This document shows, one piece after another, positions 1-41,721 of a DNA stretch of 41,721 nt; the first letter of the stretch is position 1; every line of letters starts with the position of its first letter. The DNA is from Candidatus Bathyarchaeota archaeon. Lineage in GTDB: Archaea > Thermoproteota > Bathyarchaeia > Bathyarchaeales > DTEX01. The notes beneath the pieces are model-generated. The model had not been told where the DNA came from, did not search any database, and was given only the letters and a program-made list of their open reading frames with translations. The stretch is taken from NCBI GenBank assembly GCA_018396555.1, contig JAGTQL010000003.1:1-41721 (forward strand), written 5' to 3'. The position numbers and the translations under genes are program-made.

Positions 1-94
1 CTAAAGCATACATATACAACATGCTAATAAACCTATAAGGCAACAGGAAAAAAGAAAACCATAAAACCAAAGAAGAGACCCGGACAATAAAAAA

Positions 95-892
95 TTAAAC
101 CACAAAGCTAAATTTTCTAAAATAAATATTTTCCGTTTTCTCATTTAAATGTAAGTATTTGATGTAATAATTTTTAGATGCAATTTCATTCTCTGCACTT
201 TTGATATTTCCCGGTTCTAGCTCTATACTTAGGGATTCCTCAAATCCACGAATTAATGCATGTTTTACTTCAGTCATACTTATTTCTCGATTCAGCTCGT
301 CTCTAATTTTTGTAAGTGGGCTCCATACGCTTGTGCTTTCTCTTCTTTTCTCATCATTGTAAACTGTAAGCGCTTTTTTCAGCACATTTAAGTCTGAGTC
401 AACTAGAAGTGTTCCATGATGCAGTATAACGTTTCTTCTCCTCAATTGCGCAGAACCAGAAATTTTCTTTCCACAAATAAATATGTTTCCCGGAGGAAGA
501 AAACTGATCGATGATAACCCAAGTAGCTCTAATCCCTTAATTATTCCAGAACAAAGAATCCTGTACGATCCCGCTATATCTAATCCTTTCACCAAGCGGT
601 CATTACTATCTAAAACTATAGTGTAGTTCAAATTACCTAAGTCGTGATAAACTGTTCCTCCACCAGAAAACCTTTTGACTACCTGAATTCTCTCCTTAAT
701 GCATTCCTCAAGGTTAACTTCGGCACAAACTTTTTGAGATCGACCCAATATAACTGCGCGATTGTTTCTCCAAAACCTAAGGGTTGTTGGGACAATCCCC
801 TGAATTCTAGCCTCGAGAATAGCCTCGTCAATAGCTAAGTTCATCGCGGCATCATAAGTTATCTCAGAGTCCAGCAATCTCCATGTTACCAA
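95..892 (-). CDS. lplA: Lipoate-protein ligase A family, catalytic domain only (archaeal bipartite type)
   Basis: 265 aa; motifs NLAIDEA, TLRFW, KRFSGGGTVYHD, GKKISGSAQ, HHGTLL; directly downstream of E2. Confidence 0.9.
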   Translation of the reverse strand: MVTWRLLDSEITYDAAMNLAIDEAILEARIQGIVPTTLRFWRNNRAVILGRSQKVCAEVNLEECIKERIQVVKRFSGGGTVYHDLGNLNYTIVLDSNDRLVKGLDIAGSYRILCSGIIKGLELLGLSSISFLPPGNIFICGKKISGSAQLRRRNVILHHGTLLVDSDLNVLKKALTVYNDEKRRESTSVWSPLTKIRDELNREISMTEVKHALIRGFEESLSIELEPGNIKSAENEIASKNYYIKYLHLNEKTENIYFRKFSFVV

Positions 893-950
893 CTATGCTA
901 CCCCGGATCAAAGGAAAATTGGAAGAAAAATGGGTAATTTGATAATATTC

Positions 951-2201
951 TTATGAAGAAAGCAGTAAACTGTAAGGTTTTTCAAGCAATTCTTTAACTT
1001 TTCCCAGGAATTTTGCTGCAATTACTCCATCAACAGCTCTGTGGTCTGCGGATAACGTGGTGTTCATAATCTTTCTAATTTTAATTTCTCCATTAACGAC
1101 GGTCGGTTTATCCCTTATTTTCCCAACTGCTAGTATTGCTACTTCCGGCGGGTTTATTATGGCTGTAAAGGAGTCCACGTCGAATATTCCCAAATTAGAG
1201 ATAGTAAACGTTCCACCAGTGAACTCATCTTCACTAAGCTTTTTCTCTCTAGCCTTTGCGATCAATTTTTCCACCTTAGATGATATTTGGATGAGATCCA
1301 TTGAATCTGCGTTCTTTAAAACTGGAACTATAGGTCCATCCTCTAATCCAACGGCAATGCCGATATTAATATCTTTTGACAATCTGACGTTTTCTCCATC
1401 GCATAGAGCGTTCAACTGAGGATACTCCCTTAAAGCCATAGCCACCGCCTTTATCAGCATATGTGTGAAGGATAAGCGAACGCCATTTTTAGCCTCAATT
1501 AAAGGAATTAACTCTTCCCTAAACCTTACAGCCTCAGTCATGTCGACTTCAACGCTAATGTAGAAATGTGGGATATTCATTTTACTATAGGTCATTTTTC
1601 TGGCTATAGCGCCGCGCATACCGGAGATCGGAATTACTTGAAAATCCTCAATCATTGGCGCCGCAGTAACAACTTGTCGCTCAGGAGATATGGAAGCGGG
1701 TGAAGGTAATACGGTAGCTTTGCTGGTTTCAATCTTGGCCAGATAGTCTAAAACATCCTTCTCAGTTATTCTCCCTCCTGGCCCTGTGCCAACTACCTGC
1801 GTCAGATCAACACCCTTCTCCCTCGCTATCTTCTTTGCCAGTGGAGAGGCCTTAATCTCCCTCTCTACTTTTCCCTCGCCTGTCGCCTTCGTAATTGACG
1901 CGGGCGCCGGGGCTTCGGCCCCTACCATGACCTCTTGGAGAGCTTCCTCAGGGATTTCTTCCCCCTCCTCAGCTATGTATCCTATTATTTTTGCCACTGG
2001 TACGACTTCCCCCTCTTGCGCCAGTATTCTTCTTAGTATGCCGGAACCCCTTGCCTCAACCTCCAAAACAGCCTTATCTGTTTCTACTTCCAGAAGGGTT
2101 TCCCCTCTTTCCACTCTTTCGCCCTCCCTCTTTAGCCATCTTAATATCTTTCCCTTCTCCATCGTCTGACCAAGTTTAGGCATGATAATTTCGAGGACCA
2201 T
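951..2201 (-). CDS. Dihydrolipoamide acyltransferase (E2) of a 2-oxoacid/acetoin dehydrogenase complex
   Basis: Lipoyl domain (EVETDKA), E3-binding domain (ASPLAKKIA..GTGPGGRI), catalytic domain (GTFTISNLG, DHRAVDG). Confidence 0.95.
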   Translation of the reverse strand: MVLEIIMPKLGQTMEKGKILRWLKREGERVERGETLLEVETDKAVLEVEARGSGILRRILAQEGEVVPVAKIIGYIAEEGEEIPEEALQEVMVGAEAPAPASITKATGEGKVEREIKASPLAKKIAREKGVDLTQVVGTGPGGRITEKDVLDYLAKIETSKATVLPSPASISPERQVVTAAPMIEDFQVIPISGMRGAIARKMTYSKMNIPHFYISVEVDMTEAVRFREELIPLIEAKNGVRLSFTHMLIKAVAMALREYPQLNALCDGENVRLSKDINIGIAVGLEDGPIVPVLKNADSMDLIQISSKVEKLIAKAREKKLSEDEFTGGTFTISNLGIFDVDSFTAIINPPEVAILAVGKIRDKPTVVNGEIKIRKIMNTTLSADHRAVDGVIAAKFLGKVKELLEKPYSLLLSS

Positions 2202-2224
2202 GATCTCCTACGCTCCTCTCATGA

Positions 2225-4225
2225 TTAAACTATCTTCTTCACGGCATCTATAATCTTTTCCTTACTTGGTACAACTGTTGCTTCAAGCACTGGGCTCATT
2301 GGTATTGGAACATCAGCTCCTGCAACCCTGATCACTGGCGCATCTAGATAGTCAAACGCCTCCTCCATTATTAGAGAGGCTATTTCAGCTCCGAAACCGC
2401 AAGTTTTGCATGCCTCGTGAACCACCACAGCTCTATGAGTTTTCTTTATTGATTTAACAATCGTGTCGGCATCTAAAGGTTTTAGGGTTCTTGGATCAAT
2501 AACCTCTGCTTCTATTCCTTCCTTCGATAGTTCTTCAGCTGCCTTTAAGGCGGTATGAACCATTCTGGAATAGGCGATGATTGTGGCATCTGTACCTGTT
2601 CTCTTAATGTCTGCAACCCCTAAGGGAACAGTATACTCGGCTTCAGGAACCTCTCCTTCAACATTATAAAGCATCTTATGCTCAATAAATAGTATTGGAT
2701 TGTTATCTCTTATACACGTCTTTAATAAACCTTTTGCATCAAAAGGTGTTGATGGCATTACAACAAAGATCCCGGGGGAATGAATGAACCATGCTTCTAG
2801 GCTTCCGGAATGGTGGGCCGCTATACCTCTGCCAGCTCCACCTTGAGTTCTATAGACGACTGGAACTATTGATTTTCCACCAAACATATACCTGTTTTTA
2901 GCAGCAATGTTAACTATTTGATCCAGGGCTAATGTTATAAAGTCTATGTACATTATTTCAGCCACCGGTCGCATCCCGGTCATTGCTGCGCCAGCAGCGG
3001 ATCCAGCAATTGCTGCTTCGGAAATAGGTGTATCTCTCACCCTTTCAGGACCAAACTCATCATATAAACCTCTTGTAACACCATAGGCGCCACCATAAAC
3101 GCCTACATCTTCCCCCATTATAAAGACGCTTTCATCCCTTAGCATTTCCTCTCTTAACGCTTCATTTAATGCCTGTCTATAGTTGATTTTACGCATTTTT
3201 AGCCCCATCTTTTTAGCTGTAGGCAGATCTTTAATGGACGACTTCGGGTCGATGTAAATCTCTGTATACAGGTCCTCGTAAACAGATTCGATTGGCGGAT
3301 ATGGACTGCTTAACGCGAATCCTTCAGCCTCATTTATTTCTTCCGTAACTTCTTCTTCAAGCAATTTTAATTTCTCTTCAGTTAATATTCCTGCGTCAAA
3401 CAGTTTTCTAGAGAAGCTTTTTATAGGATCTTTCATTCTCCAGAATTCCTCTTCATCTTTCGTTCGATATCTTCTCGGATCGCTTAGTGAGTGACCAAAA
3501 TACCTGTAAGTTTTGCACTCAATAAATGTTGGCCCCTCTCCTCTTCTAGCTCTTTTAACAGCCTCATCAACGGTCTCCTTAACGTTAAGCACGTCCATGC
3601 CGTCAGCGATAACCCCTGGAATATTATATCCTTTAGCCCTCTCAGCAATATTCTCAAACGGAAAGGCTTTTTTAACTGATACCGACATTCCATAAAGGTT
3701 GTTTTCGCATATGTATACAACCGGGAGCTTCCATATGGCTGCCATATTTAGTGACTCATGAAAAGCTCCAGTATTAGCAGCTCCATCACCGAAGAAGCAT
3801 AAAACAACCTGGTTAGTTTTTCTCATTTTAATTGATAAAGCTGCTCCTGTAGCAACTGGAATATTTGACCCAACTATTCCGGTCGCTCCAAGGTTTCCTG
3901 AACTAACATCAGCAACATGCATTGACCCGCCCTTACCCTTGCAATATCCAGTAGCTTTGCCAAGAAGTTCAGCCATCATAAGTTTTATGTCTGCACCCTT
4001 TGCTATGCAATGCCCGTGACCTCGATGTGTACTTGTTATATAATCATCTTTGCGTATGGCTGCGATGGAACCTACGGCGACGGCTTCTTGACCTATATAT
4101 AAATGGGATGCACCCTTAGCAATATCTTGCATTAAAAGATCCATGTATTTTTCCTCAAACTCTCTTATGAGCATCATCTGCCTTAAATATCCAATTAGCT
4201 CCTCAAGTGTATACTTTTCAAGCAT
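2225..4225 (-). CDS. TPP-dependent dehydrogenase E1, alpha and beta subunits fused (pyruvate/acetoin dehydrogenase-like)
   Basis: 666 aa. N-half: [26 protein letters not shown] motif [12 protein letters not shown]-half: [38 protein letters not shown]. Confidence 0.93.
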
Positions 4226-4447
4226 CAGTTCTCCTCCAGACTAGCACTTGAGTCGTAAATACTGATAACGGTCTTTTAAATATTTTTTATATGCTACGCT
4301 ACTGGTTAAAAGAGATGCGTTTAGAATTGGCTAATTAATTGTCATACTTTATGTTACTGATTCAGGAAATTCCTTTTCCAAAAGATTTTTATGATTATTC
4401 ATGTATTGAAAATCATTCTAATAATTGTATCTTTGAGGTAATAACTT

Positions 4448-5915
4448 ATGTTAAAAGAAGATGTTTATGATGTAGCGATTATAGGTGCAGGTATAGGTGG
4501 CTACGTCTCAGCTATAAGATGCTCACAGCTGGGGATGCGCGTTGTATTAATTGAGAGATGGAAAGTTGGCGGTGTATGTTTAAACAGAGGATGCATACCG
4601 ACTGCCGTGCTGTTTACTACAGTTAATCTTTTAGAAAAAATTAGACGCGCTAAAGATTATGGAATTCTCATCGGGAGTTTTTCAGTGGATCTCAACAACT
4701 ATGCGAGAAAAAATTAGACGCGCTAAAGATTATGGAATTCTCATCGGGAGTTTTTCAGTGGATCTCAAAGGAGTTAAAGCCAAAAAAGAAGCTATAGTTG
4801 ACCGTCTGAGCCAGGGAGTTAGATATTTACTTGAAAAAAATAAGGTTGATTTTATTGAGGGAGTTGGTAGAATAAAATCACGAAATCGCATAGTTGTTGA
4901 GAGAAATGGTGAAGAAAGGATTGTTAATGCGAAAAATATTATCATAGCATCTGGTTCCAGACCTAGACAACTGCCTAACATCCTCGCGGATGGAATTAAA
5001 ATAATTACGGCTGAGGATGTCTTAGGTCTAGAAGAGGTTCCGGAAAACATATTTATTATAGGCGGCGGGATTCTGGGAGTTGAATTCGCCCAAATATTTC
5101 GCTCATTAGGGGCAAATGTAACGATTCTGGAAAAGAGACAAAACTTACTTCCTAACCTCGATAAAGAAGTTGGCACTACTTTTCGCAGGATTTTGGAGAG
5201 AAACGGCATTAAAATATTTACAAGAGTCTCCTCCGAATTGGCAAGCGTTAAGAATGATAAAGTCAATTTAACATTCCAGGCGGACGGAGGGAAAGTTGAC
5301 GCTACCGCTGATAAAGTCATAGTCACTGTTGGGCGGATACCGAATATAGAAGATTTAGGTCTTGAAAATATAGGTGTTCGATTAAAGGATGGTTTTATAG
5401 AAGTTGATAGACGCATGAGAACTAATGTTCCCAATATTTATGCTGTGGGCGACGTCATTGGCGGAAAAATGTTTGCGCATGCAGCTCTTGCTGAAGGTTT
5501 GGTTGCAGCCGAAAATATTGCTGGATTAGAAAGAGAGATTGAATGGAGAACAATTCCAGTCTGCATATATACTACGCCTGAGATTGCGAGCGTAGGTTTA
5601 ACGGAAGAGGAAGCCGCCAATTTAGGTTATAAAATATCAGTTGGAAAGTTCCCATTTATGGCTAATGGAAGGGCACTGGCTCTTGGCGAAAGAGAGGGGT
5701 TTGTTAAAGTGATTGCCAGTAAAGAAACTGATGAAATTTTGGGGGTTCACATAATTGGTCCAGATGCGTCTAATATGATTAGTGAGGCTACAGTTGCGAT
5801 AAGGCTTGAATGCACATCCGAAGAGCTAGGCAGAATTATTCACCCTCATCCTACTTTAAGCGAGACAATTATGGAGGCGGCTTTGGCGGTTTTTGGGAGG
5901 GCAATCCATGTTTAA
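4448..5915 (+). CDS. lpdA: Dihydrolipoamide dehydrogenase (E3), frameshifted in this sequence by a 73-bp duplication insert (probably an artefact)
   Basis: ORF 4448..4717 has GAGIGG and GGVCLNRGCIP; ORF 4659..5915 has GGGILG, AVGDV, HPHPTLSE. Removing 73 nt gives 1395 nt, a single 464-aa frame. Confidence 0.88.
4633..4768. repeat. Direct repeat, 2 x 63 bp (4633-4695, 4706-4768), with a 10-nt spacer
   Basis: Exact copies agaaaaaattagacgc...gtggatctcaa; junction 4690-4706 is the reverse complement of 4886-4902. Confidence 0.95.
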
Positions 5916-5967
5916 CAAAGATTAACCACTGACTAGGTCTTCTTTAAATAGGAGTTTTCATTAATTT

Positions 5968-6837
5968 TTGCTGAAGGAAGGGGTTTATATGTCTGAAAGC
6001 ATGGCCCGAAGGAGAAGAGTTGAAGGGAAAGTTGCCTTAGTGATTGGTGCTTCTGGAGGAATAGGTGAAGGAATAGCTAGAGATTTCGCTAGGGAAGGGG
6101 CTTATGTCGCCCTTGTTGCCAACAGAAACCTTCAGAGGGCGCAAAAGATTGCGGAGGAAATAAATCATCAGTATGGACTTGGCAGAGCTATTGCGCTGAA
6201 GGCCGACGTGACCAGCGAGGAAGAGGTGGAAGAAATGGTTAGGAAAACCGTTGAAGCCTTTGGCGTGATCGATATAATGGTTTACAGCGTCGGCATGGTA
6301 AAGGCGGGAAGCGTTAAAGAAATGAAACTAGAAGACTTTGAGCATGTGACCAAGGTAAACTATACTGGATACTTTTTATGTGTTAAGCACGTAGCACGGG
6401 TTATGGCTGAACAGCATAGGCGTGACCCATCACGCTGGATGGATATAATCCAAATTAACTCTAAATCCGGTCTACAGGGGAGCTATAAAAATGCCGCTTA
6501 CGCCGGGAGTAAATTTGGCGGCATTGGATTAACGCAGAGCTTTGCGCTTGAGCTGCTGGAGGATGGTATTAAAGTTAACGCAATATGTCCAGGAAACTAC
6601 TTTGATGGACCGTTATGGTCGGATCCGAAAGAGGGACTTTTTGTGCAATATTTAAGAGCGGGTAAGGTTCCCGGCGCAAAGACTATTGAAGACGTAAGGA
6701 GATACTATGAATCTAAGGTTCCCATGGGTAGAGGATGCGCCATCGAGGATATGATGCAAGCAATATACTATGTGATAGAGCAAAAGTATGAAACTGGGCA
6801 GGCCATTCCAGTCACCGGTGGACAGGTAATGAGGTAA
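5968..6837 (+). CDS. srlD: SDR family sorbitol-6-phosphate 2-dehydrogenase-like protein (true start may be 5989 or 6001)
   Basis: GASGGIG, IIQINSKSG, NAAYAGSKFGG, LF.QY, KVPMGRGC, TGQAIPVTGGQVM resemble the SrlD subfamily. Confidence 0.75.
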   Translation: MLKEGVYMSESMARRRRVEGKVALVIGASGGIGEGIARDFAREGAYVALVANRNLQRAQKIAEEINHQYGLGRAIALKADVTSEEEVEEMVRKTVEAFGVIDIMVYSVGMVKAGSVKEMKLEDFEHVTKVNYTGYFLCVKHVARVMAEQHRRDPSRWMDIIQINSKSGLQGSYKNAAYAGSKFGGIGLTQSFALELLEDGIKVNAICPGNYFDGPLWSDPKEGLFVQYLRAGKVPGAKTIEDVRRYYESKVPMGRGCAIEDMMQAIYYVIEQKYETGQAIPVTGGQVMR

Positions 6838-6878
6838 GCGTATTTCTCCCAAAAATTTCCTTGCAATACAAGGCATTG

Positions 6879-8435
6879 TCATTCCTCTACCATGAAGAAG
6901 GTTTTTATGATATCTTCGAAATTTTCTCTTGCTTTGTAATCAATTTGAATTGTTTGCTTATTACGCAGTTTAATAGCGTTTAGTAGGATGTTTGGCATCT
7001 TGAAACCCGGCTTTACAACCCAATTGCATTGCTTATCACCTAAGATTAAATGGAGCCCAAGCGCAACTTTTAGAGTGTTTTCCTTCCCGATATTCATGAG
7101 CCACTCTGAAACATCATCCGGCCATGTTATTCTGCCTATAAAGGAGAAGAAAGGAATGCCGAAAGCTCTATCTTTGAAAGCGAGATTTCCAGTGGAGTCA
7201 ATATAACCTATTCCAGCGTATCTGGACAAGAATTGATGGCCGAGAATTAAATAGGCTCCCTTCTTAAAGACTGGGAGAAAATCAGCCTTCTTAGAGAGGT
7301 CATCTACAAGTGGTTGGGGAGATTTGGTGTTATGTTCGGTTCCATTAAAGACTGGAAAACCACGTTTCCCCGCAACTTCCAAGATCTCCCTTAACCGCTC
7401 TTCAGTATTTCTTTTTGGAATAACTTCAATCGCAAAGATTCCATAATTCTCAAGCTCATCAAAAAGAGAATCTAGGTCCGCTTCCTTTTCGGTGATTGGG
7501 TTGCCCAAAACTGGATAGGTTGGTATGGCACCATACTCCCTGTATAAAGAAATGAGTTTTTCGAGATTTGGGAAGGCCTCAGCTGGTTCTTCAACGTAAG
7601 CTGGCCCACCAGCTTTCAAGAGCTCATTTCTAATTAGATCTTGAAGGCCCTCATCGCTTGAAAGATTGATTTTAATGTCACCGAGAAGCTTCCGTAAAAA
7701 TTCTTTAAGGTCATGATTATTTGGAAATTTTTTTCTGATAAGCTCTGCAGCTGCTTGCGCTACATGTCTCTCTGTTACGTTTCCACGGGGTGTACATTTT
7801 AGCACGTCATCGAATGTTAAATTTAGAGACGGGTCAATTCCCTTAAGGATCTCGTTTACTTTTTCAGTCATCTTCTCATATCTTCTTCTCAGAGCTTCTC
7901 TCATTGTTTTCAGTAGCGTGTTCCCCGGTGAATCCGGTTTAAGGTCCTGTACGACTCCTTTACCGCAAAGATATATTCGGCCCGGATTTTTTGGATCATT
8001 ATATCTCTCGCCCTTCACCTTAGCCTCTTCAGACATGGCTATGGCTTCTATGCTGAAGACCGCTTTCAATCCTAAAATTTTACATGCTTCACCGAATTCT
8101 CTGTGGCCAGTTACAGTGTAATGATCGTTTATTCCGAAAATTTCTAGCCCAGCCCTATAAGCCTCCCAGGCAGCCTCGGCGGGCGATCTGAAGATGCTGA
8201 AGGACTCGCTTGTATGGATATGTACATTTACCCAGCCATACCTTTTTGGTGGAGCAATAATCCCTTCGATTTCTAAACGTTTAAGCTCTTTAAGCGCCTC
8301 TAAACGCGACATCGGCTTTCTCTTTCCAGCATAATTTAATTCACCCTCTTCTGGCTCTCCGAGTAAACTGATAAGTATCTGAACTTTTTCAGGAAAAATT
8401 TTAACGCTATTGCCTTTCATGGTTCTCGCCAACAC
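6879..8435 (-). CDS. PHP-domain metal-dependent phosphoesterase (start uncertain)
   Basis: NVHIHTSES, GINDHY, SIE, TERHVA, NGTEHN metal-ligand motifs of the PHP fold. Confidence 0.75.
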   Translation of the reverse strand: MLARTMKGNSVKIFPEKVQILISLLGEPEEGELNYAGKRKPMSRLEALKELKRLEIEGIIAPPKRYGWVNVHIHTSESFSIFRSPAEAAWEAYRAGLEIFGINDHYTVTGHREFGEACKILGLKAVFSIEAIAMSEEAKVKGERYNDPKNPGRIYLCGKGVVQDLKPDSPGNTLLKTMREALRRRYEKMTEKVNEILKGIDPSLNLTFDDVLKCTPRGNVTERHVAQAAAELIRKKFPNNHDLKEFLRKLLGDIKINLSSDEGLQDLIRNELLKAGGPAYVEEPAEAFPNLEKLISLYREYGAIPTYPVLGNPITEKEADLDSLFDELENYGIFAIEVIPKRNTEERLREILEVAGKRGFPVFNGTEHNTKSPQPLVDDLSKKADFLPVFKKGAYLILGHQFLSRYAGIGYIDSTGNLAFKDRAFGIPFFSFIGRITWPDDVSEWLMNIGKENTLKVALGLHLILGDKQCNWVVKPGFKMPNILLNAIKLRNKQTIQIDYKARENFEDIIKTFFMVEE

Positions 8436-8563
8436 AGCCTTAGGTATGCATGCTCCATATTCCTTAGATTCTTAAGGAAATCCCAAAAATATTTAAGTTT
8501 TCATCGCTTAGTTAGTGTTAGAAAAATTTATCTCAATGAGAAGATTTAGAGATTAGAGTTTGA

Positions 8564-9628
8564 ATGCCTATGAAGATGAAGGCAGCTTTTCTCGTCGATA
8601 AAGAACGTTTTGAGATTAGAGAGATTGAGAGGCCCAAATGCGGTCCCGGAGAGGTCTTAGTTAGGGTTAAGGCATGCGCCGTCTGTGGCACGGATCTAAG
8701 AATATTTCGTGGTGAAAAGAAAATAGAGGTTCCGATAACTGGGCATGAAATCTCTGGAGTAATTGAAGAGATGGGCGATGGGGTCAGTGGGCTTTCAATC
8801 GGTGATAAAGTAGCTATCGAGACGGTTGTTGGATGTGGGAAGTGTGATGCATGTAGGAGGGGAGAAGAGAACCGTTGTAGACGAAAGTATAAGGCTATAG
8901 GTTATCAATATAACGGTGGCTTCGCACAGTTCACTCTTATACCCAAAGAAGCTGTGAGCCAAGGATGCGTAATTAAGATGCCAGGTCATCTATCTTTTGA
9001 GGAAGCTACGATTGTTGAGCCGTTTTCATGCGTAATTAATGGTTGGTATCCATTTAGAAAAAGGGAGCTAAGATTCACAACCGTGGTTATAGGAGCGGGG
9101 ATAATCGGCATGCTCCATGTAGAATACGCTAAACAGATGGGTTCAAGGGTGATACTTGTTAATCGCACATCTCCAAGATTAATTCTTGCCCAAAATATCG
9201 GTTTGCCTGCTGACGAATTTATTGATGCGAGCAAATGTGATCCGGTTAAAAAGGTCAGAGAGTTAACTGACGGTTTAGGAGCTGATGTTGTGATATGCGC
9301 AGCTTCCTCAAAAAATATTCAGAGGGAAGCTCTTGAGATGGCGGCTGTAGATGCGGACATAAGCTTTTTTGCAGGATTACCAAAAGATGACTCAAACGTT
9401 TTATTGGATTCAAATCTGATACATTATAATGAGCTTCATATTCACGGATCTAATGCTTCTAATAGAAAGCAGTATCTGGAGGCCTTAGATCTCATAGCCT
9501 CTGGAAAGGTTAATGTTAAGAAATTTATAACACATAAATTCCCATTAGAAAGAATTGCAGAAGCAATAAATTACCTCGAAGATAGATCCCTAAATGCTAT
9601 AAAAGTAATAATTGACCCTTGGATGTGA
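8564..9628 (+). CDS. Zn-dependent MDR polyol dehydrogenase (L-iditol/sorbitol or sorbose-phosphate reductase-like)
   Basis: CGTD, GHE, structural Zn C-x2-C-x2-C-x7-C, EPFSC, GAGIIG, IHYNEL. Confidence 0.85.
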   Translation: MPMKMKAAFLVDKERFEIREIERPKCGPGEVLVRVKACAVCGTDLRIFRGEKKIEVPITGHEISGVIEEMGDGVSGLSIGDKVAIETVVGCGKCDACRRGEENRCRRKYKAIGYQYNGGFAQFTLIPKEAVSQGCVIKMPGHLSFEEATIVEPFSCVINGWYPFRKRELRFTTVVIGAGIIGMLHVEYAKQMGSRVILVNRTSPRLILAQNIGLPADEFIDASKCDPVKKVRELTDGLGADVVICAASSKNIQREALEMAAVDADISFFAGLPKDDSNVLLDSNLIHYNELHIHGSNASNRKQYLEALDLIASGKVNVKKFITHKFPLERIAEAINYLEDRSLNAIKVIIDPWM

Positions 9629-9637
9629 TCTCTTAAT

Positions 9638-10711
9638 TTATGGAAAATATAATAGAACTCTACCAGGCTTTATTCTCGACTCACCTTCTTCAGTATCGGC
9701 GTATTTAAATGCTTCAGTTAAATCATCTATATCATTAATAATAAATCTCTTCATCGAAATTATACGCCTAACTTTACTTTGGAAGTCTGTAGACTTTAAT
9801 AATTCTAAAGCTTTAATATAATGACTCATTCTGCTACGAGTAGAGCCCTTAAAAATTAAGCCCTTATTTACTATTTTATTAACTTCAACCGGCACCTCAC
9901 CCATAGAAATCCCAAGCAAAATACATTTACCTCCAGGCCTGAGAATATCTACCACCTCCTTTATAGTAATTTTATGCGCTCTTCCACCAGCAGCTTCAAA
10001 AGCGATATCGATTTTCTCGTAAATTTCATTTAGCATCAGATAATCCTTTAGTGAATTTATTGGGGAGGCAAAGTCACGAGCTAATGAGAGTTTTTCATCC
10101 GCTACGCCGATTAAGTAGAGTTTTGTGGGTGGAATATTGCCAATATAGGAAGACACTAAAGTTAAAAGATAACCTATTGGTCCGTCGCCTATAACAGCGA
10201 CTGAATTACCTATCCTCGCGCCGGACTCCTCAAAGGCATTTAGAGCTACGGAAAGTGGTTCAGTTAATGTGGCAACTTCCAGATCTACGCCATCAGGGAT
10301 AGGTAAAACTCGATCTTCTGGGTATAAAAAGAGGGTTCTTGCAAGTCCATCAGCTGTGGCAGCCATGTATTTTGCATTTTGACACAAATTCTCCAATTGA
10401 CCTTTACAGAAGTAGCATTCACCGCAAGGTATTAGAGGGTTAACAACAACTTTAGTTCCAATATTTACTTTTGCCCCTTCATCTGCATCAACTACTTCAG
10501 CAACCCCTTCATGAAGCAGACACATAGGTAATCTTGTTTTTAATTTTTCAGGTTCCTTCTCGCCCTTAAAATATAACATTTCGCTTCCACAAATACTGGC
10601 GACGATGGGCTTTAATAAGAGGAAACCTTTAGGAACATGCTCTATAACCCTTTCCCTTAAGGCAAATTTAAACGGCTCTACTAAGCAAAACTCCTTTGCA
10701 ACAAACTCCAT
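9638..10711 (-). CDS. Zn-dependent MDR dehydrogenase, ribitol-5-phosphate dehydrogenase (TarJ)-like
   Basis: SICGSE..YF.G, RLPMCLLHEGVAEVV (TarJ-like LPM-x-L-x-HEG), CGECYFC..C, GDGPIG, GSTRS. Confidence 0.7.
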   Translation of the reverse strand: MEFVAKEFCLVEPFKFALRERVIEHVPKGFLLLKPIVASICGSEMLYFKGEKEPEKLKTRLPMCLLHEGVAEVVDADEGAKVNIGTKVVVNPLIPCGECYFCKGQLENLCQNAKYMAATADGLARTLFLYPEDRVLPIPDGVDLEVATLTEPLSVALNAFEESGARIGNSVAVIGDGPIGYLLTLVSSYIGNIPPTKLYLIGVADEKLSLARDFASPINSLKDYLMLNEIYEKIDIAFEAAGGRAHKITIKEVVDILRPGGKCILLGISMGEVPVEVNKIVNKGLIFKGSTRSRMSHYIKALELLKSTDFQSKVRRIISMKRFIINDIDDLTEAFKYADTEEGESRIKPGRVLLYFP

Positions 10712-10761
10712 TTAACTTCCCCTTAAATAATGACCAAGAGATAATAAATCTTTAATGAATT

Positions 10762-10901
10762 CGCTCATATAAAGCTGATGATACATGGTCTTTTCCATTC
10801 CACAATTCCTCTAAAATAAGATCAAAACGTGCTCTACCGGAACAGAAATCATGAAGAAGAATGTAATTTAGAAGCTATGTACCATCTCCTTTATATGAGC
10901 G
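10762..10901. mobile_element. 140-bp MITE with CGCTCATATAAAG terminal inverted repeats and 8-bp target duplication AATGAATT
   Basis: Perfect 13-bp TIR (10762-10774 / 10889-10901) extending imperfectly inward; aatgaatt at 10754-10761 and 10902-10909; no ORF. Confidence 0.8.
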
Positions 10902-10926
10902 AATGAATTTTTAAGTCTTTCACTTT

Positions 10927-11306
10927 AAGGTGCAGAACTGGCATGAAGTTCTTGAGTCATTGAGAATATGCAAGTTCCTCGGCATACAGCCGGGTCATAT
11001 GCCTGGATTATACACTCCTACTACAGGCATCCTCACAACCTTGGAACAATTGCTTCGGCTGGGGAAAGAATATGCGATATCAAAAGAATGTTTAATGTGA
11101 AGTGCATTATCACGCGAAGAGATGATACTTTACCCTATCGCATAATGCATAAGAGACTAAGGGGAGAAACGTTGGGAAACTTCATCAGCCCTGAAGATCT
11201 TAGTGTGATGTTAAATGAGTATTATGCGGCTAGAGTATGGGATGAAAATGGGGTTCCTAGGGATGAAACGCTCGAGGGACATGGGTTGTTTTGTGAAAAA
11301 GATTAG
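10927..11306 (+). pseudogene. C-terminal remnant of an aldehyde:ferredoxin oxidoreductase (AOR family), frameshifted
   Basis: Frame 1 KVQNWHEVLESLRICKF...LEQLLR, then shifts to AGERICDIKRMFN..RRDDTLPYR..MLNEYYAARVWDENGVPRDETL; N-terminal domains absent. Confidence 0.75.
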
Positions 11307-11322
11307 CAATCTAGGATGTTAG

Positions 11323-11679
11323 ATGGGCTGCTGGAAACCTGGAGATGGGGGCATCGTATTTACGAAGGGAGGCTTTATATCTTACACTTTTGGATACGAG
11401 CATCCGCCTGATAGAGCATTTGCTTTTCTAAAGTATATACCGTTAAGGAACTTTATACGGCGGGAAATTATAGGCTTCCAGTTGAAGCCCTAAAGGAAAG
11501 CTTCAGCCATTACCTATATTTCTGCCTATATAGAGTGAATGAGATTGTAAGCGTTCCATTAACCCATGTAAAGGAGATTTTTATTCCAGGAAACTGTCTT
11601 AAAAGAATCGAGTCGCAATTACGAAGGGAAGGAAATGGAGAACCTTGCCTTAGAGCTAATTCTAATGCTTTCATCAGAT
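11323..11679 (+). pseudogene. Degraded N-terminal fragment of an archaeal predicted nucleotidyltransferase (COG1665-like)
   Basis: 11323-11493 reads [40 protein letters not shown]; continues in shifted frames as [29 protein letters not shown] and NLALELILMLSS. Family recognised from memory of the GYEHPP..FLKY motif. Confidence 0.55.
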
Positions 11680-11898
11680 AACCTTAACCTGCGAACCAGC
11701 AAGATACTATGAGCAAACACTTAAGTTCATAAAACCGATTAAACGCTTATAGCGGTAATTATTTATTAATAGATTCTTCAGCCGAGCGTTAATAAACTCA
11801 GCGAATAAGATTTAAATATTGTAATATGCCTTTCAATTTTATTGGTGATTTAAGTAAAAGAGTTTTCTATGTTAAATTAGTAGAATTGAGGGTGGGAT

Positions 11899-14142
11899 AT
11901 GCCTAAGTTGTTCAGATCCAAAATTGATGAGAGAAGGGTTATAGCCATAGCGTTGCTTGCCATGGTTCTCATTCTGTTGGCTGGCTACGCATTTTATCTT
12001 AGGATTACACCCGTGTACCCTAGAAGGGACATTGTAGGCGTTATAAGGATTGAGGGTTATATAGAGGAGCCCAGCGTTGTGAAGCGTTATCTTGATGTTA
12101 TAGGCCAAGCGATTTTTAATGATAGCATTAAAGCTGTTGTTGTAGTTATTGATTCCGGCGGAGGCTACGCGGACTATATTGAGCAGATTTATCTTGATCT
12201 TCTGATGCTTGGGAAGAAGAAGCCCCTGGTGGCCTCGATTGTTTCGGCTCTTTCAGGAGGCTATTACATTGCTGTCGCAGCTGACCACATCTTTGTTCAT
12301 CCAACATCTATGATTGGAAATGTGGGCGTAAAAGCTTCCATGCCTCCAATACTGGTACCTTCCGAGGTTTCCATAGAAACCGGCGCATATAAATGGACTG
12401 GTTTCTCGCAGCTTTTCTTTCCATTCAATTTAAGCCGAGCGCTAGACAATTTTCTCTCAGCCATTGAAAGGAATCGAGGTGATAAACTAAAGATTCCTCA
12501 AATTCAACTTAAGAGGGCGCTCATATATCTTGGGATTGAAGCCCTGGAGCTAGGCTTGGTTGATGAGGTAGGTTCCCTGCAAAAAGCTATAGAAACGGCT
12601 GCTCAAAGAGCCAATCTAACAAGATATGAGGTTGTTGAGATTAAACCGGGGACCACGCAGGGCTCGCTGTTTCAGACAGAACTCGGGAACTACACATTAA
12701 TAAATGCCAGCATGTTAACTATGGATATGTTAAATGCCCTTCATCCACCCCCAGCTATACACTATATTTATTTGCCTCCGGAAGCCCTACTTTCATCTTC
12801 CCAATCTGCATCTTCATTGCAGTTTAATGTTACATTACCTACTAGTGGAGGAAACATTGTAATCGATGTTTCGCATGGAAATCAGGTGTCTTGGTGGGTG
12901 CTGGATAAACTAATATTTGAATTGGCGAAGATGAATGTTAGTGTGAATTTTGCATATTCATGGAGTGATGTGTCTTCTAGGCTTGGGAATGCGTCGGCGC
13001 TCATCGTGGCTTCCCCAACAATTCCATACTCAGCCGGAGAGATGGATACTATTGAAAAATTTGTGGGGAAAGGAGGTTTATTGCTGCTTTTCTTTGATCC
13101 AGCATGGGAATATATAGGATTTGAGGGGCTTAGATCGGAGATAATTGCCCCAATAAATTCGCTTTCCACGAAATTTGGGCTGTCCTTCGCTAAGGGTTAC
13201 CTTTACAATGAAGCTAAATATTTCGGGATATACAGAAACATTTACATTGAAAATTTCGGCAATCATGCATTAACCCAAGGTTTAAATTCACTAGTTCTCT
13301 TCACAGCAGCCGGAATATATCCTGCTGATAAAGGCATTGCGTGGGCATCAAGCGAAACATATTCTTCGATTGCGGAAAGAGCGGATGAATATGCTGTGGT
13401 AGCCGCTGCTAGACGGGGGAATGGCACCGTGATAGCCGTTGGAGACTTAACATTTTTGATGGAGCCCTACTGCTATGTTGAGGACAATTATAAGTTCTTA
13501 GTTAACATCGCCTCTCTTATTGCAAATGTAAGTATTCAGATTCCGGAAAAAGAGGAGGAAGCTGTGGAGGGAAAGATCACTAGGCCGGATTTGCCCCTTG
13601 GGACTGAGAAGATTTTTAGGGAGAAGGTTGACGGTAACGAGTTTACATTTAGGTGGCTTAAGAATAGTGAGAGGGAAATAATTATTGAAAGGGCGAATCA
13701 GACGATTCATTATTATCTCACTGAGGATGGAGCCTTAGAGAAATGGGTTTCAGACGGTAGGGAATGCATGTATGAGGAGCCTATACCTGAGCCTCCATAT
13801 CCATTAACTAAAGATAAAAGTTGGAGCCATCGGGGTAATTTCACTTTAACAGTTGAGGGAACTGTGTATTATGGCGAAATAATTGAAGAAAATCATGTGA
13901 AGGCTTTTGAAAATATTGTTGCTGAGGATGGAAACAAGTACTTCTGCGCTAAAATAGAGTATAGCCGGGAAGAAATCACGTTGGTTGATGAAATAGTCAT
14001 GAAGGTTAATATAACTGGCAATTATTGGGTCGCATCTGAGGCTGGAACAGTTAAGCAGGAATTTCTAATCCGGTATTACATGAATGATGTTTTCGTCGGA
14101 TTAGAGAGAGACATGATTATATTAGTTTCTATTAGGAAATGA
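11899..14142 (+). CDS. Membrane-anchored S49 (SppA-like) peptidase fused to a GldG/DUF4350-like domain and a C-terminal beta-rich domain
   Basis: N-terminal TM helix; IDSGGG, ALSGGYYIA..ADHIF..SMIGNVGV, TGAYK; middle domain IDVSHGN, LIVASP..YS..E..IEKFV..GG.LLL..DP, VIAVGD. Confidence 0.75.
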   Translation: MPKLFRSKIDERRVIAIALLAMVLILLAGYAFYLRITPVYPRRDIVGVIRIEGYIEEPSVVKRYLDVIGQAIFNDSIKAVVVVIDSGGGYADYIEQIYLDLLMLGKKKPLVASIVSALSGGYYIAVAADHIFVHPTSMIGNVGVKASMPPILVPSEVSIETGAYKWTGFSQLFFPFNLSRALDNFLSAIERNRGDKLKIPQIQLKRALIYLGIEALELGLVDEVGSLQKAIETAAQRANLTRYEVVEIKPGTTQGSLFQTELGNYTLINASMLTMDMLNALHPPPAIHYIYLPPEALLSSSQSASSLQFNVTLPTSGGNIVIDVSHGNQVSWWVLDKLIFELAKMNVSVNFAYSWSDVSSRLGNASALIVASPTIPYSAGEMDTIEKFVGKGGLLLLFFDPAWEYIGFEGLRSEIIAPINSLSTKFGLSFAKGYLYNEAKYFGIYRNIYIENFGNHALTQGLNSLVLFTAAGIYPADKGIAWASSETYSSIAERADEYAVVAAARRGNGTVIAVGDLTFLMEPYCYVEDNYKFLVNIASLIANVSIQIPEKEEEAVEGKITRPDLPLGTEKIFREKVDGNEFTFRWLKNSEREIIIERANQTIHYYLTEDGALEKWVSDGRECMYEEPIPEPPYPLTKDKSWSHRGNFTLTVEGTVYYGEIIEENHVKAFENIVAEDGNKYFCAKIEYSREEITLVDEIVMKVNITGNYWVASEAGTVKQEFLIRYYMNDVFVGLERDMIILVSIRK

Positions 14143-14265
14143 AGGTTAACTCCTAAATTTTGGTCGGCATGTCATTAGGGGAGAAAAAAATTAGCTTCAA
14201 TTAAGGAACGTTTTCTCCTAAAAACATATAACTGTACACATGTTTACATGAGTTGAGGGTCGAAG

Positions 14266-14343
14266 TTGCGTCTAGTATCCCTAGGTAAAACTGGCCTCAG
14301 AGCTTCAAGGCTCTGCATAGGGACTGATTATGCTAGAATTTAT
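14266..14343 (+). pseudogene. N-terminal stub of an aldo/keto reductase
   Basis: MRLVSLGKTGLRASRLCIGT matches the AKR start motif LGKTGLKVSRLxLGT; similarity stops after about 26 codons. Confidence 0.5.
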
Positions 14344-14640
14344 GTACAGCCTATTCCAGCCTTCCAGAACCCTTCTGAAGGCGCTGCTCCCAGCGCTTAT
14401 AAACAATTCACTTCCCATAAGCCTACCACAGTAAACGTCAACCGTAGACGGAACCGCGTTTGGATCAACAGCCCAAACCTGAACATAAACATCCACACCG
14501 CTTAAAGGCCTATCCAACTCATCAAAAAACCTAACATAAACACCCCTACCAGCACCCTGAACCATAAAGGCAGCATAAACAACACTACCAGAAAATATAA
14601 GAGCGACCACAAAAATAGATAGGGCAGCACCCCCGCCCAC
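14305..14640 (-). pseudogene. Probable truncated exported/membrane protein (hydrophobic N-terminal helix followed by beta-strand-like sequence)
   Basis: LSIFVVALIFSGSVVYAAF then VYVRFFDELDRPLSGVDVYV; strongly GT-skewed codons; runs head-on into the AKR stub. Confidence 0.35.
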
Positions 14641-14991
14641 CGGAAAAACACACCAACCCCATCCACCCCCACAAAATTAACAGCAAGAAGTCACATATAT
14701 ATATTGCGCCACAGATTCACCCTCTCAAATCTTATCACCCAACCCAAAACCACAGTCCGTTTTCACAGCCAGAGCGATCAGAAAGAGGCTATCATTCATC
14801 CCCAAGACGAAGAACTCTAAAGATTCAATAAGGACATTAAATCTATAAATTAGAATAAGCATCAGGGAGTAGTTTGTGGATGATGTTGATTCATTAGGTG
14901 GCTACATTACCTCTCTCTGGAGGCAAAAATTTAACTTAACGTGTAGTACTCTATATGCTATCTGCTAACTCTATGGGAGGATTGATGAGCA

Positions 14992-15822
14992 GTGTGCCGC
15001 CTTTTCGGTATGCTATCGGTTAAACCATCTAATGCCTTAAAATATCTTATAAATGATCCATGCTCACTTTATGCTCAAAGCAAGGCTGATCCGAGAAGGC
15101 CGCAAGGCGACGGTTGGGGCGTCGGCTTCTACATTAACGGTTCATTAAAGACGGTGAAAAGCGAAAAGCCGATCTTCGAGGAGTATGAAAGGTTTAGGTT
15201 CATTGTGAATAGTATCAGCTCAAACGTGGTAATTGCGCACGTAAGGAGGGCGAGCAATCCGAGGGGCTTGCCGAAGGAAAAACTTCTCTCAATTGAGAAT
15301 TCTCAGCCATTCAGCTATAAAAATTACGTCTTTGCACATAATGGAGTAATAAACTTGCCGGATGAAATGGCGAATCTTCTTTGTGATTGGCAACCTAACA
15401 TAAAGGGTTTAAATGATAGCGAAGTTTACTTTTGGTACATAATGAAAGAGATCTCTAATGGAAGAAATATTTCAGAGGCATTAAGGAACTTTCAGAGGGA
15501 TCTACATAGAGTCTGGTTGGAGAACCGGGATAAATACCCTGATAAAGATAGGTCCTTCATCGGCTTAAATATTATATTTAGTGATGGCGAAAAACTCTAT
15601 GCGTATTGCAAGTATGATGAGGAGAGGGATGGGCGGGCAGCATCCCTATGTTATAGCGACCAACCAGCAATGCAGATGTCATACATTTACAGCCTCGAAA
15701 AACTAGTGGTACTATCGGAAAAAACAAATCTTGAGGAAAATTGGCAACCGCTTATGAGCGGGCACCTTATAATTGGACAAGTAGTTGACGAAAAAGTAAG
15801 GATCAACGTTCAGAAAATTTAA
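14992..15822 (+). CDS. Class II (Ntn) glutamine amidotransferase, YafJ/EgtC-like
   Basis: N-terminal MCRLFG nucleophile Cys, DGWGVGFY, IAHVRRAS, NSQPF, FAHNG, NDSE. Confidence 0.9.
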   Translation: MCRLFGMLSVKPSNALKYLINDPCSLYAQSKADPRRPQGDGWGVGFYINGSLKTVKSEKPIFEEYERFRFIVNSISSNVVIAHVRRASNPRGLPKEKLLSIENSQPFSYKNYVFAHNGVINLPDEMANLLCDWQPNIKGLNDSEVYFWYIMKEISNGRNISEALRNFQRDLHRVWLENRDKYPDKDRSFIGLNIIFSDGEKLYAYCKYDEERDGRAASLCYSDQPAMQMSYIYSLEKLVVLSEKTNLEENWQPLMSGHLIIGQVVDEKVRINVQKI

Positions 15823-16021
15823 ATTTATCACATTCCAGATTGAAAACGAGACTAAAAGAGCGTGCTTTCGGCTGCGAAGAAAAATCCACGAGGAGCTTCA
15901 AAAGGGGTCATACTATGAAAAATCTCGGAAGACTGGGTCTCAACATGTAGAATGGGCGGTTTTACAGATCCCTAAGCGTTAACCTACTAGTCTTTAATGC
16001 TCCTATGAGGAGGCGTTTTGA

Positions 16022-16957
16022 ATGGCAGGCGAATGTAGAAGGTGCAAGAAAAAGGAGGCTGAGGTCTACTTACCGCATTCTAATTTAAATCTCTGTTCTG
16101 ACTGCTTCCTACTTTTAACTGAAAGAAGAGTTAAGCACACTGTTAATGCGTACAAAATGCTCTCTAAAAATGATAGGGTCGGCGTAGCAGTATCTGGTGG
16201 AAAGGACAGTTCAACCCTGGCGTACATTTTAAGCAGTTTATTCGACAAGGTTGACATATTTTTGATATATATTGATTTAGGCGTGCCCGACTACTCGGAG
16301 CATTGCCTATATAAGGTCAATGAGCTTGCAAAAATAATTGATAAGGAACTCATCATCTATAGCCTGGAGAAGGATCTAGGCCTTAGAATAGGCGATTTTA
16401 AATCCACAATTTATGGCAGAAAAATCTGTTCAGCGTGTGGAACAATAAAGCGCTACCTATTTAATAAAATATCTTACGATATGGGGCTGACTAAGATTGC
16501 TACGGGGCATAATCTTAATGACACAGTTGAAGTTCTTTTCAACTTTTATTTGGAGGGAAATGTTGAATCTCTTTTGAGAATGAAGCCATTCTTACGAAGA
16601 ATCCATCCAAAGTTTGTACCGAAAATTAAGCCTCTAATAGGCTTGACGGATATGGAGTGCTTATTATATGCTGAATATAGAAACCTACCGATTAGAACTA
16701 TTGACTGTCAATTCTCTAAGGGCTCAAGAATGCTGAGGAGGAAGGAATTGCTAAACATGATAACTGAGAGAATGCCCACATTTATGCACTCATTTATGCA
16801 GTCGCATTTCAAAAGGATACTGCCTACGCTTGAAGCCGCGTCCAAAAATCGGGAGATTAAACTCTATGAATGCACTATTTGCGGAATGCCGACCTCTCTA
16901 AAAGGAGCACCATGCCACTTCTGTAAACTTATCAGTACGCTTAAAAGGCGCGCATGA
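16022..16957 (+). CDS. TtuA/Ncs6-family tRNA thiolation-type PP-loop ATPase (paralog 1)
   Basis: N- and C-terminal CxxC..CxxC zinc fingers, AVSGGKDS, CSACG, ATGHNLND, KIKPL. Confidence 0.85.
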   Translation: MAGECRRCKKKEAEVYLPHSNLNLCSDCFLLLTERRVKHTVNAYKMLSKNDRVGVAVSGGKDSSTLAYILSSLFDKVDIFLIYIDLGVPDYSEHCLYKVNELAKIIDKELIIYSLEKDLGLRIGDFKSTIYGRKICSACGTIKRYLFNKISYDMGLTKIATGHNLNDTVEVLFNFYLEGNVESLLRMKPFLRRIHPKFVPKIKPLIGLTDMECLLYAEYRNLPIRTIDCQFSKGSRMLRRKELLNMITERMPTFMHSFMQSHFKRILPTLEAASKNREIKLYECTICGMPTSLKGAPCHFCKLISTLKRRA

Positions 16958-16977
16958 GTATTCATCTTAAATGCGGA

Positions 16978-17316
16978 TCATTTTTTCAGCCTATTATGGA
17001 AGCATGTTTCCTCGCCTAGGTGGCATGCCGGCCCGCTCTGCTTTACAATGAAAAGCAGCGCATCATGGTCGCAGTCTACAAGAATATCTAAAACCTCTTG
17101 GACATGCCCAGATTTTTCACCCTTCTTCATAACTCTGCCATGGGAGCGCCTAAAATAGTGGGCGTATCCAGTCTCCATAGTTTTCTCTAAAGCCTCCCTA
17201 TTCACGTAGGCTAACGTTAAAACCCTGCCAGAACCATCCTGCACAACAACGGGTAATATCCCACCGCACTTCTCAAAATCCAATTCTTCTAGGCTTAAAA
17301 TTTTTAGGTTTTTCAA
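16978..17316 (-). CDS. hisI: Phosphoribosyl-AMP cyclohydrolase (monofunctional)
   Basis: 112 aa; [26 protein letters not shown]. Confidence 0.95.
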
Positions 17317-18116
17317 AGCCTAACTGGCACCCCCCTCTCATGTAGAAAATGCTTAATTACTGGTATGGGGTATTTGCTGTAGTGGAATACTGAAGCAGCC
17401 AGCGCAGCGTCAGCCTTGCCGAGCGTGAAGGCTTCAAGGAAATGTTCAGGTCTACCCGCTCCGCCGCTTGCTATGACCGGTACATTGACGCGCTCAGCGA
17501 CTCCTCTGGTTAATTCAATATCGTATCCTTTCTCTGTTCCATCCCTGTCCATGGATGTTAGGAGTATCTCGCCAGCTCCGATCTCGGCGCCTTCGGTAGC
17601 CCATTTAAGAGCATCCATGCCAGTTGGCTTACGCCCACCATAAGTGTAGACTTCAAACCAGCACGGTCCCTCAGCGGTTTCTACAACAATTTTGTCTGAT
17701 GCATATTCGTATCTCCTCTTTGCATCTATAGCTAGGACAAGGCATTGGGAACCAAAGTTTTCAGCAAGTTCTCTGATCAGAATGGGTTTTTCAACAGCAG
17801 CGGTGTTAACTGAAACCTTATCGGCGCCGTTGCAGAGAACTAAACGTGCATCTTCAACGCTTCTTATTCCGCCTCCAACTGTGAAGGGTATGTTTATTTC
17901 GGCCGCAACGGATCTCACAACGTCTTTAATTATGCTTCTTTTCTCCGGAGAGGCCGTTATGTCCAAGAAAACGAGTTCATCAGCGCCTTCCTCGCTGTAG
18001 CGTCTTGCAAGCTCAGCTGGGTCTCCAGCATCCCTTAAATTAACAAAGTTTATTCCCTTAACAACCCTTCCATGATCCACATCTAAACATGGTATTATTC
18101 TTTTAACTAAAACCAT
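17313..18116 (-). CDS. hisF: Imidazole glycerol phosphate synthase cyclase subunit
   Basis: [44 protein letters not shown]. Confidence 0.97.
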
Positions 18117-18137
18117 ATCTCTCTCATCTCTCCTCTA

Positions 18138-18857
18138 TTAAAGGGCAGCTTTTAAAGCTTCTTTAAGGCTAAATAAGCCTTCATAAAGCGCTCTGCCTAC
18201 GATGATGCCGTAGACGCCGAGCCTCTTTAAGGTTACTATATCGTTGAGGGTTCTTATTCCGCCTGAAGCTATAACGTTAACGCCTAAATTCAAAACTCTA
18301 AGCAGGTTCCTTACATCCGTTCCGTCCATCATTCCATCATGCTCAATTGATGTCACCAGGAAGAGTTTAATTCCAATGGATGAGAATTTTCGGGCGGCTT
18401 CTTCAAGCATTATGCCCGTTCGAGTTTTCCAACCGTCGACAACCACTTCGCCATTTAAATGATCCAGAGCAATGATAATTCTACCAAATCCAAACTTCCT
18501 TAAAAGAGATTTAATGGCTTCTATATTTCTGAACGCGAGCGAACCTAGGATTACTCTTTCGGCGCCAACCTCAATTACTCGACAAGCGCGCTCCGCATTT
18601 TTGATTCCTCCCCCAACCTGAACTGGGATATCAACATACTGAATTATCCTACTTATCAATTCTGTGTTTTCACCCACTCCAAGCGCTGCATCTAAATCTA
18701 CAATATGTATTGCCGGCGCGCCTTCGGATTCCCACCTCTTAGCGATTAATAACGGATCGCCTAAAAACTCGTAGGATTTCACTAAATTGGGGCTACCCTT
18801 CAATAATCTAACAACCTTACCGCCCATTATGTCAATTGCGGGAATCACGTACAACAA
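18138..18857 (-). CDS. hisA: ProFAR isomerase
   Basis: IPAIDI..GKVVRL..G, HIVDLDAA, QVGGGI, IASGGI, GRALYEG. Confidence 0.95.
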   Translation of the reverse strand: MLYVIPAIDIMGGKVVRLLKGSPNLVKSYEFLGDPLLIAKRWESEGAPAIHIVDLDAALGVGENTELISRIIQYVDIPVQVGGGIKNAERACRVIEVGAERVILGSLAFRNIEAIKSLLRKFGFGRIIIALDHLNGEVVVDGWKTRTGIMLEEAARKFSSIGIKLFLVTSIEHDGMMDGTDVRNLLRVLNLGVNVIASGGIRTLNDIVTLKRLGVYGIIVGRALYEGLFSLKEALKAAL

Positions 18858-18866
18858 TATTCACCC

Positions 18867-19478
18867 TCAACACTTAACTATCCTAACAAAATTTTTAATT
18901 ATCCGCTCGCCGGCTTTACCTGATTTCTCAGGATGAAATTGAACCCCAAAAACATTGCCCCTAATCACTATAGAAGGAAATTTTACACTATACTCAGTTT
19001 CAGCGGCAACCATGGGCGTATCCTCCGGAAGCACGTAGTAGCTGTGAGCAAAATAAAAATGATCTTTTTCGCCTATTCCATCTAGGAAATCTGAAGGCTT
19101 AATTATTTTAAGGGTGTTCCAGCCCATATGGGGAGCCTTAACGCTTCCAGGTAATTTAACAACCTTACCGCTTAATAACCCTAACCCGAAAAGCCCCGGG
19201 CTTTCCTCGCTTTCTCGAAATAACAGTTGCATACCTAGGCATATGCCGAAGGTTACAACGCCGCTTTTAACAAAATCCGCCAACTCGCCCTTAATCTTCA
19301 GTAAACTTTCAGCCCCAGCCTTAAAGCTACCGACTCCTGGAAGGATAAGTGCATCAAAATTTGTAGAGTTTCGAGTTTCTGAACTTATCTCGGCGTTTAA
19401 GCCAGCCTTTTCTAAGGTATGCCTTATGCTGAAAAGGTTTCCAACCCCATAATCTAGTATTACAGCTTTTAAGGTCAC
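18867..19478 (-). CDS. hisH: Imidazole glycerol phosphate synthase glutaminase subunit
   Basis: DYGVGNL, LPGVG, GICLGMQ, PHMGWN, QFHPEKS. Confidence 0.97.
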   Translation of the reverse strand: MTLKAVILDYGVGNLFSIRHTLEKAGLNAEISSETRNSTNFDALILPGVGSFKAGAESLLKIKGELADFVKSGVVTFGICLGMQLLFRESEESPGLFGLGLLSGKVVKLPGSVKAPHMGWNTLKIIKPSDFLDGIGEKDHFYFAHSYYVLPEDTPMVAAETEYSVKFPSIVIRGNVFGVQFHPEKSGKAGERIIKNFVRIVKC

Positions 19479-19481
19479 CTT

Positions 19482-20057
19482 CTATAGTGCCCCCTTAGAG
19501 CTGGGTACGTTCATCCTCTCCGGATCCGTTGAGATAGCTTGTCTTAGAGATAGAGCTAGGGCTTTAAAGGCTGCTTCAACTTTGTGGTGATCATTTAGTC
19601 CATATTGAACCCATATATGTACGTTTGCACGTAAAGAGGCAGCTAAGGTCTCGAAGAAATGATATATGTCCTCACAGGGCATGTCTTCAATACGCTTACC
19701 TTCAAGCTTCAAGTCGATCTTTGGATACGGCCTGTTTGAGAGATCCACCGCTGCAAATGCCAGTGAGCAGTCCATCGGGACGATTGCGTATCCAAACCTT
19801 CTTATACCCGTTGAGTCCCCAAGAGCCTTCCTTATGGCTTCACCTAGACATATAGCTACGTCCTCAACAACATGGTGGCTTAAGTCGCCAGATGCCCTAG
19901 CAAATATGTCGATCAGGCTGTGGGTGGCGAGAGAGCTGAGCATATGATCTAGGAATAATACCCCTGTGTGGACATCTGCTGAGCCAGTCGCATAGAGGTT
20001 CACTTTTACATTGATATTGGTTTCAAACGTTTTTCTTGATATTTCAGCTTCCTTCAA
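19482..20057 (-). CDS. hisB: Imidazoleglycerol-phosphate dehydratase
   Basis: FLDHML, GDLSHHVVED, PMDCSLA, NDHHKVEAAFKA, PSSKGAL. Confidence 0.97.
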   Translation of the reverse strand: MKEAEISRKTFETNINVKVNLYATGSADVHTGVLFLDHMLSSLATHSLIDIFARASGDLSHHVVEDVAICLGEAIRKALGDSTGIRRFGYAIVPMDCSLAFAAVDLSNRPYPKIDLKLEGKRIEDMPCEDIYHFFETLAASLRANVHIWVQYGLNDHHKVEAAFKALALSLRQAISTDPERMNVPSSKGAL

Positions 20058-21249
20058 ACTCTTCTCCCCTAATAAATTCTATCACATCTGATATATCATT
20101 AACTGAGGGCAAAATAAGATCGCACCCATAATTGATGAATTCTCTCACCAAGTCTTCCTTCACGCTTGAATACTCATAAACCCCGGCGGATAAAAACCTT
20201 GGGTCAGTCCTTGCAGCCTCATTAACCATCATTGCATCTTCCATTGAGTCACCAACATAGAGTGCGAGGTTGAAGGGCTCTAAGCCACTGGCGGATTTAA
20301 GTAGTGAAAATGGGCTTGGCTTCTTAAGGTTGACTTTTATTTTTCTCTCAAGATATTCGCCTTCAGCCTTCTCTACGTCATCAAGGAAAATCATAGCTTT
20401 TGGATTAAACCATTCTAATAGATCGCATAGGATGCGGCGAGCCGGTTTAAATCTACCTCCTGAGGCTATTCCAAATCTGGTTCCGCCCAAAATTGAGGAG
20501 AGACGTCTTAAAGAATCATGATTAACAATAGGCTTCCCATTCTCGACCATTCCTCTGCCGCTGTAAAATATTGGTTCAGCGCCATAGGTTTCCTTAAAAA
20601 GCGTAGGTCCGCAGAATATTTCCTCAAAAACCGTTGCGAGGATGCTTTCACCAACTTTTTCATATCCGTGAAGAAAAGCCTTTAGCAGACTATAGAATTC
20701 TTTCGAGATTTTCCCTGAACTTAATATGGCTTTATCAACAGAGGACGCGCCGTTTACATCTAAGAGATTTGTGAAATCCTCAAGTTTAACCGCTGTTTTC
20801 TTTAGAAAGCTCCTTAAATCTAACCTATCTGCGCTGAGTCCCTCCTTGACCATTAGCAGGCGCCTAAATAAGTTTTTCTCGCAGATAGACAGCCTCATCA
20901 ATTTCTCAAGTTTCTCACGCGCTTCTTTAGGCATCTCACATAGCAAAAACATCGTTAAGCCGTACACTATATCCCAATCGTTATTGAAGCCGCCGCTTCT
21001 TCTAAAAAGAAAAATTGTTTTATCCGACACTAGATTCTTGGGCATAATGCAGCCTGTCATATTCTCAAATACGTATGATGTTGCTTTTGCAATAGCCCTA
21101 TCGTAAGATTCCCTTATGTCGATAAGTACCCCATCGCAATCAAATATGACTGCGTCAACCATTCCGAGATGTCTCGCTTTATCTTCTCTGATATACGCAG
21201 TTCCGGACTCCATATCAAACATGATGTATTTCTTAGGCGCCGAATTCAT
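20044..21249 (-). CDS. HAD-superfamily hydrolase with a large cap, inside the his operon (candidate histidinol-phosphate phosphatase)
   Basis: FDCDGVL (motif I), GGFNNDWD, KKPSP, YVGDSMED; overlaps hisC and hisB. Confidence 0.75.
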   Translation of the reverse strand: MNSAPKKYIMFDMESGTAYIREDKARHLGMVDAVIFDCDGVLIDIRESYDRAIAKATSYVFENMTGCIMPKNLVSDKTIFLFRRSGGFNNDWDIVYGLTMFLLCEMPKEAREKLEKLMRLSICEKNLFRRLLMVKEGLSADRLDLRSFLKKTAVKLEDFTNLLDVNGASSVDKAILSSGKISKEFYSLLKAFLHGYEKVGESILATVFEEIFCGPTLFKETYGAEPIFYSGRGMVENGKPIVNHDSLRRLSSILGGTRFGIASGGRFKPARRILCDLLEWFNPKAMIFLDDVEKAEGEYLERKIKVNLKKPSPFSLLKSASGLEPFNLALYVGDSMEDAMMVNEAARTDPRFLSAGVYEYSSVKEDLVREFINYGCDLILPSVNDISDVIEFIRGEEFEGS

Positions 21250-22366
21250 CTAGAACCGCCCCTAATTCTCTTATAAAGCGCTTCATCATTTGGGCTGGAG
21301 CAACAGTAACTCTTAGGCAATTCCTGAACTTTAAAACTTGCCCAATATCCTTAACTATAATTCCCCTTTCTAAAAGCGCCTTGTGAACTACTGATGAATC
21401 AACATTGCCAGTTCGGAATAGCACAAAATTTGTTTCAGATGGGAAAGCCGCAATTCTCCCCGTACTGTTGAGCGCATTAATGAGCCTGGATCTCTCAGTT
21501 CTAAGCTCAAATATCTTTCTTTCTATGAATTCAAAATTTTCCTCCAAGAGTTTTGTAGCAACCCTTAAGGCCATGAGGCAAACGGAGTATGGCATCTGAA
21601 ACTTTTCGTTTATTATCTCAGCTAGCTTTCGACTTGCAATAGCATATCCAACTCTTAACCCAGCTAAGCCGAAAACCTTTGAAAACGTTCTAAAAACTAT
21701 TAGGTTTTCAAGATCCCTAGCTAGGTCCAATATTGTTGCGCCAGCGAAGTCAGCGTATGCTTCATCAACGGCGACAATGCCGTCGAAGTTCTCGGCTATA
21801 CTCAATATGTCTTTATGGCTGAACCGGTTTGCAGTTGGATTGTTTGGAGAGCAAAGGAAGATGACCCTAGTATTCGGCGTTACTGAGGAGAGCAAGGCTT
21901 CTACATCAAGGGAAAAATCATCCTTTAATGGCACGCTCTTATATTCTGCGCCCTGTATCTTCACGCAGTGCTCATAAATTACAAATGTTGGAGCTATTGA
22001 TAGGGCTTCATCACCTCTTCTTAGAAACATTCTGGAAACCAGATCTATAATTTGATCGCTTCCGGTGCCTACGACTATTTCCTCAGGCGAAACGTTCAAA
22101 TGTTTACTTAAGGCATTCTTTAAATTATTAACTTCGTCCCGGGGATAGATTCTCGGGTCGATTTCATCGACAGCCCGCCTCAAAATGTTTCTTAGAAAAT
22201 CCAGCGGTATGAAAAGGTTTTCGTTGGAATTTAATTTTAGAATTTCAGAATCTTTCATGTTGATCCTTGAAGCCAAGCCTCTAACACTCTCGCCCAGATC
22301 GTATTTACTTAGATTTTCAGCATCCGCGATTACTTCTCTAATTATTCTCTTTCTTTCCAAATTCAA
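21233..22366 (-). CDS. hisC: Histidinol-phosphate aminotransferase
   Basis: KLNSNEN, GSDQII, CSPNNPT, DEAY, RTFSKVFGLAGLRVGY. Confidence 0.95.
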   Translation of the reverse strand: MNLERKRIIREVIADAENLSKYDLGESVRGLASRINMKDSEILKLNSNENLFIPLDFLRNILRRAVDEIDPRIYPRDEVNNLKNALSKHLNVSPEEIVVGTGSDQIIDLVSRMFLRRGDEALSIAPTFVIYEHCVKIQGAEYKSVPLKDDFSLDVEALLSSVTPNTRVIFLCSPNNPTANRFSHKDILSIAENFDGIVAVDEAYADFAGATILDLARDLENLIVFRTFSKVFGLAGLRVGYAIASRKLAEIINEKFQMPYSVCLMALRVATKLLEENFEFIERKIFELRTERSRLINALNSTGRIAAFPSETNFVLFRTGNVDSSVVHKALLERGIIVKDIGQVLKFRNCLRVTVAPAQMMKRFIRELGAVLDEFGA

Positions 22367-23658
22367 CCTTTAATCCTCTCCTCCACAGCTAATGCATGAT
22401 TAAGCAACCCTTCGCCCTTAGCCAGGACCTTAGCGGTAAGCGATAATTTTTCTAAGGCATCTCTTGAGCACTCGGCAATATTCATGAACCTGACGAAATT
22501 AAGGGCCGATAAGCCGGAGTAAACCTGCCCAAACCCATTTGTTGGGAGAACATGGTTTGTTCCTAGACAATAATCGCTTAGGGAGGTTGGTGTGTAATTA
22601 CCAATTAGCACAAGTCCAGCTGAATATATTCTTTCAGAGAGCTTATAGGCGTTTTCAGCCATTATCTCAAGGTGTTCAGGCGCAAATGCGTTTATTAACT
22701 CTACAGCCTCATCAATGCTTTCAGATACCACTATCAATCCTTTTCTTTCTAAAGACTGTGAAACTATCTCTCTGTTCGGCGCATCCTCAACTAAACGCTT
22801 AATCTCCTCAGCCACCATATTGGCAACATGCAAAGATGTTGTTACAAGCATTGAAATGCTATCAATACCATGCTCAGCCTGAGAGAGCATATCTCTTGAA
22901 ATTAAACGCGGATCAGATTTTTCATCAGCCAGAATTACTATCTCGCTTGGTCCAGCTGGGAAATCAATCGGTACGTCACGTGAAATTATGTTTTTAGCCG
23001 CTAAAACATACTGGTTGCCTGGACCAACAATTTTCACAACGGGCTTTATGGTTTCAGTTCCATATGCTAGGGCTGCCACGGCCTGTATGCCGCCGACCCT
23101 ATAAATCTCATCTGCGCCGCATATGTCCGCTGCCGCTAGGGTTAACGGATTAATTTCACCATCCCATCTAGGCGGAGAACAAATAACAACTCTGGGAACT
23201 CCCGCAACCTTCGCTGACACCACAGTCATGATGACGGTGCTTGGATAGGCAGCTCCGCCGCCAGGTATGTAGCATCCAGCGCTCGCAATTGGGCGGTAGA
23301 CTCTGCGGATTCTCACGCCGCCATCTTCATATTCAAATGAGGAATGCGCTAGAATCTGCTTTTCGAAACCCTCAACTCTAATCTTTGCGGCCTTAATGGC
23401 TGATATCTGTTCTTCGCTTACTTTTTCATAAGCATCCTTAATTTCTTCTCGACTAACTCTTAAGCGCTCAGCGGTCAACGTGACTCTGTCAAATTTTTCC
23501 GTCAGATCTACTAGGGCTAGATCTCCTCTCCTTTTAACATCCTCAATTATTGACTCAGCATATTTCAGTAGCCCTAAATCTAAGCTTCCCCCCATCGGCC
23601 ATCTGTCCTTCAGAATTGCCTCGCGTGCTTCATCAGATCTCACGATTTTTATTAGCAT
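22363..23658 (-). CDS. hisD: Histidinol dehydrogenase
   Basis: [54 protein letters not shown]. Confidence 0.97.
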
Positions 23659-24650
23659 CTCTCTGAGCCACCGTCCTCCCCATTGGAAGTTATCTCTTCT
23701 AATGGCAGAACTTGCCTAGGCTCGTAGACAACTAATCCTTGAGCGAGCCTTCTTAGGGCTGGAAGGATCTCTAGGAACCGATCCTTGTCTATCACTGTGT
23801 TCACTGAATACCAATTTTCATCTGATAGAGGTGCAACAGTCGGCTTCTTAAGCGCTGGCAGCCTCTCCAATAGCTTCGGGAGATTTTCTCTGTGTACATT
23901 AACGAATATATGCAGCTTCTTTCTGCCGTCAACAACACCCCTAAGAAGGGTTAATACATCATATATCTTCTCACGCTTCATCGGATCCTTAAGGGAGTTT
24001 TTGTTGGCTATGAGCACCGCTGTTGACTTCATTATGACTTCAATCGGCTTCAGTTCATTTTGCTCTAAAGTCTCACCAGTTTCAGCAACATCAATTATGG
24101 CGTCAGCGTTCTCAGGGGGCTTAGCCTCGGTTGCGCCGAAGGATAGGTAGACTGTAACATGATTATTCACGCCTCTTCTCCACCATGGCGTGATCAGCAG
24201 GGGTTCTTTTTCGCCATAGAGCCGCCTATAGGTTTCGTTGCCCCTCAGGAATTCAGCTGAAATGTTAAGATACTCGGTGGATATTCTGAGAACTTTTCCC
24301 TCGCCGTGAAAAGCCTCTAAGAGGCTTGAGAGATTATTTATGTGCGTCCATGCTTTAGGCACTGCCAGAACAAGATTAACCTTAGCATACTCAAGGTCCA
24401 GCAGGATCTCAACATCAGCACAGGTTTCATGCAGCCAATCAAGCCCGGTTATGCCTAAATCATGAAGCCCCTCGCTAACGAATAATGGGATCTCCTGAGG
24501 TCTAAGAACCTTCAATTCTATTCTTGAATCATTTATCAATGGCCTATATGTGCGCTCCCCGCCGGAAATAACGTAGCCAGCCCGTTCCAATGCTTGAAAT
24601 GTTCCTTCAGCCAAATGCCCCTTCGGTATAACTAAACTAATCTTACTCAT
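23652..24650 (-). CDS. hisG: ATP phosphoribosyltransferase, long form with C-terminal regulatory domain
   Basis: IPKGHL, RPQEIP, DLGITGLD, GATE..P..ADAIID..ETGETL..N.L, LPALKKPTV. Confidence 0.95.
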   Translation of the reverse strand: MSKISLVIPKGHLAEGTFQALERAGYVISGGERTYRPLINDSRIELKVLRPQEIPLFVSEGLHDLGITGLDWLHETCADVEILLDLEYAKVNLVLAVPKAWTHINNLSSLLEAFHGEGKVLRISTEYLNISAEFLRGNETYRRLYGEKEPLLITPWWRRGVNNHVTVYLSFGATEAKPPENADAIIDVAETGETLEQNELKPIEVIMKSTAVLIANKNSLKDPMKREKIYDVLTLLRGVVDGRKKLHIFVNVHRENLPKLLERLPALKKPTVAPLSDENWYSVNTVIDKDRFLEILPALRRLAQGLVVYEPRQVLPLEEITSNGEDGGSERC

Positions 24651-24662
24651 ACATTCTCACCA

Positions 24663-24904
24663 TTCATTTAGTATTTCCAGGTTTGACCATGAGCGGAGAG
24701 GAGATCTAAAGGAGATTTGAAAATCGAAAAAATGAATAATCGCCTGAGAAAAGATAATAACTTAAGCATTATCATTTTACGTCAAACTCTTTCATTTAGT
24801 ATTTCCAGGTTTGACCATGAGCGGAGAGGAGATCTAAAGGAGATTTGAAAATCGAAAAAATGAATAATCGCCTGAGAAAAGATAATAACTTAAGCATTAT
24901 CATT
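24663..24904. repeat. Direct repeat, 2 x 114 bp (24663-24776, 24791-24904), with a 14-nt spacer
   Basis: Exact copies ttcatttagtatttcc...gcattatcatt; junction 24770-24791 is the reverse complement of 25033-25054. Confidence 0.95.
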
Positions 24905-24935
24905 AATGATGCCGAGAGGAGAAATAGGTTCTCAT
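24903..24935 (-). CDS. Putative his-operon leader peptide MRTYFSSRHH (extendable to TTG 24974: MGDCVHKRRLRSSMRTYFSSRHH)
   Basis: Minus strand ATG AGA ACC TAT TTC TCC TCT CGG CAT CAT TAA TGA TAA; SD-like GAGGCGG and GTGGTG upstream; lies between a TATA box and hisG. Confidence 0.5.
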   Translation of the reverse strand: MRTYFSSRHH

Positions 24936-25010
24936 TGATGAACGCAACCGCCTCTTATGAACGCAATCCCCCAATTCCCATACACCACTCAAAAATAGGC
25001 TGCATAATGG

Positions 25011-25025
25011 AAATATAAATCTTTC
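25011..25025 (-). promoter_or_regulatory. BRE/TATA promoter candidate for the his leader and operon
   Basis: Minus strand GAAAG-ATTTATATTT. Confidence 0.5.
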
Positions 25026-25382
25026 TGCAATTAAGAGTTTGACGTAAAATGATAGTAAGGTTCATTTTGGTTGAAAGGTTCAGTTTCATATATAAAATGG
25101 AAGAAGAAACGTTTTAATTGGGCTTTAAAAAAGAGCGCAAAAAAGGCTTAATACCAACAATAACATTTGCTAATAAAAAGATTTGAAACTGAAATGATAG
25201 TTACGACCGAGATTGTTATGGCAAGATATTTTTCCATTCAGCATCCGTTTGTTTCTAAAAAACTAAAACACAAATTTTCCCTTTAATTATCTTACGCATA
25301 TTATAAAAGGTAAATCTAACGCTTATAAGACTGTATAAAAGATATTTTTCCGATCAGTATCCAAGTGTAGAGCGATGGGAAA

Positions 25383-26084
25383 GTGAAGGTTAGAATTTGC
25401 GTCCCCATACCGGCCAGCAGCGTTCCAGATGCGTTTACTATGCTAGGCAGAGCTGAGAATGCCGGAGCGGACTTAATTGAAATACGCCTAGACTATGCGG
25501 GCTTAGATGCTTCTGAGATAATAAAAATGTCTAGGCATATCGCTAAACAGTGTTCAACGCCCCTAATAGCGACTAATAGGCAGATTAGGCAAGGGGGCAG
25601 ATGCCGCTTATGCGAGGAAGAGCGAATAAAAACCCTCATTGAAGCCGCTAAGGCCGGCTTCACATATGTGGATCTTGATCTTACAACACGCAATTTAAGC
25701 GACGTTGTTAAGACTGTTAGGGATTTCGGTGCCAAGGTGATTATTTCATTTCACGACTTTAATTTTACACCACCAATCAGTGAGATGGAAAGAATAGCTG
25801 GGGTGCAGGTTGAGGCTGGAGCTGACATATGCAAGATTGTTACGATGGCAAATAGCATCTCGGACAGCATAAAATGCCTTTTCTTCACCCATGAAATGAG
25901 TGGAAGCATGAATATTGTTTGCTTCGCCATGGGTGAACATGGTTTACTCTCAAGAATCCTCTCACCGCTTTTCGGAGCCCCCTTCACATACGCATCCTTG
26001 GAAGGCGGCTTTGAAACTGCTCCGGGACAAATATCAATCGGGGATTTGAGGGAGATTTATAGGAGGCTTGGTGTTCAGTCATGA
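25383..26084 (+). CDS. aroD: Type I 3-dehydroquinate dehydratase
   Basis: ADLIEIRLD, IATNR..QGG, ISFHDF..TP, DICKIV, FAMG..G..SR, APGQI. Confidence 0.95.
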   Translation: MKVRICVPIPASSVPDAFTMLGRAENAGADLIEIRLDYAGLDASEIIKMSRHIAKQCSTPLIATNRQIRQGGRCRLCEEERIKTLIEAAKAGFTYVDLDLTTRNLSDVVKTVRDFGAKVIISFHDFNFTPPISEMERIAGVQVEAGADICKIVTMANSISDSIKCLFFTHEMSGSMNIVCFAMGEHGLLSRILSPLFGAPFTYASLEGGFETAPGQISIGDLREIYRRLGVQS

Positions 26085-26986
26085 ATCTCTCTGGGAAAAC
26101 CAGGATCTGCGCTTTAATCGGGGATCCTGTTGAGCACTCGCTTAGCCCCGTGATCCAAAACGCTGCATTTAAACATTTAGGCTTAGATTATATTTATTTG
26201 GCATTCAATGTAAGGGCGGACCGCCTAAAAGATGCCGTTTCCGGGATTAGAGCGCTTAACATGCATGGACTTAATGTAACCATGCCTCATAAAATTGCCG
26301 TAATTAAATACCTAGATGGTTTAGATGAGACGGCAAGCAGGGTGGGATCCGTAAATACGATCCTGAATAGCGATGGAAGACTTATCGGCTACACAACAGA
26401 CGGCGTAGGCGCCCTTAATGCTCTAAAAAGCGCTGATGCCGACCCATCTGGTAAAAAGGTTGTAATTTTGGGGGCAGGCGGATCCTCTAGGGCAGTATCG
26501 TTCACGCTGGCTGAGATCGCATCGGAGCTTGTAATACTTAATAGAACTTTTGACAGGGCTAAGGATCTGAAAAACGTTTTACGCAGGGTTTTAGGCAACG
26601 AATTAAGGATTAAGGCAGCGCCGCTTACGGATGAGTATTTAAAGAAAGAGCTTGAAGATGCTGATATATTAATTAACGCTACATCCGTCGGTATGAAACC
26701 TAATAGTGATGACACGCCGGTTAAACGGGATTATCTTAGAAAAGACCTAGTAGTCTTTGATTTTGTTTATGAGCCGCTTGAGACAAGGCTTCTTAGGGAG
26801 GCAAGATTGGCGGGTGCTAAAGTAATTGATGGTTTATCAATGCTGATCCATCAAGGGGCAGCTTCATTCAGAATATGGACTGGGATGAAGGCTCCGGTGG
26901 AGATCATGATGGATGCGGCTTTGAAGAGGATAAAGCAATTGAAGAGTTCAGCGTCCAATAATGTAAAGGAGGATGCGGCCCTTTGA
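26081..26986 (+). CDS. aroE: Shikimate dehydrogenase
   Basis: GDPVEHSLSP, GLNVTMPHK, SVNT, TDG.G, GAGG, NRT, INATSVGM, GLSMLIHQG. Confidence 0.96.
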   Translation: MNLSGKTRICALIGDPVEHSLSPVIQNAAFKHLGLDYIYLAFNVRADRLKDAVSGIRALNMHGLNVTMPHKIAVIKYLDGLDETASRVGSVNTILNSDGRLIGYTTDGVGALNALKSADADPSGKKVVILGAGGSSRAVSFTLAEIASELVILNRTFDRAKDLKNVLRRVLGNELRIKAAPLTDEYLKKELEDADILINATSVGMKPNSDDTPVKRDYLRKDLVVFDFVYEPLETRLLREARLAGAKVIDGLSMLIHQGAASFRIWTGMKAPVEIMMDAALKRIKQLKSSASNNVKEDAAL

Positions 26987-27846
26987 TCGGAAGATCTGTT
27001 GCCTACGGCGCGGTCACAATTATTAACGCCATATCATGCGGATTAGGCGCAGCATTAAGCGTGGGTTTAAAAACTGAGGCAAGGGTTAAACTTACCAGCG
27101 AGCCTGGAAATATTGAGGGTAAAATACTCTCCGACCCTTCTGAGAGCACCATATTAATTGATAAGGTTGTTAGGCATATCTTAAAACATTTCCATCTTGA
27201 GGATCAATATGGAGCGTATGTTGAAACCCAATCTAACATACCGATAGCTCGCGGTTTAAAGAGCAGCAGCGCTGCAGCCAACGCCGTAACGCTTGCAGCT
27301 ATATCTGCCTTAGGTGAGGAGGTTGATGACTTATCCTTGATTAATATTGGGGTTGACGCGTCCATAGAGGCTGGAGTAACCGTAACCGGAGCCTTTGATG
27401 ATGCATGCGCTTCATATTTTGGAAACATGGTTGTAACCGACAATTATGAGAGGAAAATTCTGAAAAGATTCCAGCCAGAAGGCGACTACGCCATTCTAAT
27501 TCATGTTCCGCCAAAGAAGGCTTACACATCAAAATCAGATGTTAACAGGATGAAAATAATAGCTGATGAGGTTAAAGCCTTACATAGATTGGCTCTTGTA
27601 GGTGACTACTGGTCAGCCATGACCCTTAATGGTTTATTATATTCAGCGGTTCTAGGCTGTGACATTAATATTGCGCTTGACGCCCTAGCTGAGGGAGCTG
27701 TAGCGGCAGGATTATCAGGCAAGGGCCCCGCAGTTGCGTCAATCGTCCCAAGGGAGAACATTAACCGCGTGCGGGATGTATGGGGCAAATATGAAGGTGA
27801 AATAATTGAGACATGCATTAATCGTGAGAAAGCGCATGTTCTATAA
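26983..27846 (+). CDS. aroK: Archaeal shikimate kinase (GHMP family)
   Basis: GAVTIINAI..G.GAA, IPIARGLKSSSA, TVTGAFDDACAS, GLSGKGP. Confidence 0.94.
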   Translation: MIGRSVAYGAVTIINAISCGLGAALSVGLKTEARVKLTSEPGNIEGKILSDPSESTILIDKVVRHILKHFHLEDQYGAYVETQSNIPIARGLKSSSAAANAVTLAAISALGEEVDDLSLINIGVDASIEAGVTVTGAFDDACASYFGNMVVTDNYERKILKRFQPEGDYAILIHVPPKKAYTSKSDVNRMKIIADEVKALHRLALVGDYWSAMTLNGLLYSAVLGCDINIALDALAEGAVAAGLSGKGPAVASIVPRENINRVRDVWGKYEGEIIETCINREKAHVL

Positions 27847-27858
27847 ATTATACAGCGT

Positions 27859-29163
27859 GTGGTGACGCATAAGTTGACTGATTTAATAATTAAAGGCGGT
27901 GTCAATCTTTATGGAAGCGTTAAAGCTCCTCCCTCAAAGGCTCATACCCATAGGGCCATCATAGCCTCCTCTCTCTCTCAAGGCTGCTCCGAGGTGAGGA
28001 ATGCACTTATCTGCGACGATACGCTGGCGACGATTAATGCTTGCGTGAGGCTTGGTGCTGAGATAAAAGATGTGGCTGAAGGAACATTTAGAATTCTCGG
28101 TTCGCCTAAACCGAAAACGCCTATTGATGCGATAAATTGTGGCGGTTCCGGATCAACAATCCGTTTCATTACGCCGATATGCGCTCTGGCCGACGGTATC
28201 TCCATTTTAACCGGCGATGAGAGCTTGAGGATGAGACCGATGGGGCCGCTGCTAAATGCTTTAGGGCAGATCGGCGTCAGATGCTATTCAGCGCGCATGA
28301 ACGGACATCCGCCAATAATCGTCTTCGGCGGCGGAATAAGAGGCGGAGAAGCTCATATAAGAGGCGATGTAAGCTCACAGTTCATTTCAGGCCTACTCTT
28401 CGCCGCGCCAATGGCCCAGCATGACACAACTATAATTTTATCAACGCCGCTGGAGTCTAAACCTTACGTTGAGATGACGCTTGACACCATTAGAAGGCAC
28501 AATGTTTCGGTTGAAACGGATTTCAGCGTTTTCCACGTGCCCTCGGGTCAAAAGTATAAGCCCTACGATCACTTTATCGAAGGCGATTATTCTTCAGCGG
28601 CCTTTCTACTTACTGCCGCAGCAATAACGGGCTCCCATATAAGAATTGATAATCTTCTAAGGGATACTCTTCAGGGAGATCGCCTAATAATTAATGTGCT
28701 CCAGAGCATTGGGGTTCATGTTGATGTTGGGGAAAACTTTGTTGAGGTTGAGGGTTCTGATGAACATTTAAGAAGTTTAGATGTGGATATGAGAGATAAT
28801 CCAGATTTGGTTCCAGTATGCGCTGTGCTTGCATCTGTTGCCAGCGGGAGATCAATTATTAGGGGTACTGGGAGGCTTCGGTTTAAGGAGTCGGATAGGA
28901 TTAAAGCCTTATTCAGCGAGCTATCAAAGATGGGCGTGAAGATGAATATTGCCGGTGACGCCATGGAAATCTACGGTGGGGGTGAACTGCATGGAGCTGA
29001 AATATACCCACATGGAGATCATAGAATAGCCATGGCGTGCGCTATTGCCGCCCTAAAAGCCAGCGGTGAAACAGTTATTCGAAACGCTGAATGTATAAAT
29101 AAGTCCTATCCCAATTTTATCAGAGATATAAACCTTTTAGGGGCGGAAACTTTTGAACGGTAA
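27859..29163 (+). CDS. aroA: EPSP synthase
   Basis: PPSKAHTHRA, GGSGSTIRF, SSQFISGLL, KESDRI, DHRIAMA, KSYPNF. Confidence 0.96.
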   Translation: MVTHKLTDLIIKGGVNLYGSVKAPPSKAHTHRAIIASSLSQGCSEVRNALICDDTLATINACVRLGAEIKDVAEGTFRILGSPKPKTPIDAINCGGSGSTIRFITPICALADGISILTGDESLRMRPMGPLLNALGQIGVRCYSARMNGHPPIIVFGGGIRGGEAHIRGDVSSQFISGLLFAAPMAQHDTTIILSTPLESKPYVEMTLDTIRRHNVSVETDFSVFHVPSGQKYKPYDHFIEGDYSSAAFLLTAAAITGSHIRIDNLLRDTLQGDRLIINVLQSIGVHVDVGENFVEVEGSDEHLRSLDVDMRDNPDLVPVCAVLASVASGRSIIRGTGRLRFKESDRIKALFSELSKMGVKMNIAGDAMEIYGGGELHGAEIYPHGDHRIAMACAIAALKASGETVIRNAECINKSYPNFIRDINLLGAETFER

Positions 29164-30253
29164 CTCGATAGGTAAAGCATTTATCCTTACATGTTTCGGG
29201 GAAAGCCATGGGGCATGCATAGGCGCTGTGATAGATGGGTGTCCAGCCGGTCTTCCGCTTAGAGAAGAGGACGTCCAGGCTGATCTAGATAGGAGGAAAC
29301 CTGGCTTAACCGCAGTAAGCACCACTCGACTTGAGGAGGATAGGGTTGAGATAATTTCAGGCGTTTATAAAGGTTATACGACCGGCGCGCCGATATGCAT
29401 GATTATTAGGAATAAAGATGTTGACTCGGCGCCCTATGAAATTGTAAATATTAAACCTCGACCCGGACATGCAGATTACACGGCCAAGGTAAAATATGGC
29501 GGATATAGTGATCCGAGGGGCGGGGGAAGATTTTCAGGTAGAATTACAGCTGCCTATGTTATGGCTGGAGCTGTTGCCAAGAAGATCCTTAGGCTCATAG
29601 GGATTGAGGTTTTAGCCCATACAGTCCAGATCGGAAGCGTCAGGGTGGAGAGAGAAGTTTTATATGAGGATATACGCCGAAATGTATATGCAAATCCAGT
29701 CCGCTGCGCTGTTCCAAACGTGGCTGAGAGAATGGTTGAAGAGATACTTAAGGCTTCTAGAGAGGGAGACAGCGTTGGAGGTATAGTTGAGGCTTTGGCG
29801 CTAAATGTTCCGGCTGGTTTAGGCGAGCCAATATTTGACTCCCTCGACTCGGATATAGCGAAAATGCTATTCAATATTCCGGCTGTGAAGGGCGTTGAGT
29901 TTGGAGCAGGCTTCCAAATCGCCTCGATGAGAGGCTCTGAAGCCAATGACCAGTACGCTATGAGAGATAGGAAAATTATCACGCTGACGAATAGCGCTGG
30001 CGGAGTGCTGGGCGGGATCTCAAATGGCATGCCGATAACTGTTAGAGTCGCGTTTAAACCGACGCCCTCAATATCTAAGAGGCAGAGAACAGTTAATTTG
30101 GAAACTATGAGCGAGGAATATATCGAATTCGCTGGAAGGCATGATCCGTGCGTTGTTCCAAGAGCCGTGCCTGTTGTCGAGTCATGCCTAGCATTTGCGC
30201 TGGCTGATCACGCCATTAGATCTGGGATTATCCCGAGGGTTATAAAAACCTAA
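29153..30253 (+). CDS. aroC: Chorismate synthase
   Basis: FGESHG, RPGHADY, RGGGRFSGR, GGISNG, FKPTPSI, GRHDPC. Confidence 0.97.
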   Translation: MNGNSIGKAFILTCFGESHGACIGAVIDGCPAGLPLREEDVQADLDRRKPGLTAVSTTRLEEDRVEIISGVYKGYTTGAPICMIIRNKDVDSAPYEIVNIKPRPGHADYTAKVKYGGYSDPRGGGRFSGRITAAYVMAGAVAKKILRLIGIEVLAHTVQIGSVRVEREVLYEDIRRNVYANPVRCAVPNVAERMVEEILKASREGDSVGGIVEALALNVPAGLGEPIFDSLDSDIAKMLFNIPAVKGVEFGAGFQIASMRGSEANDQYAMRDRKIITLTNSAGGVLGGISNGMPITVRVAFKPTPSISKRQRTVNLETMSEEYIEFAGRHDPCVVPRAVPVVESCLAFALADHAIRSGIIPRVIKT

Positions 30254-31599
30254 ATGCCCTTTACGCTTCTCTGAAGGTGCTCCATCGCCTCTTGCAGGCT
30301 TTGGAACCCATATTTGATCTCGCCGTGTTCCCTCCTCAAAGCGATAACGTCTTCCCTAACTTCATCGGGTTTTCGCTTGCCCCTTATAACTTCAAGCATT
30401 AAATCGCAAAGATATCTTATGTCGTCTTTAGCGAAGCCTCTCCTCGTCACATCTTGGAATCCTATTCTTATCCCTGATGGTTTTTCACGATTATTCTGAT
30501 CATCATAGGGCAATAGATTCCTGTTCAATATTATGTTCGCTTTTTCCAATTCCTCAGCAACCCTTTTCCCGCCGCCATAATCGCGGACATCAACAGCTAA
30601 CTGATGAGACATTGTGAAGCCTTGGTTTTCGCCGAGAACCTTTAAGCCGTTCTCATAAAGGTATTGTCCGGCTGTTTGAGCATTATTAACGGTCTGCTTA
30701 GCCAGCATTTCACCGAAGATTTTAAGCTCTAGGGCAGCTATGCCAGTTGCAGGTAGCCTGCCAAGATGAGTGTTGGATGTGCTAAGCGGGAATACGGCGA
30801 ATTGAACGTTCTTTATGGCTTTCTCTATACGTTCGTCTCGCAAATCAGCTAGGATTACTCCTCCCTGCGGACCTGGGAAAGTTTTATGAGTTGAAGATGT
30901 AATGAAGTCAGCTCCCTCCCTAAGCGGGTCTTGGAAGACTCCGCCCGCTATTAAGCCTAAGACATGCGCCGCATCATAAACTACGTATGCACCAGCTTCA
31001 TAGGCTACATCTCTCAACTCTTTAACTGGATGCGGAAACAGGAATAGGCTTCCTCCAAACGTAACTATGCCCGGCTTAGCTGCCCTTATTATTTCGGCTG
31101 ATTTATCTGGATCTATATTCATGTCTCTGATGCTGTAGGCATGCTCAATGTTTTCAAGTCCCAGAACCATTCCAGCTAAACCAGTATAGTCATGTGATAT
31201 GTGTGCTCCAGCGCTTAGAGGAGTAACCACCATTTTCTTACTTTTTGTGGTTAGGGATAAACCTTTGAAGACGGCTAGGTTTGCATGCGTTCCAGAGACT
31301 AAGCGGATGTCAACCCAGCTGCACCTAAAAAGCATCCTCATTAGATCCGTGACGCAGTTCTCTATGACCGTGATATATTTCTGCCCTTGATAATATCTTC
31401 TCTTCACGTGTCCCATCAGGTCGTTTTCGCCTTCAGCATACCTGCTTTCTAGATCCATAGTTAAGCGGAGCATCTCCTTAACCGCTGGAGACTTTAACCC
31501 CTCGCTTGCTATGAGATTTATGCATTCAGCATCGCGGTATACTTCATGTTTCTCGCTTGCCTCAATCAACTCCAAGGCTGTTTTAAAAAACTCCTCCAT
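30250..31599 (-). CDS. glyA: Serine hydroxymethyltransferase (archaeal type)
   Basis: NLIASE, RYAEG, RYYQG, SGTHAN, GAHISH, YDAAHVLGLIAG, STHKTFPGPQGG, SGIRIG. Confidence 0.95.
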   Translation of the reverse strand: MEEFFKTALELIEASEKHEVYRDAECINLIASEGLKSPAVKEMLRLTMDLESRYAEGENDLMGHVKRRYYQGQKYITVIENCVTDLMRMLFRCSWVDIRLVSGTHANLAVFKGLSLTTKSKKMVVTPLSAGAHISHDYTGLAGMVLGLENIEHAYSIRDMNIDPDKSAEIIRAAKPGIVTFGGSLFLFPHPVKELRDVAYEAGAYVVYDAAHVLGLIAGGVFQDPLREGADFITSSTHKTFPGPQGGVILADLRDERIEKAIKNVQFAVFPLSTSNTHLGRLPATGIAALELKIFGEMLAKQTVNNAQTAGQYLYENGLKVLGENQGFTMSHQLAVDVRDYGGGKRVAEELEKANIILNRNLLPYDDQNNREKPSGIRIGFQDVTRRGFAKDDIRYLCDLMLEVIRGKRKPDEVREDVIALRREHGEIKYGFQSLQEAMEHLQRSVKGI

Positions 31600-31681
31600 T
31601 TCCGCTCAACCTGAACAGAAGCATAAAATGAGAAGATCTATTTATCTTTTAGGTTTCATAAATTCGCATGCTATTAAGCAT

Positions 31682-33226
31682 TTAGCGCTCTAATACGAAC
31701 GTCTTTTTCGCCACAGGTCTCTCCTTTATCTCATGTATCAGCATCTCCATCCTGTTTCCGACGCCTATAATTGGAACACTCTCGAAAATATCTATTGCCC
31801 TCTGCAATTTTGTGCTTCTCTCAGCGAATAATGTCACTAAAGCGTCGCCATTAGACACTTTGTCACCTATTTTCTTATGCAGTAAAGCACCTGCGCCCTT
31901 ATCTTTAGGCGCTCCGGCGAGCCTAGCCGTCTCAACGAGCGATGCGTTATCTATCCATAAAACTACACCATCCTTATCTGCTCTAATTGTAAATCTCTCA
32001 GAGCCTAAGGCTATATCATCCGGCTTTACGTCTGGATCTCCACCCTGAGCCCCTATTATCTCGCGGAGCTTGCTTTCAGCTTTACCGGAGTTTAATATTT
32101 CTAATGCTATTTCTTTGCCGCTGCTTTTTCCGCTCATCTCTAGAAGTATGCCCGCTATATTTACGGCTTTATCCATTAAGTCGTATGATTGGCTTTTACC
32201 CATTATTGTGTTTAAGGCTTCCCAAGCCTCTATGGCCGGTCCAATTGCGTAGCCAACCGGCTGCTCGCCGTAGGTTACGGCGCACTGCACTTTTATGTCT
32301 AGACGCCGTCCTAATTCAATGAAATCCTTAGCCAAAAGGTCAGCTTCGCCGATGGTCTTTATTTTTGTCCCCCTGCCTGTAGGTATGTCGATTACCAGAA
32401 GATTTGCGCCAACAGCCTTCTTTTTACTCATTATTGAGGGTAGAAGAAGCGGATCTATCGATAGCGGATGTTCAACCCTGATGAACATGTCGTCAGCAGG
32501 AGCAAGATCCAACGTGCCTCCCCAAACTATGCAGCCGTTTGTCTTCTCAACAACCTCACGCATCTCTTCAATGTTTAGGCTTACTGGCATCAGAACCTCC
32601 GCCCTGTCAGCTGTTCCAGCAGCGGACGTAATAGATCTTGAGGAAGACTTCGGTATCGTTAGTCCTGATGCCGCTATTATTGGAACAGCGAGAAGCGTTG
32701 TTTTATCTCCTGGAACTCCGCCTATGGAATGCTTATCAACTATTAGGGGCTTCTTAATCTCAAGTTTATTCCCAGTTTCAACCATGGCTAATGAGAGGCT
32801 TGTTGCCTCATCTAGGTCTAAGCCGAAGGTGTGGAGGGCAGTTACGAAGGCCGCCATCTCAATCTCGCTTAGGTTTCCGCTAACAACATCTCTGACGATC
32901 TCAAGTATTTCCTCATATGTAAGTTTTCTTCCACCCAGCTTGTTCCTTATGTAGTATACTGATAGCGGAGAGTGAGCTGCCTCAACCTCAATTTCTTCCT
33001 CACCTCTTAAGCCCATGTACTTCTTAACCTCGTTGTATAGGCCTATGCGACCCCTTTTAACGCTCTCTACGGCCACATTAACTATTGCGGTGGCCTCCTT
33101 GCCCTTATAGGATAATTTAATGCGACTTAAACCTGTGACGCCTAAGTCCTCAGCGTCCTCGCGATTTAAGACAGCTATGAACTTCCCCCCAGATTCCAAG
33201 TCTAGGAGTTTAACTCTGAGCCTCAT
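31682..33226 (-). CDS. deoA: AMP phosphorylase (archaeal NMP phosphorylase)
   Basis: 514 aa with extra N-terminal domain; DKHSIGGVPG.KT, PKSSSRSITSAAGTAD, SIMSKK, AGAPKDKGAG. Confidence 0.92.
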   Translation of the reverse strand: MRLRVKLLDLESGGKFIAVLNREDAEDLGVTGLSRIKLSYKGKEATAIVNVAVESVKRGRIGLYNEVKKYMGLRGEEEIEVEAAHSPLSVYYIRNKLGGRKLTYEEILEIVRDVVSGNLSEIEMAAFVTALHTFGLDLDEATSLSLAMVETGNKLEIKKPLIVDKHSIGGVPGDKTTLLAVPIIAASGLTIPKSSSRSITSAAGTADRAEVLMPVSLNIEEMREVVEKTNGCIVWGGTLDLAPADDMFIRVEHPLSIDPLLLPSIMSKKKAVGANLLVIDIPTGRGTKIKTIGEADLLAKDFIELGRRLDIKVQCAVTYGEQPVGYAIGPAIEAWEALNTIMGKSQSYDLMDKAVNIAGILLEMSGKSSGKEIALEILNSGKAESKLREIIGAQGGDPDVKPDDIALGSERFTIRADKDGVVLWIDNASLVETARLAGAPKDKGAGALLHKKIGDKVSNGDALVTLFAERSTKLQRAIDIFESVPIIGVGNRMEMLIHEIKERPVAKKTFVLER

Positions 33227-33345
33227 CTAATTGGGCCGCTCCAAACAATTCTATATTTGACACTTTAAAGATCCGGTTTAAGCCTTAAAAGTTTTTATTA
33301 ACGTGATTTGCTCTTTTTAATAAGCGCCTATCAGGGGGTGATGAA

Positions 33346-34623
33346 ATGAAATTGATCTATGTGGTTATAGACGGTATGGGCGATCTGCCTATTGAGGAGC
33401 TAGGTGGGAAAACACCTTTAGAGTTCGCTGAAACTCCGAATATGGATTTTCTTGCAAGTAAAGGTAGGCTTGGGCTCATGTACACTGTTGTGAGGGGCGT
33501 GGCGCCTGAGAGCGATGTGGCTGTAATCTCCATTCTAGGATACGACCCGTATAAATATCACGTTGGCAGGGGGCCTCTTGAGGCATATGGCGCTGGCTTA
33601 GATATGAGGGATGGTTATCTAGCGCTGAGATGCAACTTTGCAACTCTAGGCAAAGATGGGCGTATCATCGATAGGAGAGCTGGGAGAAATCTGACTACGT
33701 GGGAAGCCTCTGAGCTCGCTGAGGCTGTTAATCGCCTAGTTAAACTTGAGTCCCATCCGGCTGAATTTGAGTTTAAGAATACTCTGGGCCATAGGGGGGT
33801 TCTCGTCATAAGGAGCAAGGTTAAATCATTATCTGGAAAGATTTCGAACACTGATCCGGCATATGAGAGAGTCGCTGGTCTAGGTGTTGCCAAAACCGAT
33901 ATTCAAATGATTCTTGAGGAATGTAAGCCCATTGAAGATGCTGAGGCTGCTAGGGTTTCAGCCATGCTTGTTAACGAGTTCATCGTGAAGAGCCGTGAGA
34001 TTTTGGAGCAGCATGGTGTTAACATAAAACGTGAAGCAGAGGGCAAATTGAAGGCTAATGTTATATTGACAAGGGATGCTGGAGATAAATTGCCGAGTTT
34101 CTTTAACATAAATGAGCGGTATGGCGTCAGGTTCGCCTGTCTAGCCGATATGCCCGTTGAGAGGGGAATTGCAAGGCTGGCTGGCATGCACCTCGCTGAG
34201 GTTCCGCCTCCATCTAGAGACTTGAAGCGTGACTGCATAATTAGGGCTGAAAGATTACTTAGCCTTTTGGATAGTTTCGATTGCTTCTATATCCATATTA
34301 AGGGTCCGGATGAGCCTGGCCATGACGGAGACTTTATGCTTAAGACCAGGACGATCGAAACCATAGATGAGCAATTCTTCGGAAAAATATTGCCTAAAAT
34401 AAGCCTCGATGAAACTGTCATATGCGTCACGGCGGATCATTCGACACCATGTAAACTCAAATCTCATAGCGATGACCCTGTTCCGTTACTAATATCGGGA
34501 GGCGGGGTGATAAGTGATGGGATTGAAAGATTTTCTGAAAAGGAATGCCTCAGGGGAAGTATAGGAATCTTAAAGAAGGGAACATTACTTATGCCATTAC
34601 TAATGAAGACAATAAAACCCTAA
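33346..34623 (+). CDS. apgM: 2,3-bisphosphoglycerate-independent phosphoglycerate mutase, archaeal type
   Basis: IDGMGD, GKTPLE.A.TPNMD, PESDVA, GRGPLEA, DRRAGR, HIKGPDEPGHDGD, TADHSTP. Confidence 0.93.
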   Translation: MKLIYVVIDGMGDLPIEELGGKTPLEFAETPNMDFLASKGRLGLMYTVVRGVAPESDVAVISILGYDPYKYHVGRGPLEAYGAGLDMRDGYLALRCNFATLGKDGRIIDRRAGRNLTTWEASELAEAVNRLVKLESHPAEFEFKNTLGHRGVLVIRSKVKSLSGKISNTDPAYERVAGLGVAKTDIQMILEECKPIEDAEAARVSAMLVNEFIVKSREILEQHGVNIKREAEGKLKANVILTRDAGDKLPSFFNINERYGVRFACLADMPVERGIARLAGMHLAEVPPPSRDLKRDCIIRAERLLSLLDSFDCFYIHIKGPDEPGHDGDFMLKTRTIETIDEQFFGKILPKISLDETVICVTADHSTPCKLKSHSDDPVPLLISGGGVISDGIERFSEKECLRGSIGILKKGTLLMPLLMKTIKP

Positions 34624-34645
34624 AACTGAGGGCAATTTACGGGTG

Positions 34646-34660
34646 CAAATAGTTTATTAA
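34646..34660 (+). promoter_or_regulatory. BRE/TATA promoter of the SRP RNA gene
   Basis: caaatag-tttattaa ending about 22 nt before the 5' end of helix 1. Confidence 0.65.
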
Positions 34661-34682
34661 TCCCAAAAACTAAAAATCTAAT

Positions 34683-35076
34683 GGACGGCGGGTCTTAGGC
34701 GGGGAGCTAGGGGTCCCCTGAGAGACGCACGGTCTCGACCGTAAACCCCCCTATACGACGGGCCGAAAGCTAAAGTGAGGCGTGTAAGGCCGCGGATCCG
34801 GCCGACCCTAAGCGATGAGTATCTGTCCTCTGGGGCTGGCGGTCGCGGGGCATCCTCCGTAGGGAGGGTGTAACCGCGTTTGTCAAGCGAACCTGGCCAG
34901 GCCCGGGAGATGGGGTGAGGGAAGTAAAATGGGAAGGGTAACATTGCTGAATAGGCTGTCCACCCGAAGGAGCAACCTAAGCTTGGGCGTTCAGCGCTCA
35001 GAGGGGTGCGGGTATGAGCGGTGGGCTGGTTTGGGTTTGCGGATTCTGCGCGTCGAGCTTTAGTGGCCCGCCGTCC
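34683..35076 (+). ncRNA. ffs: Archaeal signal recognition particle (7S) RNA, interrupted in helix 8
   Basis: GC-rich island. Helix 1 ggacggcgggtc/ggcccgccgtcc; Alu helices 3/4 with loop-loop tagggg/ccccta; helix 6 catcctcc-GTAG-ggagggtg; GAACC; helix 8 halves CCAGGCCCGG and GGAGCAACC separated by an insert. Confidence 0.93.
34910..34968 (+). other. Putative 59-nt BHB intron in SRP RNA helix 8
   Basis: Central helix CGGG(34904-07)/CCCG(34963-66); 3-nt bulges AGA(34908-10) and AAG(34967-69); intron helix TGGG/TCCA. Cutting after the 2nd bulge nt yields CAGG-CCC-GGGA-GGG-AGCA. Confidence 0.85.
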
Positions 35077-35235
35077 GCCCATGTCTCCTTGAAAGATAAT
35101 CCTCCATATCGCAAGTAGGCAGTTCCAAAGTTAATGTCTAGGTTTTAATAATGCGCTTTTTTAAGAGCGGCTACATGAACTTTAGAATCCTAAGCGGCGC
35201 ACACTCAGGTATTGCTGAGCATTTTTAGTTGCTAA

Positions 35236-36180
35236 TTAATGCACATTTATTTTTTGTAGTAGTTGGCATGCTTGGCATATTTCACCCGTTGTTGGTTCGC
35301 CGCAGACTGCGCATTGATTTAGATGAATTTTCGGTTTTCTCTCCCTGATTGCCTCTCGAATTTTCTCTGTGGAGCCATATATTGTATATTTTATGCCCGG
35401 ATGCTTCTCTTCAAGCCTGTTCAACGCGTTTCGCACGTCATTTCTTAAGGCTGCGCTGGCATATGGGCAGGGAGACTCTTGGAATCTTATGCCCTTGAGG
35501 TATGCGTATAGGGTTATCTCTTTCTCTAGAACTTCACAGAGCGGCTTCACTCTCGGAATGAACCACGGCTCCTCATCATTGTATGTGGGCCCTGTCCTGG
35601 CAATTCTCATGGGGTCACCATGTATTATGTTAAGCATGAATGTTTGTATTTCATCATCTAAGTTGTGCGCTGTAGCAATTTTAGTTGCTCCACTTCTCTT
35701 GGCGACCATGTTTAGCGCTTTTCTCCTTAGTACGCCGCAGTATGAGCATGGCGTTAGATCCCCGCTCTTGGTGATCTCGGCTATTTCATCAAGTGTGAAG
35801 CCGTACAGCTCCTTAAAGGAGATAACCGTATATGTTACACCATGTTTAGCGCTGTTTTCAGCGGCTATTTCTATGGCTTCATCCCTATAGCCTTTAATCC
35901 CCTCATCGACTATTATGGCATTTAAGGAGGCTCTTGGAAAATCCTTCTCTATTTTAGCTAGAATATGCAGCAGGCTCACGCTATCCTTTCCGCCCGATAC
36001 GGCAACCGCTATTCTATCATTAAACTCAAACATTTTATGCTTCGCTATTGTTGCTCTAACCTTGTATTCAATTGATTCAAGGAAGCATTTGGCGCAGAGC
36101 TTCTCTCCTGAATAAAGCCTGGCGTAGAAGGCTTCTCTAACGCCGCATATTGTGCATTTAACCATTTGCTTTTCCTTCAA
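35236..36180 (-). CDS. TtuA/Ncs6 (NcsA)-family tRNA 2-thiolation protein (paralog 2)
   Basis: CTIC..CAKC, AVSGGKDS, VDEGIKGYR, PCSYCGVLRR, TAHNLDDE, CPYA, CAVC..CQAC. Confidence 0.9.
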   Translation of the reverse strand: MKEKQMVKCTICGVREAFYARLYSGEKLCAKCFLESIEYKVRATIAKHKMFEFNDRIAVAVSGGKDSVSLLHILAKIEKDFPRASLNAIIVDEGIKGYRDEAIEIAAENSAKHGVTYTVISFKELYGFTLDEIAEITKSGDLTPCSYCGVLRRKALNMVAKRSGATKIATAHNLDDEIQTFMLNIIHGDPMRIARTGPTYNDEEPWFIPRVKPLCEVLEKEITLYAYLKGIRFQESPCPYASAALRNDVRNALNRLEEKHPGIKYTIYGSTEKIREAIRERKPKIHLNQCAVCGEPTTGEICQACQLLQKINVH

Positions 36181-36199
36181 GAACAGCAGGCGCTTCAGT

Positions 36200-37321
36200 T
36201 TATAGGCTTAGAGCTATGTTAATCGTGATCAAAAATACGGAGAAGACGTTGAAAAACTTTTTTATCAATGCGCTTCTTTCAGAAAAACCTTGGAGTAAAC
36301 ATTGTAGAAATTTATCCCCATCAAGGGACGGTATTGGGAGCATATTGAATATGGCGACATTAATTGATATTATGAAAAGCCAGTTTAAAATGAGGTATGT
36401 TTGAATATCCCAGAAGAAACCTAAGTTGAGCCTACTAGGATAGTAAAGTAATGATGGGAGCATAATTCCCATTATGGCTTTGTTCTTATCCTCCGGGCTT
36501 GGAATAGTCAATATTGTGAAATTGCCCCTACTAGTCGCCACAACAAGTTTCTCACCCGGCTTGACTCTGGACATGAAATCAGCCAATTCTCGATATTCAT
36601 GTACCAACGTCCCATTCAAAGCGTATATTACATCCCATCTTTTAACTCCGGCCAAATCTAACGGTCCGCCCTCCACAACCTCCATCACAACTATGCCGGA
36701 CGGTGCTTGAATAAAGAGGGTGAAAATCGTGAGGAAAATTAATAGTCCAGATAGAACATTTGCTGATGCGCCGGCTGAAAATATTTTCAGCTTCGATCCG
36801 GTCTTCAGAGCATCCATTTTCTCCTCCTCTATCTCAACGAATCCTCCTGGGAAAACTGCTAGAAGCAGCATCCCAGCGGATTTTATGCTTATACCCTCTG
36901 CTAGGGATATTATGCCATGCGCCGCTTCATGAATGAAAACTACAAGCACAACTGAAATGAGGAAGTAAGGCAGCCAGTATAGGCTAAGCGTTAAGCCGGG
37001 AACCACGATTGAAACCGGGACGCCTTCCTCCCTTGAAAGAAATAGATTTACAAGGTTTCCAGTTAGGAAAACCAATGCGAAAATCATGAAACTAAAACCT
37101 AGAATAACGCTTATGTATGAGAAGATTTTCCAGAATGTTCTCCATTTGCTTGAGCATTTATATAGGGCCCTCTTAAATCCCTCAGAATTGTATCTTATGA
37201 AGAAGGGTAAAATGTTTAATCCGTATTTCTTCACATTTATGATCTTGCTGAGAAGGTAGATTAACAGCCAAAAGATTAGGAGGAAAATTGCGAAGACGTA
37301 CTCTCCTCTTAAGGAAAACAT
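36200..37321 (-). CDS. Site-2 protease (M50) with PDZ domain
   Basis: Multiple TM helices, HEAAHG, SAGASAN, PDZ segment (GGPLDLAGVKRWDVIYALNG), FNMLPIPSLDG. Confidence 0.92.
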   Translation of the reverse strand: MFSLRGEYVFAIFLLIFWLLIYLLSKIINVKKYGLNILPFFIRYNSEGFKRALYKCSSKWRTFWKIFSYISVILGFSFMIFALVFLTGNLVNLFLSREEGVPVSIVVPGLTLSLYWLPYFLISVVLVVFIHEAAHGIISLAEGISIKSAGMLLLAVFPGGFVEIEEEKMDALKTGSKLKIFSAGASANVLSGLLIFLTIFTLFIQAPSGIVVMEVVEGGPLDLAGVKRWDVIYALNGTLVHEYRELADFMSRVKPGEKLVVATSRGNFTILTIPSPEDKNKAIMGIMLPSLLYYPSRLNLGFFWDIQTYLILNWLFIISINVAIFNMLPIPSLDGDKFLQCLLQGFSERSALIKKFFNVFSVFLITINIALSL

Positions 37322-37427
37322 GCCGCTTCACTTTAAGCATCTTAATTCTTATGCCAAAAATAATTAAGGCGCAATATAAAGGTATAAGCAGATCGCCTAA
37401 GGCACAGGTTCATTTGAGGGAAGCAAG

Positions 37428-38135
37428 TTGGCCAAGAAACCCATAATATATTCGGAGAGGCTTGAAGTTGTCTACAGCGCCGATAGGTGGAGGCTTCTGT
37501 CCGAATTGAGAAGTAGAGCGATTGAGATAATGGAGGCTCTTGAGAGGACACACTTATTCAGCATTACCCATGGAAGCATAGCCCGCGGGGATGTTTCGCC
37601 GAGAAGCGACATAGACGTATTTATACCGCAGATCTTCTCCTCTTTCACCGTTGAGAACGCGCTTAGAATGGCTGGCATATCAATCAGTAGACGCATTCTA
37701 GTTCAGGCAACACCAACCTATTCGATTAAGGGTTATATTGAAATTGATGAGCGGCGTTGCATTTCATTTCCGCTATCTAGGATGAGAGAGGTTGAGAGGG
37801 ATTTCTATAAGTTCGGCGGAGAAGCAACCTTGGAAATGCTGAGAAGCAAAGTTAGGGTTCCGGGGGTTGATAAGAGGCTCATGCTAATAGAGCCCACGGA
37901 GAAGGGGCATGTTGAAAGCAGCATAATTGGGCAGGAGGAGAGGGTTGCGAAGCTGCTCGGCATTTCGGTTGATACTGTTTTGGATAGGGTTCGCACGTTA
38001 CTGCGCCGCGACAAGGTTGGCAGAACCGGACTATTTGTTGAAAGGGAGCTTGCTCCTGAGGAAAGCTTCGAATCTGTTCTGAAGAGGCTGGCAGACGCAA
38101 ACCCAGCTGTTCGAAGAAGGCTCAGAGAAGACTGA
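37428..38135 (+). CDS. Archaeal Pol-beta superfamily nucleotidyltransferase (COG2413-like)
   Basis: HGSIARGDV..SDIDVFI, VQATP, FYKFGG, RVPGVDKRL, RRDKVGRTG. Confidence 0.8.
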   Translation: MAKKPIIYSERLEVVYSADRWRLLSELRSRAIEIMEALERTHLFSITHGSIARGDVSPRSDIDVFIPQIFSSFTVENALRMAGISISRRILVQATPTYSIKGYIEIDERRCISFPLSRMREVERDFYKFGGEATLEMLRSKVRVPGVDKRLMLIEPTEKGHVESSIIGQEERVAKLLGISVDTVLDRVRTLLRRDKVGRTGLFVERELAPEESFESVLKRLADANPAVRRRLRED

Positions 38136-38157
38136 GCACGCTAAAGGACTAGAAGGT

Positions 38158-39093
38158 TTATTTCAGAAGCTCGCGAAGATGAACTTTTATAGGTCCAATT
38201 TTCCCACCGTAGTTCCCAGCTGATATCTTCAGGACGCCTGGGGCTTTAACGGCAGCTTTTATGCCCTCAGCCATGGCCATCTTAACATTTTCTAAGCCTA
38301 CCCCGTTGATCACAATTTCATATATGGCATTCACGTTTTTTGGAACCTGGCTTTCCGGCAGAATTTCCCTAAGTCTAGGGCAGAAGATGTGGTTTGTTGA
38401 TGCTGGAAGCTTATATTTTAATGAGCCTATCTTGGAGCCGGAGCGACATATCCCCCCTGGAAATGGGAGGATTACGCCTTTAACTTTCCCGCGTATCGCA
38501 TCGGCAGCCGCCTCAGCAGCTAAGAGCCCAGACTTCATATCTTTTGCCATTATAAAGAAGTTTCCGCCGGCAACGCCCTTCTTAACGCCAAAAATGCTCT
38601 CAACAATGAATTCTCCTTCCATGACTGGTATACGCCAAACTCTCCGACCGTACATTTCATCAAACTTCTGGAATCCATCACCGAAAAAACGTAGGCTTCT
38701 GCCAACCTTCAGTTTTCTAGCGGTTCCATGAAGCGCATTAAAAGCAGCCGTTGTTGGGCATGTCATTACGCACTGTCCTATACGCGCTATCATCTGCTTT
38801 TTCAAATCGCTTCTGGTCCGATGGTAAATCTGTATTATGGCACCAACCCGCCCGTCAGGGGTCTCGCTGGGTGAAACAAGCCCTTCAACGCCAGCTTCAG
38901 CTGGCGAACCTATTATCGAGGATGCGAATCCAGTTGCAACTTCAGCTGCGATTAAGGCCCACTTCTCATTCTCAGCTGTTATCAGAATCCTCCCAACCCA
39001 CATTTCAAATATTTCGGCAAACGTATCTTCTATTTCCACCTCATTATAGCGGAGCAAGTAATACACCTCTCTCGGATCTTTAATTAGTTTCAT
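38158..39093 (-). CDS. ftr: Formylmethanofuran:tetrahydromethanopterin formyltransferase
   Basis: IEDTFAE.F, TGFASSII..PAEAG, TPDGR, RIGQCVMTCPTTA.F, FFGDGFQ, RSGSK, ISAGNYGGKIG. Confidence 0.95.
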   Translation of the reverse strand: MKLIKDPREVYYLLRYNEVEIEDTFAEIFEMWVGRILITAENEKWALIAAEVATGFASSIIGSPAEAGVEGLVSPSETPDGRVGAIIQIYHRTRSDLKKQMIARIGQCVMTCPTTAAFNALHGTARKLKVGRSLRFFGDGFQKFDEMYGRRVWRIPVMEGEFIVESIFGVKKGVAGGNFFIMAKDMKSGLLAAEAAADAIRGKVKGVILPFPGGICRSGSKIGSLKYKLPASTNHIFCPRLREILPESQVPKNVNAIYEIVINGVGLENVKMAMAEGIKAAVKAPGVLKISAGNYGGKIGPIKVHLRELLK

Positions 39094-39320
39094 TTTTTCT
39101 CTTAGAACTTAAACTTTTTTCATATTAATCTACTAAGCGTTTGGAATATCTTTGATCGTTGCAAGGGTCTGGTAGAGGGGTGGGGGAAATTAATCCATAA
39201 CAATATTTTTAACTAAAACATTTTTAAATAGGGAAACATCTCTTTTCAATTTAAATGTTTGAGGGATATTTCAACATAATATACATGATCAAGTTAACCT
39301 TTAGGAAGGTCTGATTTGAT

Positions 39321-39743
39321 ATGGAGTTTACATTAATAACTGGGCGGACGATAAATCAGGGCCGTGGGAGGGAGCACGGTAAGTTTTCTGAGGAATACTT
39401 GGTGAACGTTGCTGTTTGCGAGATGAACCCTGACGATATGAAAAGGCTTAATATAAAAGATGGAATGAACGTTAGGGTTACGACCGAGGTGGGCTCGGTG
39501 ATCGTTAAAGCTAGAAAGTCGAGGAGAATAAAGACGCCGGGCGTAATATTCATGCCATATGGGCCCTGGGCAAACGCGGTTCTAAAGCCTGAATCTGAAG
39601 GAACAGGTATGCCGCTGCTTAAGGGGCTGAAGGCTAATGTTGAGCCAACTGAGGATGAGGTTTCAAATCTGAAAGATCTTCTTATCGAAGCTTACGGAAG
39701 CAGTAAAATAGTGAAATCGGAGGAGCAGAAATTATGGATGTAA
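39321..39743 (+). CDS. fwdD: Formylmethanofuran dehydrogenase subunit D
   Basis: LITGRTINQG..E.GK, MNPDDM, FMPYGPWAN, TGMP..KG. Confidence 0.93.
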   Translation: MEFTLITGRTINQGRGREHGKFSEEYLVNVAVCEMNPDDMKRLNIKDGMNVRVTTEVGSVIVKARKSRRIKTPGVIFMPYGPWANAVLKPESEGTGMPLLKGLKANVEPTEDEVSNLKDLLIEAYGSSKIVKSEEQKLWM

Positions 39744-41176
39744 TCTCAAGCGTTGTTTGCCCAGTTTGCGGATGTTGCTGCGATGATCTAGAAGTTCTGG
39801 TCGATAATAATCGGATAGTTGATGTTAGAAATGCTTGCGCTTTGGGTGCAGCGAAGTTCTTAAATTATAGCGGACATAGAAATACGAAGCCTCTTGTGAG
39901 GAAAAATGGTAGGCTGGTTGAGGCTTCCCTTGAAGAGGCTATAGAGAGAAGCGCTGAGATGCTTGCAAACGCATCCTACCCGCTTCTTTACGGCTGGAGC
40001 TCAACTAGCTGTGAAGCTATAAGAGTTGGTTTAGAGCTGGCTGAGGAGGTTGGAGGTGTAATCGATAATACGTCGACTATCTGTCACGGCCCCTCAGTAA
40101 TCGCCATACAAGAGGTTGGTTTACCTGCATGCACCCTAGGCCAGATTCGCCATAGAGCTGACTTGATAGTGTATTGGGGAAGTAACCCGTGGAGCGCGCA
40201 TCCACGCCATATAGAGCGCTACACGGTTCTAGCTGAGGGGAGATTTCAGAAGGGCATATGGAAGCGTTACCTTTCACGCCTAGTCTTTGAATCTGCAATT
40301 AAGAGAAGATATAGGGTGGCGAGCCTAGTTTTTAAGGGAGGAAGCGCATCGCCCCCTGCCCATGAGGTGTTCAGTCAGCTTTTGCCGCCTAGCGAGGAGA
40401 GGAAGCTTGTTGTTGTAGATGTTCAAAGAACTCGGACTGCTGATTTAGCGGATTTCTTTGTAAGAGTTGAGCCTGGCGGCGACTATGATGTTCTGCAGGC
40501 GCTTCGCGCTCTTATCCGGGATGAAGAATTGGACGTCGATGAGGTTGCAGGGGTTCCGATTGAGACGCTTGAGGAGCTGGCTGATCTAATGGTTAATACA
40601 AGGTTTGGCATATTATTTTTCGGCTTAGGTTTGACTATGAGTGTTGGTAGATCGAGAAACGTTGAGGCCGCAATAAAGCTGACTAGGGATCTAAATAGGT
40701 ACACAAAGTTTCTCATAATGCCGATGAGAGGGCACTTCAATGTTACCGGCGCTGACACTGTTTTTACTTGGCAGACAGGCTACCCTTACGCCGTTGATTT
40801 CTCGCACGGCTATCCGAGATATAATCCAGGTGAAACTTCAGCTATTGATGTACTTACAAAGGATGATGTTGATGCAGCATTGGTGGTTGCCTCTGATCCG
40901 GCCTCAAACTTTCCGAGGAAGTGTGTAGAAAACCTAGTTAAGAAACCGTTAATAGTCATCGATTCTCATATGTCGGCAACAGCCCTGGTGGCTGACGTTG
41001 TGATCCCCTCCGCCTTCGTTGGTATAGAGGCTGAAGGCACAACCTACCGTATGGATCATGTGCCGCTTCCCCTGAAGAAGATCGTTGAGCCTCCGGAAGG
41101 ATGCTTGCCGGATGAGGAAATACTGAGAATGATGCTTGAAAGGGTTCGGGACATTAAAGGGAGAGAATCCTCCTAA
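39734..41176 (+). CDS. fwdB: Formylmethanofuran dehydrogenase subunit B (Cys form)
   Basis: CPVCGCCCDD, NACALG, YGWSST, CHGPS, HPRH, PMRGHFNV, WQTGYPYAVD, YRMD.VP. Confidence 0.94.
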   Translation: MDVISSVVCPVCGCCCDDLEVLVDNNRIVDVRNACALGAAKFLNYSGHRNTKPLVRKNGRLVEASLEEAIERSAEMLANASYPLLYGWSSTSCEAIRVGLELAEEVGGVIDNTSTICHGPSVIAIQEVGLPACTLGQIRHRADLIVYWGSNPWSAHPRHIERYTVLAEGRFQKGIWKRYLSRLVFESAIKRRYRVASLVFKGGSASPPAHEVFSQLLPPSEERKLVVVDVQRTRTADLADFFVRVEPGGDYDVLQALRALIRDEELDVDEVAGVPIETLEELADLMVNTRFGILFFGLGLTMSVGRSRNVEAAIKLTRDLNRYTKFLIMPMRGHFNVTGADTVFTWQTGYPYAVDFSHGYPRYNPGETSAIDVLTKDDVDAALVVASDPASNFPRKCVENLVKKPLIVIDSHMSATALVADVVIPSAFVGIEAEGTTYRMDHVPLPLKKIVEPPEGCLPDEEILRMMLERVRDIKGRESS

Positions 41177-41282
41177 AATAGAGAATCCGGCGAAAACCTT
41201 TTTCATGTCAAAACATTATTAAGCTTGGGAAGACAATGCTCCCCTTAGTAATTGCAACGGGTTTCCGGGTTGAGGCTGGGAT

Positions 41283-41721
41283 ATGAAGTCTGCGACAAGC
41301 ATATCGGAAATATTATCTGGGAAAAAAGTTGATGAGGATGTGACCATTAGGGGCTGGCTGCATAATAAGCGCTCAAGCGGTGGAATACACTTCTTCATAG
41401 TTAGGGATGGAACAGGGGTAATACAATGCACAATTAAGAAAGATAGGGTTGCTGAGGATGTTTTCGAGGCTGCTAAGAAGATAACGCAGGAGTCAACCAT
41501 GGAAATCAGGGGTGTAGTTAAGGAGGATCAGAGGGCTCCCGAAGGATATGAAATACAGGCATGCGACATGAAAATTTTACATCTGGCTGAGGAGGGTTTT
41601 CCAGTAGCTAAGAAATATCACGGTCCGGATTTTCTGCTTGACAATAGGCACCTCTGGATTAGAAGCCAGAAGATGCAGAGAATTCTTCGCATAAGGGCTG
41701 AAATGCTTAGGGCTGCCAGGG
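41283..41721 (+). CDS. asnS: Asparaginyl-tRNA synthetase, 5' part (runs off the window; absent from the ORF track)
   Basis: My translation: MKSATSISEIL..VTIRGWLHNKRSSGGIHFFIVRDGTGVIQC..QES..RAPEGYEI..FPVAKKYHGPDFLLDNRHLWIRS; OB anticodon domain and RHLWIR typical of AsnRS. Confidence 0.85.
   Translation, partial: MKSATSISEILSGKKVDEDVTIRGWLHNKRSSGGIHFFIVRDGTGVIQCTIKKDRVAEDVFEAAKKITQESTMEIRGVVKEDQRAPEGYEIQACDMKILHLAEEGFPVAKKYHGPDFLLDNRHLWIRSQKMQRILRIRAEMLRAAR

What the first reader, a model, noticed from the sequence alone, without database searches (positions are those of the whole stretch)
34895..34977. SRP (7S) RNA split by a bulge-helix-bulge intron in helix 8, the SRP54-binding domain
Seen: the conserved helix 8 (CAGG-CCC-GNRA-GGG-AGCA) is interrupted by 59 nt (34910-34968). 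The boundaries fold as a BHB: central 4 bp CGGG/CCCG, 3-nt bulges AG^A and AA^G, intron stem TGGG/TCCA, exon-side pair C34903-G34970. Known: archaeal splicing endonuclease cuts after the second bulge nucleotide and RtcB ligates. Applying that rule gives GGCCAGG-CCC-GGGA-GGG-AGCAACC, a perfect helix 8 with a GNRA loop, so two independent criteria give the same splice sites. BHB introns are known in tRNA, rRNA and cbf5 mRNA, and BHB processing circularises permuted Thermoproteus SRP RNA; I know of no internal SRP RNA intron. Inference: protein targeting here depends on tRNA-type splicing, and such genes may be missed by standard annotation.
Basis: partly seen in the sequence, partly recalled or inferred. 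Interest (0 to 1): 0.93.

Follow-up and report, generated by a model that had tools for sequence, protein, structure and literature searches.

The report
tRNA-type intron inside archaeal SRP RNA
The only gene for the RNA core of this archaeon's protein-targeting particle is interrupted, at the tip of its key protein-binding hairpin, by a 59-base intron of the kind normally found in tRNA genes, a layout I could not find reported for this RNA.

Summary
Window 34686-35073 (+) is an archaeal SRP RNA gene (Rfam RF01857, 135 bits) and the only copy in a 90%-complete Bathyarchaeia genome. It carries a discrete 59-nt insert (34910-34968) one base 3' of the helix 8 GGGA loop.

Orthologous, syntenic genes of 18 congeners lack the insert. 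Where read, they show exactly the sequence the bulge-helix-bulge (BHB) cutting rule predicts. The same site holds inserts of 15-101 nt with unrelated interiors in three other Bathyarchaeia genera, one genus of another class and 12 environmental contigs. All measured cases keep exon CGGG paired to an intron 3' tetramer (CCCG in most), AG|A and AA|G bulges, and a covarying intron stem.

The genome encodes two EndA paralogs (one lacking the catalytic His), RtcB and many tRNA introns. Metatranscriptome contigs run from 34909 straight into 34969. Insert-free relatives would give the same junction, so splicing in this organism is inferred, not shown. The exon-side helix has only one Watson-Crick pair, making this a relaxed BHB.

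The site matches where Thermoproteus permuted SRP RNA is ligated, so this is the "simple BHB intron" state proposed as its ancestor. Eight literature searches found no prior report.

The parts
34653..34660 (+). TATA-like box TTTATTAA, about 27 nt upstream of where RNA contigs begin (inferred promoter)
   Evidence: Read. RNA contigs of run X2 begin at about 34683 (table 8), but contigs cannot prove a start. Inference only.
34686..35073 (+). SRP (7S) RNA gene with intron; the only copy in the genome
   Evidence: Rfam RF01857, 135.2 bits, model 1-317. One match in G000. RNA contigs reach from about 34683 to about 35077.
34686..34909 (+). Exon 1 (5' domain, helix 5 5' strand, helix 6, helix 8 5' strand, GGGA loop and the first G of the 3' strand)
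   Evidence: Aligns without a break to gene positions 1-224 in all 35 insert-free loci.
34910..34968 (+). 59-nt BHB-type intron
   Evidence: Absent from 18 congeners and from the other 16 relatives with a match. Homologous 60-63 nt inserts are present in G003, G004 and G021. No Rfam family matches it.
34969..35073 (+). Exon 2 (helix 8 3' strand with AGCA, helix 5 3' strand, 3' end)
   Evidence: Aligns to the insert-free loci from gene position 281. X2 RNA contigs start here, preceded by the end of exon 1 (table 7).
34904..34907 (+). Central BHB helix H, exon strand CGGG (last stem C plus the first three loop bases)
   Evidence: Pairs with 34963-34966. H is 4 of 4 pairs in 9 of 10 insert-bearing genomes.
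34963..34966 (+). Central BHB helix H, intron strand CCCG
   Evidence: 97% of cells paired.
34908..34910 (+). 5' bulge AG|A; predicted cut after 34909
   Evidence: Geometry. The cut position is fixed independently by the insert-free orthologs.
34967..34969 (+). 3' bulge AA|G; predicted cut after 34968
34911..34914 (+). Intron-side helix h', 5' strand UGGG
   Evidence: Pairs with 34959-34962 (UCCA; the last pair is G-U here and A-U in G003, G004 and G021). Across lineages h' covaries: 6 of 7 pairs change on both sides.
34959..34962 (+). Intron-side helix h', 3' strand UCCA
34903..34903 (+). Exon-side closing pair h (C34903 with G34970): only one Watson-Crick pair in the 3-nt-bulge register
   Evidence: h=1 in all 10 genomes. 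The alternative register uses the mature pairs C34903-G34969 and C34902-G34970 with a 2-nt bulge.

Best explanation
The single SRP RNA gene of this Bathyarchaeia genome is transcribed with a 59-nt archaeal (BHB-type) intron at the tip of helix 8. In the precursor, the intron's 3' CCCG pairs with exon CGGG (the last stem C and the first three bases of the GGGA loop). This forms the 4-bp central helix, flanked by the bulges AG|A and AA|G and closed on the intron side by UGGG/UCCA. The tRNA-splicing endonuclease, probably a heterotetramer of a catalytic and a structural subunit, cuts after the second base of each bulge. RtcB then joins 34909 to 34969, restoring CAGG-CCC-GGGA-GGG-AGCA, the hairpin that SRP19 and SRP54 need. 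The intron is presumably released as a circle. Shown: the gene, the precise indel, the boundary architecture and its conservation with covariation across lineages, the presence of the enzymes, and RNA contigs carrying the ligated junction in a metatranscriptome. Inferred: that these RNA contigs come from an insert-bearing organism, that EndA and RtcB are the enzymes acting here, that the unspliced RNA is non-functional, and the fate of the intron.
For: (1) Rfam finds a full-length SRP RNA with 61 extra letters at the helix 8 apex. It is the only match in G000. G003, G004 and G021 also have one match each.
(2) The locus is orthologous: apgM lies upstream in 17 of 17 relatives' loci examined, and the ttuA-like gene downstream in 15 of 17.
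(3) In genus g1, 4 of 22 genomes with a match carry the insert and 18 do not. The five insert-free genes aligned read exactly the predicted ligated sequence.
(4) The same site carries inserts of 18, 29-30 and 91-101 nt in genera g46, g36 and g53. It carries 15 nt in genus g130 of another class. It carries 24-63 nt in 12 of 12 metagenome contigs, all with RF01857 scores of 110-168 bits.
(5) In G057 the exon stem is CUC/GAG and the predicted splice still restores pairing.
(6) H is 4 of 4 pairs in 9 of 10 genomes. On alignment A2, 89.2% of cells pair against at most 55.9% for slid registers. Six of 7 h' pairs change on both sides, and 0-3 of 500 shuffles reach the observed values for four of the five measures (17 of 500 for further pair types).
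(7) The chance of a BHB at the fixed register is about 1-2 in 10000.
(8) Machinery: two EndA-domain genes. One is most similar to PDB chain 3p1z_B (E 6e-44). The other is 27% identical to it and has Ser at the position of the His of LEHAPY. RtcB is present, and ARAGORN calls an intron in 14 of 36 tRNAs.
(9) In RNA run X2, one contig aligned up to 34909 continues with GGAGCAACCTAAGCT, and three contigs starting at 34969 are preceded by CAGGCCCGGGAG (table 7). One of these is identical to 34969-35021. That 53-mer is matched exactly only by insert-bearing G000 and G004 among 39 loci; the nearest insert-free locus has 2 mismatches.
(10) A DNA contig in run X1 keeps the insert.
(11) (alpha-beta)2 endonucleases cut relaxed BHB motifs (PMC6379350, passages seen). 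T. tenax EndA cuts a BHB at the tip of helix 8 of its SRP RNA (PMC4731332, passages seen).
Against: (1) No read-level or same-sample evidence exists. The X2 data are assembled contigs with only 12-15 letters on one side of the junction. Insert-free relatives, several of which are in the same run, give the same junction. The DNA of that sample was not available.
(2) In the strict 3-nt-bulge register, exon-side helix h has one Watson-Crick pair in every case. The definition quoted in PMC7714728 (passage seen) requires at least 2, and this genome's clean tRNA introns have 5-6.
(3) For G000 itself the BHB is not the predicted fold. It lies 3.5-7 kcal/mol above the minimum free energy, with P(H) 0.05 at 37 C. 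The fragment folds no better than its shuffles (z +0.87). H is in the 37 C minimum-energy fold in only 5 of 10 genes.
(4) H itself shows no covariation (3 of 4 pairs never vary), because its exon strand is constrained. In the 12 metagenome hits my search pattern forced H.
(5) I derived the tested structure from these same sequences, which favours it over slid registers.
(6) The catalytic/structural assignment of the two EndA paralogs rests on one aligned residue and on a recalled catalytic triad.
Confidence: 0.85

Rival explanations
1. The insert is a retained expansion segment: it stays in the mature SRP RNA as an extension of helix 8.
For: The insert folds into a stem that continues helix 8. 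No read-level proof of excision exists for this organism.
Against: It would replace the GNRA loop and the apical stem that all other archaeal SRP RNAs keep. Length and sequence are unconstrained (15-101 nt) while only the BHB boundaries are conserved. X2 RNA contigs pass from 34909 directly into 34969 (table 7).
Confidence: 0.05
2. The endonuclease cuts but the halves are not ligated: a two-piece SRP RNA held together by helices 5 and 8.
For: Fragmented structural RNAs exist in other systems (recalled). Helix 5 could hold the halves together.
Against: RNA contigs contain the covalent junction. RtcB is present. The tetraloop-closing pair would be broken.
Confidence: 0.04
3. The interrupted gene is a decaying or silent copy, and the working SRP RNA gene lies in an unassembled part of the genome.
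For: G000 is 90% complete in 120 contigs.
Against: One match only in G000 and in each other insert-bearing genome, several of them 96-100% complete (G003, G021, G045, G099). The exons are as conserved as in insert-free orthologs and sit at the syntenic locus. The same design persists in five genera.
Confidence: 0.03
4. The insert is an assembly artefact or chimera.
For: None beyond the fact that the source is a metagenome-assembled genome.
Against: Homologous inserts occur in 13 genomes and 12 metagenome contigs from separate assemblies, and in a 12.4-kb DNA contig of run X1.
Confidence: 0.01

Closest known systems
Permuted, circularised SRP RNA of Thermoproteus tenax and T. uzoniensis (Plagens et al. 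2015, eLife, PMC4731332; passages seen)
   Same: [quoted passage not shown] This is the same place in the molecule and the same enzymes. [quoted passage not shown]
   Different: Here the gene is collinear (Rfam model 1-317 in order). The BHB is formed by an internal intron, not by a leader and trailer, and ligation joins two exons rather than closing a circle. The exact T. tenax junction base was not visible to me (figures and supplements are not held), so identity of the site at nucleotide level is not established.
Archaeal BHB introns of pre-tRNA, canonical 37/38 and non-canonical positions (Marck and Grosjean 2003, recalled; reviews PMC4090602 and PMC6379350, passages seen)
   Same: A 4-bp helix flanked by two 3-nt bulges on opposite strands, cut after the second bulge base. 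Intron sizes of 15-101 nt lie within the 11-129 nt range given for tRNA introns. The intron interior is unconstrained.
   Different: The host is SRP RNA. The exon-side helix has one Watson-Crick pair instead of a 5-bp anticodon stem, so it is a relaxed, HBh'-like motif. The exon strand of H is a GNRA loop.
BHB introns outside tRNA: rRNA introns, cbf5 mRNA in Crenarchaeota, and the 5' UTR of HVO_1309 in Haloferax (PMC7714728, passage seen)
   Same: They show that EndA substrates are not confined to tRNA.
   Different: None of these is in SRP RNA. That 2020 paper names cbf5 as the only BHB intron outside tRNA and rRNA reported before its own example.
Circular SRP-associated RNAs in Sulfolobus, Halobacterium and Haloferax (PMC3326292 and PMC12558985, passages seen)
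   Same: An X2 RNA contig joins the 3' end (35075) to the 5' end (34684) of this SRP RNA (table 5), which resembles those circles.
   Different: This concerns the ends of the molecule, not the helix 8 insert. I saw no BHB at the termini by eye.

Membership tests
Archaeal SRP RNA (Rfam RF01857) | Covariance-model score above the gathering threshold over the full model | tested here: met
   135.2 bits against 96.5, model 1-317.
Archaeal SRP RNA (Rfam RF01857) | Helix 8 with CAGG/AGCA symmetric loop, 3-bp apical stem and GNRA loop | tested here: met
   Met only after removal of 34910-34968. The result is identical to the insert-free orthologs.
Archaeal BHB intron (strict hBHBh') | Central helix of 4 base pairs | tested here: met
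   Four G-C pairs, 34904-34907 with 34963-34966. 4 of 4 pairs in 9 of 10 genomes.
Archaeal BHB intron (strict hBHBh') | Two 3-nt bulges on opposite strands flanking the helix, with splice sites after the second bulge base | tested here: met
   AG|A and AA|G. The cut sites coincide with the indel boundaries fixed by the orthologs. My register function reproduces ARAGORN's intron boundaries for tRNA-Met and tRNA-Leu(GAG) of this genome.
Archaeal BHB intron (strict hBHBh') | Intron-side helix h' of at least 2 Watson-Crick pairs | tested here: met
   U-A, G-C, G-C, G-U in G000. 2-7 bp in all 10 genomes, with covariation.
Archaeal BHB intron (strict hBHBh') | Exon-side helix h of at least 2 Watson-Crick pairs | tested here: not met
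   Only C34903-G34970 in the 3-nt-bulge register (h=1 in 10 of 10). I therefore file it as a relaxed (HBh'-like) BHB, not a strict one.
Archaeal BHB intron (any) | Excision and ligation observed in RNA | tested here: inconclusive
   Junction-bearing contigs are present in metatranscriptome X2 (table 7). One is exact for the exon 2 that G000 and G004 share. Insert-free relatives cannot be excluded as their source.
Archaeal BHB intron (any) | Cleavage by the cognate splicing endonuclease and ligation by RtcB | not testable with these tools
   The genes are present.
Archaeal BHB intron (any) | Released intron circularised | not tested
   Also, a joined junction sequence may not be typed.
Permuted circular SRP RNA (Thermoproteus type) | Gene order permuted, with termini at the tip of helix 8 | tested here: not met
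   The gene is collinear with the model. It shares the processing site and enzymes with that type but is not a member.
Group I or group II intron, or C/D box sRNA-bearing intron | Match to the respective RNA family or conserved boxes | tested here: not met
   0 Rfam matches at E up to 10 on 34895-34985. The CUGA in the G000 intron is CUAA in G003 and CCGA in G004.

The most novel reading that the evidence does not exclude
The helix 8 tip is a recurrent or ancient home for BHB introns in SRP RNA across Thermoproteota, and this collinear intron is the living form of the ancestor from which the permuted, circular SRP RNA of Thermoproteus arose by rearrangement within the intron. In addition, the unrelated interiors at one identical site in at least five genera could mean repeated site-specific gain (for example by reversal of the splicing reaction). 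The intron could also act as a checkpoint that keeps SRP19 and SRP54 off the RNA until the tRNA-splicing enzymes have acted.
Probability: 0.25. Interest if true: 0.85.

Novelty: new variant of a known kind. Interest (0 to 1): 0.68.

Why it matters
**A new host RNA for BHB introns.** This adds a universal, essential non-coding RNA to the short list of archaeal genes interrupted by BHB introns (tRNA, rRNA, two mRNAs). In these lineages, co-translational protein targeting would depend on the tRNA-splicing endonuclease and RtcB.

**A proposed evolutionary intermediate.** It supplies the state that Plagens et al. (2015) could only postulate: a "simple BHB intron" at the tip of helix 8, the same place where Thermoproteus ligates its permuted SRP RNA. 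The origin of permuted SRP RNA genes becomes testable by comparison.

**A case for studying intron gain and loss.** The patchy distribution is 11 of 401 class genomes in 4 of 131 genera, plus one genus in another class. Interiors of 15-101 nt at one site give a compact case for studying gain and loss of archaeal introns.

**Annotation.** The insert lowers covariance-model scores, and longer or multiple inserts could push SRP RNA genes below detection.

Tried and rejected
**Folding.** The unconstrained fold of 34880-34995 did not give the BHB and was no better than shuffles. Constrained folds are 3.5-7 kcal/mol worse than the minimum for G000. I count this as evidence against, not as support.

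**Loose BHB scan.** It returned about 60 hits per SRP RNA and 1385 in the window, so it is uninformative. I replaced it with the fixed-register test.

**RNA cover.** X2 depth is 0 in bins 34923-34960, while the bins on either side (34885-34903 and 34961-34979) read 958 and 2431 (table 2). I do not count the zero depth. X23 had 4 contigs laid, from other relatives, and X24 had none.

**C/D box or other RNA in the intron.** Rejected.

**Bacterial hits of the first pattern scan.** Two are normal-length bacterial large SRP RNAs and three are not SRP RNA at all. They are not inserts.

**Permuted arrangement in genus g116.** This genus had 0 of 5 genomes with an SRP hit. My pattern found 0 of 5, while its reversed control hit 4 of the 5 genomes, so nothing was learned.

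**BHB at the SRP RNA termini.** I looked by eye for one that could explain the end-to-end joint and saw none. This was not computed.

**ARAGORN calibration.** Only 4 of 14 called tRNA introns gave a strict BHB within 4 nt of the call, and 2 matched exactly. ARAGORN's boundaries for the others are unreliable.

**Steps not run.** The supplements and figures of PMC4731332 may hold the exact T. tenax junction, and those of PMC3326292 the 7S circle coordinates.

**Literature.** Eight searches returned no paper describing an internal SRP RNA intron. I judged them from listings and abstracts, plus passages of seven papers (PMC4731332, PMC3326292, PMC7714728, PMC7758197, PMC6379350, PMC12558985, PMC4090602). 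Subscription journals are not covered.

Full report
**What is there.** Window 34686-35073 (+) is a full-length archaeal SRP RNA gene (Rfam RF01857, 135.2 bits, cut-off 96.5, model 1-317). The alignment shows 61 letters where the model has 2, at the apical loop of helix 8. The gene lies between a phosphoglycerate mutase gene and a TtuA-like PP-loop gene. The 134-aa antisense ORF over it matches no family. It is the only SRP RNA match in the genome, which has 1.74 Mb in 120 contigs and is 90% complete. Record titles of related contigs name Bathyarchaeia.

**The insert is a discrete, precisely bounded indel in an orthologous gene.** In 41 relatives' genomes including G000, 39 have a match. In the same genus, 22 genomes have a match, and four hits are 387-391 nt (G000, G003, G004, G021). 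The other 18 lack the insert: 15 full-length hits of 327-334 nt and three cut by contig ends. BLAST of the window gene against 35 insert-free loci breaks at gene positions 224 and 281 with a 3-nt overlap in 33 of 35. L039 starts its second piece at 284, and L036 ends at its contig end.

In an alignment of the four insert-bearing and five insert-free congeners, the latter read GGCCAGGCCCGGGAGGGAGCAACC. Only removal of 34910-34968 reproduces this. The flanking genes are the same in insert-bearing and insert-free genomes: apgM in 17 of 17 loci and the ttuA-like gene in 15 of 17. These are therefore orthologs.

- H: C34904-G34966 and three G-C pairs.
- Bulges: AGA and AAG.
- h': UGGG/UCCA, with one G-U pair.
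- h: C34903-G34970.

A loosely defined BHB is common: about 60 per SRP RNA and 1385 in the window, so the motif alone proves nothing. The register is fixed independently by the orthologs. At a fixed register, H plus h' of at least 4 bp arises in 21 of 200000 intron shuffles and at 15 of 83202 window places. The rule "cut after the second bulge base" follows from the canonical tRNA case (PMC4090602, passage seen). My implementation reproduces ARAGORN's boundaries for two clean tRNA introns of this genome.

**The same site is occupied elsewhere by unrelated inserts with the same boundaries.** Among 151 genomes of the class including G000 (134 with a match), eight full-length hits are 342 nt or longer. 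The six new ones all have the extra letters at the helix 8 apex. Measured inserts:

| Genome | Genus | Insert (nt) |
|---|---|---|
| G000 | g1 | 59 |
| G003 | g1 | 63 |
| G004 | g1 | 60 |
| G021 | g1 | 60 |
| G055 | g36 | 30 |
| G045 | g36 | 29 |
| G057 | g46 | 18 |
| G099 | g53 | 101 |
| G066 | g53 | 101 |
| G072 | g53 | 91 |

All have exon ...CGGGAG|A and intron ...CC(C/G)GAA|(G/A)GAGCAACC. H is 4 of 4 pairs in 9 of 10 and 3 of 4 in G045. The h' stems are 2-7 bp with different sequences: UGGG/UCCA, AGGAGUU/AACUCCU, AGAGGUA/UACCUCU, UG/CA and UGGAG/CUCCA.

In G057 the exon stem is CUC/GAG instead of CCC/GGG, and the predicted splice still restores it. On the alignment of the ten, 89.2% of cells pair against at most 55.9% for slid registers. 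Six of 7 h' pairs change on both sides, and 0-3 of 500 shuffles reach the observed values for four of the five measures (17 of 500 for further pair types). The caveat is that I drew the structure from these same sequences.

A strict pattern finds the design in 11 of 401 class genomes and 4 of 131 genera, with no hit for the reversed control. In a sample of 151 genomes of the phylum, the only clearly over-long hits outside the class are two genomes of genus g130. Both carry a 15-nt insert at the same site with the same bulges, and H is CGGG/CUCG or CGGG/CCCG.

A scan of metagenome contigs found 12 more. All 12 are RF01857 genes (110-168 bits) with inserts of 24, 26, 30, 51 or 63 nt. There my pattern forced H, so only their h' stems (2-7 bp) are independent. 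A scan of all species genomes for 40-70 nt inserts with these exon motifs returned three archaeal contigs carrying the same insert sequences as G003, G004 and G021, plus bacterial chance or normal-length hits.

**Machinery.** The genome has two EndA-domain genes, each a 186-aa ORF. One is most similar to chain 3p1z_B (E 6e-44). The other is most similar to 5x89_A and 1a79_A. They are 27% identical, and the second has Ser where the first has the His of LEHAPY.

This fits a catalytic plus structural (alpha-beta)2 enzyme. According to the review PMC6379350 (passages seen), this is one of two types that cut relaxed BHB motifs efficiently. The Tyr-His-Lys triad is recalled. RtcB is present. ARAGORN tRNAs, 14 of them with an intron.

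**RNA.** One metatranscriptome (X2) held about a third of the sampled words. Laid at 90% likeness, one contig aligned up to 34909 continues with GGAGCAACCTAAGCT, and three contigs that start at 34969 are preceded by CAGGCCCGGGAG (table 7). This is the ligated junction. One of the three is identical to 34969-35021. Among 39 loci, that 53-mer is matched exactly only by insert-bearing G000 and G004, and the nearest insert-free locus has 2 mismatches.

A 225-nt X2 contig covers 34683-34894 with 6 differences and 1 gap. The closest insert-free congener is 87.5% identical over gene positions 1-224, so a member of the insert-bearing group appears to be expressed in X2. A 12.4-kb DNA contig of run X1 keeps the insert.

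These are assembled contigs with short sides. Other relatives are abundant in the same run, and no DNA of that sample was laid. This is support, not proof.

**What speaks against.** The exon-side helix has a single Watson-Crick pair in the 3-nt-bulge register in all cases. The definition quoted in PMC7714728 asks for two, and the clean tRNA introns here have 5-6. An alternative register keeps the two mature pairs and leaves a 2-nt bulge. Either way the motif is relaxed on the exon side.

For G000 the BHB is not the minimum-energy fold. It is the minimum-energy fold for 5 of the 10 genes at 37 C. H does not covary, because its exon strand is the conserved loop.

**Comparison with what is known.** In T. 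tenax the SRP RNA gene is permuted and its termini lie "at the tip of helix h8". [quoted passage not shown] The gene here is collinear and has exactly such an intron at that place. It works like the Thermoproteus case but is not a member of it. A 2020 study of EndA substrates names cbf5 mRNA as the only BHB intron outside tRNA and rRNA reported before its own 5' UTR example (PMC7714728, passage seen). Eight full-text searches found no report of an internal SRP RNA intron. The library lacks most subscription journals, and supplements were closed.

**Verdict.** The most likely explanation (0.85) is a genuine relaxed-BHB intron in the single SRP RNA gene, removed by EndA and RtcB. It is a new host and a new variant of a known kind of intron. 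It is rare and patchy in Bathyarchaeia, present in at least one other class, and sits at the site where Thermoproteus SRP RNA is ligated.

Noticed in passing
window 34684 and 35075 (ends of the SRP RNA): An X2 RNA contig joins 35075 back to 34684 (table 5: 'goes back 392', depth 50.9, 32 letters on the shorter side). A second contig starting at 34683 is preceded by a relative's 3'-end sequence. This suggests a head-to-tail (circular or tandem) SRP RNA form. Circular SRP-associated RNAs are reported in other archaea (PMC3326292, PMC12558985). I saw no BHB at the termini by eye, and a template-switching artefact is not excluded.
   Followed up: partly
L071 (G281) and L072 (G255), 5' domain of the SRP RNA: Besides the 15-nt helix 8 insert, both genes of genus g130 have 18 or 23 letters where the Rfam model has 1, in the conserved loop of the 5' (Alu) domain hairpin. 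This may be a second insert or intron.
   Followed up: no
genomes of genera g39, g67 and g116: No SRP RNA match was found in 6 of 7 genomes of g39, 3 of 4 of g67 and 5 of 5 of g116. Family-mate genus g97 gives only partial matches (seven of its eight hits cover only about model 99-273). This may reflect more disrupted or permuted genes, or the search scoring only 10 of many first-look candidates. One permuted-order pattern in g116 found nothing.
   Followed up: partly
G030:C44:3279-3591 and 4913-5230: Two full-length SRP RNA matches (165.9 and 119.5 bits) lie 1.3 kb apart on one contig of a same-order genome. This is an apparent tandem duplication of the SRP RNA gene.
   Followed up: no
G012:C19, G019:C161 and G020:C18 (L036, L035, L034): In three congeners the contig ends inside the SRP RNA gene, shortly after helix 8. 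This may reflect strain mixtures that differ there, or chance.
   Followed up: no
run X1, record 2 (table 5): A second DNA contig of X1 aligns to 34887-34917 and 34959-34981 with 83 letters in place of 41. This is another organism in that sample with a longer (about 101-nt, g53-like) insert at the same site.
   Followed up: no
whole genome G000: ARAGORN finds only 36 tRNAs, 14 of them with introns, several with odd anticodon positions. More tRNAs with non-canonical or multiple introns probably escape it.
   Followed up: no
window 34678-35082 (-): A 134-aa ORF runs antisense across the whole SRP RNA gene. It has no Pfam match and is most likely a spurious frame in G+C-rich RNA-coding DNA that gene callers could mis-annotate.
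   Followed up: partly
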